DNA of 64,000 nucleotides. Source: Escherichia phage LHE83. The notes under the pieces are model-generated. The model was given only the letters and a program-made list of their open reading frames with translations, did not search any database and had not been told where the DNA came from. The number at the start of each line of letters is the position of its first letter. Positions within the stretch are counted from its first letter, which is position 1. Below are positions 1-64,000 of this stretch, in pieces. Location of the stretch: the sequence record OQ561750. The stretch is one strand, 5' to 3'. The position numbers were made by a program, and so were the translations under genes.

Positions 1-554
1 CTGCATTAGTTAACTCTGTCAATCCAGGGACCTATTCTAAAGAAATGCCTGAGCCTCGTTTGGTTATTCCTATTTTCAATAAGGATAAACAAATAGAAAG
101 TTTTCAAGGTCGAGCCTTGCGTAAAGATGCTCCACAAAAATATATTACAATAAAGGCTCATGACCAAGCTACAAAAATATATGGAATGGATACAGTTGAC
201 GAACGTCAGTTGGTGTGGGTAATGGAAGGTCCTATTGATTCATTATTCGTACCGAATGCAATAGCAATTACTGGCGGGTCGTTGGACTTGGCTATGGTTC
301 CATGTAAAGAAACTCGTGCCTGGGTAATGGACAATGAACCCCGCCATCCCGACACAATTAAGCGTATGCAACGATTAGTTGATGCTGGCGAAAGGGTTCT
401 ATTCTGGGACAAGGCTCCATGGCCTTCTAAAGATATAAATGATATGATTATGAAAGATAAAGCTGATATAAATGATGTACTGGCATATATGAAAGCTAAT
501 ATAGCCCAAGGTCTAATGGCTAAAATGAGACTTTCAAAATATTCTAAAATTTAG
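1..554 (+). CDS. 61: DNA primase gp61, C-terminal portion (5' end lies outside window)
   Basis: Frame open from window edge to TAG 552-554; Toprim-like segment (EGPIDSLF, ITGGSLD); sits directly upstream of 56 and soc as in T4-type genomes. Confidence 0.7.
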   Translation, partial: ALVNSVNPGTYSKEMPEPRLVIPIFNKDKQIESFQGRALRKDAPQKYITIKAHDQATKIYGMDTVDERQLVWVMEGPIDSLFVPNAIAITGGSLDLAMVPCKETRAWVMDNEPRHPDTIKRMQRLVDAGERVLFWDKAPWPSKDINDMIMKDKADINDVLAYMKANIAQGLMAKMRLSKYSKI

Positions 555-751
555 GCAGGAACTCCGCTAAAGAATCCAATTATGCTTAATACGTGTTCCA
601 TTGTAACCGCTGGTAAAATTATCCCTTGGCTAGCGGCTACAGGGACTACTAGAAGATTCCAAAGGAATACGTCTAGCGCAAGAAAACCTAACATCATTTT
701 CTTGTCTTTCTTTTCGGCCAATTTCCAGATTTGGTAAAAAATACTGCCCAT
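551..751 (-). CDS. hypothetical small membrane protein (66 aa), antisense to flanking genes
   Basis: ATG preceded by AGGAGG at 5-nt spacing on the minus strand; two hydrophobic segments; stop overlaps primase stop convergently. Confidence 0.35.
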   Translation of the reverse strand: MGSIFYQIWKLAEKKDKKMMLGFLALDVFLWNLLVVPVAASQGIILPAVTMEHVLSIIGFFSGVPA

Positions 752-780
752 GTTATCCTCCTGTTAAATTAATATTTATT

Positions 781-804
781 CGCTTTAATCTAACAGTTTA
801 TAAT
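781..804 (+). promoter_or_regulatory. candidate MotA-box middle promoter upstream of gene 56
   Basis: cGCTTTA box, 11 nt, then TATAAT; box deviates from tGCTTtA consensus. Confidence 0.25.
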
Positions 805-842
805 TATCTAACTTACTAATGAATTGAAAAGGAAAAAATATA

Positions 843-1364
843 ATGGCACACTTTAACGAATGCTCACAACTTATTGCTGGTGTTGATAAAGCTGAGGAAG
901 CTTATTTTAATGCTCTGATTCACGAAGATAAAGACCCTCTGCAGGTTATGCTTGATATGCAGAAATCATTACAGGTCCGTTTGGCTAAAGATAAACCTGA
1001 ATATAACCGTCATCCTGATGACTTGGCTACTGCAGGTGAAGTTGTTGATTGGTTGCGCAATCAGAAAGATTATATTGATGATGAATTCCGCGAACTTCTG
1101 ACTTCTCTTGGTGGCATGAGCAATGGCGAAAAAGATGCGAGCGCTGTATGGAAGCCTTGGAAAGCTCAACATGCTGAACGTCGTGAAACCCTGATTAACG
1201 ATTTGTCTCCTGAAGACCAGCTCGAAATTAAATTCGAAATGATTGATATTCTGCACTTTGTTCTGAATATGTTCCAAGGTCTTGGACTGACTGCTGAAGA
1301 AATCTTTAAACTGTATTACCTGAAAAATGCCGAGAACTTTGCTCGCCAGGACCGAGGTTATTAA
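843..1364 (+). CDS. 56: dCTPase/dUTPase gp56 (MazG-like nucleotide pyrophosphohydrolase)
   Basis: 173 aa; N-terminus MAHFNEC and acidic EExxE-type segment as recalled for T4 gp56; synteny 61-56-soc; SD AAGGAAAA. Confidence 0.8.
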   Translation: MAHFNECSQLIAGVDKAEEAYFNALIHEDKDPLQVMLDMQKSLQVRLAKDKPEYNRHPDDLATAGEVVDWLRNQKDYIDDEFRELLTSLGGMSNGEKDASAVWKPWKAQHAERRETLINDLSPEDQLEIKFEMIDILHFVLNMFQGLGLTAEEIFKLYYLKNAENFARQDRGY

Positions 1365-1366
1365 GT

Positions 1367-1374
1367 TATAAATA
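1367..1374 (+). promoter_or_regulatory. late promoter TATAAATA for soc
   Basis: Exact TATAAATA 32 nt upstream of soc ATG. Confidence 0.6.
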
Positions 1375-1405
1375 CACCTGTAATTAAACAACAAAGGAGT
1401 TAATT

Positions 1406-1639
1406 ATGGGTGGTTTCGTTAATATTAAAACCTTTACGCATCCGGCTGGTGAAGGTAAAGAAGTTAAAGGTGTTGAAGTATCTGTCCCGTTTGAAATCTA
1501 TTCAAACGAGCATCGTATTGCGAATGCACACTATCAGACATTTCCTTCTGAAAAGGCGGCATACACTACTGTAGTAACTGATGCAGCCGATTGGCGAACT
1601 AAGAACGCGGCGATGTTTACGCCTACCCCAGTAGTTTAA
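1406..1639 (+). CDS. soc: small outer capsid protein Soc
   Basis: 77 aa; core YVNIKTF...AHYQTFPSEKAAY matches T4 Soc as recalled; late promoter upstream, terminator downstream. Confidence 0.9.
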   Translation: MGGFVNIKTFTHPAGEGKEVKGVEVSVPFEIYSNEHRIANAHYQTFPSEKAAYTTVVTDAADWRTKNAAMFTPTPVV

Positions 1640-1645
1640 TTATAA

Positions 1646-1667
1646 GGAACCTTCGGGTTCCTTTTTT
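1646..1667 (+). terminator. intrinsic terminator (GGAACC-UUCG-GGUUCC plus U6)
   Basis: Perfect 6-bp GC-rich stem with UUCG tetraloop followed by TTTTTT. Confidence 0.75.
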
Positions 1668-1677
1668 GGTTTTAAGG

Positions 1678-1707
1678 GTTTACTTTCTAAGAAGGTTATG
1701 TTAAGAT
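1678..1707 (+). promoter_or_regulatory. candidate early promoter (GTTTAC, 18 bp, TAAGAT)
   Basis: Good -35 GTTTAC; weak -10. Confidence 0.3.
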
Positions 1708-1733
1708 GGTCTTATCTTATAGAGGAGAATGCT

Positions 1734-1943
1734 ATGTTAAATCGTTGGATTAAACCAAATAAAACTTTAGATGAAATTATCGCTAACCACGTATTGAAAA
1801 AGTACTTTTATACGCCTTGGTATACCGAAGTTATTGTCCATTCATTTATGATGCATGAAGACGGTTCTATCGAATTTAATGCCGAAATCCGTCACGAGAC
1901 TGATGATATTGATAAAGTTGAATTTAAACGAGGTTTCCTATGA
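1734..1943 (+). CDS. hypothetical protein (69 aa)
   Basis: ATG with GAGGAG SD at 6 nt; track ORF start at 1698 lacks a usable SD. Confidence 0.45.
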   Translation: MLNRWIKPNKTLDEIIANHVLKKYFYTPWYTEVIVHSFMMHEDGSIEFNAEIRHETDDIDKVEFKRGFL

Positions 1944-2263
1944 TTCGTTGGCTTAAGAATTTTTTCAAGACCAAACCTGGTGAAGGGGTGGTTCCTATCT
2001 CAGGTCTGAAGGAATATGTTTATGTGGGCGATGGTATGATGGAAGAAGTTATCCGTCAACCTGAAAAAGCCGGTAATGTAGGCCCGGGTGCCCTTCCTTT
2101 GAATTCTAAAAAGTTTAAAGAGCATCTAGAAGCTCGTCGCACAAGCCATATTGATACTACTCCTATTATGGTTGCGGCTGCTGTCAGTTCTTGGACTGGT
2201 GATTCTTCTTATTCGTCTTATGACTCAGGAAGCTGTGACTCATCGTCCGGCTCGTGTGATTAA
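1940..2263 (+). CDS. hypothetical protein (107 aa), Ser-rich C-terminus
   Basis: ATGA overlap with upstream stop (translational coupling). Confidence 0.5.
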   Translation: MIRWLKNFFKTKPGEGVVPISGLKEYVYVGDGMMEEVIRQPEKAGNVGPGALPLNSKKFKEHLEARRTSHIDTTPIMVAAAVSSWTGDSSYSSYDSGSCDSSSGSCD

Positions 2264-2463
2264 TGAAACCTTTATCATGGCTTAAAGATTGGCTGGACCG
2301 TCCTGGTGATTATCTTGATGACGGGTGGTTGGACCAAGCTAATGCAGAAATGAAACGCGAGTCCGAAGAATGGATTCTTAAAGGTATCCGTGAAGAACGC
2401 GAAAAGAAATTAGAACGCGAAGCTCTTAGAATTATGCGTGACATCTATGGGGATAAATCATGA
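2263..2463 (+). CDS. hypothetical protein (66 aa)
   Basis: Start overlaps upstream stop (TAATG); charged helical composition. Confidence 0.45.
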
Positions 2464-2627
2464 CTACTGAAGAGGCCGAAAAACAAGCTAAAGAGGCACT
2501 GGATTTGCTTCTTAAAATTGGTAGTAAAATGATGAAAGAAAACGAGAAATACATCCAAGAAAATAAAATTCCGGATGGTCCTTTAGTAGGTAAACTAAGA
2601 AGAGGAAATCATAATGAAAGTTTATGA
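2460..2627 (+). CDS. hypothetical protein (55 aa)
   Basis: ATGA overlap with upstream stop; translated by hand; below the 60-aa track cutoff. Confidence 0.35.
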
Positions 2628-3102
2628 ACTAGAATTCCATGTACGTGATTCATCTGGACAGACACGTCCTTATGATGCTACAGTGTGTCTTATCTTTGTC
2701 GACAATGGTACGAATTCTATAACCCAGTTAGAAACACGATTAAAAGATATTAAGCTTCCAGAAAATATTATGATGAAGGCTTACCATAACAAAAATGTTG
2801 ATGTTGCTGAAGATTGTCCTTTTAGCCTGGCTGAAGCATTACATATCAAGGGTTATCGCCATCCGGACCCGTATGGCGAAGGAACAATGGACATTTTCTA
2901 TAAAGATACCGATAGAATGTCCAACGAACGTCTTAAAGGTCGTACTTATCTTATTTCCGCTACCGAAGACCTTATTGAAGTTGAACGTCAGATTTGGAAG
3001 CACTTTGATATTGGATTGCGCTTTACCATGACTGAAGACGCTATTCGTGATGCTAAGGTACGAGCTCGTATGTACGAGTACGGTCCTATCGGTGGTTACT
3101 AA
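2614..3102 (+). CDS. mrh: hypothetical protein (162 aa) at the T4 mrh position
   Basis: Size and position between soc and the mod genes match T4 mrh; sequence not verified. Confidence 0.4.
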
Positions 3103-3290
3103 TGGACTTATTTGATATGTTTGTCATTCCGGACCCTGAGCCTGAAACAACTCAGGAGCCGCCTGTTGACCTTGTCAACGAACTTGATATGATTATACAG
3201 AAGCATGGTTTTAAGTTGCCTAAAGATGTTCTTAGTGACCTAGCTTCTTATTACTTAGACCCTCCACCCTGGGCTCCTTGGGTAAAATAA
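3102..3290 (+). CDS. hypothetical acidic protein (62 aa)
   Basis: Start overlaps upstream stop (TAATG). Confidence 0.4.
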   Translation: MDLFDMFVIPDPEPETTQEPPVDLVNELDMIIQKHGFKLPKDVLSDLASYYLDPPPWAPWVK

Positions 3291-3292
3291 AG

Positions 3293-3321
3293 TTTTACAC
3301 CTCCTCCCTTCATGTTATAAT
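3293..3321 (+). promoter_or_regulatory. early promoter (TTTTAC, 17 bp, TATAAT) with leader hairpin sequestering SD
   Basis: -10 TATAAT at 3316-3321; inverted repeat TGACCTC / GAGGTCA spans the GGAGG SD before ATG 3346. Confidence 0.5.
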
Positions 3322-3345
3322 GACCTCTAAATCACTGGAGGTCAT

Positions 3346-3915
3346 ATGAACATCGAACAAAAATGTCTTTATCAAGACCGAATCAATTCCAAATTCTCAA
3401 AACACGAACAGAATCTTTTAGAAAAATGTCTAGATGCTAAAAAGGACCCTAACTTCCATTACGACCTTGATAAGCTAGTTCGTAAGCATGTTACTTCAGC
3501 GGTTCCGGTAGAGCTTTATCGTGGGATTACCGCTATGGAACTTGAGCAACTTGAAGTTCTTTCTGTTGGGTGCCAGTGGTCTCCTGGCCGGGTTACTTCT
3601 TTTAGTACACAATACTCACAGGCTCGTCAGTTCGCAGGGGCATGGGAATATGGAACCAGAACCATTTTAAGTCTCAGGAATGCACCGTTCATTTTCGACT
3701 ACTATAACCATGCTATCGACCTTGTTCTTGCAGGGAATGTAGATGAGCTTGAAATAGATGAAACCCGTATAGACCTCTACGATATGGTCGAAACTGAATG
3801 TGAGTTCATGGTCTCCAGCCAATCACGATTTGAGATTGTGGAAATCGAAACTATCAAAAGGGACCCGTACGAAATCGAGTACAAAACAATTCATTTAAAA
3901 ATGTTGGATTTTTAG
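3346..3915 (+). CDS. modB: ADP-ribosyltransferase, ModB-like
   Basis: 189 aa; ART motif set R (LYRGI), S-x-S (SFS), E-x-E (ETECE); paralogue of next ORF; modB or modA identity by gene order only. Confidence 0.55.
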   Translation: MNIEQKCLYQDRINSKFSKHEQNLLEKCLDAKKDPNFHYDLDKLVRKHVTSAVPVELYRGITAMELEQLEVLSVGCQWSPGRVTSFSTQYSQARQFAGAWEYGTRTILSLRNAPFIFDYYNHAIDLVLAGNVDELEIDETRIDLYDMVETECEFMVSSQSRFEIVEIETIKRDPYEIEYKTIHLKMLDF

Positions 3916-3944
3916 TTTACAGGCAAGGAAGCTTGTGGTACTAT
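3915..3944 (+). promoter_or_regulatory. early promoter (GTTTAC, 18 bp, TACTAT, then CTATCAACT)
   Basis: -35 overlaps upstream stop codon; conserved downstream block. Confidence 0.5.
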
Positions 3945-3969
3945 CTTTCTATCAACTGAGGAGAATAAT

Positions 3970-4584
3970 ATGTTATATCCAAGCCATAAATTAGCAGAAT
4001 TTATCAACAACGCCAAATGCGATGATTTCCGTGAGAATACTCAGATAGAAATTGATGAGGTGTATTCTGATTTAGAACAGAGCACGCTCTGGCAGTGTAT
4101 GGAAAATAAACCAGATACTATCCAGGAAACTCTGAACAAAATTATTCGTAAGAACCTGACTTCTGCAGTGCCTGATAAGTTGTATCGCGGAATTTCTAAG
4201 AAGACTATGGCATATCTTGAATCTACGATGTGCGTAGGTGCTGTAATTGAATTCGACCGTGTGATGAGCTTCTCAAAAGATTTCAATGTAGCTCGTAACT
4301 TCGCATCTTATAACTTCTACGGCACATTTAATATCTTTTGTATTAATGATGCACCATTTGTGTACAATTATCAGGAAGAAATCTTTAAAATGTTATGTGC
4401 CGCGCCCCCTGAAGAGTTCCCAGGTGCATTTCCTGAATCTACCCGTGTAGCAAACTTACAATTAATCAATGATGAAGATGAGATGATGTTCCCTGCGGGA
4501 ACTACGCTGAGCGTAGACTCTATTGAGAGAAATCCTAAATGGAATAATTACACCATTTGGAATCTTTCCGTTCTTTCTTACTGA
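3970..4584 (+). CDS. modA: ADP-ribosyltransferase, ModA-like
   Basis: 204 aa; ART motifs R (LYRGI), SFS, E-x-E (EDEMM); paralogue of previous ORF. Confidence 0.55.
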   Translation: MLYPSHKLAEFINNAKCDDFRENTQIEIDEVYSDLEQSTLWQCMENKPDTIQETLNKIIRKNLTSAVPDKLYRGISKKTMAYLESTMCVGAVIEFDRVMSFSKDFNVARNFASYNFYGTFNIFCINDAPFVYNYQEEIFKMLCAAPPEEFPGAFPESTRVANLQLINDEDEMMFPAGTTLSVDSIERNPKWNNYTIWNLSVLSY

Positions 4585-4653
4585 ACCACCCGGTTTAATT
4601 GAAAGGCAAAGTCCTTGATTCATTATACCGTCGAAAATTTAAAGCAAAAAAGT

Positions 4654-4682
4654 GTTTACTTTACCGAGCAACATGATACTAT
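4654..4682 (+). promoter_or_regulatory. early promoter (GTTTAC, 17 bp, TACTAT, AGACCTATCA)
   Basis: Matches the recurrent promoter block of this genome. Confidence 0.55.
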
Positions 4683-4722
4683 AGACCTATCAGCTAATCG
4701 TCCGTAAGATGAGAAAAATATT

Positions 4723-5472
4723 ATGCCTACTATTAAAACTAACGATGAATTTGAGTTAAAGGTTTACAAACGTCGCGAACACACTAAAGCCTCTGCCAAA
4801 AAACGTGGTAAGGACTTTAACCTGTCTAGTAAGTACGTTCGTAGACTTCTTGAACAAAAAGTGTGTGCATATTCAGGCGAGCGCTTTGATGAGAATTCAG
4901 ATAAAGATAAGATTTCGTTTGAACGCTTTAACAACGATATAGGTTATATCGAAGGTAATGTAATCCCGGTTAAAGTTAAGTACAACGGGTTGCGAGCTGA
5001 TTTGTCTTTAGATGAATTGAAACGTGCACAGACTCGTTTAGCGTCCCGTATTTCAGGTGGTTCTAAAATGCCTAATAGTTTTAAAGTTACCCCAGATAAT
5101 TATTATAAAATTCGTAAAATAGTTAAAAATATTAAAGATACCCAAAGAGGTCTTAAAAAGCGTGAAAAACGTCTTAAGGACCTTATTAAATCAGGAGCCA
5201 CTGATAATACCCCTTCTGTCATCGCGGTTAAGGCCCGTATCCATGGTTCTAACGCTTCAATAGGTACTATGGAAAAGGGTCTTAAATCTTTAATTGGTGG
5301 GCCTGATTGGCGTGTCAAGTTTAAATTGTCTGAAGCAGAAACGCGTTACGATATGTATGATAAAATTATTCAAGGTCTGGAGCGTTTAGAACACCTTTCT
5401 TTTATTGACAAAATGAAGTTGAAAAAAGGTCTTCCGCTGAATGCTTCAATTTTTTCACTGATTAGAGGTTAA
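4723..5472 (+). CDS. srd: basic Lys-rich protein at the T4 srd position
   Basis: 249 aa; size and position as T4 Srd; sequence identity not verified. Confidence 0.4.
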   Translation: MPTIKTNDEFELKVYKRREHTKASAKKRGKDFNLSSKYVRRLLEQKVCAYSGERFDENSDKDKISFERFNNDIGYIEGNVIPVKVKYNGLRADLSLDELKRAQTRLASRISGGSKMPNSFKVTPDNYYKIRKIVKNIKDTQRGLKKREKRLKDLIKSGATDNTPSVIAVKARIHGSNASIGTMEKGLKSLIGGPDWRVKFKLSEAETRYDMYDKIIQGLERLEHLSFIDKMKLKKGLPLNASIFSLIRG

Positions 5473-5476
5473 CGTG

Positions 5477-5773
5477 ATGTACTATGCATACGTATTAGTT
5501 CACAAGGACAAAGACGGGTACGAAATTCCATTAGAAGAGGCCGGTGAAGTGACTTTGTATTCGACAAAGATTGGAGCCGATACCGCTCTATCCGTTTATG
5601 AAATGTCAACAAAAAGATATCTTCGGCTTGGACGCCTTGAAACGGTGTGCACACCTAGAAAATGGTGGTTTGATAAGTGGGAAACTAAAACAGTATATCC
5701 TACCGAAGAACGAGCCCGAGAACTTAAATTAGTTTTAGACACTTTATATGTTAAGCGAGTAAAATTGGCATGA
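5477..5773 (+). CDS. hypothetical protein (98 aa)
   Basis: ATG with AGAGG SD; track start is a GTG one codon earlier. Confidence 0.45.
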   Translation: MYYAYVLVHKDKDGYEIPLEEAGEVTLYSTKIGADTALSVYEMSTKRYLRLGRLETVCTPRKWWFDKWETKTVYPTEERARELKLVLDTLYVKRVKLA

Positions 5774-7101
5774 TTACATTTGAAGACTTGAACAACGGCC
5801 AGAGGACGGCCTTTAAAGAAATCATTGAAGCTATTAAACGACGTAAGGGTGAATGGATTACATTGAACGGTCCTGCTGGTACAGGTAAAACAACCCTTAC
5901 CAAATTTATTCTTGACCATCTAGTCAAGAATGGTGAACTCGGAGTTATTTTGACTGCGCCTACTCATGCGGCCAAAAAGGTATTGTCGAAACTCGCAGGT
6001 CAAGAAGCATCAACAATTCATAGAATTCTAAAAATTAACCCTACTACGTACGAAGACCAGGACATCTTTGAACAACGCGAAGCTCCTGACTTGAGCAAAT
6101 GTAATGTTCTAGTTGTTGACGAAGGCTCGATGATTGACGGTAAGCTGTTTAAGATTATTGAATCCTCCGTGCCACCATGGTGTACTGTATTAGGGATTGG
6201 CGACAGAGCTCAGCTACAGCCAGTGGAACCTGGAAGTGATGGTAGCCCTCAGTTGTCTCCATTCTTTACACATCCAAAAATCAAACAATTACATTTGACT
6301 GAAGTGATGCGTAGTAATGCTCCTATCATTGAGGTGGCTACTGAAATCCGTAATGGTGGGTGGTTTAGAGATTGTGTATTCGAAGGACATGGTGTCCATG
6401 GTTTTAAATCCCAAACAGCATTAAAAGATTTTATGATGAATTATTTTTCCATTGTAAAAGATGCTGATGCCCTGTTTGAGAATAGGATGTTTGCTTATAC
6501 CAATAAATCGGTTGAAAAGCTGAATAGCATTATTCGTAAAAAGCTTTATGAAACCGATGCACCTTATATCAAGGGCGAAATCCTAGTGATGCAAGAGCCT
6601 TTTATGAAGGAACTTGAATACGATGGTAAGAAATTCTCTGAAACCATTTTTAATAACGGACAAATGGTTCGTATTCTGGATGTGAACCATACCTCGTTGT
6701 TTTTGTCTGCTAAGGATGTAGGCACTCGTCAAATGATTAATTACTGGGACCTGCAAGTAGAATCTGTTGATGAAGACGACGAGTACTATGTAGAGCATTT
6801 AAAGGTTATCGATGAGGCTTCAGTTGAGAAGTTCCATTATTTCTTGGCTAAGGTTGCTACAGAGTACAAAGCCATGCGTGGTAGTGGTAAGAAACCTAAG
6901 TGGGCTGATTTCTGGAAAGCCAAGCGAATGTTCAGTAAGGTTCGAGCTCTTCCTGTGAGCACTGTTCATAAATCCCAAGGACTTACAGTCCAAAACAGTT
7001 TCATCTATACTCCATGCATGCATATGGCTGATGCGAATTTAGCTTCACAGCTGGCTTATGTTAGTATTACTCGTGCTCGTACTGACGCCTACTACGTTTG
7101 A
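5770..7101 (+). CDS. dda: Dda DNA helicase (SF1B)
   Basis: 443 aa; Walker A GPAGTGKT; N-terminus MITFEDLNNGQR as recalled for T4 Dda. Confidence 0.9.
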   Translation: MITFEDLNNGQRTAFKEIIEAIKRRKGEWITLNGPAGTGKTTLTKFILDHLVKNGELGVILTAPTHAAKKVLSKLAGQEASTIHRILKINPTTYEDQDIFEQREAPDLSKCNVLVVDEGSMIDGKLFKIIESSVPPWCTVLGIGDRAQLQPVEPGSDGSPQLSPFFTHPKIKQLHLTEVMRSNAPIIEVATEIRNGGWFRDCVFEGHGVHGFKSQTALKDFMMNYFSIVKDADALFENRMFAYTNKSVEKLNSIIRKKLYETDAPYIKGEILVMQEPFMKELEYDGKKFSETIFNNGQMVRILDVNHTSLFLSAKDVGTRQMINYWDLQVESVDEDDEYYVEHLKVIDEASVEKFHYFLAKVATEYKAMRGSGKKPKWADFWKAKRMFSKVRALPVSTVHKSQGLTVQNSFIYTPCMHMADANLASQLAYVSITRARTDAYYV

Positions 7102-7108
7102 GGAAAAT

Positions 7109-7348
7109 ATGATTAAAGTAACTAAAGACCAATTTTATAAGTTGAAATTCGAAACCGAACATATTATTAAAGTCAACCAAAATAATATCAGCATTAGGCA
7201 AAAGGCCCATACTGTCCTGAACTCTCTTAAAGAGATTGAAAGTGATTTTATTGCAGTACAAAATCTGATGGACGACAATATCTCTTCGGTTTATATTGAA
7301 GACTACACCGTTGGCCAAATCCGAGACCTTATGAGGTACGTTAAATGA
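7109..7348 (+). CDS. hypothetical protein (79 aa)
   Basis: ATG with GAGGAAAA SD just after dda stop. Confidence 0.45.
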   Translation: MIKVTKDQFYKLKFETEHIIKVNQNNISIRQKAHTVLNSLKEIESDFIAVQNLMDDNISSVYIEDYTVGQIRDLMRYVK

Positions 7349-8019
7349 AAGATATAATTATTGACTTTGAAACCTTTGCCACTACTCAAAATGCAGCGGT
7401 TATCGACCTAGCCGTAATTGCTTACGACCCTAATCCAGAGGTTGTAGAAACGTTTGAAGAGCTTACTAAACGAGGCCTTCGTATTAAATTTGACCTCGCT
7501 TCTCAACGTGATAAACGACTGTTTTCTAAAAGCACGTTGCAGTGGTGGAAAGAGCAAGGGCCTGAAGCGCGTAAAAACCTGGCTCCATCTGAAATTGATG
7601 TGTCCACTTCTATTGGTCTCGGTAATTTCCTGGAATACTGTCGTAAAAACGAAGTAGACCAATGGAAATCCCAGATGTGGTGTCGTGGAATGTCCTTTGA
7701 CTTTCCTATCTTAGTCGACCTTATTCGTGATGCTTATCGTTCTGAAGGGGTTCCTGAGAATGAAATCGATACCAGTAAATTAGAACCGGTTAAATTCTGG
7801 AACCAACGTGACATCCGTACAGCTATTGAAGCATATTCACTAACTCGTGGATTGAGCATGTGTCCTCTGCCTAACGGAACATTGAACGGCTTTGTTGCTC
7901 ATGACTCCATCCATGACTGTGCTAAGGATATCTTGATGCTGAAATATGCCCAACGTTATGCCTTAGGCCTGGAAGATGTCCCTGAGAATCCGGACCCATT
8001 AAGTATAAAAAATCGATAA
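7345..8019 (+). CDS. dexA: exonuclease A (DexA, DEDDh-type)
   Basis: 224 aa; IIDFET N-terminus and HDSIHDCAKD C-terminal motif as recalled for T4 DexA. Confidence 0.85.
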   Translation: MKDIIIDFETFATTQNAAVIDLAVIAYDPNPEVVETFEELTKRGLRIKFDLASQRDKRLFSKSTLQWWKEQGPEARKNLAPSEIDVSTSIGLGNFLEYCRKNEVDQWKSQMWCRGMSFDFPILVDLIRDAYRSEGVPENEIDTSKLEPVKFWNQRDIRTAIEAYSLTRGLSMCPLPNGTLNGFVAHDSIHDCAKDILMLKYAQRYALGLEDVPENPDPLSIKNR

Positions 8020-8023
8020 AAGT

Positions 8024-8052
8024 GTTTACTTCTCCTCATGACATGTTATTAT
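8024..8052 (+). promoter_or_regulatory. early promoter in hairpin cassette (GTTTAC, 17 bp, TATTAT)
   Basis: Arms CTCCTCATG (8032-8040) and CATGAGGAG (8065-8073); 3' arm contains the SD of the next gene. Confidence 0.55.
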
Positions 8053-8079
8053 CTACCCTATCAACATGAGGAGAACAAA

Positions 8080-8589
8080 ATGAAAATTTATCGAGTCGAG
8101 TCATCGTTCAGTATCTTAGATAACAGCGATGTTATAGCAATCACTCACCAACAGTGCCGCCAATTAACACCGTATAGAGGCTCGTTTGATGAATGGAGCG
8201 AAGGTTGGTTATTAGAAGTAGGTTTCGACAGACCCAATTTTAGGCACCACCATACCAATAATAAAAATATTCCGCTACCAGGTCAAGACAAGTTGTTGGT
8301 GGAAAATTCTAATAAAAGCATTAGAACTAAGTGGAACCAGCCTGATTATGAAGGCTGTGATGATTATATTCCAGGTTGGTTTGTTAATCTCTACCATTTT
8401 GCTTTTGCCAGTGAGTATGATATGATGCGCTGGTTCACTCGTGAAGAGCGTGAAGAATTATCTTCTAAAGGATTCTATCTTGCCGTTTACGAAATCCCTG
8501 AAGATGAGGTTGTCATTGGTGGCCGCCAAGTAATGTTCCGCAAATCCCATGCTGAACTCGTAGATTTTATTGAATTGAGAACAATATGA
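8080..8589 (+). CDS. hypothetical protein (169 aa)
   Basis: ATG with GAGGAG SD; track ORF start 8038 falls inside the promoter. Confidence 0.5.
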   Translation: MKIYRVESSFSILDNSDVIAITHQQCRQLTPYRGSFDEWSEGWLLEVGFDRPNFRHHHTNNKNIPLPGQDKLLVENSNKSIRTKWNQPDYEGCDDYIPGWFVNLYHFAFASEYDMMRWFTREEREELSSKGFYLAVYEIPEDEVVIGGRQVMFRKSHAELVDFIELRTI

Positions 8590-9134
8590 AATTTAATTAC
8601 AACCCTAAATACACCCCGAATCCGGCAGCTAAACTGATTGATTTTGATGTTTTAAGCACTTATGTATGCCCTGTTAAACCACTGGAAATTAAGGAACCTG
8701 CTATGAATACTCAGACTATCGAAATCGGCAAAACCTACAAACTGGTTGAACCTGAAATTAAAACTAAGGCCTTGATTTCCGGCCATAAAACCCTGACTGA
8801 TGTTTTTGGTGAAGGCGAATTTATTGTTGAAGAATTTGCCAAAAGTGAGTGGTTCTCTAAAGCCTATATTCTCCACGGCCGTCGTTTAGACAATAACAAA
8901 ATTGAGCAAACCCTGGTTTATGAAGATGAGTTCATCCTGTTCCAAGAAGTTGAAGAACAAGACCCTACCGACCTTCTAACTCGTGCTGTGTCTATCCGTC
9001 GTCCTTTTGATAATCCTATCTGTGGATGGGTAACAGACCAGTGGGTTGAAGACGGTGTTGAGCTGCTGAACGTTGTACATGCTGGTGATTTTAGCGTAGT
9101 ACCTCGTAGTGCAGTGGTTAATGTATTGAATTAG
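8586..9134 (+). CDS. hypothetical protein (182 aa), paralogue of 9208-9759
   Basis: Shared C-terminal motif TDQWVE.GV.L.N.V..G.F.VVP.S with the next ORF. Confidence 0.5.
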   Translation: MKFNYNPKYTPNPAAKLIDFDVLSTYVCPVKPLEIKEPAMNTQTIEIGKTYKLVEPEIKTKALISGHKTLTDVFGEGEFIVEEFAKSEWFSKAYILHGRRLDNNKIEQTLVYEDEFILFQEVEEQDPTDLLTRAVSIRRPFDNPICGWVTDQWVEDGVELLNVVHAGDFSVVPRSAVVNVLN

Positions 9135-9136
9135 TA

Positions 9137-9165
9137 GTTTACTTTATCGAGAGCCATGTTATAAT
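9137..9165 (+). promoter_or_regulatory. early promoter in hairpin (GTTTAC, 17 bp, TATAAT)
   Basis: Stem GAGAGCCAT / ATGGCTCTC encloses the -10 region. Confidence 0.55.
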
Positions 9166-9207
9166 GGCTCTCATGGAGAATAAACTTATTAACCAAGAGA
9201 GAAAATT

Positions 9208-9759
9208 ATGATTACTATCGGTGAAATTGTTCGTGTATCCAAAGAATCTCGCTCAAAAGCCGCAGGTCGTTTTGTTGAAGTTGCAGGTATTCGTACTAAT
9301 TTAGTAGGCGGAATTAAAGAAGTTAAAGTGCGTATTATTCCTAAAAATGGCCATACCGAAACCGAATTTGCCTATGTGCATCCTAAATTCTTGGAATCGA
9401 CTGAATTTACTGGACACATCGCTCCTGTAGTTGAAGAAGTTGAATCCCATGATGGGTATGTATGTGAAAGCAATGATATCCGTGGCGTAGTAGCTCAAGA
9501 CGTTGAAACTATTGACCAATCTCATGTTGGTGTTGATTTCAAATGGAAATTAGGTAAAGGTGTCTTTTTCGTTTCACCTAAACCGTTTGAATACAATTGC
9601 AAGTATGGCCCGACTTATGAAACCACTAGTATGTCCGGTTACATCACAGACCAATGGGTTGAAGAAGGTGTTAAGCTGTATAACATCGTGTTCCTTGGCA
9701 CCTTTAAAGTAGTTCCTGAAAGTTTTATTGTTGAGTACGCTGATATTCATTTTGCATAA
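9208..9759 (+). CDS. hypothetical protein (183 aa), paralogue of 8586-9134
   Basis: C-terminal similarity to previous ORF; own promoter. Confidence 0.5.
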   Translation: MITIGEIVRVSKESRSKAAGRFVEVAGIRTNLVGGIKEVKVRIIPKNGHTETEFAYVHPKFLESTEFTGHIAPVVEEVESHDGYVCESNDIRGVVAQDVETIDQSHVGVDFKWKLGKGVFFVSPKPFEYNCKYGPTYETTSMSGYITDQWVEEGVKLYNIVFLGTFKVVPESFIVEYADIHFA

Positions 9760-9771
9760 AGTTTAAAAACA

Positions 9772-9801
9772 GTATACACTATGGTAGGGTAGTGATACTA
9801 T
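9772..9801 (+). promoter_or_regulatory. early promoter in hairpin (GTATAC, 18 bp, TACTAT)
   Basis: Arms TAGGGTA / TACCCTA flank the -10. Confidence 0.5.
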
Positions 9802-9831
9802 TACCCTATCAACAAATGAGAGGAAAATAAA

Positions 9832-10050
9832 ATGGCTAAAGTTACTGTGAACTCGACTCGTGAAGAATTTGAAGATGTTCTGTTCAACCCTGATTTAATC
9901 GTGGTTCAAAAGGAACATTCTGATACGTTTTCTCATTTATCGTCGGTTTATGTATACGAAAACCAAGGTGACAAAAATCCTATCTATGCAGTGTTCCGTG
10001 AAATCACTGCTGAAGGCATTGACTACTGGAAGGAGACTTATAATGTCTAA
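9832..10050 (+). CDS. hypothetical protein (72 aa)
   Basis: ATG with GAGAGGAAAA SD. Confidence 0.45.
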   Translation: MAKVTVNSTREEFEDVLFNPDLIVVQKEHSDTFSHLSSVYVYENQGDKNPIYAVFREITAEGIDYWKETYNV

Positions 10051-10447
10051 TGAAGCTAAATTTGAAGCCGGTAAATGGTACTATTTTAAAGATGAGGCGG
10101 CCGAAGCTGAATTCCGTCGTAGAGATATCAATAATATTGTAGCCGATGTTATTATTGAAGGTGAAGGTTTTTCCCCGGTTAAAATTTCAAATGGATGTGT
10201 AATCAACTTCGACCTGGTTTACGGCGATAATAAAGATATGGTTATATACGCTAGTGAGAGGAAATTTTTTACCGAAATGGTTGAAGTTGAGTGCGACGAA
10301 GAATTGGATGAAGACCGTGATTATGGCTACGATGATAGTGATGATCTGTCCGAACTAAGTGATTTCCCTTTGACTAAAATCACTATCTCTAATAATTCTG
10401 AAGCCTGGTCAGTTTACCAGATGTTGAAAGCTCACTTTAAGGAATAA
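10043..10447 (+). CDS. hypothetical protein (134 aa) with acidic C-terminus
   Basis: ATG with AAGGAG SD; overlaps upstream stop. Confidence 0.45.
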   Translation: MSNEAKFEAGKWYYFKDEAAEAEFRRRDINNIVADVIIEGEGFSPVKISNGCVINFDLVYGDNKDMVIYASERKFFTEMVEVECDEELDEDRDYGYDDSDDLSELSDFPLTKITISNNSEAWSVYQMLKAHFKE

Positions 10448-10448
10448 T

Positions 10449-10625
10449 ATGCCACTTTATGATTACAAATGCCAATCTGAAGACTGTGCAAAAGAATACG
10501 AAAAAATCAAGAAAATCTCTGAAAGAGATAATGATGTTTGTCCTGATTGCCATCGGCTGGCTGTTCGGTTAGTCTCGGCTCCTAAACATGTTAATGGCGG
10601 TTTTTACGACCTGCTGACTAAGTGA
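10449..10625 (+). CDS. zinc-ribbon protein, FmdB-like (58 aa)
   Basis: MPLYDYKC...C(x2)...CPDC pattern typical of FmdB-family zinc ribbons; hand-translated. Confidence 0.45.
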   Translation: MPLYDYKCQSEDCAKEYEKIKKISERDNDVCPDCHRLAVRLVSAPKHVNGGFYDLLTK

Positions 10626-10631
10626 GAAATT

Positions 10632-10892
10632 ATGAAATATATTAATCGTTCTATTGCAGCTCTCGTATTAGCAGTTTCTTTGGTTGGATGTACTGATGCC
10701 GATAATGCTACCCGTGTATTGGATGCAAATGGCTACGAACAAATCCAAATCACAGGATACAACCTATTTGGCTGCTCTGAAGATGATTTCCAACGTACAG
10801 GCTTTATTGCTGTGGGTCCGACAGGTAAAAGGGTTGAAGGAACTGTTTGTTCTGGATTATTCTTTAAAAAGTCGACCATTCGATTTGATTAA
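10632..10892 (+). CDS. putative lipoprotein (86 aa)
   Basis: Signal peptide with lipobox LVGC. Confidence 0.5.
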   Translation: MKYINRSIAALVLAVSLVGCTDADNATRVLDANGYEQIQITGYNLFGCSEDDFQRTGFIAVGPTGKRVEGTVCSGLFFKKSTIRFD

Positions 10893-10908
10893 GGGCTTCG
10901 GCCCTTTT
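10893..10908 (+). terminator. hairpin terminator (GGGC-UUCG-GCCC plus U4)
   Basis: Short GC stem with UUCG loop and U-tract directly after the lipoprotein stop. Confidence 0.5.
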
Positions 10909-10909
10909 A

Positions 10910-10934
10910 TGCTTTAAGTGAAATGGGATAATAT
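10910..10934 (+). promoter_or_regulatory. MotA-dependent middle promoter for gene 39
   Basis: MotA box TGCTTTA, 12 nt, then -10 TAATAT. Confidence 0.5.
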
Positions 10935-10958
10935 TCTCCTACTACATGAGGAAATAAC

Positions 10959-12776
10959 ATGATTAAGAATGAAATTAAAGTACTGTCCGACATTGAACAT
11001 ATCAAAAAACGTAGTGGGATGTATATTGGCTCAAGTGCTAATGAAGCTCACGGTCGATTCCTGTTTGGTAATTTTACACAGGTAAACTATGTTCCTGGAC
11101 TGGTTAAATTAATTGATGAAATCATTGATAACTCTGTCGATGAAGCTATTCGTACCAATTTTAAATTCGCAAATAAAATTGATGTTCAAATTAAGAATAA
11201 CCAGGTTTCAGTTTCTGATAATGGTCGTGGTATTCCACAAGCAATGGTCACCGACCAAAATGGTGAACAGATTCCAGGTCCTGTAGCTGCATGGACTATT
11301 CCAAAGGCAGGTGGTAACTTTGGAGATGACGCTGAGCGTAAGACAGGCGGCATGAATGGTGTCGGTAGTAGTTTAACTAATATCTTCTCTGTTTTGTTCA
11401 CCGGCATCACCTCTGATGGTGAGAATGAGATTACTGTTAACTGTTCAAACGGAATGGAAAACAAAGGTTGGTCTACTAAGAAATCTAAAGGTAAGGGTAC
11501 TTCGGTTATATTCACCCCAGACTTTAATCATTTCGAAGAAAATAGCCTGTCACAAATTTATCTGGATATTACATTAGACCGATTGCAAACTCTGGCCGTA
11601 GTTTATCCTGATATTCAATTTACTTTTAATGGTAAAAAAGTAGATGGCAACTTTAAAAAGTATGCTAAGCAATTTGGTGAAGACTTTGTAATCCAAGAAA
11701 CCGATAATGTTTCGATGGCATTTACTCCTTCTCCGGATGGATTCCGTCAACTGACTTATGTAAACAATATCCACACCAAGAATGGTGGCCACCACGTTGA
11801 ATGTGTATTCGATGATATTTGTGAACACCTTCTGCCAGGCATTAAAAAGAAATACCGTGGAATTGAAGTAACTAAAGCTCGTGTTAAAGAATGCCTTACG
11901 ATGGTGATGTTCATTCGTGATATGAGCAACATGCGTTTTGATTCACAGACTAAAGAACGTTTGACCTCTCCTTTTGGTGAGATTCGCAATCATATCCAAA
12001 TTGATGCTAAGAAAATTGCTCAAGCCATTCTTAAAGTTGATGGGTTGATTATGCCTATCGTTGAAGCTGCTTTAGCACGTAAATTAGCAGCTGAAAAGGC
12101 TGCCGAAACTAAAGCCGCTAAGAAAGCTTCTAAAGCCAAGGTCCATAAGCATATTAAAGCTAACCTATACGGCAAAGATGCTGATACAACCCTGTTCCTA
12201 ACCGAAGGTGATTCCGCTATGGGTCCTTTCATTGAAGTTCGTAATAAAGACCTTCAAGGTGGTTACCCATTGCGTGGTAAGGTTATGAATACCTGGGGAA
12301 TGACAGCAACAGATATCATGAAGAACAAGGAACTATTTGATATCTGTGCAATCACTGGATTGGTTATTGGTGAACCCGCAGATAAAACCAACTATCGTAA
12401 TATTGCTATTATGACCGATGCCGATGTGGATGGTACTGGTTCGATTTATCCATCATTGCTAGCCTTCTTTAGTCAATGGCCCGAATTGTTCGAACAAGGC
12501 CGAGTACGGTTCTGTAAAACTCCGGTGATTATTGCTCAGGTTGGTAAAGAACAGGAATGGTTCTATGATGTGCCTAGTTATACCAAAGCTAAGGACTCTC
12601 TACCAAAACACTCCATTCGTTATATCAAAGGACTGGGTTCTCTTGAGAAGGCTGAATACCGTCGAATGATTCAAGACCCTAAATTTGATGTGGTTCAATT
12701 ACCTGAAGATTGGAAAGAACAGTTCGAAATGCTCCTTGGTAATGACCCACAACTCCGTAAGGCCTGGATGTCGTAA
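10959..12776 (+). CDS. 39: DNA topoisomerase II large subunit, unsplit gp39 (ATPase plus Toprim)
   Basis: 605 aa; GHKL ATPase IDNSVDEA plus Toprim LFLTEGDSAMG and MTDADVDG in a single ORF. Confidence 0.9.
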   Translation: MIKNEIKVLSDIEHIKKRSGMYIGSSANEAHGRFLFGNFTQVNYVPGLVKLIDEIIDNSVDEAIRTNFKFANKIDVQIKNNQVSVSDNGRGIPQAMVTDQNGEQIPGPVAAWTIPKAGGNFGDDAERKTGGMNGVGSSLTNIFSVLFTGITSDGENEITVNCSNGMENKGWSTKKSKGKGTSVIFTPDFNHFEENSLSQIYLDITLDRLQTLAVVYPDIQFTFNGKKVDGNFKKYAKQFGEDFVIQETDNVSMAFTPSPDGFRQLTYVNNIHTKNGGHHVECVFDDICEHLLPGIKKKYRGIEVTKARVKECLTMVMFIRDMSNMRFDSQTKERLTSPFGEIRNHIQIDAKKIAQAILKVDGLIMPIVEAALARKLAAEKAAETKAAKKASKAKVHKHIKANLYGKDADTTLFLTEGDSAMGPFIEVRNKDLQGGYPLRGKVMNTWGMTATDIMKNKELFDICAITGLVIGEPADKTNYRNIAIMTDADVDGTGSIYPSLLAFFSQWPELFEQGRVRFCKTPVIIAQVGKEQEWFYDVPSYTKAKDSLPKHSIRYIKGLGSLEKAEYRRMIQDPKFDVVQLPEDWKEQFEMLLGNDPQLRKAWMS

Positions 12777-12820
12777 TAAATATGTATGGTACTAATTGGT
12801 GCCATACAAAAGGAGACTTT

Positions 12821-12982
12821 ATGAGAAAGTACTGGGTTACGCTCGTCACCGGTGAATACGGTTATATCTGGACTGATACTAGACCTCAGTTTGCAGAATA
12901 CGTGACTATTACAGTCGAGACATGGGACGGCGAAGTTTACCAAACCCGCGGACAAGTCTATAAGGTCGATTCAAGTAACTAA
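12821..12982 (+). CDS. hypothetical protein (53 aa)
   Basis: ATG with AAGGAG SD; track start 12782 has no SD. Confidence 0.35.
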   Translation: MRKYWVTLVTGEYGYIWTDTRPQFAEYVTITVETWDGEVYQTRGQVYKVDSSN

Positions 12983-12985
12983 TAA

Positions 12986-13003
12986 GGGCCTTCGGGCCCT
13001 TTT
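12986..13003 (+). terminator. hairpin terminator (GGGCC-UUCG-GGCCC plus U4)
   Basis: GC stem with UUCG tetraloop and T-run. Confidence 0.6.
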
Positions 13004-13007
13004 CGGG

Positions 13008-13037
13008 GTTTACAACTGATTAAAAGTATGATACGAT
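13008..13037 (+). promoter_or_regulatory. candidate early promoter (GTTTAC, 18 bp, TACGAT)
   Basis: Good -35; degenerate -10. Confidence 0.35.
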
Positions 13038-13055
13038 TCTCTAAGAGGTGAGAAT

Positions 13056-13379
13056 ATGATTATGCAAGATAACAGTATAGTGAACACTGACAACCTGGCT
13101 CTATCCTTTATGGAAGCAGCCATTCGTAACTGTAAGGACGAAGGAGTAGTGACTACAAGCGGTAAGGGACTTGAATACCTTAAGGCTGTAAAATCTATTG
13201 CCTTAAAGATTAAAGATAACCAGGCGCTCTCTCCTGTTGTCCAGGAAAAGGTTTTAGAGATAATGTATCGCCACAGAGAGCACAAAAGTACAATAGGTTC
13301 TATGAGAAGAATTCTGGCTGAACTAGGTTCTACCAGAGAATATGTTCAACATGAGGTAGTTAAAAATGACAAACTTTAA
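13056..13379 (+). CDS. hypothetical protein (107 aa)
   Basis: ATG with GAGGTG SD. Confidence 0.5.
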   Translation: MIMQDNSIVNTDNLALSFMEAAIRNCKDEGVVTTSGKGLEYLKAVKSIALKIKDNQALSPVVQEKVLEIMYRHREHKSTIGSMRRILAELGSTREYVQHEVVKNDKL

Positions 13380-13569
13380 AGTGAATATTGATTTGTTTGA
13401 TAAAGCTGTTCATAAAGAATTCCGGTTAATCCAGCGATTTTTTGATATCAATGCAGCTGAGGATTTTAAAGAACGCTTTAAAGAAATCAGATATAAAATA
13501 CTCAACGACATCGCTACTAAGGACGAGCTCCTTGAAGTGGCAAATATTTTCAAACGTAACCTGAATTGA
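13366..13569 (+). CDS. hypothetical protein (67 aa), rIIA.1 position
   Basis: Overlaps upstream ORF end; precedes rIIA. Confidence 0.4.
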   Translation: MTNFKVNIDLFDKAVHKEFRLIQRFFDINAAEDFKERFKEIRYKILNDIATKDELLEVANIFKRNLN

Positions 13570-13576
13570 GAAAAAT

Positions 13577-15787
13577 ATGATTATTGAAACCGAAAAAGAA
13601 CAAATCATTGGTAATGGTGCTAAGTCCACAGGCTTTACTATCCAGGCATCGCCTAAGGTCTTTAAAATTTTGTCATCAGACCTTTATAGTAATAAAGTAC
13701 GTGCTGTAGTACGTGAACTAATTACCAACATGATTGATGCCCATATTCTGAATGGTAATAAAGAACGTTGGAAAGTACAGGTCCCTGGTAAACTGGACCC
13801 TCGTTTCGTGTGTCGTGATTTCGGTCCGGGTATGAGTGATTTCCAAATTCGTGGTGATGAAAACGAAACAGGTTTGTACAACTCTTATTTCGCATCATCC
13901 AAAACGGCTTCTAATGATTTCATCGGCGGCTTTGGCCTTGGTTCAAAATCTCCGTTCAGTTATACCGAAACGTTTAATATCACCTCATGGCACAATGGCG
14001 AAGTTCGCGGTTATGTAGCATATATGGATGGTGATGGCCCGCAGATTAAACCTACTTTCGTAGAACCTATGCAGCCAGGTGATAAAACAGGTATCGAAAT
14101 CACGGTTCCTGTTGATGAAGAAGATTTCCGTAAGTTTGAAACTGAAGTTCGTTATATCATGCGGCCTTTCATTGGTCTTGGTGATGTAGACGGTGTTGAA
14201 GTTGATTATTTCCCTGAATTTGACGATTACCATCCTGTAACCACTACAAATTATGGCAGCTTCGAACGTTCAGGACTTTATGCAGTTTATGGTGGTATTG
14301 TTTATCCATTGGATTCCGCCTATAATAAAGGCACGTGGATGCGTACTCGCCATGATGTAGTTTATATTAAGTTCCCTATGGGTTCACTGGATATTGCTCC
14401 TTCTCGTGAAGTGTTGTCTCTTGATAAACGTACGATGGAAAATATTGCAACCCGTATCGAAGCACTGGACGCAGTGGTCTTTAAAAACGATACACAGGAA
14501 TGGGTTGAATCTGATAATCCACGCCATGTTTATCGTGACCTTTCTAACCTTGGTTACAGTGCTCGTGACTATCTTACCAAAAAAGGTGGAACTAGCCTGT
14601 TTACTACAGAAAAATTGACATATGAGAAATTATACCAGCGTTATACCCTTCAAAACGACCTTATTAATTTAGGTGTGGTTTACGAAGTCGTTTCAGACCC
14701 ACGTTTGAAACGAATTAAGTCAAGTGGTAATACTTCTTCGGTAGCAGGACTTAGTAATTTATTAGGCATTAATAAGAAAGAAATCCATGTTGTTTATGAT
14801 GATGAAAAAGGTCGTGTGCCATTAGTTCGAGGTCTTTGGGCTCTGGCAATGGACAACAGTGCTTCGGCTAAGAAAATTGTTAAAGAGAACAATATTCCTA
14901 AATACGGAACTGACCTTATTTTTGTCGACCCAAATTCAATGTTGCAAATGCAACAACTTGAAAAGGTTAAAGAACTTTTTAAAGGTGACACAATTCATTT
15001 TTATAAAGTCTCTGAACTGAATAAAATTGTTAAGCCATGGATTCCGGTTACTGTCCGTTCATCAGAACCGCGTCCTAAAACACCGAGTGCTTATCGTTGG
15101 TTCATTAAAGACGGGCGCTGGCAACAAGAGACCATGTATTTGACTGCTGCCGAAGCAGAAGAAATTACAGGTTATGTTCTGTTTGGCAGTCGTTCTGATA
15201 TTATGGGAATGGATGAAGCTTATGGTATCTTTGACATCAATACCATTACCATGTGTCGTATGGCTAATTTGATTGGTGCTACCGAATTCCATATCATTCG
15301 CCCTCAGATTGCCAAAAAGATTAAAAAGTTAGGCCAATGCGAATGCTTGATGGAAGCTACATTAGAAGCTTATGCTGAAGCCTTAGACGCGGTAGATGTT
15401 GATGACTACCTTGGTAGCAATACTCGAGCTCGGTATTACCTTGAAATCATTGCTAAGTTCCCTCAGCTTAATTTCATGACCAAGTATTTCAGTGATAAGC
15501 CGGTAACTGAAGCATATACTCGTCTGAGTAATTTCTATGATATATTCCGTTATATGAATTTCCATGGTTATATCACTGATGATAAGCTTTCCGTTATCAA
15601 GAAAATTTGTAACAATACTTTTTTTAAGTTGACTGATAATGCTTCAAGCAACAATGATAAAATGACTGTACAGTTTGAATCTGATTACCATTTAGTTTCG
15701 GACTACATGTATCGTCGTGGAACATCCATTACCGAGGCTTCTGTAGCTCAAATTGTTAAATTCATGAAAGCCGTGGAAGCGGCTTAA
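13577..15787 (+). CDS. rIIA: rIIA membrane-associated protein (lysis-inhibition/exclusion related)
   Basis: 736 aa; N-terminus MIIETEKE...KVFKILSSDLY and LITNMIDAH ATPase-like motif as recalled for T4 rIIA. Confidence 0.9.
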   Translation: MIIETEKEQIIGNGAKSTGFTIQASPKVFKILSSDLYSNKVRAVVRELITNMIDAHILNGNKERWKVQVPGKLDPRFVCRDFGPGMSDFQIRGDENETGLYNSYFASSKTASNDFIGGFGLGSKSPFSYTETFNITSWHNGEVRGYVAYMDGDGPQIKPTFVEPMQPGDKTGIEITVPVDEEDFRKFETEVRYIMRPFIGLGDVDGVEVDYFPEFDDYHPVTTTNYGSFERSGLYAVYGGIVYPLDSAYNKGTWMRTRHDVVYIKFPMGSLDIAPSREVLSLDKRTMENIATRIEALDAVVFKNDTQEWVESDNPRHVYRDLSNLGYSARDYLTKKGGTSLFTTEKLTYEKLYQRYTLQNDLINLGVVYEVVSDPRLKRIKSSGNTSSVAGLSNLLGINKKEIHVVYDDEKGRVPLVRGLWALAMDNSASAKKIVKENNIPKYGTDLIFVDPNSMLQMQQLEKVKELFKGDTIHFYKVSELNKIVKPWIPVTVRSSEPRPKTPSAYRWFIKDGRWQQETMYLTAAEAEEITGYVLFGSRSDIMGMDEAYGIFDINTITMCRMANLIGATEFHIIRPQIAKKIKKLGQCECLMEATLEAYAEALDAVDVDDYLGSNTRARYYLEIIAKFPQLNFMTKYFSDKPVTEAYTRLSNFYDIFRYMNFHGYITDDKLSVIKKICNNTFFKLTDNASSNNDKMTVQFESDYHLVSDYMYRRGTSITEASVAQIVKFMKAVEAA

Positions 15788-15801
15788 TCTAAGGAAATAT
15801 T

Positions 15802-16767
15802 ATGTACAATATTAAGTGTTTGACCTCCGCTGAGCAAGTTGAAATCGTTAAGTTATATATTTCTGGTAATTATACTCAGAATGAGTTGGCTGACTGGTAC
15901 AGTGTATCAGTTGATACAATCCGTAAAGTCCTGAAAAATGCTAAAGGAGCTGGACAGGCCCAGGTAGTTATTACCGGAAATATCAAAGTAACAGTTCCTA
16001 ACGAGCCTCGTGAAGTTCCCGTTGAAGTTACTATTGGCGGCTCTCGCCCTGAAATTATCTGGAACGCGAGTTCTAAATTCGTATCCATCACTGAAGGTCG
16101 TACAGTATGGAACACCACTAATAAGAACAAACATTTTGATGCCATCGTACAGGCCCTTAAAGAATCCCGTTTTGACGACGCGATTAAACTGATTTCCATT
16201 AAAGAAGCTGTTAAGGCCTTCGTCAAAGGTAACGTTCGTATTGAAGGTGGTCGTCTGGTTTACCAAGGCATCGAATTGCGTTCAGGGTTGATTGACCGTA
16301 TTATTACTTCAATGGAAAATGGTGAAGACTTCGAATTCTACCTGCCTTTCCTTGAAAACCTGTTAGAAAACCCAAGCGAAAAAGCTGTACAACGTTTGTT
16401 CGACTTCCTGGTTGCAAACGACATCAAAATTACTGAAGATGGCCACTTTATTACGTGGAAGGTAGTTAACTCCGATTACACCGACTGCCGTACTGGTACG
16501 TTTGATAACTCACCAGGCAAACCGGTTAAAATGCCTCGTTCACGTGTAAACGATGACGATACAGTAACTTGTTCAAGAGGTCTGCACGTTTGCTCTCGTA
16601 GCTATATCGGTGCATTCGGTAATTCAAACAACCGTGTAGTTTCATGTAAAGTTAACCCACGTGATGTTGTTAGTATTCCTGTTGATTATGGTGATGCTAA
16701 AATGCGCGTATGTTATTATGAAGTTCTGGAAGACGTTACCGATCAGTTTAAATCAGATTTACGTTAA
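15802..16767 (+). CDS. rIIB: rIIB protein
   Basis: 321 aa; near-colinear with T4 rIIB as recalled (MYNIKCLT..., FEFY.PFLENLLENPS). Confidence 0.9.
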   Translation: MYNIKCLTSAEQVEIVKLYISGNYTQNELADWYSVSVDTIRKVLKNAKGAGQAQVVITGNIKVTVPNEPREVPVEVTIGGSRPEIIWNASSKFVSITEGRTVWNTTNKNKHFDAIVQALKESRFDDAIKLISIKEAVKAFVKGNVRIEGGRLVYQGIELRSGLIDRIITSMENGEDFEFYLPFLENLLENPSEKAVQRLFDFLVANDIKITEDGHFITWKVVNSDYTDCRTGTFDNSPGKPVKMPRSRVNDDDTVTCSRGLHVCSRSYIGAFGNSNNRVVSCKVNPRDVVSIPVDYGDAKMRVCYYEVLEDVTDQFKSDLR

Positions 16768-16775
16768 AATTAAAC

Positions 16776-16791
16776 GGAGGCTTCGGCCTCC
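16776..16791 (+). other. RNA stem-loop (GGAGGC-UUCG-GCCUCC) without U-tract
   Basis: Perfect 6-bp stem, UUCG loop; followed by the SD of the next ORF rather than a T-run. Confidence 0.5.
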
Positions 16792-16803
16792 TAAGAGGAA
16801 ATT

Positions 16804-17001
16804 ATGTTAGATTACCAAGCACGTGTAGTTGAAGAATACGACCAGTTGGTTCTTAAAATTAATGCTCTCGAAGAGTTTATTAAAGGCGGTGTTTTTGAAA
16901 CTCTTGATATCCGTCAACAAGGGTTACTGATTTCACAACTGGATGCGATGGGTGCTTATGCTCATTGTTTAGAGGTTCGTATTTCTTATTTCGGTGAGTA
17001 A
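16804..17001 (+). CDS. hypothetical protein (65 aa)
   Basis: ATG with AAGAGGAA SD. Confidence 0.45.
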   Translation: MLDYQARVVEEYDQLVLKINALEEFIKGGVFETLDIRQQGLLISQLDAMGAYAHCLEVRISYFGE

Positions 17002-17002
17002 A

Positions 17003-17302
17003 ATGATTAATTACCTGAATGTCGGTGAACGTGATATCAAGATTTCCAATTTGCGTGGGTTCCATCGTGCAGGTACTGTTTATTGTGCTAAGCTCGTTAA
17101 ACACCCTGGTGATGTTCATTACGCTTTTCTAGAATGCGATGAGGTGGTTGAAGGCGAGTTTCCTTTAGTAGATTCTGATACTTTAGAACCCGACGACCGA
17201 ATTTATTACGGTGAACTTCATATTCGAGGCATTTATGGTGAAGACGAACCCGGGACTACTCCGATTGGCAGCGATGCCGACATTTACCCTGAAGACATCT
17301 GA
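17003..17302 (+). CDS. hypothetical protein (99 aa)
   Basis: ATG directly after upstream stop; track start is GTG at 16994. Confidence 0.45.
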   Translation: MINYLNVGERDIKISNLRGFHRAGTVYCAKLVKHPGDVHYAFLECDEVVEGEFPLVDSDTLEPDDRIYYGELHIRGIYGEDEPGTTPIGSDADIYPEDI

Positions 17303-17315
17303 TTTAACAGGCGAA

Positions 17316-17792
17316 ATGAAGGTCAAGATTAAGGATACCGTATTGTATTCCTTAAGTCAAGACCCGTCCCAAGATAAGAAAGAAGTATTGACTCGGTGTG
17401 TCATTGCAACGTACGCCGAGTACATGGTTGCAGATTGGTTGAAAGGATATGTTAACAGTGGTCTGGAAGACCATGACGACCCTTATACCTATGCATGGGA
17501 TGTTTTAGCTCATCCTATGTACTGTGGACTACGCGTAGAGGTCAAGACCCATCAGTCGGATTCTAAGTGGATTTCCTGCACTACAGGATACTCCGGTGAC
17601 TTCCCTTATGGAACAGGGATTAACCTGGGCCCGCTCTTGAATCATAAAGTTGCAGACTGTATAATTATATTCGACACTTCAGTAAATGAGGCAGGCGACG
17701 TCCTGTTCACTCCTAAGTTCTCTGGCGACAGAGAAGCCATCAAAAAACTAGTCCGTAAGAGTAATTTCAACGGCTGGTATCTCGCCTTATAA
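17316..17792 (+). CDS. hypothetical protein (158 aa); start uncertain
   Basis: First ATG downstream of upstream stop; track ORF extends to 17211 overlapping previous gene. Confidence 0.4.
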   Translation: MKVKIKDTVLYSLSQDPSQDKKEVLTRCVIATYAEYMVADWLKGYVNSGLEDHDDPYTYAWDVLAHPMYCGLRVEVKTHQSDSKWISCTTGYSGDFPYGTGINLGPLLNHKVADCIIIFDTSVNEAGDVLFTPKFSGDREAIKKLVRKSNFNGWYLAL

Positions 17793-17807
17793 ATTTTTTA
17801 AATAAGT

Positions 17808-17837
17808 GTTTACATACACCAAGGATGGTGTTACTAT
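17808..17837 (+). promoter_or_regulatory. early promoter (GTTTAC, 18 bp, TACTAT, CTTCCTATCAAC)
   Basis: Conserved promoter block. Confidence 0.5.
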
Positions 17838-17865
17838 CTTCCTATCAACTTGAGAGGAAAACAAA

Positions 17866-18123
17866 ATGAAATTCTATTACGCCAAACATAAAATTACCCG
17901 TGAGTTTGTATCGTTTTCAACCTTTTCAGATGAAGAAGACTTTTGCATCACTGGTCTGGATTTATCTAAATATGAAACCGACCAGCCTTATTTGACCACT
18001 CATGACGAGATTCAACGTTTGGTGAACGGTGAGCTAAATAATTCTTACTGCACTCAAATTTACCCTGCTTTGAAAAAAGCTATCAATGCTAATCAGATTG
18101 AAATCATTGAGGTGGAATTGTGA
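17866..18123 (+). CDS. hypothetical protein (85 aa), paralogue of next ORF
   Basis: Shares N-terminal YYAKHK.T and C-terminal IEI.EV motifs with 18120-18386. Confidence 0.5.
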   Translation: MKFYYAKHKITREFVSFSTFSDEEDFCITGLDLSKYETDQPYLTTHDEIQRLVNGELNNSYCTQIYPALKKAINANQIEIIEVEL

Positions 18124-18386
18124 ATATCAAATTATATTACGCTAAACACAAAGTTACGGGTACGGTTGTTGCCGCCATGTATGACGCGTCAGGTGATGGT
18201 GACGATATTACTACAGAGTTATCTCTTTCTGAATGTAAATTTCTCCGTCCTTTAATCGCATCAAAGGAAGATTTACAAAAACTTATCGATGGAAAACTGG
18301 ATAATGTTGATGGCATAGATATTCTTTATGACCTTCGCACTGCATTGTACAGAGGATTGATTGAAATTAAAGAGGTAGTATTTTGA
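18120..18386 (+). CDS. hypothetical protein (88 aa), GTG start, paralogue of previous ORF
   Basis: GTGA overlap with upstream stop; GAGGTGG SD. Confidence 0.45.
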   Translation: MNIKLYYAKHKVTGTVVAAMYDASGDGDDITTELSLSECKFLRPLIASKEDLQKLIDGKLDNVDGIDILYDLRTALYRGLIEIKEVVF

Positions 18387-18476
18387 GTAGCAAAATGTGG
18401 TGCCTTATTTGGTTGACCTGTATCCCAGTGATTTGCGTATGTTTTAGTTTATTGTTGTGAAAATTGGCATAAAACA

Positions 18477-18505
18477 GTGTACATCTCCATTAATCATGAT
18501 ATTAT
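18477..18505 (+). promoter_or_regulatory. early promoter in hairpin cassette (GTGTAC, 17 bp, TATTAT)
   Basis: 11-bp arms CATCTCCATTA (18482-18492) and TAATGGAGATG (18518-18528); 3' arm carries the SD. Confidence 0.5.
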
Positions 18506-18531
18506 AGACCTATCAACTAATGGAGATGATT

Positions 18532-18642
18532 ATGAAAAACTTACTTAAAGCAATTTGGAACATGTTTGTGTTGTTAATGGTATTGAGCATTTTCCCAATC
18601 GTTTTTATGATTGACCATGTACGTGTATTCTTTAATTTCTGA
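18532..18642 (+). CDS. small hydrophobic peptide (36 aa)
   Basis: ATG with GGAGATG SD; single predicted TM helix; hand-translated. Confidence 0.35.
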   Translation: MKNLLKAIWNMFVLLMVLSIFPIVFMIDHVRVFFNF

Positions 18643-18652
18643 GGAAAATATT

Positions 18653-18865
18653 ATGAAACTTTTTAAAGATGTCGCAGTTGGTGAGAGCTTTGTATTACAT
18701 AACGGCCAACAACTGATTCGCATTTCTCCTTTGCAAGTTGGTACTGAATTACAACCTGTTAATGCCACAGACCTTTATGATTCAACTAAGCGTTTTTGTG
18801 TAGGCCCTAGTGTGCAATGCCTTACTGTTGATGAACTGATGGCTATTTCTGTTGACGCTGAATAA
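18653..18865 (+). CDS. hypothetical protein (70 aa)
   Basis: ATG with GAGGAAAA SD. Confidence 0.45.
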   Translation: MKLFKDVAVGESFVLHNGQQLIRISPLQVGTELQPVNATDLYDSTKRFCVGPSVQCLTVDELMAISVDAE

Positions 18866-18875
18866 GGAAAATATT

Positions 18876-19220
18876 ATGTCTAAATTATTTTTTGGTAATC
18901 GCAACATTATGTTCTTTAAACAACTCAGCCTCCAAGATGCATCGGTGGCATTCAATCAAAGTATGATTCCCGGTGTAGATTCAAAAATTATGACGAGTGC
19001 TGATTTCGTTTTCGTTCAAGACCCAGAAACAGGCTTTTATCGGTTCATTAAATTTCGTATGAGTATGGACCCAGGTTATCATAGTGCTTACTACGTGAGT
19101 TATGAAAACGTTATCAAAGAATTACGTGATACCTATGGACGCGCTTTGAACCCGCTGAACAAGGTTTATAATGCTTCTTTTTATACGAGCGGATTTATTT
19201 TAGAACAGCTACAAAAATAG
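18876..19220 (+). CDS. hypothetical protein (114 aa)
   Basis: ATG with AAGGAAAA SD. Confidence 0.45.
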   Translation: MSKLFFGNRNIMFFKQLSLQDASVAFNQSMIPGVDSKIMTSADFVFVQDPETGFYRFIKFRMSMDPGYHSAYYVSYENVIKELRDTYGRALNPLNKVYNASFYTSGFILEQLQK

Positions 19221-19248
19221 TTTACAACCTCGAGAATCGTGTTATAAT
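19220..19248 (+). promoter_or_regulatory. early promoter in hairpin (GTTTAC, 17 bp, TATAAT)
   Basis: Stem CGAGAA / TTCTCG encloses -10; -35 overlaps upstream stop. Confidence 0.55.
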
Positions 19249-19297
19249 GGTTCTCGTTGACTGGATAACAAAACATTAATCTACTGAGGAAATTGAT

Positions 19298-19747
19298 ATG
19301 AATACTTATATGACTCGCCGTAACGTTCTGTCTGCTGGTGCTACTACTGTTGCTTATGTTAAGAACGGTGAATACCAAAATGGTAAACCTTCTAAAGAAA
19401 TCTCTGCTCAGCCAGGCTTCTACTTCTTTGTTAAAGGTGGTGCTGATTCTCGTGTCGTAGCGGCTCGTTTTTATGTCGGTAATCAACGTTCGGCCCAAGG
19501 GCTCGACGGTATCGTGGCTAACATTCGTAAGAAACGTTCTCAATCAGCTCGCACTATGGCAGTGAACGGTGTTGTGTATGAAGTTCTTTATGTACCGGCT
19601 TCTAAGATGAAACCCCTGACTACAGGTTTTGGTAAGGGTCAAATTGCAATGGCTTTCACTCGTAATCATAGTTCCGACCTCCAGACACTGGAAGAAATGA
19701 ACCGTATGTTGGCTGATAACTTTAAATTCATCCTGCAGGCTTACTAA
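19298..19747 (+). CDS. ndd: nucleoid disruption protein Ndd
   Basis: 149 aa; long colinear match to T4 Ndd as recalled ([10 protein letters not shown]...TGFGKGQ...[13 protein letters not shown]). Confidence 0.85.
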
Positions 19748-19824
19748 TGAGTAATTTCCATAACGAGCATGTGATGCAGTTCTATCGTAACAATCTTAAA
19801 ACTAAAGGCGTCTTCGGACGCTAA
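19747..19824 (+). CDS. stp: Stp peptide (host anticodon-nuclease/restriction modulator)
   Basis: 25 codons [25 protein letters not shown], matching T4 Stp; start overlaps ndd stop; 3' end forms a GGCGUC-UUCG-GACGC hairpin. Confidence 0.8.
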
Positions 19825-19834
19825 TGAGGAAAAT

Positions 19835-19996
19835 ATGGTTATCCTAGTTTTTATTGAACTTATTATGGCTATAGTCTGTTCAGTTTGCTTCTTTTTAGGT
19901 GTGTGGGCCCCTCGTCCGATATTCTTAAGTTTTCTGCTTATTGGTTGGGTTCTTTCTACTTTTGTCGGTTTACTTAAGACGATTAAAAATGATTAA
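19835..19996 (+). CDS. ac: small membrane protein (53 aa) at the T4 ac position
   Basis: Two hydrophobic helices; lies between stp and 52 as T4 ac does. Confidence 0.45.
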   Translation: MVILVFIELIMAIVCSVCFFLGVWAPRPIFLSFLLIGWVLSTFVGLLKTIKND

Positions 19997-20129
19997 TAAA
20001 ATCCTGGGCTACTCGTTAGCCCTTGCTGCTTTATTAGTAGCGCTGTATTACGGAGTAATGTTCGGACTTATCCAAGTTGTGCTTTTTATTTCCGATGTTA
20101 TTATGGCTATTCATTCACTAGTATGGTAA
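19989..20129 (+). CDS. small membrane peptide (46 aa)
   Basis: ATG overlapping upstream stop; hydrophobic. Confidence 0.35.
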   Translation: MINKILGYSLALAALLVALYYGVMFGLIQVVLFISDVIMAIHSLVW

Positions 20130-20133
20130 AATT

Positions 20134-21513
20134 ATGGCTGATGTAATTGATACCCTTTTTAAACAGGCTTTAGATGTTTACGATGATTCTTTCACTCGTC
20201 GTGACTTAAAAAGTATTATCGACAACGAAGCATTGGCTTATGCAATGTATACTGTCGAAAACCGAGCCATTCCAAATATGATTGATGGCTTTAAACCTGT
20301 ACAACGTTTTGTAGTGGCTCGTTGTCTTGATATGGCTCGTGGTAATAAAGAAAAATTCCACAAACTGGCTTCTATCGCTGGTGGTGTAGCCGACCTCGGA
20401 TATCACCACGGTGAAGGTTCTGCTCAGGAAGCAGGGGCTTTGATGGCTAACACATGGAACAACAACTATCCATTGTTAGACGGTCAAGGTAACTTCGGTT
20501 CTCGATTGGTTCAAAAGGCTGCAGCCTCTCGTTATATTTTTGCTCGTATCGGAAGTAACTTTGCAAAAGTTTATAAGGACACAGAATATGCTCCGGTTCA
20601 TGCGGATGTCGAACATAAGCCACCGGCTTTTTATCTGCCTATTATTCCTACTGTTCTTCTTAATGGCGTTTCCGGTATTGCAACTGGTTATGCAACTAAT
20701 ATTCTTCCTCATAGTTTTGATTCTGTTAAGAAAGCTGTACTGCAAGTTCTTCAGGAAAAACGAGTAACCAAACCCAAAGTGGCTTATCCTGAATTCCGTG
20801 GTGAAGTTGTTGAGATTGAACCTGGTAGTTATGAGATTCGTGGAACGTATAAGTTCACATCCCGAACCCAAATGCATATCACGGAAATCCCATACAAATA
20901 CGACCGTGAAACATATGTGGCTAAGGTATTAGACCCTCTGGAAGACAAAGGGTATATCACATATGATGATGACTGTGACGAGAACGGTTTTGGCTTCAAG
21001 GTTAAGATTCGTAAAGAATACGAATTGCCTACCGAAGAAAACAAGAAGCATGAAAAAATCATGAAGGACTTCGGGTTAATCGAACGTCGTTCACAAAACC
21101 TGACCGTCATTAATGAAAAAGGTAAACTTAAGGTTTACGAAGATGCAGTTGAACTGATTCGTGATTTCGTTGAGGTCCGTAAGACCTTTGTACAAAAACG
21201 TATTGATGGTAAAATCATCGAAACCGAAGAAGCTTTTAAACTAGCATTGGCTAAAGCCACATTCATCAAAGATGTTATTGACGGGACTGTAGTTATCCAA
21301 GGTAAGACTCGTAAGGTTTTAACTGAGGAATTGGCTGGTAATAAAGTCTACGGCGAATACGCTGATAAACTGGTTGCAATGAACATTTTCCATATCACAT
21401 CCGATGAAGCCAAGAAACTGGCCCTCGAAGCCAAGGCTAAGAAAGAAGAGCATCAATACTGGAAATCTACTGATGTGGTAACTGAGTATGTTAAAGATTT
21501 GGAGGCTCTATGA
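20134..21513 (+). CDS. 52: DNA topoisomerase II medium subunit gp52 (GyrA-like)
   Basis: 459 aa; N-terminal region RDLKSIIDNEALAYAMYTVENRAIPNMIDGFKPVQRF as recalled for T4 gp52. Confidence 0.9.
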   Translation: MADVIDTLFKQALDVYDDSFTRRDLKSIIDNEALAYAMYTVENRAIPNMIDGFKPVQRFVVARCLDMARGNKEKFHKLASIAGGVADLGYHHGEGSAQEAGALMANTWNNNYPLLDGQGNFGSRLVQKAAASRYIFARIGSNFAKVYKDTEYAPVHADVEHKPPAFYLPIIPTVLLNGVSGIATGYATNILPHSFDSVKKAVLQVLQEKRVTKPKVAYPEFRGEVVEIEPGSYEIRGTYKFTSRTQMHITEIPYKYDRETYVAKVLDPLEDKGYITYDDDCDENGFGFKVKIRKEYELPTEENKKHEKIMKDFGLIERRSQNLTVINEKGKLKVYEDAVELIRDFVEVRKTFVQKRIDGKIIETEEAFKLALAKATFIKDVIDGTVVIQGKTRKVLTEELAGNKVYGEYADKLVAMNIFHITSDEAKKLALEAKAKKEEHQYWKSTDVVTEYVKDLEAL

Positions 21514-21614
21514 GCCTTGGAGTCGAGTTCTTGTTACTCTGTATCTTTGCTGTTATTCTGGGCCTGGCGACAGGCTTAGCTATAGGTTTAATAGCAGCTC
21601 ACTTTAAAAAGTAA
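21510..21614 (+). CDS. small hydrophobic peptide (34 aa)
   Basis: ATGA overlap with gp52 stop; one TM-like segment; followed by terminator. Confidence 0.3.
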   Translation: MSLGVEFLLLCIFAVILGLATGLAIGLIAAHFKK

Positions 21615-21636
21615 GGAACCTTCGGGTTCCTTTTTT
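21615..21636 (+). terminator. intrinsic terminator (GGAACC-UUCG-GGUUCC plus U6)
   Basis: Identical hairpin to the one after soc. Confidence 0.75.
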
Positions 21637-21653
21637 GGTTTAGTGAAAAAAGT

Positions 21654-21682
21654 GTTTACTTCTGCTTTAAACATGATACTAT
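21654..21682 (+). promoter_or_regulatory. early promoter for motA (GTTTAC, 17 bp, TACTAT, AGACCTATCA)
   Basis: Conserved promoter block. Confidence 0.55.
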
Positions 21683-21720
21683 AGACCTATCAAAACAATA
21701 GAGTGAAATGGAGATACAAA

Positions 21721-22356
21721 ATGTCTAAAATTACTTATATCATCAAAGCTTCTGAAGACGTCCTGAATGAAAAAACTGCTTCGATCTTAGTACATATCAT
21801 CAAGCATAACTTCATCACTTCAGGCGAAGTCCGTGAAGCCCTGAGTGAGCAATTTAGTGCTGCGGTAGTTAACTCTAACATCGGTGTATTGATTAAGAAA
21901 GGATTCATCGAAAAATCCGGTGATGGTTTAGTGGCTACGGGTGAAGCAATGGACCTAGTTCAAAAAGCCGCCGACCTGTTCGCTTCTGAAAATGCTCCAG
22001 AGATGTTGGAAAAACGTAAAACGCGTAGTTCACGTGGTGTTACTCCTGAAATGGTAACACTGGCTGATGAAGTTAAAGCTTTATTAGAAGACCGTATCGA
22101 GATTCGTGAAATTGCTGAAAACCGTAGCAACCTTGAAGTTCGATTCGCTAAACGTACCAACGGTATTCGTCAAATCGAAGTCCGTCGTGATGGAATGATG
22201 CGTATCTTCGGTTATAATATGACTGATAAAGAAAAACAGGTATTTACTTCCTTGAATCTTGATGTTAAGATTAAGACTGGTGGTAAGAATACTTATATCG
22301 ACTTCCAAAACGTATCATCTGAAGTTATCAAAACCGTAACCAACGCAATTATCTGA
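21721..22356 (+). CDS. motA: middle-transcription activator MotA
   Basis: 211 aa from ATG 21721; matches T4 MotA as recalled (SK.TYIIKAS.DVLNEKTA, RTNGIR, MRIFGY). Confidence 0.85.
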   Translation: MSKITYIIKASEDVLNEKTASILVHIIKHNFITSGEVREALSEQFSAAVVNSNIGVLIKKGFIEKSGDGLVATGEAMDLVQKAADLFASENAPEMLEKRKTRSSRGVTPEMVTLADEVKALLEDRIEIREIAENRSNLEVRFAKRTNGIRQIEVRRDGMMRIFGYNMTDKEKQVFTSLNLDVKIKTGGKNTYIDFQNVSSEVIKTVTNAII

Positions 22357-22370
22357 CTGAGGAAATTATT

Positions 22371-22700
22371 ATGAACAAGTTTAATATTCTGTGTGAATTA
22401 CAGCGTTGTAAAGAAAACACCCAAGAAGGTTGGGATATCTGGTATCACGGTGCTTATCTTGGAAGTATCATAAAGGTTAAAGTCGGTAAATACTTAATCG
22501 TCCGTAATGATTCAGGCGCTCCATACGGTTCTCGTGATACTTTTATGGCGGCATTAGGTTCTTTCGTTGATGCTGCTGGTGAGGTGTACCAAGCAGACTA
22601 CAAAGAATACCAGGAATCACAACCTGTTATTCGTTCAATTGGTGTAAATAAAGCTCAACAGAAAACTTTATGGCAACGTGTTAAAGGATGGTTCAAATGA
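22371..22700 (+). CDS. hypothetical protein (109 aa)
   Basis: ATG with GAGGAAA SD. Confidence 0.5.
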   Translation: MNKFNILCELQRCKENTQEGWDIWYHGAYLGSIIKVKVGKYLIVRNDSGAPYGSRDTFMAALGSFVDAAGEVYQADYKEYQESQPVIRSIGVNKAQQKTLWQRVKGWFK

Positions 22701-23035
22701 TTCCGATGGAACTTAACTGGGACGGTGAAGGTCATTCCCTTAAATTGATTGAAGAACAACGTAATGATTGGGACGAGCGTGTAGCTTTGGTAAGCGGTAT
22801 TAAGAAAATTTACCAACTCGATCTCCAGATTGATAACGTTTATCTTGAATTTGGTATGCAGTTATTACGATTTCTTGAGATTATTTTTATTGAAAAGGTA
22901 AATATAACTTCGTATGGCGAGGGCCAAACAGTTAATATTAAATTATCATCCTATTATAAAGGTGATTTAATTGAAACTGCCACCAAAATTCAAGAATTTG
23001 CTAAAGATAATGGTCATAAGGTGATTTTCAAATGA
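22697..23035 (+). CDS. hypothetical protein (112 aa)
   Basis: ATG with AAAGGATGG SD; overlaps upstream stop. Confidence 0.45.
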
Positions 23036-23520
23036 ATCCATTAAAAGGTAAAGCATTATCCTTTAAAGACCGTATGGCTTTATTAGATAAAGCTCTTTCT
23101 CGCGAGACGCCTGAAAGTCTAGCAGCTAAATTACGGGCATATGGTGATTACACCGAATATACAGAAGAGGATGTTTTAGAAGAGGTTCCTGAAATCTGTT
23201 GGCAAATCGCTCATTGGAACAATAATGAAAAATATCAGCGCAGGATTGTGTGCGCAGCCAACCGCTTTAAGTTAAAAGACGGTGGGACTCTGGTTATTCC
23301 TGGCGCTCGTCATTATTCTAAAGATATGGCTGAAGTTCTCGACCAGGTAAGTGATAAACTTGCATCAGACCATGTTTGTGGTGATGACCAAGGATTTATT
23401 GACCAATATTCAAACTATTGGACTCGCGAAGAAGCAATGATTATTGCGACTTATGCTAATCAAGTTCGTATTGAACGTGATGGCAGTGAAAAAGAACTTT
23501 ACTCTGAGGACCTTTACTAA
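23032..23520 (+). CDS. hypothetical protein (162 aa)
   Basis: ATGA overlap; conserved-looking motifs RIVCAANRF and LVIPGARH; family not recognised. Confidence 0.5.
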
Positions 23521-23801
23521 TGAATCTTAAACAACTCCAGATTGATGCAATCGAAGCCCATATTAATCATGTTAAACGTCTTAATGTCATGGTGGAAGAC
23601 AACTGGGGAACTTATGTCAACCAACCGGCTTGGGATGCCTTAGACCACGAATATATAAAGAATATTAGTTCTAAGACAATCCATGGTAATATGGAAGGGT
23701 TGAAGCCGTTCCTACGTGATATGTATATTGCAACTAATAAAGAAATTATCAGCTCTCTTGAATATCAATTAAGGAAATTACGTGAACAATCCGGTAGCTA
23801 A
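23520..23801 (+). CDS. hypothetical protein (93 aa)
   Basis: Start overlaps upstream stop (TAATG). Confidence 0.45.
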   Translation: MNLKQLQIDAIEAHINHVKRLNVMVEDNWGTYVNQPAWDALDHEYIKNISSKTIHGNMEGLKPFLRDMYIATNKEIISSLEYQLRKLREQSGS

Positions 23802-24034
23802 GCACGATTTCAATAAGGCTTCTGTCCATAAGGATAAGAAGAAAAATCTTAAAGAGTCTAAACGTAAACAGAAACATAAGGGTAAAGGCTATGAGTCATA
23901 ACTTAGAGAATACCGTAACAGGCATGCGTACACGTGAGCAGGAGTGCTTTGAGGAATTCCTGGGAGCTGATTTTAAGTTCCAGGAACCAATAGAAGAGAT
24001 GTATCAGGAATATGTTAAAAAGAACGAAGAACAT

Positions 24035-24063
24035 GTTTACAATCCCTAAGGATATGTTAGTAT
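24035..24063 (+). promoter_or_regulatory. early promoter for asiA (GTTTAC, 17 bp, TAGTAT)
   Basis: -35 at 24035-24040; followed by CCCTATCAG block. Confidence 0.5.
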
Positions 24064-24104
24064 AGCCCTATCAGATAATGACGTACTGAATTGAAGAGAA
24101 TATT

Positions 24105-24380
24105 ATGACTAAAATTGAAATCGTTTCCGAAATTGCTACTATTGTTTCCATTTTGATTAAAACGGATTGTGAAGACATCATGCAACGTCGTGATGAGTTT
24201 ATTGCCTTTTTGAATGAGTTGGGTATTCGTAATGAACATGGAAAGGAACTTAATGGTTTGTCTTATAACAAATTATTTAAGTCATTAACTGAAGATGAAC
24301 GTGACACTCTTATTGAGCAATTTAATGAAGGGTATGAAGATATACACCGTTACTTAATGATGTATACCTCCAATTTCTAA
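24105..24380 (+). CDS. asiA: anti-sigma70 factor AsiA
   Basis: 91 aa; matches T4 AsiA as recalled (IVSILIK...FIAFLNE.G...LI..FNEG.E...RYL.MYT). Confidence 0.85.
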   Translation: MTKIEIVSEIATIVSILIKTDCEDIMQRRDEFIAFLNELGIRNEHGKELNGLSYNKLFKSLTEDERDTLIEQFNEGYEDIHRYLMMYTSNF

Positions 24381-25030
24381 CGGGTTCGACCTAATGTCCT
24401 CCCAGCCTGACCGCACATAGACGAAAGTCTAGGAAATCCTAAATCCGGTTTGATATCATACCAGTACAACGATATCGAGCCGGCGTAGACGTTATCCAAA
24501 TTAAAAAACGGGCACGAAAACATATACGTGAATTGTGTTTTCTTCTTTGTAGGAAGGAATACAGTTTCGGTACTTGATTCAAAATAGTTCCCGTTAACTC
24601 CCGCCATATATTCTACTGACGTTTTGTCAATTGGAAACCCTCCCGTGTTTTTTGCGTCTACCGTTTCCGGTAATTTACCCTCGTAAGCCACCATATCCAC
24701 AAAATAATTCATGTTGGTTGGTCTAAAAGAATATATTGCTGTGAAGTCTGCGCCTGAAGAAGAATGCACTATTCGGAGCTGCTCGATAGCCGCAATTTTA
24801 AATCTATTGTCCTGGCCTTGTCTAATCATTTCAGTATAAGAGGCATAAGTTGTCTCTTTGTAAAAGTTTAGAATATACTCGCCTTTATACCAAACCAATG
24901 CCATAAAGAACAATAATATTACGACTAGGACCCGGGAAAAAACAACTTTCCCGGAAGAAGTATCTTTAAAAATTCTATCAAGAAGTCCAAAAAGTAGGTC
25001 TGATAATGATATTCCTACTTTTGGTTCCAT
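24377..25030 (-). CDS. t: holin T
   Basis: 217 aa; N-terminal TM then large C-terminal domain; colinear with T4 holin as recalled (DRIFKD, YEGKLP, FLPTKK, CPFFNLDN.YAG). Confidence 0.9.
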   Translation of the reverse strand: MEPKVGISLSDLLFGLLDRIFKDTSSGKVVFSRVLVVILLFFMALVWYKGEYILNFYKETTYASYTEMIRQGQDNRFKIAAIEQLRIVHSSSGADFTAIYSFRPTNMNYFVDMVAYEGKLPETVDAKNTGGFPIDKTSVEYMAGVNGNYFESSTETVFLPTKKKTQFTYMFSCPFFNLDNVYAGSISLYWYDIKPDLGFPRLSSMCGQAGRTLGRTR

Positions 25031-25048
25031 ACTTTTCTCCTTTAAAGA

Positions 25049-25056
25049 TATTTATA
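25049..25056 (-). promoter_or_regulatory. late promoter TATAAATA for t
   Basis: Exact TATAAATA on minus strand about 20 nt upstream of holin ATG. Confidence 0.6.
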
Positions 25057-25067
25057 GAGCTTATGCA

Positions 25068-25868
25068 CTATAGCCAGGAACCGTAGATAACACCTGTATT
25101 ATGCCAAGTAGGAGAACTTCCAGCAACAGCAGCTCCTGCGCCGCCACCAGCGCCGACTTTTAGAACTTTACCACCATCAGACCATGCATTCTGACCTGCG
25201 CCGCCTGCATCGCCACCCTGACCAGAGTGGGCATTTCCGTATTGATAACCACCTCCTGGACCATCCAAAGAAGCTCCGCCACCTGAATATCCACCACCGC
25301 CGCCCGGGCCAAATGGACGTCCACCACCGCCACCGATATCTTGCCAGTTAGCACCCGAGTGTACTCGATAGGCAATACCGCCACCGCCACCGCCACCGCC
25401 GCAGATAACCCCACCATTATTAATTCTTAAACGACCGCCAATATCATTTACAATACAAGTTCCACCCCATTGGCCGTTGCCATCGCCACCCGAGTGGGTC
25501 CATCCACCTTGACCACCTCGGCCCCATATATGAACCCCACCACCAATATTCAATTGAACATATTCGTTTGGAGTATCCCCATACATAAAGAACAATGGAA
25601 CATCACGGGTATAAGATACTAATGTACCTGTAAGATTAAACACAATAGGCGCACTACCGGCTTCAAGGCAACGGTCGCGGAACCATTGCCCATTAAAGTT
25701 ATGGTCCGCTCCTAAAGTATGAATAATCTCACGAGACCGACCAGCAAATTGTGACATCCAAGATGGGTTCCCTAGACGCAATTCTCTAGAAGCCGCAGAC
25801 ATCCAACGTTGACCTGTTTCAGCCACTGCTGATGTTCCAATCCAACCAGGTATTCCTACTACTGCCAT
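25068..25868 (-). CDS. 38: long tail fibre tip adhesin gp38 (T2-type, glycine-rich motifs)
   Basis: 266 aa; several poly-Gly blocks (GGGGGGGG, GGGGG, GGGGG, GGG) separating short variable segments; GGAGG SD; directly downstream of gene 37. Confidence 0.75.
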
Positions 25869-25879
25869 AAAAACCTCCA

Positions 25880-25893
25880 GGGCCCGAAGGCCC
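25880..25893. other. GC hairpin (GGGCC-NGAA-GGCCC) between genes 37 and 38
   Basis: Perfect 5-bp stem; T-rich only on the plus-strand side. Confidence 0.45.
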
Positions 25894-25897
25894 TTTC

Positions 25898-28800
25898 TTA
25901 TAATAATGATTTAATTAATGCTTTCAATTCAGCAATTTCAGATTTCAATTCCTTGATTTCGTCAGTATGCTCGTTGATAGTAGCAGTATTTAAACCGATA
26001 ATACCGTTATAGTTCAAACGAAGTAAGCCAGTCTCTTTATCTTCAGTCACAAGTTCAGGCAATACTTCTTGAACTTCCTGAGCGATTAAACCTGCGGATG
26101 GTTTAACTTCGTCTGTAACAGAGTTTTTAAGCAAATAAGTATAACCACCTAAGAGTTTGGATTTCTCTTGAGCGTTATCAATAAGCTTAATTTCCGACTT
26201 ACAGCGAATATCAGAACGGATATAAACGTCGTTAACATCGATATTATCACGAACATACATCCCGGCGTTAACGTTAAGGGCCACGTTGCCAAATGTCTGA
26301 GCAAGTCCGGCTCTAAAACTAAACACACCTTGACCGTTTGCATGTGCGTTGAAAATACCATCGGATTCCCAGACCAATCCAGTGTCAGCGTCACCAATAG
26401 CAATACACGGCGTAGTCCAGGCGGGTTCAACACCGACACCAATACCAGCCCAACCAGAAACAATTCTTCCTGGGGAACTAAACTGACCGTTGGCCTTAAA
26501 TTGATAAACCGCTGCAGGATGACCACTTTCCGGGGTATTTTCTGATGAACGGACAATTATACAACCAGTACCCCATTCAGCATTACCACTGCGTAACGAG
26601 CCTAGTTCTACGCTTGTGTTATATCCATGCCCTGCTGAAGAACTTCGCCCTTTAATAATAGGATAGTACACGTTCCCGTTTAATTCGCCGTGTTCTACAA
26701 ATATAGGGGCTTCAAGACCATACTGCGGGCTAATGGCACCCGGGTTTTGAGAGACCCATCTTGTGGCATTAACGTACATACGGTTTTCACTCATATTAAC
26801 CAAACCAAACCCGCCCGGGCTAAATCCGATTGTCCTGTTATCTGATAAATCAATACCGGTAGTTGTTTTGTAGTTATAAAAAGATACTGAACCGCTTTCA
26901 CCACCTTTACCAACAAACCAACTATTAGCACCACCAACTTCTGAACGAATATGCGAACTATTAGTGGCATTAGGTGCTCTAATTACTAAAGCATCATCGG
27001 CCGCAGCAATAGTCAGCTTACCGGTCATCGTGTCGCCTTCTTTAGCCACACGGGAGGCAATAGCATCATGGATGTTGGTTATATCACCAGCAGAGCTAAA
27101 TAATTTCCAAATATCAGAGAAGATATTACCATTTCGAGCAATAGTAGCTTCACCGCCGCCGACCTGTACGTTATCCGGGAAGTTAACTGTACCGTCAGCA
27201 TTAAATCTTGAGGTATGACCTCCGGTCCCGTCTTCTTTAAGATGGTGTAAAACAAAAGTCCCGGAATTAATTTCAGTACCTAAAGACCAAACAGCTTTTC
27301 CTTGTAAGAATTTTTGCTTAACAATAGGATAATATTTACTTACTGCGTCATCATCAATTTCTTGGAAAACAGGAGCGGCCTGGGCATATTGAATATCATA
27401 ACCACCTGCACCTGCACCATGTCCACCGAATTTAATATAGCCGTTTGCTGCAAAAGAAGCATAACTCAAATCTAGGTCAGGAATAACAACCTTACCTGTA
27501 TCTAAAGCCATACTAAATGGACGGAGTGGGCCTATATCACCGGTCATGCCCTCACCAAATGCAGTAGGAATAATGTGAAGACTTCCTTCTGAACGTCTAA
27601 AAATGACCCCGTAATCGTTGTTCCAGATGCGGAGCCCGTTAACAGCATTTGTAGTAATTTCACCAGCGGTGTGGACCGCTCTATCAACCAAAATATCTTT
27701 TTTAACAACAAGATTTTCGTTAATAGTTTGTTGCCCATTTAATACAGCCTCAATGGTATTATCTTTATTGCGCTGGATATAATGCATCCAACTAATATCA
27801 TCAGATATTTCCATCACGTTTTTACGAAAGCCATCTACTGTATTAAAGGTGTTACCCCATACGGCAATAGACATATTATCAACAGAGCTCTGGCCGGTGG
27901 TATAACCTTTAAAAAGCAAAATCGAGTTGTTATTACGACCGTCAATATTAACAGAACCACCAACAACATCAATATTACCAGGAGTAACTAACAAACCACC
28001 AGCGGTGTTAACGTTTGTAGTACCCTTACCACGGAAATAGTGGTGATAATTGCCACCTTGGTAATAACCTAAAAGAGTTTGACCATCACCAAATGCGTTA
28101 TTATCATGATAAGTAACAACAGTGGCTAATGCATAGTTTTCCGACGGAGGAGTGGTTAAATCGGTACCGTTTACAGAATAACCCATAACCATTTTTCTAA
28201 GACTGGTGGTTTCTGCAGGGCTGTACAGGAAAGTTCTCGTGCCGTTATTAACGCTGAAATAATATCCATCCTGATGCCATTTTAACCCGGTGTCATTATC
28301 GCCAAGAGCAATTGAAGCCGTTCCTAATTCAGAATATCCTTTAGAGTTGCCTGGGGTGCCTACAGAAATAGAATGACCGGCTTTCAATCCGCCAGACCAG
28401 GTAAACGACCAAAGATAAGCTTCTAAGCCATCGCCGGCATACCAGGTTATTCCGTCGTTATCTTTAACTTCATGGAAAATGCTCGAACTAACTGCATTTC
28501 GCATAACACGAAGGTGGTTAATAGCCGTTTCACTTTCAGCCAATGGGTTATTATCGGCCATTGAATAGATATCATAATCGCCTGTCTTCTTCCCATTTGT
28601 AATAACTTTATCGGTCAGAATTTGTGGAGACGAAATAGATTTCCATGCTGATACTTCAGGTGAAGTGAACAAACCATTACCTGAAAATGCATAAGTGCTT
28701 TCGCTTGCAGTAGAATAATCTTGTACACGAATATTAACTACCTGATTGGTCAAACCTGCATTATTAGGAGAAAAGATAATACCACGCTCACGGTCATCGC

Positions 28801-29176
28801 CATCAAAGAAACGAAGGTGAGAAGTTGAAGCGCTCTTAGAAATAAGTTCGCCACCATGGGTCATTATCTGACCTGCAGCAATAATATCACGAGTTACGCG
28901 AGCAATACCGTTGAGATTAAAATCACCAATTTGAGTAAATACACCATTTAGGGTGTAATCGCCGGTCTGGTTGTAGTTACCGTTATGAATAACATTGCCG
29001 TCAATATTACCACCTTTAGCAAAGCCAAGGTCGATAATCGCTCCAGTATCGTCTTTAGTAAAAAGTAATCGGTCCTTTAAGTTAATAGCCAGTTCACCTT
29101 CAGCCAACTGGGCCGGTGTCGGACGTACACCGGCTACTTTACTTCTTTTAAATTGGATTTGCTTTAAAGTAGCCAT
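25898..29176 (-). CDS. 37: long tail fibre distal subunit gp37 with C-terminal intramolecular chaperone-like domain
   Basis: 1092 aa; N-terminus [13 protein letters not shown]...[10 protein letters not shown] matches T4 gp37; last ~105 aa (SDIRCK...[14 protein letters not shown]...) resemble an S74-type autoprocessing chaperone domain. Confidence 0.9.
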
Positions 29177-29184
29177 AATGCCTC

Positions 29185-29832
29185 TTAATAATAACCAAAA
29201 TCTTGAATAGAATCTTTAATAACAATCTGGTCAAAACGAGGGACGTGTCCCGCGTCAGAGGCCGGATTCAGCGAAATAAAGTTAGGAGCAGCAAGCACTC
29301 CGGTCATTGTTTGCATGTTAGTATTATTTATTTGGACCTGTTTTGCGTTATCTACTAACGATAATCCTACTTGAGCTTTAGTAGGGGTGTTGCCGGGGCT
29401 GAATACACGACCTGATTCGTCATATACTTGGCGGAATAATGAATCACCCATTACTGTAAGGCGTTTAGCACCTACTACTGTACTTGGGTCAAATATAACG
29501 AACGGTGTACCATCTTCCGTTTCGTATCCAAAAGCACCTTTAATACGGAAAGAAGCTGTGAACGGGGCTCCGCCAGTTCTTGCTCCTAATTTAATACCAT
29601 ATCCATTGGTATCATTAAAGGTCAGCCCTTTTTCAAAATACACGTTATTCTTATAATTACCACCATTTGCTTTTGAAACAAAATCGTTATCAGTGGCTTG
29701 TGGTTTATTATATTCGGTGTAAACTTTATATGTTTTGTAAAGAAGGTCATTTGATACAGGCGTTAAGGGAAAATTACCTTGGTGCCATAATACTGAACCT
29801 CCTGCTGTAGAACCTAATTTTAAATCTGCCAT
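29185..29832 (-). CDS. 36: long tail fibre hinge subunit gp36
   Basis: 215 aa; N- and C-termini match T4 gp36 as recalled (MADLK.GST.GGSV.WHQGNFPL; HVPRFDQIVIKDS.QDFGYY). Confidence 0.85.
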   Translation of the reverse strand: MADLKLGSTAGGSVLWHQGNFPLTPVSNDLLYKTYKVYTEYNKPQATDNDFVSKANGGNYKNNVYFEKGLTFNDTNGYGIKLGARTGGAPFTASFRIKGAFGYETEDGTPFVIFDPSTVVGAKRLTVMGDSLFRQVYDESGRVFSPGNTPTKAQVGLSLVDNAKQVQINNTNMQTMTGVLAAPNFISLNPASDAGHVPRFDQIVIKDSIQDFGYY

Positions 29833-29891
29833 TTGAGTTTCCTTTGGGAGTTATAGCCTTTTATATATTTATGGTCGTAGAAAACGAAAAA

Positions 29892-29907
29892 GGAACCCGA
29901 AGGTTCC
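29892..29907 (-). terminator. hairpin (GGAACC-UUCG-GGUUCC) followed by U-rich tract on the minus strand, after gene 35
   Basis: Minus-strand reading gives stem-loop then TTTTTCGTTTT. Confidence 0.5.
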
Positions 29908-31029
29908 TTAATATTTTTCTCTAAATTCAGCGACCCAAACCTGACCAGGTTTAGTGCCTGTTTTATCATATAGCTGGGCTATGGTAGTACCCATATTTTT
30001 AGTTTCCGTACCAAAGTTCATACGAATACCGTTAACACCAAATTCAGCAGGTTTTGGCCGAGGTTCTGATTCAGATATCTCACCGAACATAACATTTCGA
30101 ACTCCACCTTGTCCGGCCGAAGCTGTTTTTCTGGCATAAAGGGTAAAGTCTGTAGTACCTTCAGGAACCATTACTACCCGTTCAAATGTCATCCATGCAC
30201 CAGCAGGAACGTTGGAAGGAACGTCCATATTAACTGTCCCGGTTAAAGCGCCTGAGGCATTAAAAAATCTAACAGACATCTGAGAGGTCCCGACGTCTTT
30301 TAAAGCTTGGTCACACATTAATTGAAACTTAAGGTAAAAGAATTCACCTGGTTTCATATTATAATCTGTTAATGGGGTAGTAGGAGATTCGGTAGGAAAT
30401 CGCTTAATTTCATCTCCATCATTGCTTAGATAAGTGCTTTCATCTTCAACAATTCTGACAGGATATCCTGTACCACCGACGTCGCTGATATCATCAAATA
30501 CCACTTCTAACGGAGTAGAAACATCTTCGACAAATACCCCATCATTATAAAGCACATGTTCCATTACTATGGTATTCCTTCCTGAAACATAAAATGCAGA
30601 ATAAGACGGCTCGAAGCGGTCTATTAGCCATTTAGATGGAAATGCAGTACTTCCTGCTGCACGGAACCAATCGATAAGTTTTTGTGAAGCATTTAATCTA
30701 CCAGAAGATACTAAACAAACTATTCTATTAGCCGGTATAGAATTTATATATGTTATAAAAGCTTCAGAGATAACATCAAAGTCTTTAGTAAAACTATAAG
30801 TTTTGTTAGCAACGATTTTAGGTTCGGCGCTAACATCGATTTCTATAAGGTTTAATCCATTTTGAAAATTCTGGGAACCGAAGTTCCCATCTTGAAATTT
30901 AACATATGCTTTTGTGGTAGACTTAGTACAACTACCCGCTATACTAAGTTTATACCTCACAGCATTGTTTTCAGATAATGTAGGAACCTGGACATATCCT
31001 TGTCCAAATTCTGCCATAAATCTTTCCAT
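29908..31029 (-). CDS. 35: long tail fibre proximal connector gp35
   Basis: 373 aa; position between 34 and 36; N-terminus MERFMAEFGQGY. Confidence 0.8.
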   Translation of the reverse strand: MERFMAEFGQGYVQVPTLSENNAVRYKLSIAGSCTKSTTKAYVKFQDGNFGSQNFQNGLNLIEIDVSAEPKIVANKTYSFTKDFDVISEAFITYINSIPANRIVCLVSSGRLNASQKLIDWFRAAGSTAFPSKWLIDRFEPSYSAFYVSGRNTIVMEHVLYNDGVFVEDVSTPLEVVFDDISDVGGTGYPVRIVEDESTYLSNDGDEIKRFPTESPTTPLTDYNMKPGEFFYLKFQLMCDQALKDVGTSQMSVRFFNASGALTGTVNMDVPSNVPAGAWMTFERVVMVPEGTTDFTLYARKTASAGQGGVRNVMFGEISESEPRPKPAEFGVNGIRMNFGTETKNMGTTIAQLYDKTGTKPGQVWVAEFREKY

Positions 31030-31037
31030 AATACCTC

Positions 31038-34000
31038 TTATTCAATCCACTCAAACTTAACGGATTTAGTGACCGGGTCAGGAATAATACGAACGTTACC
31101 AATACGTAACCAATCAAGGATTGTAATGTTACCCATTGTAGCGTTATCAGCAGGCAATGCACCAACCTCTTCTGCAGAAGGAGGGTTATCTGCGGTATAG
31201 ACCATAGAGAACGTAGTCCACGCGTTTTTATTTTTCTGCCAGGTACGTGTATAACGAATAGTACCACCATTCAATCCTGTAGGATAGCACACCCAATCCT
31301 GATAACATGAATCCAGAGTATTACCAAACTGAGTTAACGTACCAGGATATTTAACTTCCTTATCACGAACAGAATAATCAAACCAAGTACCACGTAATTT
31401 CTGACCTGATGTACTTAGAACTTCGTCACCAAAACTACCGTCTTCGTTACGATAACGAATAGCCGGAGAACTAAATGCGCCTGTTTCTGTTAACCAACCA
31501 GAAGCATTCCATATCTCGTCAGAAACACCAGCAGGTTTAGTTTGGACCGTATCAATATTAACCTGACGTTTCGTTTTCATCGTCCAATAACCAGGGAACA
31601 GGTTAAATGTGGCCGAATCATTGATATCAACAGACCAGAATCCAACTGTTTCTGCAGTAGGGGCCTGGGATGCTAATGTAGGTTTAACACCAACAGAACG
31701 GACGTATTTTTGAGCAACCAAACCATTATTTGCCGATACCTGTCCGGTGGAAACGATAGTACCTGAAGTAGTTACGTTTTGCAACGAAGACAGAGCAGAA
31801 GCATTTAGTGTGGTTGTAGAAACACCGTTAGAAGTGGTTATACCTGTGATATTAGCGTTCTTGGAAATACTAATAGAACCACTATTAACAGCAAAATCAC
31901 CGGTCGTATTAAAGGTCCAGTAGGAAGATTTTAAAGCACCAGAAGCACTGCTGATATGATGGATTTTAAAATCGCCGGAACCGTCATTTAAAGTACCTAA
32001 AGAGAAAGTACCCTGCCCTAATCGTTGCTTAACAATAGGGTGATAACTAGCATCAACAGTAGAATTTATCTCAGAGAAAATAGGTGCAAAATTAGTTGCC
32101 TGAGAATCCCAAGAACCTGCGCCAGACTGGGGTCCTACAAATTTAATAGATTTACCTGAGCTAACAGATACATCATTTTTAAAAGTAGAATTTCCAGTTA
32201 CTTCTAGAGAACCTAAAATAGTATTGCCAGTAATATTAGCAGTACTAGAAGACACTAGAGGAGCTGCCAGGTTCAATTGTTTGGTCAGGGTTAAAGAACC
32301 ATTAACCGTTTGGTCGACGTCTCTACGAATGAACTGAAGTGAATCCAGGCCATCCAATTTCTCGGAGTTCACAGCCGTAGCATTTATAGGTAAAAAGTTC
32401 TGTAAAGTTTTATTCATCTCGTAAGATGAAACAGCATAACCCGTTTTAGGGTAGTTCGCTGCGTTCAGAACAGTATCATCGTTCTCATAAAGGCCTGTGC
32501 CTGAGTTAAATTTAACACCGGAACCGGTAACTTTATTTCCTGAATGGGTTAAAGCACCTTCGGTTAGTTTAACAAATCCACGACGAAGTGCAGTAGCTTC
32601 CCAAGTGGTTTCGGTTTGTACTACATATTTTAAACCAGAAGGGCTTACAGCCAGAACTTTAGAAGTTCCTGCGGTTGTTTCGGTATTCGTTGCAACACGA
32701 ATAATACCTTCAGAACTTTCAGTAGATTTTTTAGAATGCAATTTCAAAGGAGTGATGATAGTTTTGTCATCAGTACCAACGTTGACTTCGGTCTGGGTTG
32801 CCAGGCGAGCAGTACCACGTTGTGTCTCATTTGCTTCTCTAATATCTAGTGTATAATGGTTCCATAAGGTTCCTGATTCAACCAAACCACTGGCTGCTGA
32901 GACAGAAGTTCTAGCAGTATCATTAAATCTTGTTTTAATTTTCAACGGAGTTGAAATAACATTATCTAACGTACCTGCATCAAATTCTACCTGTGTTGCA
33001 ATTCTAGCAATACCAGTCAATCCTTCCGTAGCTTTCCTATCATTTAACGTCTTAGGCGTTACCGCACGAGTATAATCTGTTCCAGTATCAGTCTCTGTTT
33101 GCGTAGCAATTTCAATTAACCCTGTACGAGTATCAAGAGCCACACGAGCATGTAATGTTTCAGGAGAAACAGCACTGTTGGCAAATCCACTTGCCGATTG
33201 ACCTGCGTTAACTTCAGATTGGTTAGAAAGATATACTGTACCCTGTTGAACTTGGGTAGCTTTATACTGGTCGAGAGCTTTAGGAGAAATAACCAAATTG
33301 CCTACGTTCTTATTATAAACGTTAGTACCTACAGTGTCTCTAGCAGTCGCAGGAGTGGTTCCTACAGTAGAGGTATATGTTACAATACCTGAAAGACTTT
33401 CCGAACCCTGGCGTGCTTGTAGCTTCTTAGGAGTGATGATTGTAGTATCATCTGTACCCGTGTTAGTTTCAACTTGCGTAGCAATTTCAGCAACACCACG
33501 GCGAGTTTCGGTTGCAGTACGTTCGTTTAATTTCTTAGGAGAAATAATCAAATCGTCCTGGAATGCGAAGGTTGTGTCCTGGTTCACCTGAGCAGTAGTA
33601 GCAATACGAGCAATACCACGACGAGATTCAGTCGCCACACGATTAGCTAAAGTCTGCGGAGTAATTGCCAGTTCTTTTTCAGGATTATTTTCATGGTCAA
33701 CGTTTGCTTGAGTCTGGGACGCAAGGGCAATAACACCTAAACGAGCACGAGTTAAATCATCTTTAGAATCCACACGTTCTATAGTAGGAACGTTCTGGGC
33801 AACAACCCAATATTTGCCACCTGTAGTGGTGTCTTCGATATAACTCAGTTCAATAACCGGAGTATAACTTATATTGCCATTAAAGGTCAGTACGTCATTC
33901 AATACCCATTCGGTTTCTGGTGGATATTCTGAACGTTTAGGGAATTGAAGCAACTGGACGGATGAAGCAATCTTATCTCCTACGGCAGCCTTAATATTTA

Positions 34001-35090
34001 CTGTCTGAGCTTTACGGAGATAGTTCAGAGCAATCTTAACGACATCGCCCTGGGCCACACCGGTAGGTAATGTGATATTAATTGTCTGGGGTGTCGTGTT
34101 ATTAGGACCAAAAACAATAACACTTTCGTTAGCCAAGAGTTCAACATCGTCACGAATTACACGTAAACGAGTTTGTCGGTCGCCGTCCCAAACATACCAT
34201 AATTTTTCGGTAGAGTTATAAACAAAGAATCCATCACCTGAAGTACGGAATTCCATGCTATGCTGGCCAGGCTTACCTAATGAAGATGACGCATCAAATG
34301 TTTCAACGATTAAGTGGAATTTACTTCCTAAACCATCGATATCAACGGTTTTAATAATATCACCTTGGTTCGCATACTTAGGAAGAGTAAACTTAATTAC
34401 TGCACCTGAAGTATAACGACGTAAAACGTTATCACCCGCTTGTGATTGGAACTGGGCGGTGTTCGGTTCTACACGAATACCACGTTCTTCATTAGCTGCT
34501 TCCCAGAAATGCCATAAACGGTTGGCAAAGATAATCATATTATAGGAAAAAGGCTTCGTAATTAAGGTCTCAGTGAACTGGTTACCGAAACGGACAATTT
34601 TCTGATTACCACCACCTGGAGCAGAACTAGACTGGAGCTTAATTTCATTATAACCTACACGGCCACCAATATCCTTGATTACGATGGTATCACCATCAGT
34701 AGGGTTCGGAGGCAGGGTAAATGTAGTAAAGCTAGCAGCAGAATCCACAGCAATATATTCACCGGAAGCCAGCTGGCGTGTAGGAGATGCTACGGTAATC
34801 CATTTAGGGTCAGTACGGGTAGCAGTCCAATAACCAGGTACAAAGGTTCCTGCTGGAGCATTGATATCACGTTGAGCAACCCAGATACGTTGGTCATGGA
34901 TTACGGCAAACCCTTTCTTATATCCGCGCGTCTCGTCGTACGCCTGGATGGTGTTCTCATCTATAAAGAATTCAACGTTGACGCCGTCGTCTAATACATT
35001 GTAATCGGCTTTGGCAACATTGATAACTTTCTCGCCTGCAGCATCGAGTCCGGATGTAGCACGGAAGGCAGGTTTTAAAATATCGGCCAT
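31038..35090 (-). CDS. 34: long tail fibre proximal subunit gp34
   Basis: 1350 aa; N-terminus MADILKPAF...NVAKADYNVLDDGVNVEF matches T4 gp34 as recalled. Confidence 0.9.
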   Translation of the reverse strand: MADILKPAFRATSGLDAAGEKVINVAKADYNVLDDGVNVEFFIDENTIQAYDETRGYKKGFAVIHDQRIWVAQRDINAPAGTFVPGYWTATRTDPKWITVASPTRQLASGEYIAVDSAASFTTFTLPPNPTDGDTIVIKDIGGRVGYNEIKLQSSSAPGGGNQKIVRFGNQFTETLITKPFSYNMIIFANRLWHFWEAANEERGIRVEPNTAQFQSQAGDNVLRRYTSGAVIKFTLPKYANQGDIIKTVDIDGLGSKFHLIVETFDASSSLGKPGQHSMEFRTSGDGFFVYNSTEKLWYVWDGDRQTRLRVIRDDVELLANESVIVFGPNNTTPQTINITLPTGVAQGDVVKIALNYLRKAQTVNIKAAVGDKIASSVQLLQFPKRSEYPPETEWVLNDVLTFNGNISYTPVIELSYIEDTTTGGKYWVVAQNVPTIERVDSKDDLTRARLGVIALASQTQANVDHENNPEKELAITPQTLANRVATESRRGIARIATTAQVNQDTTFAFQDDLIISPKKLNERTATETRRGVAEIATQVETNTGTDDTTIITPKKLQARQGSESLSGIVTYTSTVGTTPATARDTVGTNVYNKNVGNLVISPKALDQYKATQVQQGTVYLSNQSEVNAGQSASGFANSAVSPETLHARVALDTRTGLIEIATQTETDTGTDYTRAVTPKTLNDRKATEGLTGIARIATQVEFDAGTLDNVISTPLKIKTRFNDTARTSVSAASGLVESGTLWNHYTLDIREANETQRGTARLATQTEVNVGTDDKTIITPLKLHSKKSTESSEGIIRVATNTETTAGTSKVLAVSPSGLKYVVQTETTWEATALRRGFVKLTEGALTHSGNKVTGSGVKFNSGTGLYENDDTVLNAANYPKTGYAVSSYEMNKTLQNFLPINATAVNSEKLDGLDSLQFIRRDVDQTVNGSLTLTKQLNLAAPLVSSSTANITGNTILGSLEVTGNSTFKNDVSVSSGKSIKFVGPQSGAGSWDSQATNFAPIFSEINSTVDASYHPIVKQRLGQGTFSLGTLNDGSGDFKIHHISSASGALKSSYWTFNTTGDFAVNSGSISISKNANITGITTSNGVSTTTLNASALSSLQNVTTSGTIVSTGQVSANNGLVAQKYVRSVGVKPTLASQAPTAETVGFWSVDINDSATFNLFPGYWTMKTKRQVNIDTVQTKPAGVSDEIWNASGWLTETGAFSSPAIRYRNEDGSFGDEVLSTSGQKLRGTWFDYSVRDKEVKYPGTLTQFGNTLDSCYQDWVCYPTGLNGGTIRYTRTWQKNKNAWTTFSMVYTADNPPSAEEVGALPADNATMGNITILDWLRIGNVRIIPDPVTKSVKFEWIE

Positions 35091-35122
35091 TTTATTTCCT
35101 TTTCGTTTTCAGGGTATAGAAC

Positions 35123-35130
35123 TATTTATA
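35123..35130 (-). promoter_or_regulatory. late promoter TATAAATA for gene 34
   Basis: Exact TATAAATA on minus strand about 33 nt upstream of gp34 ATG. Confidence 0.6.
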
Positions 35131-35137
35131 GCAAAGT

Positions 35138-35166
35138 GTTTACTTCTTCTAGGGTCGTGATATAAT
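35138..35166 (+). promoter_or_regulatory. early promoter for rnh (GTTTAC, 17 bp, TATAAT), divergent from the gene 34 late promoter
   Basis: Consensus hexamers; leader hairpin TGAACCTCT / AGAGGTTCA spans the SD. Confidence 0.55.
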
Positions 35167-35197
35167 GAACCTCTACACTAATTGGACAGAGGTTCAT

Positions 35198-36145
35198 ATG
35201 AACGATTTAGATTTTTTACTTCCTGAAGAAGACCAACAAAAAGATGGATTTTTACTCCTAGATTTCAGCCAAATCATTATGGCTGCAGCTTTCCAAGAGT
35301 TTGGTGAGAATGCTGGATTTCCTAAAGTAACTACCGCAATGCTTCGACACCTCGTGTTGAATTCAATTAAGAAAAACATTAAAGACTTCCGTAAACAAGG
35401 TTACAACCAATTAATTATTTGTGTTGATAACTCCAAATCAGGTTATTGGCGTCGTCGTTATTCTTCTTATTATAAGAAAAACCGTGCTAAGGCTCGTGAC
35501 GAATCACCATTTGACTGGGAAGGCCTATTTACAGCAATGCATATTATTGTCGATGAATTGGAACATAATATGCCTTATATTGTTATGAATATCGATACAA
35601 TCGAGGCTGATGACCATATTGCTGTATTGACTCGTATCCTTACGGCTTTAGGTCACCCTGTTATGATTGGTTCTTCTGATGGTGACTTTACCCAACTTCA
35701 TAAATTCCCTGGTGTAAAACAATGGTCCCCAATGCAGAAAAAATTCGTCAAAACAAAATCTGGTGATGCATTGCTTGATTGCGTGACTAAGGTTGTTAAA
35801 GGTGACCGTAAAGATAACGTCGCGAGTATTAAAGTTCGTGGTGATTACTGGTTGACGATGGTTGAAGGCGAACGTACTCCTAGCACTCGTGCCAAGGAAC
35901 TTGAAGCAATTGCTCTGAATTATTATGACCATGATATAATTAAAACACTTCTTACTGAAGAACAATATGAACGTTTCTGTGAAAACCAAATCTTAATTGA
36001 TATGGACTTTATTCCAGATGATATTGTTGCTTTAATTACTGAAAGATATAATACGTATAACAAACCTTCGAAATCTAAAGTTTATCCTTATTTCGTTAAA
36101 TCAGGTTTGTCTAAACTAACTGCTACAGTAGCTGATTTTTATTAA
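35198..36145 (+). CDS. rnh: RNase H (5'-3' exonuclease, FEN family)
   Basis: 315 aa from ATG 35198; colinear with T4 RNase H as recalled (CIDN.KSGYWRR, SSDGDFTQLHK, KGD.KDNVAS). Confidence 0.85.
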   Translation: MNDLDFLLPEEDQQKDGFLLLDFSQIIMAAAFQEFGENAGFPKVTTAMLRHLVLNSIKKNIKDFRKQGYNQLIICVDNSKSGYWRRRYSSYYKKNRAKARDESPFDWEGLFTAMHIIVDELEHNMPYIVMNIDTIEADDHIAVLTRILTALGHPVMIGSSDGDFTQLHKFPGVKQWSPMQKKFVKTKSGDALLDCVTKVVKGDRKDNVASIKVRGDYWLTMVEGERTPSTRAKELEAIALNYYDHDIIKTLLTEEQYERFCENQILIDMDFIPDDIVALITERYNTYNKPSKSKVYPYFVKSGLSKLTATVADFY

Positions 36146-36155
36146 GGTGAATATA

Positions 36156-36425
36156 ATGGCTAAAGAAAAAGTGAAAGTTGAATTCAATCAAGAAGAACAC
36201 GGTAACACATTGGCACAACTGATTAAGTCTGCTTCCGATACTAAATTAAAAATGGAAGCTTATGGCGACGAAATTAAAGATATCAAAGACCGTGCTAAGA
36301 CTGAACTTGGTGTAGACGGTAAAATGTTTAACCAGCTGTTCTCACTGTACCATAAAGGCACTCGTGAACGTTTCGAAGACGAAAAAACTGAAGTGGTAGA
36401 ACTGTATGACACAATCTTTGAATGA
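36156..36425 (+). CDS. dsbA: dsDNA-binding protein DsbA
   Basis: 89 aa from ATG 36156 with AAGGTGA SD; position rnh-dsbA-33. Confidence 0.6.
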   Translation: MAKEKVKVEFNQEEHGNTLAQLIKSASDTKLKMEAYGDEIKDIKDRAKTELGVDGKMFNQLFSLYHKGTRERFEDEKTEVVELYDTIFE

Positions 36426-36708
36426 TTTTGATGGAGCGGTTAATACCGCTTCCGAACCTGTCCATGTATTAGTAAACAAACAACAGAATGGCCTTGATAT
36501 TGAGGCCTTTGTTGAAGCTGAAGGTTGTAGTTACCTCGAAGCGGCTACCGCATGGTTGGAAGAGAATAGCATCCCTGAAGGTAACTTTGCTCGTTATTTG
36601 CCTGCAGGAATTATTGATAAAATTATGAACGAAGCCATTGATGATAACTTGCTTCGACCTTCAATGGCTCGAACGCAAAAAACTAATACTCTGGATTTCT
36701 TGTTATGA
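36406..36708 (+). CDS. 33: late transcription co-activator gp33
   Basis: 100 aa; C-terminus ...LLRPS...KTNTLDFLL; position between dsbA and 59. Confidence 0.6.
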   Translation: MTQSLNDFDGAVNTASEPVHVLVNKQQNGLDIEAFVEAEGCSYLEAATAWLEENSIPEGNFARYLPAGIIDKIMNEAIDDNLLRPSMARTQKTNTLDFLL

Positions 36709-37358
36709 TTAAGATTCGCATGCCACCAAACAATAACCGTATGGTGAATGGTAAGAGCGTATATTCACTATACTTAATGCTCAAACATCACTTCAATGCC
36801 AAATACGACGTTATAAAATATAACTGGGTCATGCGAATCTCTGATACGGCTTATCAAAAACGTCGTGACAAATATTTCTTTGAGAAATTGAGTGATAAAT
36901 ACACTTTGAAAGAGCTTGCTCTTATCTTCATGAGTAACTTGGTGGCTAACCAAGATGCATGGATTGGCGATATCAGTGATGCTGACGCCTTAGTCTTTTA
37001 CCGAGAATATATCGGTAGACTTAAAAGAATAAAACAAGTTTTTGAGGATGATATCAAAAACATTTATTATTTTAGTAAGAAAGTGGAAGTTCAAGCGCTT
37101 TCTGAAATTTTTGATTATAATAAAAAAGTTAACTCGAGCTATATTTTTAAGCTCCTTCAATCGAATGTTATTTCATTCGAAACGTTTATTTTGCTTGATT
37201 CATTTATGGATATAATTGATAAACATGATGAACAGACCAACGATTTAGTGTGGTCTAAGTATTCGACTAAATTAAATGCTTATAAGAAAATTCTTATAAT
37301 TGATAATTTAGAAGCTCGTAAATTGTTCATCGAAACAATTAAGGGTTGCAAATTTTGA
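36705..37358 (+). CDS. 59: helicase loader gp59
   Basis: 217 aa; near-colinear with T4 gp59 as recalled (GKSVY.LYLM.K.H..KYDVIKYNW). Confidence 0.9.
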   Translation: MIKIRMPPNNNRMVNGKSVYSLYLMLKHHFNAKYDVIKYNWVMRISDTAYQKRRDKYFFEKLSDKYTLKELALIFMSNLVANQDAWIGDISDADALVFYREYIGRLKRIKQVFEDDIKNIYYFSKKVEVQALSEIFDYNKKVNSSYIFKLLQSNVISFETFILLDSFMDIIDKHDEQTNDLVWSKYSTKLNAYKKILIIDNLEARKLFIETIKGCKF

Positions 37359-37372
37359 ATATAGTTTATAAA

Positions 37373-37990
37373 ATGACTTGGATTAATCGTCAGGCTAATA
37401 ATATTAAGCCGTTTTCGTACATAGGTTCTAAAACTAATTGTACTTTTGAAAATGGCGTGATTATTGACTGTAAAGGTAAAGAGTATTGGACCTCTTGCGA
37501 GCAATCAAGATTTAAAGAGGCCATCGAAGAAGAAAAACCTATTGTTGAAATTTTGGCTATAACGCCATTTGATATTGTTATTAATATTGAACGTTCAGAA
37601 CAATTGGAAGTTCAAGCTAGAGATAATGATGATTATTTTAATTTGGTTTATGCCGGTGGCGGATTTGGAGTCTTTGGATGCACTCACCCAGCCAAACGTC
37701 CTGAAGTTAGAGCCCATATGAAAGCTGCTAACTATATGAATCAACCCGATTACCGTCCTTGGAAAACTTCTAGAGCAAACCCTTTAGATTGGATGCTTAG
37801 TGATATTGCTTATACTAATTATTGTATAATTAATTCTAGTGGAAGAGCTTGTGGATGGAGGCGTCTCATTAACTCTGGTATAAATGTTAGTGAAACTACA
37901 TCAAAGAGTATGATTAAACAATTTAATGAGGGTTGGGTTCCTAATGATGACCCTGAATTCATTAAGTTAAAAATGCTTTATTCGAAGTGA
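37373..37990 (+). CDS. hypothetical protein at the T4 segG position; weak GIY-YIG-like N-terminus
   Basis: 205 aa from ATG 37373; N-terminal ...NN.K..SYIGS resembles the second half of a GIY-YIG motif; start uncertain (track start is TTG at 37346). Confidence 0.4.
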   Translation: MTWINRQANNIKPFSYIGSKTNCTFENGVIIDCKGKEYWTSCEQSRFKEAIEEEKPIVEILAITPFDIVINIERSEQLEVQARDNDDYFNLVYAGGGFGVFGCTHPAKRPEVRAHMKAANYMNQPDYRPWKTSRANPLDWMLSDIAYTNYCIINSSGRACGWRRLINSGINVSETTSKSMIKQFNEGWVPNDDPEFIKLKMLYSK

Positions 37991-37998
37991 TATATAAT
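37974..37998 (+). promoter_or_regulatory. MotA-dependent middle promoter for gene 32
   Basis: TGCTTTA box, 12 nt, then TATAAT; overlaps the upstream ORF stop. Confidence 0.5.
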
Positions 37999-38029
37999 TA
38001 CTTCATCTTCAAAACCTAGTTATCAAGGT

Positions 38030-38088
38030 AAACGTGATAACAACAACTGTTAATAAATTTATTAAATATATCAAATAAGGTAAATAAT
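38030..38088 (+). promoter_or_regulatory. candidate gene 32 translational operator (AU-rich leader)
   Basis: GTGATAACAACAACTG followed by UUAAAUAAAUUUAUUAAAUAUAUCAAAUAAGGUAAAUAAU up to the ATG. Confidence 0.4.
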
Positions 38089-39000
38089 ATGTCTATGTTT
38101 AAACGCCGTAATCCTGCTGAACTTGCTGCTCAACTGTCTGCAATGAAAGGCGGCTCTTCTTTCTCGTCTGATGACAAATCCGAATGGAAATTGAAAGATG
38201 ACAATGGCGTAGGAACCGCAGTTATTCGATTCCTTCCTTCGAAAAACGAAGCTAATCCATCCCCATTCGTTAAGCTTGTTAACCATGGTTTTAAGAAAAA
38301 TGGTCAGTGGTATATCGAATCATGTACGTCTACTCATGGTGATTTCGATTCATGTCCTGTATGTAAATACATGAACCAGAATGATACCTTTAATACTAAT
38401 AATGCCGAATACAAACTGATGAAACGTAAAACTTCCTTCTGGGCTAACATCCTTGTTATTAAGGATAGTGCAGTACCTGCTAACGAAGGTAAAGTGTTTA
38501 AATTCCGTTTCGGTCAGAAAATTATGGATAAAATCAACCAGATGGTTGAAGTTGATACTGATATTGGTGAAGTGCCGGTTGACGTAACATGTCCGTTTGA
38601 TGGTGCGAACTTCGTACTGAAATCTAAGAAAGTTGGCGACTTCAAGAACTACGACGATTCCAAATTCATGGGTCAGTCTGAAATTCCTAACATCAATGAT
38701 GAAGCTTACCAAGCTAAATTGATGGAAGAAATGCACGACCTTTCTAAACTGCTCGATTTCAAATCATTCGAAACTAACGAAGCTAAGTTTAAGAAAGTTG
38801 TTGGTACAGCTGCTCTTGGTGGTGCTGCCGCTAAAGCTTCTGCAGCCGCTGATAAGATTGGTGATGACCTGGACGCATTCAGTGCAGACCTTGATGCATA
38901 TGACTCCAAACCATCTACACCGACTCGTTCCACTACTCCTGAGCCGTCAGTAAGTCCTTCTGATGACGATGGTCTGGACGACCTGTTAGCTGGTCTATAA
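38089..39000 (+). CDS. 32: ssDNA-binding protein gp32
   Basis: 303 aa; colinear with T4 gp32 as recalled (VIRFLPSKN, zinc site C..H..C..C, acidic C-terminal tail). Confidence 0.9.
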
Positions 39001-39016
39001 GTTATTGATTTATAAT

Positions 39017-39041
39017 GGGAAGACTTCGGTCTTCCCTTTTT
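39017..39041 (+). terminator. intrinsic terminator (GGGAAGAC-UUCG-GUCUUCCC plus U5)
   Basis: 8-bp stem, UUCG loop, TTTTT. Confidence 0.75.
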
Positions 39042-39052
39042 GGCATTTAACG

Positions 39053-39081
39053 GTTTACAATGCCTTTAAACGTGATACTAT
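39053..39081 (+). promoter_or_regulatory. early promoter (GTTTAC, 17 bp, TACTAT, AGACCTATCAACT)
   Basis: Near-identical to the promoter at 39764. Confidence 0.55.
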
Positions 39082-39109
39082 AGACCTATCAACTACATGA
39101 GGAAATAAA

Positions 39110-39499
39110 ATGGAAATCGGTAAAACTTATGAACTTCGTCCTGAATGCATTAAAGACTTTATTGAAATGGACGAATATGAAAATAATAAAAGCATGGTCA
39201 ACCTTATCCAAGACAACGGAGGTTGGTTTGAAGTAAAGGATATGTTGACTATGGATGGCGACAAATTTGTGACTGAAATCGAATGTGCTAACGGCGAGAT
39301 TTATAATGCATTTGGGTTGGTGCCAAATTATTTTGAGTTGCATGAAGATGAGTTCTATTGCTTCCGTGAATATGTTGTGGAAGATAAAGAAATCGATGAG
39401 CCTATTGCTAAGGCCGGTGTGACTCAAATCCATTGCATTGTCACCGAACAGAACGTTGACCAAATCATTGAACTTTTGCAAAAAACTTTTAAGGCCTAA
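39110..39499 (+). CDS. hypothetical protein (129 aa), paralogue of 40112-40489
   Basis: Shared pattern M..GK.Y.L.P...F...YFEL.E.EF...TF with the later ORF. Confidence 0.5.
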   Translation: MEIGKTYELRPECIKDFIEMDEYENNKSMVNLIQDNGGWFEVKDMLTMDGDKFVTEIECANGEIYNAFGLVPNYFELHEDEFYCFREYVVEDKEIDEPIAKAGVTQIHCIVTEQNVDQIIELLQKTFKA

Positions 39500-39500
39500 T

Positions 39501-39761
39501 ATGACTAAAGATGATTTCCTGGATGCAGTAGAAAAAGCCAGTGAGAAATTTGAAGTGATGGGTGTACGGGTTCATAAAGACCGAAATTACGGGCTCGATA
39601 TCCAAACTTATTCATTATGGCTTGTAGGTGAACATAGTCTTGTAACCACCTTAGTTATGGGTGTTGATGCCCAACCTTTACTGGTTAAATTTAGAAGTAT
39701 GGAAAAAGCTACCAAAGAAATGATTAAACTTGGTAAATGGCTTGATAAAATTCAAAAATAA
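39501..39761 (+). CDS. hypothetical protein (86 aa)
   Basis: ATG with AAGG SD immediately after upstream stop. Confidence 0.45.
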   Translation: MTKDDFLDAVEKASEKFEVMGVRVHKDRNYGLDIQTYSLWLVGEHSLVTTLVMGVDAQPLLVKFRSMEKATKEMIKLGKWLDKIQK

Positions 39762-39763
39762 AT

Positions 39764-39792
39764 GTTTACAACGCCTTTAAACATGATACTAT
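39764..39792 (+). promoter_or_regulatory. early promoter (GTTTAC, 17 bp, TACTAT, AGACCTATCAACT)
   Basis: Duplicate of the 39053 promoter. Confidence 0.55.
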
Positions 39793-39824
39793 AGACCTAT
39801 CAACTAATGAGTGAGGAAAATAAA

Positions 39825-40052
39825 ATGGCTAAGGTTAATATTGATATCGTTGATTTTGAATACACTTACGAAGTTATCCGTAATCGTTATCCTTCTTTAG
39901 TTATGACCCATATTAAAGATACCCAATTCTGTAGTATGCAAATTGAAGTCCAAGGTCCTCTTGAAGACCTTACCCGCTTTATGGCTGACGAGTATTGTGA
40001 CGGTATGCACCCGGAAGACGCTAAATTTTATATGGGCTTGATTCAAGCTTAG
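39825..40052 (+). CDS. hypothetical protein (75 aa)
   Basis: ATG with GAGGAAAA SD; track start 39807 has no SD. Confidence 0.45.
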
Positions 40053-40081
40053 TGTACAAACCAACGGGAACATATTATCAT
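40052..40081 (+). promoter_or_regulatory. candidate early promoter with hairpin (GTGTAC; arms GGGAACAT / ATGTTCCC)
   Basis: Inverted repeat 40066-40073 and 40080-40087 around a TATTAT-like -10; spacing suboptimal. Confidence 0.3.
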
Positions 40082-40111
40082 GTTCCCTCAATTGAATATG
40101 AGGAAATTAAA

Positions 40112-40489
40112 ATGATGGAAACTGGTAAATTTTACGTATTAGACCCTGCCGCTAAAAAACAATTCATCGCGGGTAGTCCTGATGATAATTATAATTCGTG
40201 CATAGTCAAGTTGATGGAACAGCATGGCAATTCCTTCAAAGTCCTGGATATGTGTTATATTGAAGGCAGTTATTTTGTTGAAAAAGTTGAAATGAAAGAT
40301 GGTACCATCCTGAATAGTATGGGCGGTGCTGATGAGTACTTTGAACTCGGTGAATGGGAATTCTGTCACTTCCTGGAAGTTGATGGCGATGTTCCTGATG
40401 TTGATACCCAAACCATTCATGTACAAGTCAATCACAAAAATGCCGCTGAAGTCATTGCCCTGATTAAAGCAACTTTTGATATTCAGTAA
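40112..40489 (+). CDS. hypothetical protein (125 aa), paralogue of 39110-39499
   Basis: ATG with GAGGAAA SD. Confidence 0.5.
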   Translation: MMETGKFYVLDPAAKKQFIAGSPDDNYNSCIVKLMEQHGNSFKVLDMCYIEGSYFVEKVEMKDGTILNSMGGADEYFELGEWEFCHFLEVDGDVPDVDTQTIHVQVNHKNAAEVIALIKATFDIQ

Positions 40490-40495
40490 AAAGTA

Positions 40496-40525
40496 GTATA
40501 CACCCAAATGGGGCTATGATATAAT
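40496..40525 (+). promoter_or_regulatory. early promoter (GTATAC, 18 bp, TATAAT)
   Basis: Consensus -10; partial inverted repeat around it. Confidence 0.45.
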
Positions 40526-40565
40526 GGTCCCATACTGAGATAACAACTAAACACCGGAGAATAAA

Positions 40566-42248
<1,683 letters not shown>

Positions 42249-42305
42249 AAATTCAAATAATCTGTACTCTGTTTTTGGTTATTATGGTCGGACTGAATTT
42301 CATTC

Positions 42306-42313
42306 TATAAATA
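42306..42313 (+). promoter_or_regulatory. TATAAATA late-promoter-like element upstream of nrdA
   Basis: Exact TATAAATA about 64 nt upstream of nrdA ATG; followed by inverted repeat GTTCTA / TAGAAC. Confidence 0.35.
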
Positions 42314-42376
42314 TCAGTCCATGCTTAACAGGTTCTATGATAGAATAATTGTAGAACCTAACACATTGAGGAAATT

Positions 42377-44632
42377 ATGCAAGTACAAAAAAGTAGTGGT
42401 GTATCCCAAGATTTTGACGCACAAAAAATTATTAAAGTTCTGACTTGGGGCTGTGAAGGAACCCAAATCGACCCCTATGAATTATACGAAGAAATCAAAT
42501 CTCACCTTCGTGATGGTATGACTACCAAAGATATCCAGAATCTGACTGTTAAGGTCGCAGCCAACCTTATTTCGGTTGAAGAACCTGACTATCAGTATGT
42601 TGCTGCAAAGCAATTGATGTTTGCACTGCGTAAAGAAGTTTACGGCCAGTTCGAACCACGTAGCTTTATCGACCATATTTCCTATTGTGTTAACGAAGGT
42701 AAATATGACCCTGAATTGTTGTCTCGATATTCTGCAGAAGAAATTACTTTCTTAGAATCTCATATAAAGCATGAACGCGATTTCGAATTGACTTATGCTG
42801 GTGCGATGCAGCTTAAAGAGAAATATCTGGTTAAAGATAAAACAACCGGTAAAATCTACGAAACCCCTCAGTTCGCTATCATGTGTATTGGTATGGCCTT
42901 ACACCAAGACGAGCCAGGTAATCGTTTAGCACATATTATTCGTTTTTATGATGCTGTAAGTACCCGTCAGGTTTCATTACCAACTCCTATTATGGCTGGA
43001 GCACGTACACCAACCCGTCAATTTAGTTCTTGTGTGGTTATTGAAGCAGGCGACTCACTGAAATCTATTAACAAAACTGCTAACTCAATAATTGAATACA
43101 TTTCTAAACGTGCCGGTATTGGTATCAACGTTGGTATGATTCGTGCTGAAGGTTCTCGTATTGGCATGGGCGAAGTCAAGCATACCGGTGTTATTCCATT
43201 CTGGAAACATTTCCAGACTGCTGTTAAATCATGTTCACAAGGTGGAATCCGTGGCGGCGCTGCTACTGCTTATTATCCTATTTGGCATTTGGAAGTTGAA
43301 AATCTGCTCGTTCTGAAAAACAACAAAGGTGTCGATGAGAACCGTATTCGCCATATGGACTACGGAATCCAGATGAACGACCTTATGATGGAACGTTTCG
43401 GTAAAAATGATTACATCACGTTGTTTAGTCCTCATGAAATGGGTGGTGAGCTTTACTATTCTTATTTCGAAGACCAAGACCGTTTCCGTGAATTGTATGA
43501 AGCCGCAGAAAAAGACCCTAGTATTCGTAAGAAACGTATTAAGGCACGCGACCTTTTCGAATTGTTCATGACTGAACGTTCAGGCACTGCACGAATTTAT
43601 CCTCAGTTCGTTGATAACACTAACAACTTCACACCATTTATTCGTGAAAAAGCTCCTATTCGTCAGAGCAACTTGTGTTGTGAAATTGCTATCCCGACTA
43701 CTGACGTGAATAGTCCTGACGCTGAAATTGGTTTGTGTACGTTGTCTGCATTCGTATTGGATAACTTCGATTGGCAGGACCAAGACAAAATCAACGAGCT
43801 GGCTGAAGTACAAGTACGTGCACTTGATAACCTGTTGGACTATCAAGATTATCCTGTTCCTGAAGCTCTGAAGGCTAAGAAACGTCGTAACCTGGGTGTT
43901 GGTGTTACGAACTACGCCGCTTGGTTAGCAAGCAACTTTGCTTCTTATGAAGACGCTAACGATTTAACTCATGAATTGTTTGAGAGATTACAATATGGAC
44001 TTATCCGAGCATCCATCAAGCTGGCCGAAGAAAAAGGACATTGCGAGTATTATTCAGACACTAAATGGTCTCGAGGCGAATTACCTATCGACTGGTACAA
44101 TAAAAAGATTGACCAAATCGCAGCCCCTAACTATGTTTGTGACTGGACGTCGTTGCGGGAAGACTTGGCTAAACATGGCATCCGTAATAGCACATTATCA
44201 GCACTTATGCCGTGTGAATCAAGCAGCCAGGTTTCCAACTCTACAAACGGTATCGAACCTCCACGTGGTCCGGTAAGTATTAAAGAATCTAAAGAAGGTA
44301 ACTTCCGTCAGGTAGTTCCTAATGTAGAACATAACCAAGGACTCTACGATTACGCTTGGAGCCTCGCTAAGAAAGGTAATAAACCTTATCTTACCCAAGT
44401 GGCAATAGCGTTGAAATGGGTGTGTCAATCGGCATCAGCTAATACATATTATGACCCACAGATTTTTCCAAAAGGAAAAGTTCCGATGTCGGTAATGCTT
44501 GACGACCTGCTGTATTTCTGGTACTACGGTGGTAAGAACCTTTACTATCATAATACCCGTGATGGCTCTGGTACTGATGACTATGAAATCGAAACTCCTA
44601 AAGCCGATGATTGTGCAGCTTGTAAATTGTAA
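42377..44632 (+). CDS. nrdA: ribonucleotide reductase class Ia alpha subunit
   Basis: 751 aa; ATP-cone N-terminus, active-site NLCCEI motif, C-terminal CAACKL. Confidence 0.9.
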   Translation: MQVQKSSGVSQDFDAQKIIKVLTWGCEGTQIDPYELYEEIKSHLRDGMTTKDIQNLTVKVAANLISVEEPDYQYVAAKQLMFALRKEVYGQFEPRSFIDHISYCVNEGKYDPELLSRYSAEEITFLESHIKHERDFELTYAGAMQLKEKYLVKDKTTGKIYETPQFAIMCIGMALHQDEPGNRLAHIIRFYDAVSTRQVSLPTPIMAGARTPTRQFSSCVVIEAGDSLKSINKTANSIIEYISKRAGIGINVGMIRAEGSRIGMGEVKHTGVIPFWKHFQTAVKSCSQGGIRGGAATAYYPIWHLEVENLLVLKNNKGVDENRIRHMDYGIQMNDLMMERFGKNDYITLFSPHEMGGELYYSYFEDQDRFRELYEAAEKDPSIRKKRIKARDLFELFMTERSGTARIYPQFVDNTNNFTPFIREKAPIRQSNLCCEIAIPTTDVNSPDAEIGLCTLSAFVLDNFDWQDQDKINELAEVQVRALDNLLDYQDYPVPEALKAKKRRNLGVGVTNYAAWLASNFASYEDANDLTHELFERLQYGLIRASIKLAEEKGHCEYYSDTKWSRGELPIDWYNKKIDQIAAPNYVCDWTSLREDLAKHGIRNSTLSALMPCESSSQVSNSTNGIEPPRGPVSIKESKEGNFRQVVPNVEHNQGLYDYAWSLAKKGNKPYLTQVAIALKWVCQSASANTYYDPQIFPKGKVPMSVMLDDLLYFWYYGGKNLYYHNTRDGSGTDDYEIETPKADDCAACKL

Positions 44633-45273
44633 TGAATTATCAAAAAATCTATAACAACCTAATTTCCCGAGCTCAGGCTCGGGAACCTTTATCTGAATAT
44701 AAAGAGAATCATCACATAATCCCTAGATGTTTAGGTGGTTCTGATGATAAGGAAAATCTGGTTTATCTTACTGGGCGCGAGCACTTTATTGCACACTGGC
44801 TTCTTACAAAGTTTAATGATTATCCAGGCCTCAACCAAGCCTTTGGCATGATGTGTCTCACTAATAAAAATAGGCAATATAATGTTTCTTCTAGGTTATA
44901 CGAAATAGGTAAAAAGCTTTTATCGGAAGCCATGACTGGTAAAGAAATGGCTGAAGAGACTAAGAAGAAAATTAGTGAGACTATGAAAGGAAGGGAATTT
45001 ACCGAAGAGCATTTGGCTCGCATGAGAAAGCCTAAAACCGAAGAAGCTAAAAAGAATATAGCTTCTGCCAAAGTTGGTGCGCTTAATCCTATGTATGGTA
45101 CAATTTCTCCTACAAGAGATGTCCCTCATACTAAAGAGACATGTGATTTAATTTCTTTGAAGACCAAAGAGAGAACAGACTATCCACCTTGCCCACATTG
45201 TGGCAAGAAAGTTAACAAAGGTAATGCTTTAAGATGGCATTACGATAAATGCAAATTTAAGGATTCTAAATGA
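44632..45273 (+). CDS. mobE: HNH homing endonuclease, MobE-like
   Basis: 213 aa; HNH motif HHIIPRCLGGSDDKENLVYLTGREH; C-terminal CPHCGK zinc knuckle; between nrdA and nrdB as T4 mobE. Confidence 0.7.
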   Translation: MNYQKIYNNLISRAQAREPLSEYKENHHIIPRCLGGSDDKENLVYLTGREHFIAHWLLTKFNDYPGLNQAFGMMCLTNKNRQYNVSSRLYEIGKKLLSEAMTGKEMAEETKKKISETMKGREFTEEHLARMRKPKTEEAKKNIASAKVGALNPMYGTISPTRDVPHTKETCDLISLKTKERTDYPPCPHCGKKVNKGNALRWHYDKCKFKDSK

Positions 45274-46448
45274 GTACAGTTTTTAATACCGAACAGGTTG
45301 ATGTTTTATCAGAACCTATGTTCTTTGGTTCAGGATTAGGATTGGCCCGTTATGACATCCAGCGCCATAAAGTATTTGAAGAACTCTGTGAAAAGCAACT
45401 CGGATTTTTTTGGAGACCCGAGGAAGTTAACTTGATGATGGACGGTGCTCAATTTAATAAGCTTCCACAATTCCAACAAAATATTTTTACCAATAACCTG
45501 AAGTATCAATCACTTCTGGATAGTATCCAAGGACGTGCTCCTTCTGCTGCACTTCAAGCCTTGATTTCAGACCCTAGCCTTGATACATGGGTGGCTACAT
45601 GGACCTTTAGTGAGACTATTCACTCTCGTTCATATACCCATATCATGCGTAACCTCTATACAGACCCGTCAAAGGTATTTGATGAAATTCTGTTAGATGA
45701 CGCTATTATGAAACGTGCTGAATCTATTGGTCGTTATTACGACGACGTTATTGAGAAAACTCGCTATTGGCAGAATGCTAAAGCTGATATCGAATACCAA
45801 AAAGAAATTAATGCAGACGAAGACGATATTGAAGATGCTATTGAGCATGAGATGTATTGGAAGCGTGAGCTAATGAAATCCCTTTACCTTTGCCTTCATG
45901 TAATCAACGCATTGGAAGCTATTCGTTTTTATGTATCTTTCGCATGCACCTTTAACTTCCATAAAAACATGGAAATCATGGAAGGTAATGCTAAGATTAT
46001 GAAGTTCATTGCACGTGATGAACAGCTTCACCTTAAGGGTACCCAGTACATTATTCGTCAACTTCAACTTGGTACTGATGGTGATGAATGGGTTAAAATT
46101 GCTCAAGAGTGTGAACAAGAAGCAGTTGATATTTTCATGGAAGTTAACCGTCAAGAAAAAGAATGGGCAGCTCACCTGTTCAAAGATGGTACTTGCCCTG
46201 GATTAAATACTCAGAACATGGGTGCTTTTGTCGATTACCTGACAGTTTCTCGTATGAAGCAATGTGGCTTACCGTGTCCTATTACCGATGCTCCTGCCCG
46301 CCATCCTTATCCTTGGATTCGCGAATACCTGAACTCTGATGCTGTACAGGCTGCTCCTCAGGAAGTGGAAATCAGTTCTTACCTTGTAGCACAAATTGAT
46401 AACGATGTCGATGAAAAAGTAATGGCATCGTACAAGAAATATTTTTAA
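45270..46448 (+). CDS. nrdB: ribonucleotide reductase class Ia beta subunit, uninterrupted
   Basis: 392 aa; di-iron/tyrosyl-radical subunit motifs; continuous ORF. Confidence 0.9.
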   Translation: MSTVFNTEQVDVLSEPMFFGSGLGLARYDIQRHKVFEELCEKQLGFFWRPEEVNLMMDGAQFNKLPQFQQNIFTNNLKYQSLLDSIQGRAPSAALQALISDPSLDTWVATWTFSETIHSRSYTHIMRNLYTDPSKVFDEILLDDAIMKRAESIGRYYDDVIEKTRYWQNAKADIEYQKEINADEDDIEDAIEHEMYWKRELMKSLYLCLHVINALEAIRFYVSFACTFNFHKNMEIMEGNAKIMKFIARDEQLHLKGTQYIIRQLQLGTDGDEWVKIAQECEQEAVDIFMEVNRQEKEWAAHLFKDGTCPGLNTQNMGAFVDYLTVSRMKQCGLPCPITDAPARHPYPWIREYLNSDAVQAAPQEVEISSYLVAQIDNDVDEKVMASYKKYF

Positions 46449-46453
46449 GGAAT

Positions 46454-46470
46454 GGGGCTTCGGCCCCTTA
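46454..46470 (+). terminator. hairpin (GGGGC-UUCG-GCCCC) with short U-rich tail
   Basis: GC stem and UUCG loop between nrdB stop and denA start. Confidence 0.45.
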
Positions 46471-46475
46471 TTGCT

Positions 46476-46889
46476 ATGAAAGAAATCGCAGACGAATTTA
46501 GCTTTATCAAGTACGTCACCCTAGAACTCCAAGATGACGCCAGCATTGCTCCACTCACAGTACCAAATAAACAAAATGTCATATATGCTATAGCGGTTGA
46601 TGATATACTAGTCTACATCGGGAAGACTAAAAATCTTCGTAAGCGCATCAACTACTACCGAACCGCTATTAATCGTAAGGACCAAACGTCAGATTCGACC
46701 AAGTCCATTCTGATTCATGAAGCATTAATGGCAGGTAAAAAGGTAGAGTTCTATGCACGGCAGTGCTTTAATCTGTCGATGACTAACGAACTTGGAACTA
46801 TGTCAGTTGAGACCATGTCTCTTGAAGAGCCAATGTTCATAAAGAAATTTAATCCACCTTGGAATACCCAACATAGGATAAAGCAATGA
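46476..46889 (+). CDS. denA: endonuclease II (GIY-YIG family)
   Basis: 137 aa from ATG 46476; near-colinear with T4 DenA as recalled (MKEIA.E.SFIKY, NVIYAIA..D.LVYIGKTKNLRKRINYYR). Confidence 0.85.
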   Translation: MKEIADEFSFIKYVTLELQDDASIAPLTVPNKQNVIYAIAVDDILVYIGKTKNLRKRINYYRTAINRKDQTSDSTKSILIHEALMAGKKVEFYARQCFNLSMTNELGTMSVETMSLEEPMFIKKFNPPWNTQHRIKQ

Positions 46890-48034
46890 TTGAATTATAT
46901 GATAACTTGATGGCCCTGGTTAAAAACTCGACTAAATCTAAGTTCTTCTTTAAAGACTTTCAGAGTGCGCTAGGAGTCAACTATCGCATCTTTAGTTATA
47001 ACTATGCATCGTACAGTGATTGGTTGGAAGACGGCGCACTAGAGTGCCGAGGCATTATGTTTGAAATGGACGAGAACGGTCCAGTACGTATTGCTGCTCG
47101 TCCTATGCAAAAGTTCTTTAACCTTGACGAAAACCCTCTGACCATCGGTCTAGATTTGTCACCAGAAAATATTGACCTCGTAATGGCTAAGGAAGATGGT
47201 TCTCTGATTTCTACATTCATGGACCGACAGTATCTTTCTGTTAAATCTAAAGGCTCTATCCATTCATCAATGGTGCATGATTCTTTACGGTTCCTTCGTC
47301 TCCCTGAGAACGAGGCCTTTGCCGCACGTCTAGAAGAAATCACCAAAGCTGGGTATACCTGCAACCTTGAATATGTAGCACCTACCAACCGTATCGTTCT
47401 GGCTTACCAAGAAACAAACCTCATCCTGTTGAACGTTCGTAATAATGAAACAGGTGAATATATTCCGTATGCTGAATTGTTTAAAGATGGTGCCCTGCGT
47501 AAGCATTTGGTTGAAAGCTATGACCTCGCTGAAGGTGATTTCGTAGAAAACATCCGTAAGAAGGAAGGCATTGAAGGTTTCATCTTTGTACTGAAAGATG
47601 GTACGTTCTTTAAACTCAAAACCGCCTGGTACAGTGCACTGCATCATACCAAAGATTCCATTAACAACAACGAACGTTTGTTTGAAGTTGTAGTGGCTGG
47701 TGGAACTGATGACCTTCGTGGTCTGTTCAGTACAGATTCCTTTGCTATCGAGAAAATCGATGCCTTTGAACGCATCCATTTAGATTACCTAGAACAATCA
47801 TTAGCCTTGTTAGAAGCAGCTTACTCTCAACTCAAAGGTCGCGACCGTAAAGACTATGCCGTTACTGGACAGCTAATCCTTAAGGACTTCCCAGGGTTGT
47901 TCTCTATTCTTATGCAGGCGTACGTAGGTGGTATTAATTACGATACGGTTGTAGACCAGATTAACTCTGTGTTCTTGAAAAATCATAAGGCCCAAATCCC
48001 TGAAAAATATTTGAAAGAAATTGTGGTAGAGTAG
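46886..48034 (+). CDS. rnlA: RNA ligase 1
   Basis: 382 aa; ligase motif I KEDGSL; colinear with T4 Rnl1 as recalled (YRIFSYNYASYSDW, ECRGIMFEMD). Confidence 0.85.
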   Translation: MIELYDNLMALVKNSTKSKFFFKDFQSALGVNYRIFSYNYASYSDWLEDGALECRGIMFEMDENGPVRIAARPMQKFFNLDENPLTIGLDLSPENIDLVMAKEDGSLISTFMDRQYLSVKSKGSIHSSMVHDSLRFLRLPENEAFAARLEEITKAGYTCNLEYVAPTNRIVLAYQETNLILLNVRNNETGEYIPYAELFKDGALRKHLVESYDLAEGDFVENIRKKEGIEGFIFVLKDGTFFKLKTAWYSALHHTKDSINNNERLFEVVVAGGTDDLRGLFSTDSFAIEKIDAFERIHLDYLEQSLALLEAAYSQLKGRDRKDYAVTGQLILKDFPGLFSILMQAYVGGINYDTVVDQINSVFLKNHKAQIPEKYLKEIVVE

Positions 48035-48062
48035 TTTACATCTCCTCATGATGTGTTAGTAT
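48034..48062 (+). promoter_or_regulatory. early promoter in hairpin cassette (GTTTAC, 17 bp, TAGTAT)
   Basis: Arms CTCCTCAT (48042-48049) and ATGAGGAG (48077-48084); 3' arm is the SD. Confidence 0.55.
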
Positions 48063-48092
48063 AGACTTACCAACTAATGAGGAGAAAACAAA

Positions 48093-48593
48093 ATGAATAT
48101 GCAAATGATTACTAACGAAATGGTTGTTAAGGCTTTTGGTGACTCTACTGACGGTATCCAAGTTTTTAAAGGTTCTCGTGCAGTAGGTTACCTGACCGAT
48201 CTTCGTGTTACTTTAGCCAAAAATGCTAAAAAGAAAATCAAGCAAAAAGAATACTCTACCCGTTATGCTGAAGAAAAGCGTGAAGCCATGCCTGAAGCTG
48301 TCAACTCTATGGTTGAGTTTCTCCAAAACAACCTTTCCAAGTACGATGCCGAGGTATTCATTAACATCAGCCAGCCTAATGTTAAAATCTCAGGCATCAC
48401 GTTCTATTTGATTTGCGACCCATTAAGCGACAAGTTTAATCGCCTTGGCATTTCAAGTCCTTACCATACCGCTGAAGAATTGTGTTTTATGTTCGAAACG
48501 TACAAAATTCAGTGTGAAAATCCTAAAACAGTTCTTATTAATTCCCTGTCACGTGATGACATCATCGAGATTATTACCAAATGTCTAAATTAA
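48093..48593 (+). CDS. alc: hypothetical protein (166 aa) at the T4 alc position
   Basis: Size and position match T4 Alc; sequence not verified. Confidence 0.4.
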   Translation: MNMQMITNEMVVKAFGDSTDGIQVFKGSRAVGYLTDLRVTLAKNAKKKIKQKEYSTRYAEEKREAMPEAVNSMVEFLQNNLSKYDAEVFINISQPNVKISGITFYLICDPLSDKFNRLGISSPYHTAEELCFMFETYKIQCENPKTVLINSLSRDDIIEIITKCLN

Positions 48594-48934
48594 GTATTTA
48601 CCTTTTAGCTGGAGCCATTGCAGTAGGTGCTTACGGTTTTATTTCGTATCAATCAAGTCGTATTGATACCCTTACTGAAGAACTGAAAACTACCCAGCAA
48701 ACGGCAAAACAGAACGCTGAAGCTGTAGAGGACCTTCGTGGTCAATACTCTGATATTGAATTCCGTACTACTGAAATGAATGCCCTAATGGATAAAATTA
48801 AGGTAGAAAATGAAAAGCTCCGTAAAGATTCGAAGAAGGCGCACGTGGTGGCAAGTAAGCCAGGACTGGTCGAAAAACAAATCAACAAGTCCTTCGATTC
48901 CTTTACAGAAGACTTCAGGAGCATTACAGAATGA
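48581..48934 (+). CDS. i-spanin (Rz-like; T4 pseT.3 position)
   Basis: 117 aa; N-terminal TM helix then coiled-coil-like charged region. Confidence 0.6.
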   Translation: MSKLSIYLLAGAIAVGAYGFISYQSSRIDTLTEELKTTQQTAKQNAEAVEDLRGQYSDIEFRTTEMNALMDKIKVENEKLRKDSKKAHVVASKPGLVEKQINKSFDSFTEDFRSITE

Positions 48935-49221
48935 TTAAATTATCTGTAGTAGTATTATCTATTGGCTTGTTAGTTGGATGTGCTCAGGAGCTTCCTGTAG
49001 TGCCTAAGCAACAACTACATCCTTCATGGCCACAACCTATTGCCGAACATAATGTTAAATGGCAGGTTAAGGTAATCGATGGTAAAGCTTGGGTTGGGAT
49101 GCCGTTTGAAGACTCCCAAGAACATCGTATTTGGTTGAATGACGTAAAAAGATATGTACAAGACCAGAAATCTATGTTATGTTATTATCGTTCCGGTCTA
49201 AAAGAGGAGAAGTGCAAATGA
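48931..49221 (+). CDS. o-spanin lipoprotein (Rz1-like; T4 pseT.2 position)
   Basis: 96 aa; signal peptide with lipobox LLVGC; Pro-rich mature part. Confidence 0.65.
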   Translation: MIKLSVVVLSIGLLVGCAQELPVVPKQQLHPSWPQPIAEHNVKWQVKVIDGKAWVGMPFEDSQEHRIWLNDVKRYVQDQKSMLCYYRSGLKEEKCK

Positions 49222-49325
49222 TTGAGACATGTGTTTGCGGTTGGGATGCCGTTAGATTTGGCGCTGCATTCTTTTGTTTTGGGATTGTGTTCAGCATGTG
49301 TATGCATGGTCTTTTCGGAAAGTAG
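49218..49325 (+). CDS. small hydrophobic peptide (35 aa)
   Basis: ATGA overlap with o-spanin stop; GAGGAG SD at 8 nt; Cys-rich hydrophobic; hand-translated. Confidence 0.3.
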   Translation: MIETCVCGWDAVRFGAAFFCFGIVFSMCMHGLFGK

Positions 49326-49354
49326 TTTACAAACTCTTGGGAGCAGAGTATAAT
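49325..49354 (+). promoter_or_regulatory. early promoter in hairpin (GTTTAC, 18 bp, TATAAT)
   Basis: Stem GGAGCA / TGCTCC around -10. Confidence 0.5.
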
Positions 49355-49388
49355 GCTCCTACGGATTATAAAAATTGAGGAAATTATT

Positions 49389-50592
<1,204 letters not shown>

Positions 50593-50593
<1 letters not shown>

Positions 50594-50790
50594 TGAATAA
50601 TATCGAAAAGATTTTTCGTACAATCGAAGAAATTGAAAAACGTAAATGCTTTTTCTTCGGCGTATGGCCTTTAACTGATGGACGTATTGGCCTGGATGTT
50701 ATGGACTATAGAGATGAAGACAAGGTCGATGGTGGTATTTTTAAATCCGCTCCTGAACTCCTTGCCTTCTTGGAAGAACATTATGTATAA
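50593..50790 (+). CDS. hypothetical protein (65 aa)
   Basis: ATG overlapping pseT stop. Confidence 0.4.
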
Positions 50791-50998
50791 CAAACACCAC
50801 GAAGTTGAAGAAGAAGCTTATAAAGAGCTTCAGAAACTGGTAGGTCAGAATATGTCTCCTACCCTCATTAACTCACTAGCAGCCCTTCGTAATGACCTCA
50901 ATGAACGTTACAAAGGCGAGTACTATGTTGAGTTCGCTCCTCTGACTGAAGTCGTTGACCGGTTTATTGTTAACGTGAAGGTCCATACAGTACACTGA
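50783..50998 (+). CDS. hypothetical protein (71 aa)
   Basis: Internal ATG of track ORF 50678; overlaps previous ORF end. Confidence 0.35.
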   Translation: MYNKHHEVEEEAYKELQKLVGQNMSPTLINSLAALRNDLNERYKGEYYVEFAPLTEVVDRFIVNVKVHTVH

Positions 50999-51005
50999 GG
51001 TAATT

Positions 51006-51284
51006 ATGTTCCCTACTTATTCTGAAATTGTTAAAGTAGTTTTTAGTCAGATTGTATCTGATTACCTATACGAACCCGTCGACACGTCGACTGAACTAAA
51101 GGTGCATGGTCGTTTGTCTGCTATTCTGGAAATCATGTTCCCGGATGCAGTTGATGCAATCACTGTTCAACTCACGCCTGGTGCAGCAATTGCAATTGTC
51201 CCATTTAAAATTGATAACCACATTTTGGCTATTTCATGCAAAATGGACTTCCAGAAACAAACGGTAGTTGTCGAAGCAATTTAA
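51006..51284 (+). CDS. hypothetical protein (92 aa)
   Basis: ATG with GAGG SD. Confidence 0.45.
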   Translation: MFPTYSEIVKVVFSQIVSDYLYEPVDTSTELKVHGRLSAILEIMFPDAVDAITVQLTPGAAIAIVPFKIDNHILAISCKMDFQKQTVVVEAI

Positions 51285-51286
51285 GT

Positions 51287-51316
51287 GTTTACACTATGGT
51301 AGGACTGTGGTATAGT
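51287..51316 (+). promoter_or_regulatory. early promoter in hairpin (GTTTAC, 18 bp, TATAGT)
   Basis: Arms GGTAGGACT / AGTCCTACC flank the -10. Confidence 0.5.
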
Positions 51317-51346
51317 AGTCCTACCGAAACAAATGAGGAAATCGAA

Positions 51347-51901
51347 ATGAGCCAGTTCTTTGAAGAGCGTAAGTTTTATAAGTTCGTTGGTGAATACACT
51401 AAAAACAAATTCACTAATAACGGTGCTTATGGCCTCAATACAGCTTTTGCTAAGTATGTGGGTATGAATCCGTTTGAAGTTGAAATTGATTACCATAACG
51501 GGAAGCCACGTGTAAGCCGAATTCGTGTATATGACGAGATGATGTTTGTCGACCCGAGCAAAATGACAGGTAATCCTAATGATGCAAATAGTGTTCTTTT
51601 TAATTCGTCAGGCTTTTTTAGCCATGAATTCGAATACTTTATCGAAGTGGTAGACCCTAAAGAACTGCAGTTAGTTTTCCAGAACCCTGAAATCAAACCT
51701 ATTAAAACTCCGGCCGATTGGAAAGTGCTTATTGTTAAAAATGGTAAGATTGAAGTTCATTCTCGCCATAACACAAAGGAACAAGCCGATCGTCAGGCTG
51801 AAGAGCTTTTGACCAGTTCGTTCCAACAAGTGTGTTATATTGTTAAAGGCGACGTTACCCAAGCTACCACTACCAAACAACTTAAGTTGGAGACCATCTA
51901 A
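51347..51901 (+). CDS. hypothetical protein (184 aa)
   Basis: ATG with GAGGAAA SD. Confidence 0.5.
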   Translation: MSQFFEERKFYKFVGEYTKNKFTNNGAYGLNTAFAKYVGMNPFEVEIDYHNGKPRVSRIRVYDEMMFVDPSKMTGNPNDANSVLFNSSGFFSHEFEYFIEVVDPKELQLVFQNPEIKPIKTPADWKVLIVKNGKIEVHSRHNTKEQADRQAEELLTSSFQQVCYIVKGDVTQATTTKQLKLETI

Positions 51902-52134
51902 TGCTGAGCGAACAACCTATTACTGTAGAGCAGTTCCAAGTTAAAGTTAAAGAATTTGCTCAGGCCCTGATTAATAAGGTTTCTGTACGTTTTCCTGACG
52001 CAACTCTGCGAGTAATTCAGGAATCACCACGTGCGGTATTGGTTATCGTTAATCCTAAAAATGGCGGCCAGATTACCCAGTTGAAACTTGGTTCTGATGG
52101 TCTGGTCGAAGCGCAGCGAGTGTTCATAGAATGA
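51901..52134 (+). CDS. hypothetical protein (77 aa)
   Basis: Start overlaps upstream stop. Confidence 0.45.
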   Translation: MLSEQPITVEQFQVKVKEFAQALINKVSVRFPDATLRVIQESPRAVLVIVNPKNGGQITQLKLGSDGLVEAQRVFIE

Positions 52135-52676
52135 AAGCAAGCACATACCTTCAGATTGCATATCTGATTTCTCAAGAATCAAAATGTTGTTCATGGAAAG
52201 TGGGTGCGGTTATCGAAAAGAATGGTCGCATTATCTCTACAGGCTATAACGGTTCACCGTCCGGCGGTGTTAACTGTTGTGACCACGCTGTGGAACAAGA
52301 CTGGACCCGTGTTGTGTATGACCCAGCGCGGATGTCGCATAAATCTGTTCTTCTTAAAGAACACCGCATGGCTCACGCTGCATGGTCATCTAAAAATGAA
52401 ATCCATGCTGAACTGAATGCTATTTTGTTTGCAGCTCGTACCGGAAGTTCTATTGATGGCGCTACGATGTATGTGACGTTATCTCCGTGCGCCGATTGTG
52501 CTAAGTCTATTGCGCAGTCTGGAATTAAAACATTGGTTTATGCTGAGCTCTATGACCGAAATCCTGAAGGGTGGGACGATATCCTCCGTGAATCAGGCAT
52601 CGAAGTTATCCAGTATAATCGTACAGGTCTCCGTTCTTTGAACTGGGAATCAATTCAAAACTATTGTGGTGAATAA
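52131..52676 (+). CDS. cd: dCMP deaminase
   Basis: 181 aa; cytidine/deoxycytidylate deaminase zinc motifs HAELNA and SPCADCAK. Confidence 0.85.
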   Translation: MKASTYLQIAYLISQESKCCSWKVGAVIEKNGRIISTGYNGSPSGGVNCCDHAVEQDWTRVVYDPARMSHKSVLLKEHRMAHAAWSSKNEIHAELNAILFAARTGSSIDGATMYVTLSPCADCAKSIAQSGIKTLVYAELYDRNPEGWDDILRESGIEVIQYNRTGLRSLNWESIQNYCGE

Positions 52677-52909
52677 TGAAATTTCGTCTAGTTAAATTTT
52701 CAGGTCTGAACTCAAAAGGTGAAAGCTTAGTAGCCTATTCAGTAGAATATAAAAAGTACTTTTTCTCTCGATGGAAATCGTACTATAAATCTGAGTGGGA
52801 TTATGCCAACATGAATTACAAAACAGTACCTATTCTTGAAAATTGCCATAGCCTATTAAGAGCTCTAAAAGAGCGTAATGCAACCACTATCAAAACTATT
52901 CTGGAATAA
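52676..52909 (+). CDS. hypothetical protein (77 aa)
   Basis: ATGA overlap with cd stop. Confidence 0.45.
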   Translation: MKFRLVKFSGLNSKGESLVAYSVEYKKYFFSRWKSYYKSEWDYANMNYKTVPILENCHSLLRALKERNATTIKTILE

Positions 52910-52911
52910 TT

Positions 52912-53211
52912 ATGATTTTAACTGAACAAGAAACTATTCGTCTGCGTGAAAAAGTCAAGACTATTTTGTCTGTCGGCTTTCATGAAGTCATGTTTGAAAA
53001 GGCAGATGGCAGCGTTCGTCGTATGACTTGCACTCGTGACTTAGACCTGCTTCCATATAAAGAAGTCCAGGCCCCTGGCCCAGAAGCTAATAAAGAACCA
53101 GTTAATTATATTCGTGTATTTGATACCAAGGTTAATGACTGGCGCTCATTCCGTTTCGATAAGCTGGTTTCCGTTAATGGGCTTCAGACTGAAACTCTGC
53201 TTGTCCTGTAA
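52912..53211 (+). CDS. hypothetical protein (99 aa)
   Basis: Track ORF; position of T4 31.1/31.2. Confidence 0.45.
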   Translation: MILTEQETIRLREKVKTILSVGFHEVMFEKADGSVRRMTCTRDLDLLPYKEVQAPGPEANKEPVNYIRVFDTKVNDWRSFRFDKLVSVNGLQTETLLVL

Positions 53212-53213
53212 TA

Positions 53214-53238
53214 TGCTTTAAGAATAGCGTGTTATTAT
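53214..53238 (+). promoter_or_regulatory. MotA-dependent middle promoter for gene 31
   Basis: TGCTTTA box, 12 nt, then TATTAT, then CTATCAAC block. Confidence 0.5.
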
Positions 53239-53269
53239 TAATCTATCAACAAAACAATATGGATTAAAT

Positions 53270-53593
53270 ATGGAACTTCCTATTAAAGCGGTCGGAGAAT
53301 ATGTTATTCTCGTTTCCGAACCAAAACAAGCTGGTGATGAAGAAACTACTGCATCTGGTATCGTTATTGGCAAACTCCATCAAGGTGAAATCCCTGAACT
53401 TTGTGAAATTTATTCTGTAGGACCTGATGTCCCTGAAGATTTTTGTGAAGTAGGTGATTTGACTCCACTTCCTGTTGGTAAGATTGCTAACGTGCCTCAT
53501 CCGTTGGTTGCATTGGGTATTAAACAACCTAAAGAAATTAAACAAAAATTCGTTACCTGTCACTATAAAGCTATTCCTTGCCTTTATAAGTGA
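53270..53593 (+). CDS. 31: co-chaperonin gp31 (GroES-like)
   Basis: 107 aa; near-colinear with T4 gp31 as recalled ([41 protein letters not shown]). Confidence 0.85.
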
Positions 53594-53601
53594 TATAAAT
53601 A
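53594..53601 (+). promoter_or_regulatory. TATAAATA late-promoter-like element downstream of gene 31
   Basis: Exact TATAAATA immediately after gp31 stop, 139 nt upstream of rIII. Confidence 0.35.
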
Positions 53602-53739
53602 ATAATATGGATTGGCTGCCGGACTAGTTAGTTAACCGGAGAATCCTAAGCGGTGGACTACAACTGAGAGACTTGCCGAAAGGAAGTGAAATTCAGAAGA
53701 ACGTGTCCACCAATCTTTATCTCGAATTGAGAAACTAAA

Positions 53740-53988
53740 ATGAACAAACAATTGAATCACGCTCTTGAACTGCAACGCAACGCTTGGAACAACGGTCACG
53801 AAAACTACGGCGCATCTATTGATGTTGAAGCCGAAGCACTGGAAATCCTGCGTTATTTCAAACATCTGAATCCTGCTCAGGCTACTCTGGCTGCTGAACT
53901 GGAAGCTAAAGATGAACTGAAATTTGCTAAGCCTTTGGCTTCAGCAGCTCGTAAAGCAGTACGTCATTTTATTATTACCCTGAAGTAA
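53740..53988 (+). CDS. rIII: lysis inhibition accessory protein rIII
   Basis: 82 aa; near-colinear with T4 rIII as recalled (NGHENYGASIDVEAEALEILRYFKHLNPAQ). Confidence 0.8.
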   Translation: MNKQLNHALELQRNAWNNGHENYGASIDVEAEALEILRYFKHLNPAQATLAAELEAKDELKFAKPLASAARKAVRHFIITLK

Positions 53989-54252
53989 GTTAAATCGAGG
54001 AGCCGTCGAACTGTTTGATTAATGATTTGCGAATCATTATAGTTTTAAGACCCCAACAGTTTTACGGTGTACCTCTTGAATGTATTTTGTACTATCACGC
54101 GTCAGAAAAAGGTTATCTGTCTAAGTCGTGGTCGGTATGATGACGAGGTTTATGGTTATCCTGTCGTTAAATATCCGAAACCTATGTTCCCCTTGAGGGC
54201 TTGCGCAGGCAATGCCAATAAGTCCTGCATTCTATTTTAAAGAGAATTTAAT

Positions 54253-54414
54253 ATGGCTAAGAAAGAAGTTAAAGTTGTTGATGGCTCCTCCAAACGCGCT
54301 GGTTACAAGCGTGCGTCCAACAAGCGAATCAATCAGGTAACTGATAAACTTCAGGCTCGTGCTCGTGCGGTATTGCGTGCCGATGCAGCTTGCTTTGGTA
54401 AGCCGAAAGCATAA
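54253..54414 (+). CDS. small basic protein (53 aa)
   Basis: Hand-translated ORF after a 260-bp non-coding stretch; followed by terminator; weak SD. Confidence 0.3.
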   Translation: MAKKEVKVVDGSSKRAGYKRASNKRINQVTDKLQARARAVLRADAACFGKPKA

Positions 54415-54419
54415 GTTCA

Positions 54420-54444
54420 GGGACTCTTCGGAGTCCCATTTTTG
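54420..54444 (+). terminator. intrinsic terminator (GGGACUC-UUCG-GAGUCCC then AUUUUUG)
   Basis: 7-bp stem, UUCG loop, T-run. Confidence 0.7.
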
Positions 54445-54464
54445 TTTCTAAATCTTTAAAAAAG

Positions 54465-54493
54465 GTATACATCTCCGGTAGGCGTGATACTAT
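54465..54493 (+). promoter_or_regulatory. early promoter (GTATAC, 17 bp, TACTAT) with 45-nt leader duplicated at 54894-54941
   Basis: Leader TATAGACCTGTACCAAATAATACGAAAACAAACTGGAGAATAAAA is repeated before the next gene. Confidence 0.5.
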
Positions 54494-54534
54494 AGACCTG
54501 TACCAAATAATACGAAAACAAACTGGAGAATAAA

Positions 54535-54867
54535 ATGAAAACTGTAAATCTGAATGCATCTGTTAAAGCTAAATGTTTCAACGGTGAATATCAAGAAACC
54601 ATGTGGGTCCTGACTGCAGTTGAAGGTGATATCATCGAAGTCGAAACAACTGAAGGTATGGGTACTGATTTTACATTCACCATCGAGCTTCACAACTTCT
54701 TTACAGGTTGGATTTATGAACTGAAAACTGTAATTACTGGTCGTATTGAAGAAAACAAAATTGGTGAATTCTATTACGTTAATGCCCGTACACGCGCTGA
54801 ACGTCTGATTGCTCAGATGAAAAAAGTTGGTAAACTTGATATGAAAAATTGGAATGTCGTGAAATAA
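54535..54867 (+). CDS. hypothetical protein (110 aa)
   Basis: ATG with GGAGAATAAA SD. Confidence 0.5.
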   Translation: MKTVNLNASVKAKCFNGEYQETMWVLTAVEGDIIEVETTEGMGTDFTFTIELHNFFTGWIYELKTVITGRIEENKIGEFYYVNARTRAERLIAQMKKVGKLDMKNWNVVK

Positions 54868-54869
54868 AT

Positions 54870-54899
54870 GTTTTACTTTGGTACAGGTTGTGTTATTAT
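54870..54899 (+). promoter_or_regulatory. early promoter in hairpin (GTTTTAC, 17 bp, TATTAT); second copy of duplicated leader
   Basis: Arms GGTACAGGT (54880-54888) and ACCTGTACC (54902-54910). Confidence 0.5.
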
Positions 54900-54941
54900 A
54901 GACCTGTACCAAATAATACGAAAACAAACTGGAGAATAAAA

Positions 54942-55307
54942 ATGAACTACATCAACTTCGAACGTAAATATGTTTCTAACGGTATCGCTGGTTCTTCCGA
55001 AGTTATTTGCCTGTGGAAACACGAAAACGGTACAGTGTGCGAAATCGAACAGTGCATGACTCCTAACTACGTTTATATGCGCTTTGAAAATGGTATTACG
55101 GTTTCAATCACAATGGAAGGTTCTACTTTTAAAATCGCTTTAGATGATGATTTCCGTCAACGTGATTTAGGTACCCATCCTTGCTGGAACGGTGTTAATC
55201 GTAAGCTTCTGGTTAAAACTTGGATTCGTCACATCCTGAGCAACCGAGCTAAACCTGAACACCTGGAAGCAATCTTTGATGTAGTTCTGAACGAATTCGA
55301 CATCTAA
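54942..55307 (+). CDS. hypothetical protein (121 aa)
   Basis: ATG with GGAGAATAAAA SD; same leader as previous gene but unrelated protein. Confidence 0.5.
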   Translation: MNYINFERKYVSNGIAGSSEVICLWKHENGTVCEIEQCMTPNYVYMRFENGITVSITMEGSTFKIALDDDFRQRDLGTHPCWNGVNRKLLVKTWIRHILSNRAKPEHLEAIFDVVLNEFDI

Positions 55308-55317
55308 TCTTAAAAAT

Positions 55318-55333
55318 GGAGGCTTCGGCCTCC
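55318..55333 (+). other. RNA stem-loop (GGAGGC-UUCG-GCCUCC), weak U-tract
   Basis: Same hairpin sequence as at 16776. Confidence 0.45.
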
Positions 55334-55348
55334 TTTGAGGAAAATATT

Positions 55349-55636
55349 ATGTTTATGACCACTTATTTCGATACTCGTAAAAATTTCTGTGAAGTTGTTT
55401 TCTCTAAAGCAGGTAAAGACGTTCCTGCCGACAAACAACCTACTCGTGAATCTATTAAGGCTTATGCTGATGTTGTATGTCCAGTAGAATTCCGTACTGT
55501 TAATGGTCGTGATACCCTAGCAATCACTAAGCTAAACCATGATATCAATATCGACCCAAGTGTCGCCCGTGAAGTCAATACCTCTGACATCTATGGTGGT
55601 AATGTTAAATCACATGGCTTTCAGATGAGGTTCTAA
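55349..55636 (+). CDS. hypothetical protein (95 aa)
   Basis: ATG with GAGGAAAA SD. Confidence 0.45.
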   Translation: MFMTTYFDTRKNFCEVVFSKAGKDVPADKQPTRESIKAYADVVCPVEFRTVNGRDTLAITKLNHDINIDPSVAREVNTSDIYGGNVKSHGFQMRF

Positions 55637-55830
55637 TGCAACTATTCTTATCACAAACTGTTCAGCTAAAAGGTGTAGGTATTCCTGGAATGATTTCAAA
55701 GGTTCTACCTGCTTTTAAATTAGGTAATGTTACTATTAAAGAAGCCTACACCGTCCTATGGGTCGATGGAACTGAAGATGTTCGCATGGGCGGTGAACTG
55801 TCTGTAATCAAATGTTTAAAGCGAGGATAA
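55636..55830 (+). CDS. hypothetical protein (64 aa)
   Basis: Start overlaps upstream stop. Confidence 0.4.
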   Translation: MQLFLSQTVQLKGVGIPGMISKVLPAFKLGNVTIKEAYTVLWVDGTEDVRMGGELSVIKCLKRG

Positions 55831-55831
55831 T

Positions 55832-56044
55832 ATGTTTAAGAAATTGATTCAGAAATTATTAGGTACGGAAATGGTCGAAGTGACTTATCGTGTAACTGAT
55901 TTATCTCCTGTGCATCCACAAGATGAACCATATACTAAAACAATTAAAATGCTGAAATCTGACGGCGGATTATCTATTAAAGACCGTCTACCTGGTTATG
56001 GTCATTGGGCTGATGTAGAGATTATCAGTGTCAAAGATATTTAA
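55832..56044 (+). CDS. hypothetical protein (70 aa), paralogue of next ORF
   Basis: Shares LVEVTYRV.DLSP and IISVKD motifs with 56054-56266. Confidence 0.45.
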   Translation: MFKKLIQKLLGTEMVEVTYRVTDLSPVHPQDEPYTKTIKMLKSDGGLSIKDRLPGYGHWADVEIISVKDI

Positions 56045-56053
56045 GGAGTCTTC

Positions 56054-56266
56054 ATGATTAAGAAATTATTTAAAAAGCTGTTTGGCTTGGAACTGGTTGA
56101 AGTGACTTATCGTGTTATTGATTTATCACCGCCATATGCTTGCGATGAAGATGCTATTAAAACTGTTGTTATGCGAAAAACATATCGCGGGCAGTCAATT
56201 AAAGAAAGATTGCCAGACCATGGCATGTGGTATGCAACCAAGATTATCAGTGTCAAAGATGTCTGA
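56054..56266 (+). CDS. hypothetical protein (70 aa), paralogue of previous ORF
   Basis: Tandem duplicate. Confidence 0.45.
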   Translation: MIKKLFKKLFGLELVEVTYRVIDLSPPYACDEDAIKTVVMRKTYRGQSIKERLPDHGMWYATKIISVKDV

Positions 56267-56717
56267 GTTAGAAATCAGAAGTAATTTTCCGTGGCCATCG
56301 TGTGCATTAAGTAACTTTGCTAAATGGCCTTTCGTTATGGATGGTATCCAATTTGGAGGGCTCGAAGGATTCCTCCAAGGGTGTAAGGTGAGAAATCATG
56401 AACAACAAAAACGTATATTTGGGATGTCCGGTCTGGCCGCACAACAAACTGGAAGAGCTTATGCAAGAGCTGCGGACCGTGGGACGCTTTTCTGGCTTGG
56501 AATTCCCTTTTCAAGATACTCTACATCATGGAAAGAGTTGTATACAAATGCATATTTTGAAGCAGCGCTCCAAAACAAAGGATTCCGCGACGCATTACAA
56601 GCTACAAAGGGCAAAGTTTTAAAGCATTCGATGGCGAGCCACCTTACAGAATGTGATACAATACTAACTGAAAAAGAGTTTATCGACATCCTAAACAAAT
56701 TGAGAGATTTATTATGA
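56259..56717 (+). CDS. NADAR/YbiA-like (DUF1768) domain protein
   Basis: 152 aa; motifs LSNFA.WP, MDG..F, E.FLQ..K and A..GR, KH resemble E. coli YbiA / NADAR family as recalled; start overlaps upstream stop. Confidence 0.5.
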   Translation: MSELEIRSNFPWPSCALSNFAKWPFVMDGIQFGGLEGFLQGCKVRNHEQQKRIFGMSGLAAQQTGRAYARAADRGTLFWLGIPFSRYSTSWKELYTNAYFEAALQNKGFRDALQATKGKVLKHSMASHLTECDTILTEKEFIDILNKLRDLL

Positions 56718-57352
56718 AACCAGTTATCTTAACAGATATCGATGGAGTATGTTTAAGTTGGCAGTCCGGCTTGCCTTATTTCGCACAGAAATATAATTTG
56801 CCTTTAGAACATATTTTGAATATGATTCAGGACGAACGTTTCTTATCTCCTGGTGAGCTGTTTAATTGTGATAATGAATTAGGCGCTCGTTTAATCGAGA
56901 AGTACAATCAGTCAGATTTTATTCGTTATCTGTCTCCTTACATGGACGCATTAAAACATATCAACAAGCTCAAAAAAGACTTCGATTTTGTAGCCGTGAC
57001 TGCGCTAGGCGACTCAATTGATGCACTGCTGAATAGACAATTCAATTTGAATGCTTTGTTCCCTGGCGCATTCAAGGAGATTCTGATGTGTGGTCATTCA
57101 GAATCAAAAGAAGACCTCTTCATAAGAGCTAAAAATACGTACGGTAAACGTATTAAGTTTTATGTTGATGATTTGGCTCACCACTGTGATGCTGCATCTA
57201 ATGTTCTCATGGATATCCAAGTTTATTGGTTAGCTCGTGGTGAACGTGACTTTAAACCTAATTTAGCCGTAAAGGTTAATTCATGGGACGATATCGCAGC
57301 AATCGAATCCCTTCGTAATAATGCCGCAGTTGAATGGATTGCTCGAGGTTAA
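56714..57352 (+). CDS. HAD-superfamily phosphatase (5'(3')-deoxyribonucleotidase-like)
   Basis: 212 aa; N-terminal HAD motif I ILTDIDGV; later YVDD acidic motif. Confidence 0.5.
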   Translation: MKPVILTDIDGVCLSWQSGLPYFAQKYNLPLEHILNMIQDERFLSPGELFNCDNELGARLIEKYNQSDFIRYLSPYMDALKHINKLKKDFDFVAVTALGDSIDALLNRQFNLNALFPGAFKEILMCGHSESKEDLFIRAKNTYGKRIKFYVDDLAHHCDAASNVLMDIQVYWLARGERDFKPNLAVKVNSWDDIAAIESLRNNAAVEWIARG

Positions 57353-57353
57353 T

Positions 57354-57632
57354 ATGTTTGTAGTTCATACAATTTCAGACTATGGTCCTACCACTACAAT
57401 GGATTATGGTCATGTAAACCAGTTTATTCGTCATGTGAATCATGATTACTCATTTGATGTAAATCCGGCTAAAGACCATCCTGTTTGGCGCGAATGCGTC
57501 GAACAGGGATTCATTTATGTCCACTTTATGTCCAAGTTCAAATCTGATGGGCGAATGAGATTTGTGTTCTCTTATCATAAGCGATTAGACTTGCTTTTGG
57601 CTGATGTGGCTTATAATAGAATCCATGACTAA
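57354..57632 (+). CDS. hypothetical protein (92 aa)
   Basis: ATG with GAGGT SD after upstream stop. Confidence 0.4.
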   Translation: MFVVHTISDYGPTTTMDYGHVNQFIRHVNHDYSFDVNPAKDHPVWRECVEQGFIYVHFMSKFKSDGRMRFVFSYHKRLDLLLADVAYNRIHD

Positions 57633-57642
57633 TGAGGTGATT

Positions 57643-59166
57643 ATGATTTTAGATATTTTAAACGAAATTGCTGCTATCGATTCCACTAAAGCTAAAGAAG
57701 CCATTATTGCTCGTGAAAAGGACAATGAGCTTCTGAAACGTGTTTATCGTATGGCGTATACCCGTCGTTTGAACTACGGTATTAAAAAGTGGCCAGAACC
57801 TGGATTTACATCTCAATCCTTTGGTATGATTACTCTTGAAGACCTTCTTGATTTCGCTGAATTCACATTAGCCACACGTAAGATTACGGGTAATGCGGCT
57901 ATTGAAGAACTGGCTCAAATCATTGCTGATGCTAAGGCCCCGGATGCCGAGGTATTACGTCGTGTAATGATGCGCGACCTTGAATGTGGTGCATCGATTT
58001 CTATTGCTAACAAGGTTTGGAAAGGTTTAATCCCTGAACAACCGCAGATGTTGGCGAGTTCTTATGATGAAGCTTTGATTAAGAAAAATATTAAATGGCC
58101 AGCGTTTGCTCAATTAAAAGCTGATGGTGCTCGTTGTTTTGCCGAAGTTCGTAACGATGGTGTGACATTCCTTACTCGTGGTGGTAATGAATACCAAGGG
58201 CTTCATCTTTTAGCTGCTGAATTAATGGCGATGACCGAAGAAGCTCGTCAACGTCATCCTAATGGCGTTATGATTGATGGCGAATTAGTTTACCATACTC
58301 CTAAAGTTGAACCTAAAGCATCTAATGATTTGTTTAGTATGTTTGACGAGGAACTTCCTGAATTAAGTAAAGCCAAAGAATTCCAAACTGTCGCCGATCG
58401 TTCTACGTCAAATGGATTGGCTAATAAGGCTCTTCAAGGAACTATCACCCCATCTGAAGCCGCTGGTATGGTATTACAGGCATGGGATTATGTCCCACTG
58501 GATGTCGTGTATTCTGAAGGCAAAATTAAAGGTGATAAGTATGATGTACGCTTTACAGCCTTAGAACTTATGGTGGCTCATAATGTCGTATTGCATGGCA
58601 CAACGCGTGTTGAAGCTATCGAAAACCAGTGGGTTAATAATCTTGAAGAAGCTAAAGTCGTTTATAAGAAATATGTCGACCAAGGTCTGGAAGGTATTAT
58701 CCTTAAGAACATGGACTCCTACTGGGAAAACCGCCGTTCTAAGAATCTTATCAAGTTCAAAGAAGTAATCGATATTGCTTTAGAAGTGGTGGGTTATTAT
58801 GAACACTCGAAGGACCCTAACAAGCTAGGTGGCGTCGAGTTGGTATCACGTTGTCGTCGAATTACAAGCGACTGTGGTTCAGGCTTTAAAGATACCACCC
58901 ATAAGAAAGATAAATCAGGTAAAAAGGTATTGATTCCATTGGAAGACCGTCCTGATTTAGACCGTGAACTTCTTATGAAACAAGCTCGTGAAGGTAAGTT
59001 GATTGGACGTATTGCTGACTGTGAATGTAATGGTTGGGTTCATTCTAAAGGTCGTACTGATACTGTAGGTATTTTCCTTCCAATCATTAAAGGTTGGCGT
59101 TTCGATAAAACAGAAGCTGATACATTTGAAGATGTATTCGGTGATTGGTCTCAAACTGGTCTATAA
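57643..59166 (+). CDS. 30: ATP-dependent DNA ligase gp30
   Basis: 507 aa from ATG 57643 (GAGGTGA SD); adenylation motif KADGARC; colinear with T4 ligase as recalled. Confidence 0.9.
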   Translation: MILDILNEIAAIDSTKAKEAIIAREKDNELLKRVYRMAYTRRLNYGIKKWPEPGFTSQSFGMITLEDLLDFAEFTLATRKITGNAAIEELAQIIADAKAPDAEVLRRVMMRDLECGASISIANKVWKGLIPEQPQMLASSYDEALIKKNIKWPAFAQLKADGARCFAEVRNDGVTFLTRGGNEYQGLHLLAAELMAMTEEARQRHPNGVMIDGELVYHTPKVEPKASNDLFSMFDEELPELSKAKEFQTVADRSTSNGLANKALQGTITPSEAAGMVLQAWDYVPLDVVYSEGKIKGDKYDVRFTALELMVAHNVVLHGTTRVEAIENQWVNNLEEAKVVYKKYVDQGLEGIILKNMDSYWENRRSKNLIKFKEVIDIALEVVGYYEHSKDPNKLGGVELVSRCRRITSDCGSGFKDTTHKKDKSGKKVLIPLEDRPDLDRELLMKQAREGKLIGRIADCECNGWVHSKGRTDTVGIFLPIIKGWRFDKTEADTFEDVFGDWSQTGL

Positions 59167-59167
59167 T

Positions 59168-59350
59168 ATGAAAGCTTATTTAGAAACCGTGGTTATTGGA
59201 TATAAAGAAGGTGGGGATGTCTCCACTGCAGTGTCCCAAATTGTCCTTGAATTTGAAAATGAAATCGCGTTCGCTGATTTTAAAGATAATTTCGACCGCT
59301 ATGAAAAGGGTCCTAAATTTGAAGTGTACCGTACGCTGTTAGTACTTTAA
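59168..59350 (+). CDS. hypothetical protein (60 aa)
   Basis: ATG one nt after ligase stop; no clear SD. Confidence 0.35.
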   Translation: MKAYLETVVIGYKEGGDVSTAVSQIVLEFENEIAFADFKDNFDRYEKGPKFEVYRTLLVL

Positions 59351-59353
59351 TAA

Positions 59354-59370
59354 AGGCCTTCGGGCCTTTT
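59354..59370 (+). terminator. hairpin terminator (AGGCC-UUCG-GGCCU plus U4)
   Basis: GC stem, UUCG loop, T-run; followed by CATAAATA. Confidence 0.55.
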
Positions 59371-59404
59371 CTGGCATAAATAAGGTTATTAAAGAGGAAT
59401 TATT

Positions 59405-61489
59405 ATGACCGAACAATTAAATGAAGTGTTTGAGTCCGAAGGCACACTGCCTACAGTAAACTTGAACCCAAAACTTAAAGTACCCCAGATTTGGAAGATT
59501 GGTGACGCAGAATCCCAATTAGTGGCGCGTATGGTATCCTACGCTTCTGAAGGTGATGCTATTAAACAGGTTAAGATGGGTGATAAATATGCCCACGTTA
59601 TCCTTATGAGCCTTTCAGCTAAAGGTTCGCCTGCCGAACTTAAAGGTGGCCTAGGCCCTACTCCCGTAGATGCGATTAATACTATTTTTGATATGGTTTA
59701 TGACCAAGTTAAAAAGCTTCGTATGGATGCCGTGATGTTCCGTTTCCCTACTAAGAAAATGAAAGGTCAAGGCCCTATCGTTCAACGGATTATCCAACGT
59801 TTGGTAGCACAGAAAACAGGTGGACGTTTTAAAGTAGTTCCGGCTATGTACCAATTTACCGGTAAACATACTTACATCCTGGTAGTTCGTAAACAAGCTG
59901 ATATAGAAGATATCAAAGGTATGCCTGGAATTAATGCTGAATTGTATACTAAGGTAGATTCTGATGTCGGTGAAGTTTATATTTCTAAAAAAGAAGGCGT
60001 GCAGGTTACTAAAGAAACTGCTATCGCCGGTAGTATTGCTAAGGTTGAAGAACGTCGCACTGATAAAATGGTTATAACCAAGACTAAGATTTCTCGACGT
60101 GCTATTGCAGCAAGTCAATCGTTAGAATCTTATCGTAATGAAAGTGAGCTGTTTAAGAAATATGAAGCTACTGCAGTAGATTTTAATAAACCGGCAACAG
60201 TTCCATTAATCCCTGAGGCCCAGGAAATGGTTACTAATAACAATTCTCCTGCGGCTAAAAATAAGGTTGCTAATATAGTGGCTGAAGGCACTGCTGAAGA
60301 ATTGCATTACGATTACAAATTGTTCCCACTTCACGGTATTGGCGAAATCCAAGAGAAAATTAAAGAGAAAATCCTTACGGCCATCAAAAACGAACCTTTG
60401 ACATCTGTTAAAGCCCTAGAAAAATATGCCTCTACTATTAATACCATTTTCGAAGAATACAAAGGCGAGTGGCTGGCTATTCATAACAGAACCCGTAAAG
60501 GCCAACCTGATGACCTTTGGAACGAATTGACAGAGGCCAAGTGGAAAGCGGCCAAGACCAAGTTCATTAAAAAACGCGTGTATAGTTTTGCTGGTGTAGG
60601 TGGCGGTATTATGGTCGATATTACTATTGCTCGTGAGGGTTCTAAATATACTCCATCACAAAAGCGTGGTATCAGAGAATATTGTGGTTCAGGATATACA
60701 GACATAAATAATCTTCTTTTAGGACGTTATAATCCTCAGAACTATGAGGTTATGAGCGAAAAAGATATCGAATCTGCAGTTAATAATTTGGATTCTGCTT
60801 TTGAAAATGGCGACCGTATACCAGAGGGCATCACAGTTTATCGTGCCCAGAGTATGACTGCTCCTATATACGAAGCACTAGTTAAAAATAAAGTGTTTTA
60901 TTTTAGAAATTTTGTATCCACTTCATTGACCCCTATAATTTTCGGACGTTTTGGTGTTACGCACGCTGGTATCGGTCTTTTAGAACCTGAAGTTCGCAAT
61001 GAATTGACAGTCGATAAAAATGAAGAAGGAATAACTATTAATCCTAATGAAATAAGAGCATATAAAGAAAATCCTGATTATGTTAAAGTTCAAATAGGAT
61101 GGGCTATTGATGGGGCCCATAAAGTTAATGTCGTATATCCAGGAAATCTCGGAATAGCAACTGAAGCCGAAGTTATTCTACCGCGTGGATTAATGGTCAA
61201 AGTTAATAAAATAACAGATGCTTCTAATAATGATGGAACAACATCTAGTAATACAAAACTCATTCAAGCTGAAGTTATGACAACAGATGAGCTTCAAGAA
61301 TCTGTGGTATATGATGGTGATGTACTAATGGAAACCGGCGAGTTGGTCGTATATCAAGATGACTTCGATACTTCCGAAAGCCCCTTATCTTTTGATTCAT
61401 TTGTTAAATCTACACGGTTTGATGTACTGCCTCTTTTGGCTTCATGCATAGACCTCTATGACATCCCAGAAAAATTCATCCAAGGGTAA
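59405..61489 (+). CDS. alt: Alt-type ADP-ribosyltransferase, copy 1
   Basis: 694 aa; N-terminal 250 aa colinear with T4 Alt as recalled (VTK..AIA.SIA...R.D..VI.K.KISRRAIA.SQSLES); C-terminal ART elements VYRAQ, FVSTSL, EAEVILPRG. Confidence 0.8.
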   Translation: MTEQLNEVFESEGTLPTVNLNPKLKVPQIWKIGDAESQLVARMVSYASEGDAIKQVKMGDKYAHVILMSLSAKGSPAELKGGLGPTPVDAINTIFDMVYDQVKKLRMDAVMFRFPTKKMKGQGPIVQRIIQRLVAQKTGGRFKVVPAMYQFTGKHTYILVVRKQADIEDIKGMPGINAELYTKVDSDVGEVYISKKEGVQVTKETAIAGSIAKVEERRTDKMVITKTKISRRAIAASQSLESYRNESELFKKYEATAVDFNKPATVPLIPEAQEMVTNNNSPAAKNKVANIVAEGTAEELHYDYKLFPLHGIGEIQEKIKEKILTAIKNEPLTSVKALEKYASTINTIFEEYKGEWLAIHNRTRKGQPDDLWNELTEAKWKAAKTKFIKKRVYSFAGVGGGIMVDITIAREGSKYTPSQKRGIREYCGSGYTDINNLLLGRYNPQNYEVMSEKDIESAVNNLDSAFENGDRIPEGITVYRAQSMTAPIYEALVKNKVFYFRNFVSTSLTPIIFGRFGVTHAGIGLLEPEVRNELTVDKNEEGITINPNEIRAYKENPDYVKVQIGWAIDGAHKVNVVYPGNLGIATEAEVILPRGLMVKVNKITDASNNDGTTSSNTKLIQAEVMTTDELQESVVYDGDVLMETGELVVYQDDFDTSESPLSFDSFVKSTRFDVLPLLASCIDLYDIPEKFIQG

Positions 61490-61492
61490 ATA

Positions 61493-63538
61493 ATGGAAAA
61501 TTTAAATGAGGTTTTTGATAGTGATTCCGCTAAAAACTATCCAGTAACAAATCTTAAACCGGGTTCCGGTATTCCACAGATTTTCTCTATCCAAGCACCA
61601 GGTAATGATAATCTGGTTGCTCGTATGGTATCTTATGCGTCTCAAGGAGACGCTATTAAAATGGTTAAGCCGGGCGACAAATATGTTCATGTTATTTTGA
61701 TGAGTTTGTCTGCTAAGGGTAGCCCAGCCGAGTTGAAAGGTGGGTTAGGTTCTGACCCACTTGGTACGCTGAATACCATTTTTGATACTGTATACGAACA
61801 AGTAAACAAACTTAAAATGGATGCAGTTCTTTTCCGGTTCCCTACCAAGAAAATGAAAGGTAAGGGTCCTACTGTTCAACGTGTATTGGCACGTTTGGCG
61901 ATGGCTCGTACTGGCGGCAAGTTTAAAGTTGTCGATGATATGTATCAATTTACAGGCAAACATACATACGTTTTACTGGTCCGTAAACAAGCTAATATTG
62001 AGGACATAAAAGGTATGCCTGAAATTGATGCAGACCTTTACACTAAGGTTGAGTCTAAAGTTGGTGAGGTTTATGTATCCAAGAAAACAGGCCAATCGGT
62101 AACCAAAATAGAAGCACTATCTGCTAGTATAGCGGCAGTCGAAGAAAAACGTATGGATAAGGCTGTTATTACTACTACCAAGATTTCTAGGCGTGCTGTA
62201 GCCGCAGCCCAGTATTCTCCTCGAGATGAAGTTCCGGAAGGTTGGAATGAGATTGATGCAGAGGCATCAAAATTTAGTGCCCCGGCAACAGCGGAACTTA
62301 TCGATGATTATGAAGAACTAGAAATTTTTATTCAACCTTCTGAAACGAATACTATGGAGCGTATGCGCGCGGCAGATATGGCTATGCGAGCAAACAGTGT
62401 TTGGAAAGAAGAAATTCGAGTCGAAGACTCTGACCCAATTTTTAACCGTATGCATCGTGAACTTAAACGTGCTCCTGTCGGCAGTATGAAGCAGATGCAG
62501 ATTTTTGCCGAATCATGTGCAGAGGTTCTTAACCTTCGCAAAGCTGCATTTATTGAAAGAAAAATGAATGAGGCTCCTCCTAATATGGATGCGGCAGAAT
62601 ATGCAGCAGAGCTTTGGGAACAAGAGTATGCTCAACGTATAAGTGCTGCTGTTACCGACTTTGCTAATGAAGCGTCAGAAAGTGTTATGCATTTTACAGC
62701 CAGTTATAGCGATAATCGATTTGAGTATGAGCAGCGTGAGGCTATTTCTTCTTATTGTGGCCAATATTATACCGATGTTAATAATTATTTGTTGGGTAAT
62801 TATTATGAAGAGGATGCAGAATTTATTGATAGTTATCGTGTAATTGAAGTAATTAATGATATGGATGCAGCATTTGAAATTGGCCATAAATTGCCACCTG
62901 ATATTACACTTTGGCGTGGTCAATATTTAAATGTTAACACTTTTGATAAAATCAAACACTCAAAATTGTTTTATTTCAGGAACTATGTATCAACGTCCCT
63001 TAAGCCGATTATCTTTGGCGGCTGGGTATCAAACGTCGCAATGGCCGCAGTTCATCAGGACTATCGCGCTGGGACATCTTTCCAAGGCGATAATGAAATT
63101 GTTCTTCCAAGTATGCTGACGAGTTCCGAAAATACAATGATGAACATCGGTTGGAAAATTTCCGGTGCAGACTCTATTAACGTAATTGTGCCAGGTAAAT
63201 TGTCAGGTTCTCCAACAGAACAAGAGGTTATTCTTCCACGTGGAACTACTGTTAAGATTACTAAAATTACAGATGCCTCATATAAAGGAAACTACAACAC
63301 CAAATTACTGGAAGCTGATATCCAGACCACAGACCAACTAGCAGAAAATGCAGTTATCTACGATGGTGATGCATTGATGGAAACCGGCGAATTGGTTGTT
63401 TACCAAGGCGTAGAAACAGAGACCGACAACCCTGTGTCTTTTGATTCATTCGTCAAATCGACCAAGGTGGATATAATGCCTATTTTAGCTTCATGTATTA
63501 ATTTTGACGAAACCCCAGAAAAATTCACCCAAGGGTAA
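61493..63538 (+). CDS. Alt-type ADP-ribosyltransferase, copy 2
   Basis: 681 aa; conserved Alt N-terminus; ART elements LWRGQ, YVSTSL, EQEVILPRG; central region diverged from copy 1. Confidence 0.8.
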   Translation: MENLNEVFDSDSAKNYPVTNLKPGSGIPQIFSIQAPGNDNLVARMVSYASQGDAIKMVKPGDKYVHVILMSLSAKGSPAELKGGLGSDPLGTLNTIFDTVYEQVNKLKMDAVLFRFPTKKMKGKGPTVQRVLARLAMARTGGKFKVVDDMYQFTGKHTYVLLVRKQANIEDIKGMPEIDADLYTKVESKVGEVYVSKKTGQSVTKIEALSASIAAVEEKRMDKAVITTTKISRRAVAAAQYSPRDEVPEGWNEIDAEASKFSAPATAELIDDYEELEIFIQPSETNTMERMRAADMAMRANSVWKEEIRVEDSDPIFNRMHRELKRAPVGSMKQMQIFAESCAEVLNLRKAAFIERKMNEAPPNMDAAEYAAELWEQEYAQRISAAVTDFANEASESVMHFTASYSDNRFEYEQREAISSYCGQYYTDVNNYLLGNYYEEDAEFIDSYRVIEVINDMDAAFEIGHKLPPDITLWRGQYLNVNTFDKIKHSKLFYFRNYVSTSLKPIIFGGWVSNVAMAAVHQDYRAGTSFQGDNEIVLPSMLTSSENTMMNIGWKISGADSINVIVPGKLSGSPTEQEVILPRGTTVKITKITDASYKGNYNTKLLEADIQTTDQLAENAVIYDGDALMETGELVVYQGVETETDNPVSFDSFVKSTKVDIMPILASCINFDETPEKFTQG

Positions 63539-63541
63539 ATA

Positions 63542-64000
63542 ATGGAAAATTTAAACGAAGTTTTTGATAAAAGCGATAAAAAAAATTACCCAGTAACAAA
63601 TCTTAAACCTGGCTCAGGCGTACCGCAGATTTTTGCGGTACATGCTCCTGGTAATGACAATTTAGTAGCACGTATGGTATCTTATGCGTCTGAAGGCGAC
63701 GCTATTAAGATGGTTAAAAATGGTGATAAGTACGTCCATGTTATCTTAATGAGTTTATCTGCTAAAGGCGCTCCGGCAGAACTCAAGGGTGGTTTGGGTA
63801 CCGATCCACTCGGTACACTGAACACCATTTTCGATACCATATATGAACAAATAAACAAACTTAAAATGGACGCGGTTTTGTTCCGTTTCCCTACTAAGAA
63901 AATGAAAGGTAAAGGTCCCACCGTTCAGCGCGTATTAGCTCGCTTGGCTATGGCTCGTACCGGTGGTAAGTTTAAAGTTGTTGACGACATGTTCCAATTC
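63542..64000 (+). CDS. Alt-type ADP-ribosyltransferase, copy 3 (3' end outside window)
   Basis: 153 codons open to window end; N-terminus most similar to copy 2; same junction sequence TAAATAATGGAAAATTTAAA. Confidence 0.75.
   Translation, partial: MENLNEVFDKSDKKNYPVTNLKPGSGVPQIFAVHAPGNDNLVARMVSYASEGDAIKMVKNGDKYVHVILMSLSAKGAPAELKGGLGTDPLGTLNTIFDTIYEQINKLKMDAVLFRFPTKKMKGKGPTVQRVLARLAMARTGGKFKVVDDMFQF

Follow-up and report, generated by a model that had tools for sequence, protein, structure and literature searches.

The product of T4 gene 30.3 was named AdfN (anti-DarT factor NADAR) in 2024-25 (Johannesman et al., Nat Commun 2025; PMC11825919) and is, by experiment, a DNA ADP-ribosylglycohydrolase that acts against DarTG1 (PMC11825919, PMC11125620). 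NADAR domains owe their name to a genomic link with the metabolism of NAD and ADP-ribose, and the NADAR identity of gp30.3 had been predicted bioinformatically before the experiments, a prediction credited to de Souza and Aravind (PMC11543638). T4 AdfN strips ADP-ribose from DNA in vitro and is both necessary and sufficient against DarTG1, with T4 growth on DarTG1 hosts requiring it (PMC11257639, PMC11825919); T4 carrying a transposon in adfN is lost on these hosts specifically (bioRxiv 10.1101/2025.11.20.689424). In vitro, gp30.3 is active on guanosine-ADPr and inactive on thymidine-ADPr (PMC11125620), and it leaves cytidine-ADPr in place (PMC12945103). T4 AdfN does not rescue uninfected cells from DarT1 toxicity and gives weak rescue to non-T-even phages, including T5 and Bas25 (PMC11257639, PMC11825919), and Johannesman et al. 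(2025) considered it likely that T-even phages encode another factor for full AdfN activity (PMC11825919). The substitutions E36A and K43A each abolish T4 AdfN function, and the frameshifted RB69 allele, which has lost the last 15 residues, is inactive (PMC11257639). The role of the NADAR lysine in phosphate coordination has been described (PMC11543638), and the residue at the last strand separates the subfamilies, being His in phage NADARs, Glu in the YbiA family, and Asp in the DarG1/BC4488 family (PMC11125620, PMC11543638).

We analyzed a 64,000-nucleotide stretch of DNA from Escherichia phage LHE83 (sequence record OQ561750; hereafter the window), in which a 152-codon ORF with an ATG start and a stop codon lies upstream of the ligase gene (Table 1). 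The ORF list also contained a longer, GTG-started reading of this frame (56112..56717); the ATG at 56259 is the start annotated in T4, and the alignment with T4 gp30.3 begins at residue 1. That alignment is gapless between proteins of equal length, with 130 of 152 residues identical (86%; E 4e-102) and the remaining 22 differing between T4 AdfN and the window allele. The Pfam family PF08010 (Phage_30_3) matched the product at E 3.6e-64 and 215.1 bits, above its gathering score (cut-off, 36 bits), and residues 12-150 covered profile positions 2-138 of 138; phrog_652 matched as well. Judged by these scores, the match to PF08010 and to T4 gp30.3 lies far beyond chance, and the ORF is, on sequence grounds, the ortholog of T4 gene 30.3 (AdfN). 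The gene order 30.4, 30.3, 30.2, 30.1, 30 is common to the window and T4. The suggestion that the ORF belongs to the T4 30.x backbone therefore stands, whereas its description as functionally unassigned has been overtaken by the published anti-DarTG1 function of the T4 ortholog.

Table 1. Features of the adfN region, in window coordinates.
Feature	Position	Strand	Description
rIII	53740..53988		
Gene 30.4, first copy	55832..56044		Matches T4 gp30.4
Gene 30.4, second copy, 70 aa	56054..56266	+	57% identical to first copy; matches T4 gp30.4
adfN (gene 30.3 ortholog)	56259..56717	+	152-aa phage-type NADAR, predicted DNA guanine ADP-ribosylglycohydrolase
E36, codon GAA, catalytic glutamate	56364..56366	+	Corresponds to T4 AdfN E36, PnNADAR E43, and E. 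coli C7 DarG1 E88; aligns with YbiA E48
K43, codon AAG, essential phosphate-coordinating lysine	56385..56387	+	Corresponds to T4 AdfN K43, PnNADAR K50, and C7 K95; aligns with YbiA K55
H123, codon CAT, last-beta-strand histidine	56625..56627	+	Marks phage (gp30.3-type) NADARs
C-terminal helix, residues 138-152, intact	56670..56714	+	From the model and the full-length T4 alignment
Gene 30.2 ortholog, 212-aa HAD-superfamily phosphatase (DxD type)	56714..57352	+	5'(3')-deoxyribonucleotidase-like fold
Gene 30.1 ortholog (DUF3045)	57354..57632	+	PF11243, E 5.9e-16; tblastn to T4 gp30.1
Gene 30, ATP-dependent DNA ligase	57643..59166	+	62% identical to T4 gp30 over 487 aa
Three tandem alt paralogs after ligase	59405..61489, 61493..63538, 63542..>64000		

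An earlier note on this DNA had called the ORF NADAR/YbiA-like on the basis of a series of motifs, all of which are present in the translation: LSNFAKWP (residues 17-24), MDGIQF (27-32), EGFLQGCK (36-43), GRAYA (65-69), and ALQATKGKVLKH (112-123). YbiA was the sole sequence match in the PDB, at E 1.2 with the single protein and E 0.01 with a family profile, with the Glu and Lys aligned. The single-protein links to YbiA in the PDB, Pfam, and NCBIfam fell below threshold, so the search was extended to a profile of the family, to scans of each member, and to the fold. The adfN product alone did not match the Pfam NADAR profile PF08719 at E<=1, and in the per-member scan, 23 of the 79 gp30.3 family members matched it, the best at 1.5e-7; what places the window protein in the superfamily is thus its fold, its conserved residues, and transitive matches. 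The AlphaFold2 model of the product (pLDDT 95.1, pTM 0.89) shows the YbiA fold, with core helices flanked by small sheets, and in a Foldseek search of the PDB it matched YbiA (2b3w), the Phytophthora enzyme PnNADAR with ADP-ribose (8bau), and the NADAR (DarG1) of Geobacter lovleyi (8bat) at probability >=0.98, every further match standing at <=0.02. YbiA 2b3w was the best structural match (TM 0.67, E 7e-5). The earlier NADAR/YbiA-like call is borne out by a fold that matches NADARs only, by the aligned Glu and Lys, and by the PF08719 matches within the family; within the NADARs, the adfN product belongs to the phage His-type branch rather than to the YbiA subfamily.

In an alignment of the 79 family members, with identity down to 35%, E36, K43, and H123 were invariant. 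The first two carry the same numbering as in T4 AdfN and align with the YbiA pair. In the model, H123 directly follows a predicted strand (residues 120-122), and helix 138-151 was modeled at a pLDDT of about 95-98, with adfN running the full 152 aa. The SNFA...E..F/LQ..K motif block of the product aligns with that of E. coli YbiA (2b3w) at 19% overall identity, the position of H123 being taken by Glu in YbiA. The role of YbiA is a housekeeping one, connected with riboflavin intermediates, and unlike the T4 NADAR it removes C-ADPr (PMC12945103). The DarG1 NADARs (BC4488 family; G. lovleyi 8bat, E. coli C7) share with AdfN the fold and the Glu and Lys pair, and DarG1 removes ADP-ribose from the N2 of guanine in DNA, the reaction predicted for the window protein. 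DarG1 differs in having a last-strand Asp where the window protein has His, and an N-terminal extension that the window protein lacks (total length 219 aa vs 152 aa). DarG1 is encoded beside DarT1, whereas the window adfN is flanked by 30.4 and 30.2, with no DarT present and hence without the adjacent darT1 of a DarG1 locus. DarG1 also neutralizes DarT1 in uninfected cells, which T4 AdfN cannot do (PMC11257639, PMC11543638, PMC11825919). The closest system is T4 AdfN itself, which has the same 152 aa, E36/K43/H123, intact C-terminal helix, and position between 30.4 and 30.2; T4 is a Tequatrovirus, the window phage is of the Dhakavirus type, and the upstream 30.4 is duplicated in the window, unlike in T4.

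Orthology, fold, the three conserved catalytic residues, and the intact C-terminus are established for the window allele. The ORF is very probably the adfN of a Dhakavirus-type T4-like phage, predicted to encode a stand-alone 152-aa anti-DarT1 DNA ADP-ribosylglycohydrolase. We infer that the window allele, at 86% identity, would do in its own phage what T4 AdfN does. The DarT1 toxin of the bacterial DarTG1 toxin-antitoxin defense ADP-ribosylates guanine in phage DNA and so blocks its replication, and the adfN product, like T4 AdfN, would hydrolyze the N-glycosidic bond that joins ADP-ribose to the guanine N2 amino group in DNA, yielding free ADP-ribose and replicable phage DNA. Because it would reverse the DarT1 mark and restore replicable DNA, the protein would amount to a phage-borne orphan antitoxin. 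Within the active site, E36 is expected to set the position of the distal ribose and K43 that of the phosphates; H123 stands where cellular NADARs have Glu or Asp. The proposal that the gene counters host DarT-type ADP-ribosylation of DNA agrees with the demonstrated anti-DarTG1 activity of the T4 ortholog (PMC11825919, PMC11125620).

Between rIII and the ligase gene lie ten small ORFs, which correspond as orthologs to T4 genes 30.9 through 30.1, gene 30.4 having two copies; the stop of the second 30.4 copy overlaps the adfN start by 8 nt, and ligase gene 30 is the last gene of the tightly packed same-strand run containing adfN. A promoter scan of 53.5-59.5 kb found fewer promoter-like sites than in shuffles, the sole convincing terminator-like hairpin in that interval lies at 54420-54437, upstream of 30.8, and the two scans gave no sign there of adfN as a separate transcription unit. 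An overlapping ORF, 30.3' (56398..56622), was considered as part of the mechanism and set aside, because it is retained in close relatives alone and is the less conserved of the two frames. The window also contains an ortholog of the gp56 dCTPase, in line with the report that AdfN works best during T-even infection. The window starts inside gene 61, which leaves the slot of adfA (T4 61.2) outside it; WG01 seems to lack a complete adfA.

The gene directly downstream, whose product begins with MKPVILTDIDGV, had been described as a HAD-family ORF, an assignment confirmed by motifs and fold alike. All four HAD motifs (DxD, T/S, K, DD) are kept, with D8, D10, K132, D152, and D153 invariant in 51 homologs and T96 nearly so (at least 90% conserved), and the AlphaFold2 model (pLDDT 94.8) shows a Rossmann-like HAD core with a cap. 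Over residues 1-191 of T4 gp30.2 the window protein is 74% identical, lacking the C-terminal tail of roughly 70 aa found in T4, and it matched phrog_420 at E 1.5e-70. Foldseek returned 142 PDB matches at E<=1e-3; the 50 listed were all HAD-superfamily enzymes, and the matches include the cdN structures 2jao, 2i7d, and 4yih. The closest known relatives are cdN/mdN (NT5C; 2jao, 2i7d), which share the HAD Rossmann-like core, helical cap, and DxD motif I, match structurally at a low rmsd of 4.4-4.9 A over about 205-215 columns, and are 15-18% identical. The Pfam profile for NT5C (PF06941) scored 13.4 bits against the window protein, below its gathering score of 24.8, and was matched at E<=0.1 by 6 of the 51 homologs; the resemblance to NT5C seen in the model thus appears structural, with a profile score short of family membership.

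The proximity of the two genes raises the idea that AdfN and a translationally coupled gp30.2 constitute a two-enzyme module, in which gp30.2 potentiates AdfN in vivo or processes its product. The stop codon of adfN and the start codon of 30.2 share an ATGA (56714-56717), and 30.2 lies directly 3' of 30.3 in every close T4/JS98-type locus whose sequence continues beyond 30.3, as well as directly 3' of the gp30.3 homolog in one locus at 44% identity and 0.7-1.2 kb downstream in five more distant loci. The literature offers some encouragement, given the further T-even factor deemed likely by Johannesman et al. (2025; PMC11825919), the weak effect of AdfN for T5 and Bas25, and its failure against DarT1 in uninfected E. 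coli, which carries no phage 30.2 gene (PMC11257639, PMC11825919); 30.2 is found mainly among T4-like phages. When HMMs for gp30.3 and gp30.2 were run over 80 IMG/VR loci with a gp30.3 homolog, however, 57 had no 30.2 homolog within 5 kb. The 66 distant gp30.3 loci had no other conserved neighbor, since clustering of same-strand ORFs within 2.5 kb found nothing common to more than 8 of them. Adjacency is confined to T4-type synteny, and an obligate partnership of AdfN and gp30.2 was rejected for this reason. Genome-level co-occurrence of 30.2 and 30.3, with similar counts (1437 vs 1510 phage records) and one genus profile for both, reflects shared T4-like ancestry, a confounder that makes these counts uninformative. 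ADP-ribose does not contain a phosphomonoester, which means that a HAD phosphatase would first need a pyrophosphatase to cleave it. By itself, AdfN shows activity in vitro (PMC11257639, PMC11125620), and the T4 transposon screen on DarTG1 reported adfN with no mention of 30.2 (bioRxiv 10.1101/2025.11.20.689424). The earlier suggestion that the HAD enzyme acts on the product released by AdfN accordingly found no support in the gene neighborhoods of the 80 loci or in that screen. We regard such a module as quite improbable, and we hold equally slim the prospect that gp30.2 is the T-even factor proposed by Johannesman et al. (2025) and that T4-like phages carry a two-gene anti-DarT1 module. Most likely, the gp30.2 ortholog is an independent backbone gene outside the AdfN mechanism.

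Even less can be said for the view that the NADAR reverses or edits marks made by the phage's own Alt, ModA, or ModB instead of countering a host toxin, which we consider highly improbable. The setting invites it, with three alt paralogs on the adfN strand 2.7 kb downstream of that gene and a pair of mod-like ORFs at 3346..4584, at least five Alt/Mod paralogs in all. The targets of T4 Alt, ModA, and ModB are, however, arginine residues of proteins. The tested NADARs, T4 gp30.3 included, all act on guanine-linked ADP-ribose, and neither T-ADPr nor C-ADPr is removed by gp30.3 (PMC11125620, PMC12945103). The naming of NADAR for its genomic association with NAD and ADP-ribose metabolism (PMC11543638) speaks in favor of this view, and the specificity of the adfN phenotype to DarTG1 (PMC11257639, bioRxiv 10.1101/2025.11.20.689424) speaks against it. 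Homologs of gp30.3 occur in many contigs without a conserved neighbor, nothing links AdfN to Alt/Mod, and the conjecture of an ADP-ribose-processing partner of the phage ADP-ribosyltransferases found no support. The remotest prospect is that the protein works as a housekeeping N-glycosidase of the YbiA type and clears reactive intermediates of the riboflavin pathway, the function assigned to E. coli YbiA and TIGR02464: the best structural match and sole PDB sequence match to YbiA, together with a faint TIGR02464 match (E 0.093), would favor it, but that match reaches 13 bits vs a cut-off of 73.7, the YbiA-defining last-strand Glu is replaced by an invariant His in the gp30.3 family, and for the T4 ortholog both a DNA substrate and a defense phenotype have been demonstrated (PMC11257639, PMC11125620).

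Because the activity of T4 gp30.3 has already been demonstrated, reading the window ORF as a NADAR and a counter-defense gene is correct but already known; one more T4-like genome is hereby annotated with a known anti-defense gene, and nothing conceptually new is added. The window adfN allele is intact, unlike that of RB69, and would predict DarTG1 resistance of this phage, a predicted trait that may be useful in choosing phages against DarTG1-carrying hosts.

Our analysis identified the 152-aa ORF as the ortholog of T4 gene 30.3, since renamed adfN. The protein matched T4 gp30.3 at 130 of 152 residues in a gapless alignment of equal length (E 4e-102), hit Pfam PF08010 (Phage_30_3; 215 bits, E 3.6e-64), and was assigned to phrog_652 in PHROGs. 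When searched with T4 proteins (tblastn), the window ORFs paired one-to-one with 31, rIII, 30.9, 30.8, 30.7, 30.6, 30.5, 30.4 (twice), 30.3, 30.2, 30.1, 30, alt.1, and alt (three times). The 1.9-kb region shared 99.4–99.7% identity with Escherichia phages WG01 (itself classified as Straboviridae, Tevenvirinae, Dhakavirus) and PSD2002 and with Salmonella phage ABTNLS3, and 94–99% with QL01, Bp7, and IME08. Gene 30.4 is single in T4, whereas the window carries two copies; in most close relatives, including QL01, MX01, IME281, and Bp7, the alignment was split in two and covered only 89% of the 1.9-kb query, so that a stretch of about 200 nt, possibly corresponding to one 30.4 copy, may be missing or divergent there. 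The sole convincing transcription signal in a scan of 53.5–59.5 kb was a strong terminator-like hairpin.

Features of the adfN region and of the ADP-ribosyltransferase genes in the window
Feature	Coordinates	Strand	Remarks
ModA/ModB-like ORFs, two adjacent	3346..3915 and 3970..4584	+	32–40% identity to T4 ModA and ModB
Terminator-like hairpin	54420..54437	+	GGGACTC-TTCG-GAGTCCC then T run; directly 3' of 30.9 ortholog
Gene 30.4, tandem paralogs	55832..56044 and 56054..56266	+	70 aa each; 57% mutual identity
adfN (gene 30.3 ortholog)	56259..56717	+	ATG start, 152 aa
E36 codon	56364-56366	+	Equivalent of superfamily Glu; invariant in the homolog alignment
K43 codon	56385-56387	+	Equivalent of superfamily Lys; invariant in the homolog alignment
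Internal ORF	56398..56622	+	+1 frame within adfN; counterpart of T4-annotated 30.3' (74 aa)
H123 codon	56625-56627	+	Phage-type His; invariant in the homolog alignment
Gene 30.2 ortholog	56714..57352	+	212 aa; start overlaps adfN stop
alt paralogs, three in tandem	59405..61489, 61493..63538, 63542..64000	+	ADP-ribosyltransferases; third continues past window end

In a mechanical ORF list, the adfN frame opens further upstream at GTG 56112; the ATG is preferred because the alignment with T4 gp30.3 begins at the first residue of the ATG-started product and because an ORF opening here overlaps the end of the upstream gene by 8 nt, as in T4. The adfN stop overlaps the next start codon as ATGA (56714-56717). 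The internal ORF shares 60% identity with T4 30.3', lower than the 86% of the main frame. Of 66 distant homologs, just 2 keep an ATG ORF of at least 70 aa in this frame. The internal ORF seems not to be a conserved gene but to arise as a by-product of the main frame.

The earlier note had recognized a NADAR/YbiA-like protein from five motifs, all of which lie in this ORF (residues 17-24, 27-32, 36-43, 65-69, and 112-123), and the family-level and structural data bear out that identity. With the window protein as query, E. coli YbiA (2b3w) was the single match in a PDB sequence search (E 1.2), the YbiA family model TIGR02464 scored 13 bits (E 0.093; cut-off 73.7), and a Pfam search gave no match to NADAR, so that by sequence alone this one protein is only weakly linked to the family. 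Adding family information makes the link appear solid: the profile of an alignment of 79 gp30.3-family homologs (identities down to 35%) again found YbiA as the sole PDB match (E 0.01), pairing the block mEGFLqslK with YbiA SEHYFQAQK, and 23 of the 79 members individually matched Pfam NADAR PF08719 (best 1.5e-7). The AlphaFold2 model built from this alignment was confident (pLDDT 95.1, pTM 0.89), and Foldseek against the PDB returned three credible matches, namely YbiA 2b3w (E 7e-5, TM 0.67), the Phytophthora nicotianae NADAR with ADP-ribose (8bau), and the Geobacter lovleyi NADAR (DarG1; 8bat), with all others at a probability of at most 0.02. No profile search placed the ORF in an unrelated family, and the conserved catalytic residues are present.

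These residues also define the subfamily. Schuller et al. (2023) showed that guanine de-ADP-ribosylation requires a Glu (E43 in PnNADAR, E88 in E. coli C7) and a Lys (K50 and K95, respectively), both conserved superfamily-wide, and that a third residue, in the last strand, is acidic in the YbiA family (Glu) and in DarT1-associated NADARs (Asp) but replaced by His in phage NADARs (PMC11543638); the same definition was repeated in Toxins 2024, where the phage group was named gp30.3 proteins (PMC11125620). The window protein carries E36, K43, and H123, with the same 7-residue Glu-to-Lys spacing as other NADARs, which places it in the His-type branch of phage NADARs; it is neither a YbiA-subfamily member nor a DarG1. 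This type is not strictly confined to phages, because a PF08010, His-bearing NADAR lies in the bacterial chromosome of a Bacteroides sp. MAG (GCA_023663525.1; L084 6001-6444, 995-kb contig), flanked by a predicted tRNA synthetase (tRNA-synt_1 domains) and an asparaginase on one side and a glycoside hydrolase on the other, with no phage genes visible within 6 kb. Homologs of about 38–40% identity also occur on very large, jumbo-phage-like contigs, among ENA metagenome contigs (L085-L087, up to 308 kb) and in IMG/VR (L039, L049, L055, L060, L069, and L070; 308–501 kb). The neighbors in L085-L087 are unrelated; a NUDIX hydrolase lies a few kb off, as does a Thg1-like gene in the case of L085 and L087. 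In two metagenomic loci (L056 4013-4156, L072 4246-4365), the full gene is preceded at about 0.8 kb by another, short gp30.3-like fragment, which may be a duplication remnant.

The neighboring ORF, which begins MKPVILTDIDGV, was confirmed as a HAD enzyme, as the earlier note described it. Its product shares 74% identity with T4 gp30.2 (278 aa; L001:4475-5311) over residues 1-191 of the latter and lacks the Pro/Asn/Tyr-rich C-terminal tail (about 70–85 aa) of the T4 protein; homologs are either about 200–230 or about 260–340 aa long, and the tail appears to be an optional module. No Pfam domain exceeded threshold (NT5C, 13.4 bits; cut-off 24.8), phrog_420 matched at E 1.5e-70, and among 51 homologs PF00702 was matched by 10 and NT5C by 6. 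D8, D10, K132, D152, and D153 are invariant in these homologs and T96 nearly so; these residues make up HAD motifs I to IV, and the DxD form is typical of phosphatases, not dehalogenases. The AlphaFold2 model (pLDDT 94.8) had 142 PDB matches at E<=1e-3, the best 50 of which were all HAD enzymes, and among the matches listed those of lowest rmsd include the cytosolic 5'(3')-deoxyribonucleotidases 2jao, 2i7d, and 4yih.

Since ADP-ribose has no phosphomonoester, a HAD phosphatase could act on it only after pyrophosphatase cleavage. Johannesman et al. considered it likely that full AdfN activity depends on a further factor encoded by T-even phages (PMC11825919), and gp30.2 is translationally coupled to adfN; that it is this factor nevertheless strikes us as very improbable, as the neighborhood and published data weaken the reading. 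Among 80 IMG/VR loci with gp30.3 homologs, searched with HMMs of both families, 30.2 directly follows 30.3 in every close T4/JS98-type locus (>=85% identity) whose sequence continues beyond the latter gene, as well as in one locus of 44% identity (L015), and lies 0.7–1.2 kb downstream in five more, but in 57 of the 80, nearly all of about 40% identity, the search to 5 kb revealed no 30.2 homolog. When all same-strand neighbors were clustered, no family recurred in over 8 of the 66 distant loci, where gp30.3-type NADARs are genuinely stand-alone genes. Although 30.2 and 30.3 each occur in about 1,450–1,500 phage records with the same genus profile, common T4-like ancestry explains this co-occurrence. 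AdfN needs no partner in vitro (PMC11257639, PMC11125620), and the text of a T4 transposon screen never mentions 30.2 (bioRxiv 10.1101/2025.11.20.689424).

The earlier note also suggested that the NADAR could be a partner of the phage's own ADP-ribosyltransferases. Such genes are indeed present in the window: three alt paralogs in tandem (47%, 38%, and 33% identical to T4 Alt, in order), where T4 has one full alt and the remnants alt.-1 and alt.-2, as well as two mod-like ORFs. T4 Alt/Mod-type enzymes modify protein. A link to AdfN is not supported, as neighbor clustering of distant loci found no comparative linkage of gp30.3 homologs to ADP-ribosyltransferase genes and T4 gp30.3 acts on guanine-linked ADP-ribose in nucleic acid, de-ADP-ribosylating guanosine but neither thymidine (PMC11125620) nor cytidine (PMC12945103).

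The proposed counter-defense against DarT-type DNA ADP-ribosylation is correct and already published, on the evidence of T4 AdfN. Johannesman et al. mapped T-even resistance to the toxin-antitoxin system DarTG1 to gene 30.3, which they renamed adfN (anti-DarT factor NADAR), and found T4 adfN both necessary and sufficient against DarTG1; its function was abolished by E36A and by K43A, and purified AdfN removes ADP-ribose from DarT1-modified DNA (PMC11257639, bioRxiv 2024; PMC11825919, Nat Commun 2025;16:1598). In the transposon screen, adfN insertions dropped out specifically on DarTG1 hosts (bioRxiv 10.1101/2025.11.20.689424). RB69 is DarTG1-sensitive because a frameshift leaves its gp30.3 15 residues short, without the last helix (PMC11257639, PMC11825919), whereas the window allele is full length, with helix 138-151 confidently modeled, and is predicted to be active. 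The window feature is a new copy of the already characterized adfN, and the gene after it encodes the conserved HAD phosphatase gp30.2. The window begins inside primase gene 61, leaving the slot of adfA (T4 61.2) outside it. In WG01, the closest complete relative (NC_031928.1 16000-20500), this slot holds a 146-aa ORF; because that ORF matches no part of T4 gp61.2 except the last 14 residues of the T4 protein, this phage lineage may rely on AdfN alone against DarTG1.

Follow-up and report, generated by a model that had tools for sequence, protein, structure and literature searches.

A tandem array of three Alt-type ADP-ribosyltransferase genes with diverged central and catalytic regions in Escherichia phage LHE83

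The alt locus and its junctions

The window, by which we mean the whole stretch of 64 000 nucleotides of Escherichia phage LHE83 that was analysed (OQ561750), comes from a T4-like phage of the genus Dhakavirus and carries at its end three head-to-tail open reading frames on the plus strand, here called alt1, alt2 and alt3. An earlier reading of the bare sequence, referred to below as the original prediction, had described three consecutive Alt-type ADP-ribosyltransferase (ART) genes at this place, and the frames are as it proposed: 59405-61489 (694 aa), 61493-63538 (681 aa) and a third that is open from 63542. The position matches that of the Alt-family locus, between gene 30/alt.1 and alt.-3/baseplate gene 54, the latter two lying past the window end; in phages QL01 and C6 the three alt genes are followed by alt.-3, 54, 48 and 29, and the gene order of T4 is identical. 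A gene annotated as alt.1 occupies the same position in JS10, RB32 and T4, the form annotated in relatives being shorter (60 aa). The features of the locus are as follows.

57604-59166: DNA ligase gene (gene 30), upstream of the alt.1-like frame
59126..59350, +: alt.1-like small open reading frame directly 5' of the array (PHROG 1976, E 2e-30)
59352..59369, +: hairpin AAAGGCC-TTCG-GGCCTTT between alt.1 and alt1, read from the sequence
59375..59382, +: late-promoter-like box CATAAATA, one mismatch to the T4 box, about 22 nt 5' of the alt1 start
59405..61489, +: alt1, 694 aa, cassette type A (T4/RB32 alt type)
59405..59425, +: alt1 predicted N-propeptide MTEQLNE, gp21-type site LNE-7, aligning with ITE-6 of T4 Alt
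59426..60139, +: alt1 N-domain, residues 8-245, basic (pI 9.75), lineage-specific
60140..61300, +: alt1 putative effector cassette, helical central region 246-415 and ART domain 416-632, as far as the predicted C-terminal gp21 site LQE-632
61301..61486, +: alt1 predicted C-propeptide, 62 aa, pI 4.05, aligning with the 63-residue C-propeptide of T4 Alt
61487..61492, +: junction 1, stop TAA and ATA, then the alt2 ATG
61493..63538, +: alt2, 681 aa, three-part mosaic with a cassette of type B (that of Gaprivervirus VR7 alt)
61493..61510, +: alt2 predicted N-propeptide MENLNE, site LNE-6
61511..62227, +: alt2 N-domain, residues 7-245, alpha/beta, basic (pI 9.68)
62228..63346, +: alt2 putative effector cassette, all-helical central region 246-405 and ART domain 406-618, ending at LAE-618
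63347..63535, +: alt2 predicted C-propeptide, 63 aa, pI 4.05, modelled with low confidence or as disordered
63539..63541, +: junction 2, the ATA that separates the stop of alt2 from the ATG of alt3
63542..64000, +: alt3, first 153 codons without a stop, cut by the window end; N-propeptide MENLNE and most of the N-domain

Ten phages of six genera have a hairpin of the GGCCTTCGGGCC type at this position, and a terminator 5' of alt has been reported as conserved across T4-like genomes (PMC1524935). The hairpin between alt.1 and alt1 is a candidate terminator or RNA-stability element; a simple terminator scan did not flag it, and sigma-70 promoter and terminator scans of 58900-64000 gave site counts not above those of shuffled sequence. 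The position of the late-type box that follows is likewise conserved in 10 phages, being occupied by TATAAATA in T4, RB32, VR7 and KPV15 and by CATAAATA in QL01, C6, JS10, ATK47 and MY02. An exact TATAAATA is absent from the array region, and the CATAAATA box, which departs from that consensus, is a putative promoter.

The two gene junctions are almost identical, as had been noticed: 61478-61520 and 63527-63569 differ at three of 43 bases, within a wider repeat (61374-61520 and 63423-63569, 147 nt) that is 80% identical. This had been taken as a sign of duplication; it is not peculiar to this array, the same layout (..KF.QG stop, 3 nt, ATG-GAA..) being present in T4 (alt/alt.-1), RB32 and JS10. 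A ribosome-binding site, AAGGG or AAGGA (AAGGG at the end of alt1), lies within the last codons of each upstream gene, and we ascribe the near-identity to coding constraint on both sides together with this internal site. The 3-nt gaps and the location of the ribosome-binding site also lead us to propose that translation of alt1-3 is probably coupled.

The part of alt3 within the window is 97.6% identical in nucleotide sequence to alt3 of C6 and 95.6% identical to that of QL01. In both relatives the gene encodes 707 aa and carries a cassette of type C (JS10 altb/RB32 alt.-2 type), which suggests that alt3 is whole beyond the window end. Its N-terminus is closer to that of alt2 (90% amino acid identity over the first 153 codons) than to that of alt1 (65%), in agreement with the original prediction.

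Family, domain plan and processing motifs

Profile searches placed the three copies in the Alt/ART family, each matching PHROG 802 from end to end: alt1 with E values of 1e-262 to 3e-262 (residues 1-693 of 694), alt2 with 1e-254 to 2e-254 (residues 1-680 of 681) and the truncated alt3 with 1e-74 (residues 1-153). Both complete copies matched Pfam PF03496 (ADPrib_exo_Tox; E 4e-36 for alt1), with nothing else in Pfam above threshold on the full proteins, and isolated N-domains and central regions gave only noise against Pfam up to E 10. No copy matched NCBIfam; all tabulated homologues carry a PF26846 entry. The Alt copies have an ART fold of the C3/VIP2 type, and a sequence search of the PDB brought up no solved structure of Alt, its only matches being weak ones in the ART part, to iota-like toxin and CdtA. 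We also considered the class in which an Alt/VIP2 ART is fused to a MuF domain, and rejected it because the N-domains had no match to Phage_Mu_F up to E 10.

The sequence motifs quoted in the original prediction are all present. The N-terminal motif LVARMVSYAS.GDAIK.VK.GDKY.HVILMSLSAKG.PAELKGGLG occurs in all three copies, and the ART core reads VYRAQ, FVSTSL and EAEVILPRG in copy 1 and LWRGQ, YVSTSL and EQEVILPRG in copy 2. Every full-length copy, the QL01 and C6 orthologues of alt3 included, has the R/S-x-S/E-x-E motif, the residues being R480, S505-T506-S507 and E587/E589 in alt1, R475, S500/S502 and E576/E578 in alt2, and R482, S507/S509 and E610/E612 in the alt3 orthologues. Mutation of a Glu that lies positionally within the E-x-E motif abolishes the activity of T4 Alt (PMC11404850), the sole assayed member of the family, which ADP-ribosylates the alpha subunit of RNA polymerase and other host proteins (PMC5512222, PMC9503650). 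With a ModA/ModB-like pair, also noted originally, the window holds five ART-fold genes; the pair (3346-3915 and 3970-4584) belongs to PHROG 832, 'RNA polymerase ADP-ribosylase', with E values of 1.5e-37 and 3.6e-44.

The proteins follow a five-part plan: an N-propeptide of 6-7 aa is followed by a basic N-domain (about 235 aa), a central region that is helical, the ART domain and, at the end, an acidic C-propeptide of about 62 aa. T4 Alt is cleaved at ITE-6 and LTE-619 (PMC5694885), the former site also being given in the X15811 annotation, and the mass that we computed for the mature T4 protein, 68.2 kDa, equals the published value. These T4 motifs align with LNE-7 and LQE-632 of alt1 and with LNE-6 and LAE-618 of alt2; alt3 has LNE-6 at its N-terminus, and its orthologues have LSE-653 as the C-terminal site. 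The Glu of the C-terminal site (E618 in alt2) is invariant in an alignment of 69 sequences. Motifs of the gp21 type are thus conserved at both termini, and processing at these points would be expected.

Mosaic cassettes and the age of the copies

The strong central divergence between copies 1 and 2 that had been described amounts to 10-20% identity per 40-column window, and the cassettes of the array as a whole are only 21-40% identical to one another. Trees of the different parts disagree. N-domains group by genome lineage, that of alt1 clustering with alt2 and alt3 of the same genome and not with alt of T4 or RB32, whereas in both the central and the ART trees alt1 groups with RB32 alt, alt2 with VR7 alt and alt3 with RB32 alt.-2. 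The ART domain of alt1 is 94% identical to that of RB32 alt in amino acids and 85-92% in nucleotides, compared with a nucleotide background of 60-66% (ligase, gp54 and gp48), and the central region of alt2 is 83% identical to that of VR7 alt. Alt2 combines the N-domain of alt3, a VR7-type cassette and a tail of the alt1 type. RB32 alt is a similar chimera, consisting of the T4 N-domain and C-terminal tail around a Dhakavirus-type cassette; it is about 100% identical to T4 alt over residues 1-240 and 97% over the last 37 residues, with 25-68% between them.

Among 137 proteins, the central region and the ART domain were never separated, while the N-domain and the ART domain do separate, and at a threshold of 40% identity these proteins fall into at least 30 cassette types. 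In a separate search of representative sequences with an N-domain profile, only matches within positions 1-240 were used, since the profile kept 531 positions and also drew in proteins consisting of the ART domain alone. On the evidence of these comparisons, the central region and ART domain together behave as one exchangeable cassette shared across genera. The diverged centres are distinct central-plus-ART cassettes, each more closely related to one from another genus, and not products of drift from one ancestor.

Identity at four-fold degenerate sites within the N-domains is 35-45% between alt1 and alt2 and 44-54% between alt2 and alt3, against 33% expected by chance. Synonymous sites between the copies are at or near saturation, so that the paralogues are old, and the N-terminal similarity reflects purifying selection and not fresh duplication. 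Recent gene conversion, considered as another source of that similarity, was rejected on account of the same saturation. Between the window genes and their C6 orthologues amino acid identity is 98-99%, and the nucleotide differences lie mostly at third positions.

These results bear directly on the idea that a single alt gene was recently duplicated by unequal crossing-over at identical junctions and that the centres then diverged quickly. The near-identical junctions with the repeat around them, the 90% identity of the alt2 and alt3 N-domains and the recombination between copies visible in relatives would all fit such a history, but we consider it quite improbable, and largely refuted by saturation: each cassette is closer to one from another genus than to those of its own array, and the junction layout is shared well beyond this phage. 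Moreover, JS10 altb, a chimera of an alt2 5' part and an alt3 3' part, resembles a deletion product of a three-copy array and not its precursor. What stands of the proposed unequal recombination is that copies do recombine, as copy loss and gene conversion, in JS10 and in QL01, whose alt3 has a short alt2-like tract; the recent duplication does not.

It might also be argued that the additional copies are redundant and decaying into pseudogenes, adding dosage at most. The second copy of T4 is indeed reduced to a remnant (alt.-1/alt.-2), JS10, IME08 and Bp7 carry only two copies and many genera one, and T4 Alt is non-essential. However, alt1 and alt2 are uninterrupted frames that retain every catalytic and processing motif, the C6, QL01 and JS10 orthologues are 97-100% identical in amino acids with differences at third positions, indicating purifying selection, and cassettes of these types are also maintained in other genera; at 21-40% identity the cassettes are not dosage copies, and decay seems unlikely to us. 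That the array is an assembly artefact, either a single alt falsely expanded or a collapsed repeat misresolved, draws only on the general risk posed by tandem repeats, and we give it virtually no credence. Even in the best-matching stretch the nucleotide identity of the copies does not exceed 78-80%, and elsewhere it is about 40-50%; the same three-gene order is found in the independently sequenced C6, fDHCT2, QL01, AnYang, MX01 and others, and the alt2 cassette recurs at an identity of at least 95% in eleven records, so that the array is genuine.

Relatives and proposed function of the array

The original prediction could not say how common multi-copy alt arrays are; they are common and already annotated, and duplications of alt were noted in 2006 (PMC1524935). 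Three-copy arrays are annotated in QL01, C6, MX01, WG01 and AnYang, those of QL01 being genes of 694, 681 and 707 aa that are all labelled Alt-like, and other annotated arrays are alta/altb of JS98, JS10 and IME08, alt/alt' of Bp7, alt/alt.-2 of RB32 and ORF188/187/alt of 44RR2.8t. QL01 has the same array order and junctions as the window, with alt1 and alt2 99-100% identical, but the 5' end of alt3 in the window follows C6 and not QL01, which has the alt2-like tract. Genomes with two copies lack the type-B cassette that the window carries as alt2. The array itself is thus already known, and its main interest is the combination of a shared, phage-specific front end with different, horizontally exchanged cassettes.

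T4 Alt (NP_049811), an NAD+:arginine mono-ADP-ribosyltransferase that is packaged in the capsid and injected, shares with the window genes its gene position, the five-part architecture, the R-S-E motif, both gp21 motifs, the upstream hairpin and the late-type box, and is of similar length (682 aa versus 681-707 aa). T4 has, as stated in the original prediction, a single full-length alt, besides which the remnants alt.-1 and alt.-2 are annotated, rather than three copies. The N-domains reach only 42-46% identity with that of T4 Alt. For alt1, alt2 and alt3, respectively, the corresponding values are 32%, 22% and 10% in the central region and 64%, 41% and 39% in the ART domain. ModA and ModB of T4 belong to the same R-S-E Alt/VIP2 ART clade (PMC5512222) but are proteins of about 190-205 aa consisting of the ART domain only, made after infection and not packaged, with neither N-domain, central region nor propeptides. 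[quoted passage not shown] The C3, VIP2, iota, Vis and Certhrax ART toxins are secreted by bacteria, use other delivery domains and have 15-22% sequence identity.

These comparisons, together with what the sequences themselves show (the structure of the genes, their family and fold, the motifs for catalysis and cleavage, the mosaic phylogeny and the age of the paralogues), lead us to regard it as probable that the locus encodes three full-length Alt paralogues acting as capsid-delivered ARTs, each with an adaptor N-domain and a swappable cassette that sets the target. T4 Alt is a non-essential component of the prohead core, of which each head holds about 40 copies and which is ejected together with the DNA (PMC9958956, PMC9026906), and for the expression, packaging, processing and activity of alt1-3 we infer a similar course. 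A single late-type promoter 5' of alt1 would probably serve for co-transcription of the three genes, and each product, by analogy with T4 Alt, would enter the prohead core. The gp21 prohead protease would then trim both ends, leaving the basic alpha/beta N-domain on the mature protein, and the copies would be ejected with the DNA to ADP-ribosylate host proteins on arginine as soon as infection begins. The N-domain, and in part the C-propeptide, may act as a lineage-specific adaptor for packaging or ejection, and the central region and ART domain as the determinant of target specificity. If separate cassettes set specificity, three different effectors would be loaded per virion, and it seems most likely that alt1-3 are capsid-delivered ARTs with different host targets.

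The N-domain might instead be a second functional module, for instance a GNAT-like enzyme or a domain that binds the host or DNA, evolving merely along with its genome, with cassette exchange unlinked to delivery; we think this fairly unlikely. Its clustering by lineage could also reflect independent duplications within each lineage followed by import of cassettes, rather than co-evolution with the capsid. Returning to the adaptor reading, a broader form of it, which we put forward tentatively and at rather less than even chances, is that Alt is not a single enzyme but a modular capsid-based platform for effector delivery, in which a lineage-locked adaptor (the basic N-domain and the acidic C-propeptide, both bordered by gp21 sites) carries horizontally traded cassettes and several effectors travel in one virion. 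Multi-effector arrays would, if so, perhaps have separate host proteins or defence systems as their targets. A Foldseek search with the N-domain fold gave matches to myovirus proteins named as Zeta-toxin-domain, deaminase-domain and ParB/Srx-domain proteins, and in one metagenomic homologue the N-domain occurs with a C-terminal tail like that of Alt but without a detectable ART domain. In a weaker extension of the platform reading, the adaptor fold may carry non-ART cargo in other myoviruses.

The domain-wise comparison makes testable by what means Alt and other proteins of the core reach the T4 prohead (PMC9958956), and bears on the role of the two propeptides of Alt (PMC5694885). The natural chimeras RB32 alt and alt2 are ready-made swaps for the packaging determinant, and three cassettes resident in one phage allow a direct comparison of ART target spectra. 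Searches of the accessible literature for the function, virion proteomics, activity, targets or paralogue analysis of Dhakavirus Alt found nothing specific. Alt-like proteins have been detected in the virions of other T4-like phages.

The alt array and its gene family

At the end of the window, where a tandem array of three ADP-ribosyltransferase (ART) genes of the Alt type had been predicted, we find two complete ORFs and a third frame that is still open at the window end; neighbouring frames lie 3 nt apart, and all of the motifs quoted in the original prediction are present.

59405-61489, + strand, alt1, complete ORF of 694 aa
61493-63538, + strand, alt2, complete ORF of 681 aa
63542 onwards, open at 64000, + strand, alt3, 153 codons inside the window, no stop

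The Alt/ART naming is borne out by end-to-end matches of alt1, alt2 and alt3 to PHROG 802, 'Alt-like RNA polymerase ADP-ribosyltransferase' (E = 3e-262, 2e-254 and 1e-74, the last for the cut copy), and by matches of both complete copies, alt1 and alt2, to Pfam PF03496, ADPrib_exo_Tox (E = 4e-36 and 7e-21). In precomputed Pfam assignments, PF26846 is assigned to every Alt homologue beside PF03496. The catalytic Arg, Ser-x-Ser and Glu-x-Glu are present in alt1, alt2 and the alt3 orthologues of the relatives QL01 and C6. The activity of T4 Alt is abolished by the Glu mutation E577A (PMC11404850), and by position the mutated residue falls in the E-x-E motif, being E576 by count in NC_000866, a numbering offset of one residue. 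Modelled with AlphaFold2 from 69 homologues (pLDDT 81.9, pTM 0.73), alt2 comprises an alpha/beta N-domain (about residues 18-230), an all-helical central region (250-405), the ART domain (410-612) and a low-confidence C-terminal tail (619-681). Elsewhere in the window, two tandem short ART genes of ModA/ModB type, at 3346-3915 (189 aa) and 3970-4584 (204 aa), match PHROG 832, 'RNA polymerase ADP-ribosylase' (E = 1.5e-37 and 3.6e-44), and together with the three alt genes therefore make up the five ART-fold genes originally counted.

Setting, spread and age of the copies

By Megablast the window belongs to Dhakavirus, with QL01, C6, fDHCT2, AnYang and MX01 covering 100% of the query; alt1 and alt2 are 99.5-99.9% identical in nucleotide sequence to those of QL01, and the start of alt3 matches C6 better (97.6%) than QL01 (95.6%). 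The arrays of QL01 and C6 (694, 681 and 707 aa) come after ligase gene 30 and alt.1; beyond them lie alt.-3 and baseplate genes 54, 48 and 29 on the other strand, and the gene order around alt is the same in T4. Ahead of the ligase, within the 30.x genes, two paralogous 70-aa ORFs lie side by side (55832-56044 and 56054-56266), 57% identical over their full length without gaps (BLASTP E = 3e-26).

Upstream of alt1 we found a conserved GGCC-TTCG-GGCC hairpin and a CATAAATA box, the latter at the position of the late-promoter consensus TATAAATA in T4, RB32, VR7 and KPV15. Neither alt2 nor alt3 has a comparable hairpin or promoter box ahead of it, and the gene upstream of each contains an AAGGG ribosome-binding site in its last codons, so the most economical reading of these signals would be a single late operon with translational coupling.

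Searching with the N-domain by tblastn gave 1,821 places in 1,201 phage records, and the cassette query, consisting of the central region and ART domain, gave 1,783 places in 1,203 records. Two places per genome are the rule in many Tequatrovirus phages: the alt.-2 of RB32 is full-length (685 aa), and in T4 only alt.-1 and alt.-2 are left, remnants which the annotation describes as an old duplicate of the beginning of alt. JS10 has two copies (alta and altb), 44RR2.8t three and Thanatos-1 two, and a single alt is found in representatives of Mosigvirus, Gaprivervirus, Jiaodavirus, Marfavirus and Lazarusvirus. The three-gene array is an already known feature, because Alt paralogues were noted in 2006 (PMC1524935) and the array is annotated in the closest relatives; it is real and correctly named, yet ordinary, being annotated in sister genomes, with multi-copy alt loci widespread. 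In some genera a short ART-only gene adjoins the full-length alt, as in 44RR2.8t (4980-5939 of its locus, 319 aa) and JK32 (7101-7934 of its locus, 277 aa); the products align to the ART part of Alt only, lack the N-domain and the gp21 cleavage motifs, and are presumably not packaged.

The junctions between the copies had been described as almost identical and as fitting duplication by unequal recombination. The near-identity is confirmed, with three of the 43 bases differing between the two junction stretches, which lie within a 147-nt repeat that is 80% identical, and the same junction layout is common to T4, RB32 and JS10. An assembly artefact is rejected because the copies are far too different, their nucleotide identity reaching no more than 78-80% where they are most alike and about 40-50% over the rest. 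Unequal recombination does hold as a mechanism at work on the array: the first ~240 nt of JS10 altb (5001-7124 of the JS10 locus) are alt2-like, at 82-98% identity per 60-nt window, and from about nt 480 the gene is alt3-like, at 92-93% in most windows. This is the expected product of a crossover in the N-domains of alt2 and alt3 that deletes the alt2 body from a three-copy array, and because altb is alt2-like at its 5' end and alt3-like at its 3' end, it suggests that the two-copy JS10 array arose by deletion. In QL01 the first 60 nt of alt3 (9243-9302 of the QL01 locus) form an alt2-like tract, which is absent from the window and C6.

Unequal recombination is not, however, evidence of recent origin. 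In the N-domain, amino acid identity is 68% for alt1 against alt2 and 90% for alt2 against alt3, but at four-fold degenerate sites the two pairs agree at only 35-45% and 44-54% of positions, where base composition alone predicts 33%. Selection thus maintains the protein similarity, which does not point to recent duplication. Between the window and C6, orthologues share 98-99% amino acid identity and the nucleotide changes fall mostly at third positions, so all copies are under purifying selection.

Mosaicism of the Alt domains

Domain-level mosaicism of Alt is the sole aspect for which we found no earlier description. In domain-wise trees and identity tables of 23 full-length Alt proteins from 13 phages, the N-domain (residues 1-240) clusters by phage lineage: the three copies of the window fall together, also with Mosigvirus ATK47 and Marfavirus MY02, T4 alt groups with RB32 alt and alt.-2, and the two Thanatos copies and the two 44RR copies each pair. 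The central and ART regions cluster by cassette type across genera.

Closest relatives elsewhere of the three cassettes (amino acid identity)
alt1: RB32 alt; central 63%, ART 94%
alt2: Gaprivervirus VR7 alt; central 83%, ART 77%
alt3 (QL01_3 / JS10 altb): RB32 alt.-2; central 47%, ART 58%

The N-domains of alt2 and VR7 alt are only 40% identical. In DNA, the ART core of alt1 matches RB32 alt at 85-92%, compared with only 60-66% for the flanking core genes (ligase, gp54 and gp48) of QL01 and RB32. Within Tequatrovirus, RB32 alt (2904-4997 of its locus) and T4 alt are about 100% identical over residues 1-240 and 97% over the last 37, with 25-68% between; the RB32 cassette is of the Dhakavirus alt1 type. 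Over a set of 137 proteins, central identity closely tracks ART identity (Spearman 0.88), and no pair combines a central identity of at least 60% with an ART identity below 60%, or the reverse; 73 pairs have N-domains at least 85% identical with ART below 60%, and nine have N-domains below 60% with ART at least 85%. There are about 30 cassette types at a 40% threshold, and at least four are joined to N-domains of Dhakavirus type as well as to those of Tequatrovirus or Gaprivervirus type; one example is Bp7 alt', whose cassette is of the T4-alt type. The left boundary lies just past the conserved KISRRA motif, near residue 240, and the right one near the C-terminal cleavage site. The alt2 protein is itself a three-part mosaic, alt3-like in residues 1-240, VR7 alt-like in 241-640 and closest to alt1 in 641-681.

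Predicted processing and delivery, and relatives of the N-domain

T4 Alt is a non-essential component of the prohead core, present in about 40 copies and ejected with the DNA (PMC9958956, PMC9026906). Mass spectrometry has shown the prohead protease gp21 to cut it at ITE-6 and LTE-619, which takes six residues off the N-terminus and 63 off the C-terminus and leaves a mature protein of 68.2 kDa; the authors left open the role of the two propeptides (PMC5694885). Both motifs are kept at aligned positions in every examined full-length copy with the YDGD motif, the predicted sites being LNE-7 and LQE-632 in alt1, LNE-6 and LAE-618 in alt2, and LNE-6 and LSE-653 in the alt3 orthologues. All 69 homologues compared keep the Glu of the C-terminal site, and the same mapping applied to T4 Alt gives the published mass. 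In the alt2 model, the low-confidence tail corresponds to the predicted C-propeptide, which has an acidic pI of about 4.0-4.2; the N-domain, which is retained, has a basic one of 9.5-9.8.

In the best-supported model, each alt gene would encode a capsid-delivered ART, expressed, packaged, processed and enzymatically active, whose N-domain and, in part, C-propeptide follow the phage lineage in their evolution and are read as the packaging or ejection adaptor, and the central and ART regions would form an effector cassette passed horizontally between phages. Each virion would in this way receive three different effectors from the array, probably differing in target. The mosaicism offers a modest, testable hypothesis on the head targeting of Alt and on why phages keep several copies.

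The N-domain has no Pfam or NCBIfam match, its profile is matched by only 107 clusters among 1.84 billion representatives, and it has no convincing known relative. A Foldseek query of viral models (BFVD) with the model of alt2 residues 1-410 gave, beyond Alt homologues, large uncharacterised myovirus proteins of Dickeya RC-2014, Erwinia phiEa2809, Shigella MK-13, Vibrio VP-1 and Kuja, and Agrobacterium Atu_ph07 (E = 1e-5 to 1e-3, 10-18% identity), a ParB/Srx-named protein (E = 5e-4) and, more weakly (E = 2e-3 to 9e-3), proteins whose names refer to a deaminase domain (uncultured phage) or a Zeta-toxin domain (Atu_ph07). These model-based matches could share a cargo-adaptor fold, and we regard them as leads, not evidence. 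Unusual architectures occur among the metagenomic N-domain homologues P0187, P0174 and P0182: in P0174 (1142 aa) the N-domain is followed by a stretch that by eye resembles a degenerate ART, without a Pfam match, and then by about 650 further residues at the C-terminus. P0187 (541 aa) joins the N-domain to an uncharacterised middle and an Alt-like C-tail with no ART match, an arrangement that, likewise as a lead, hints at a more general cargo-adaptor role.
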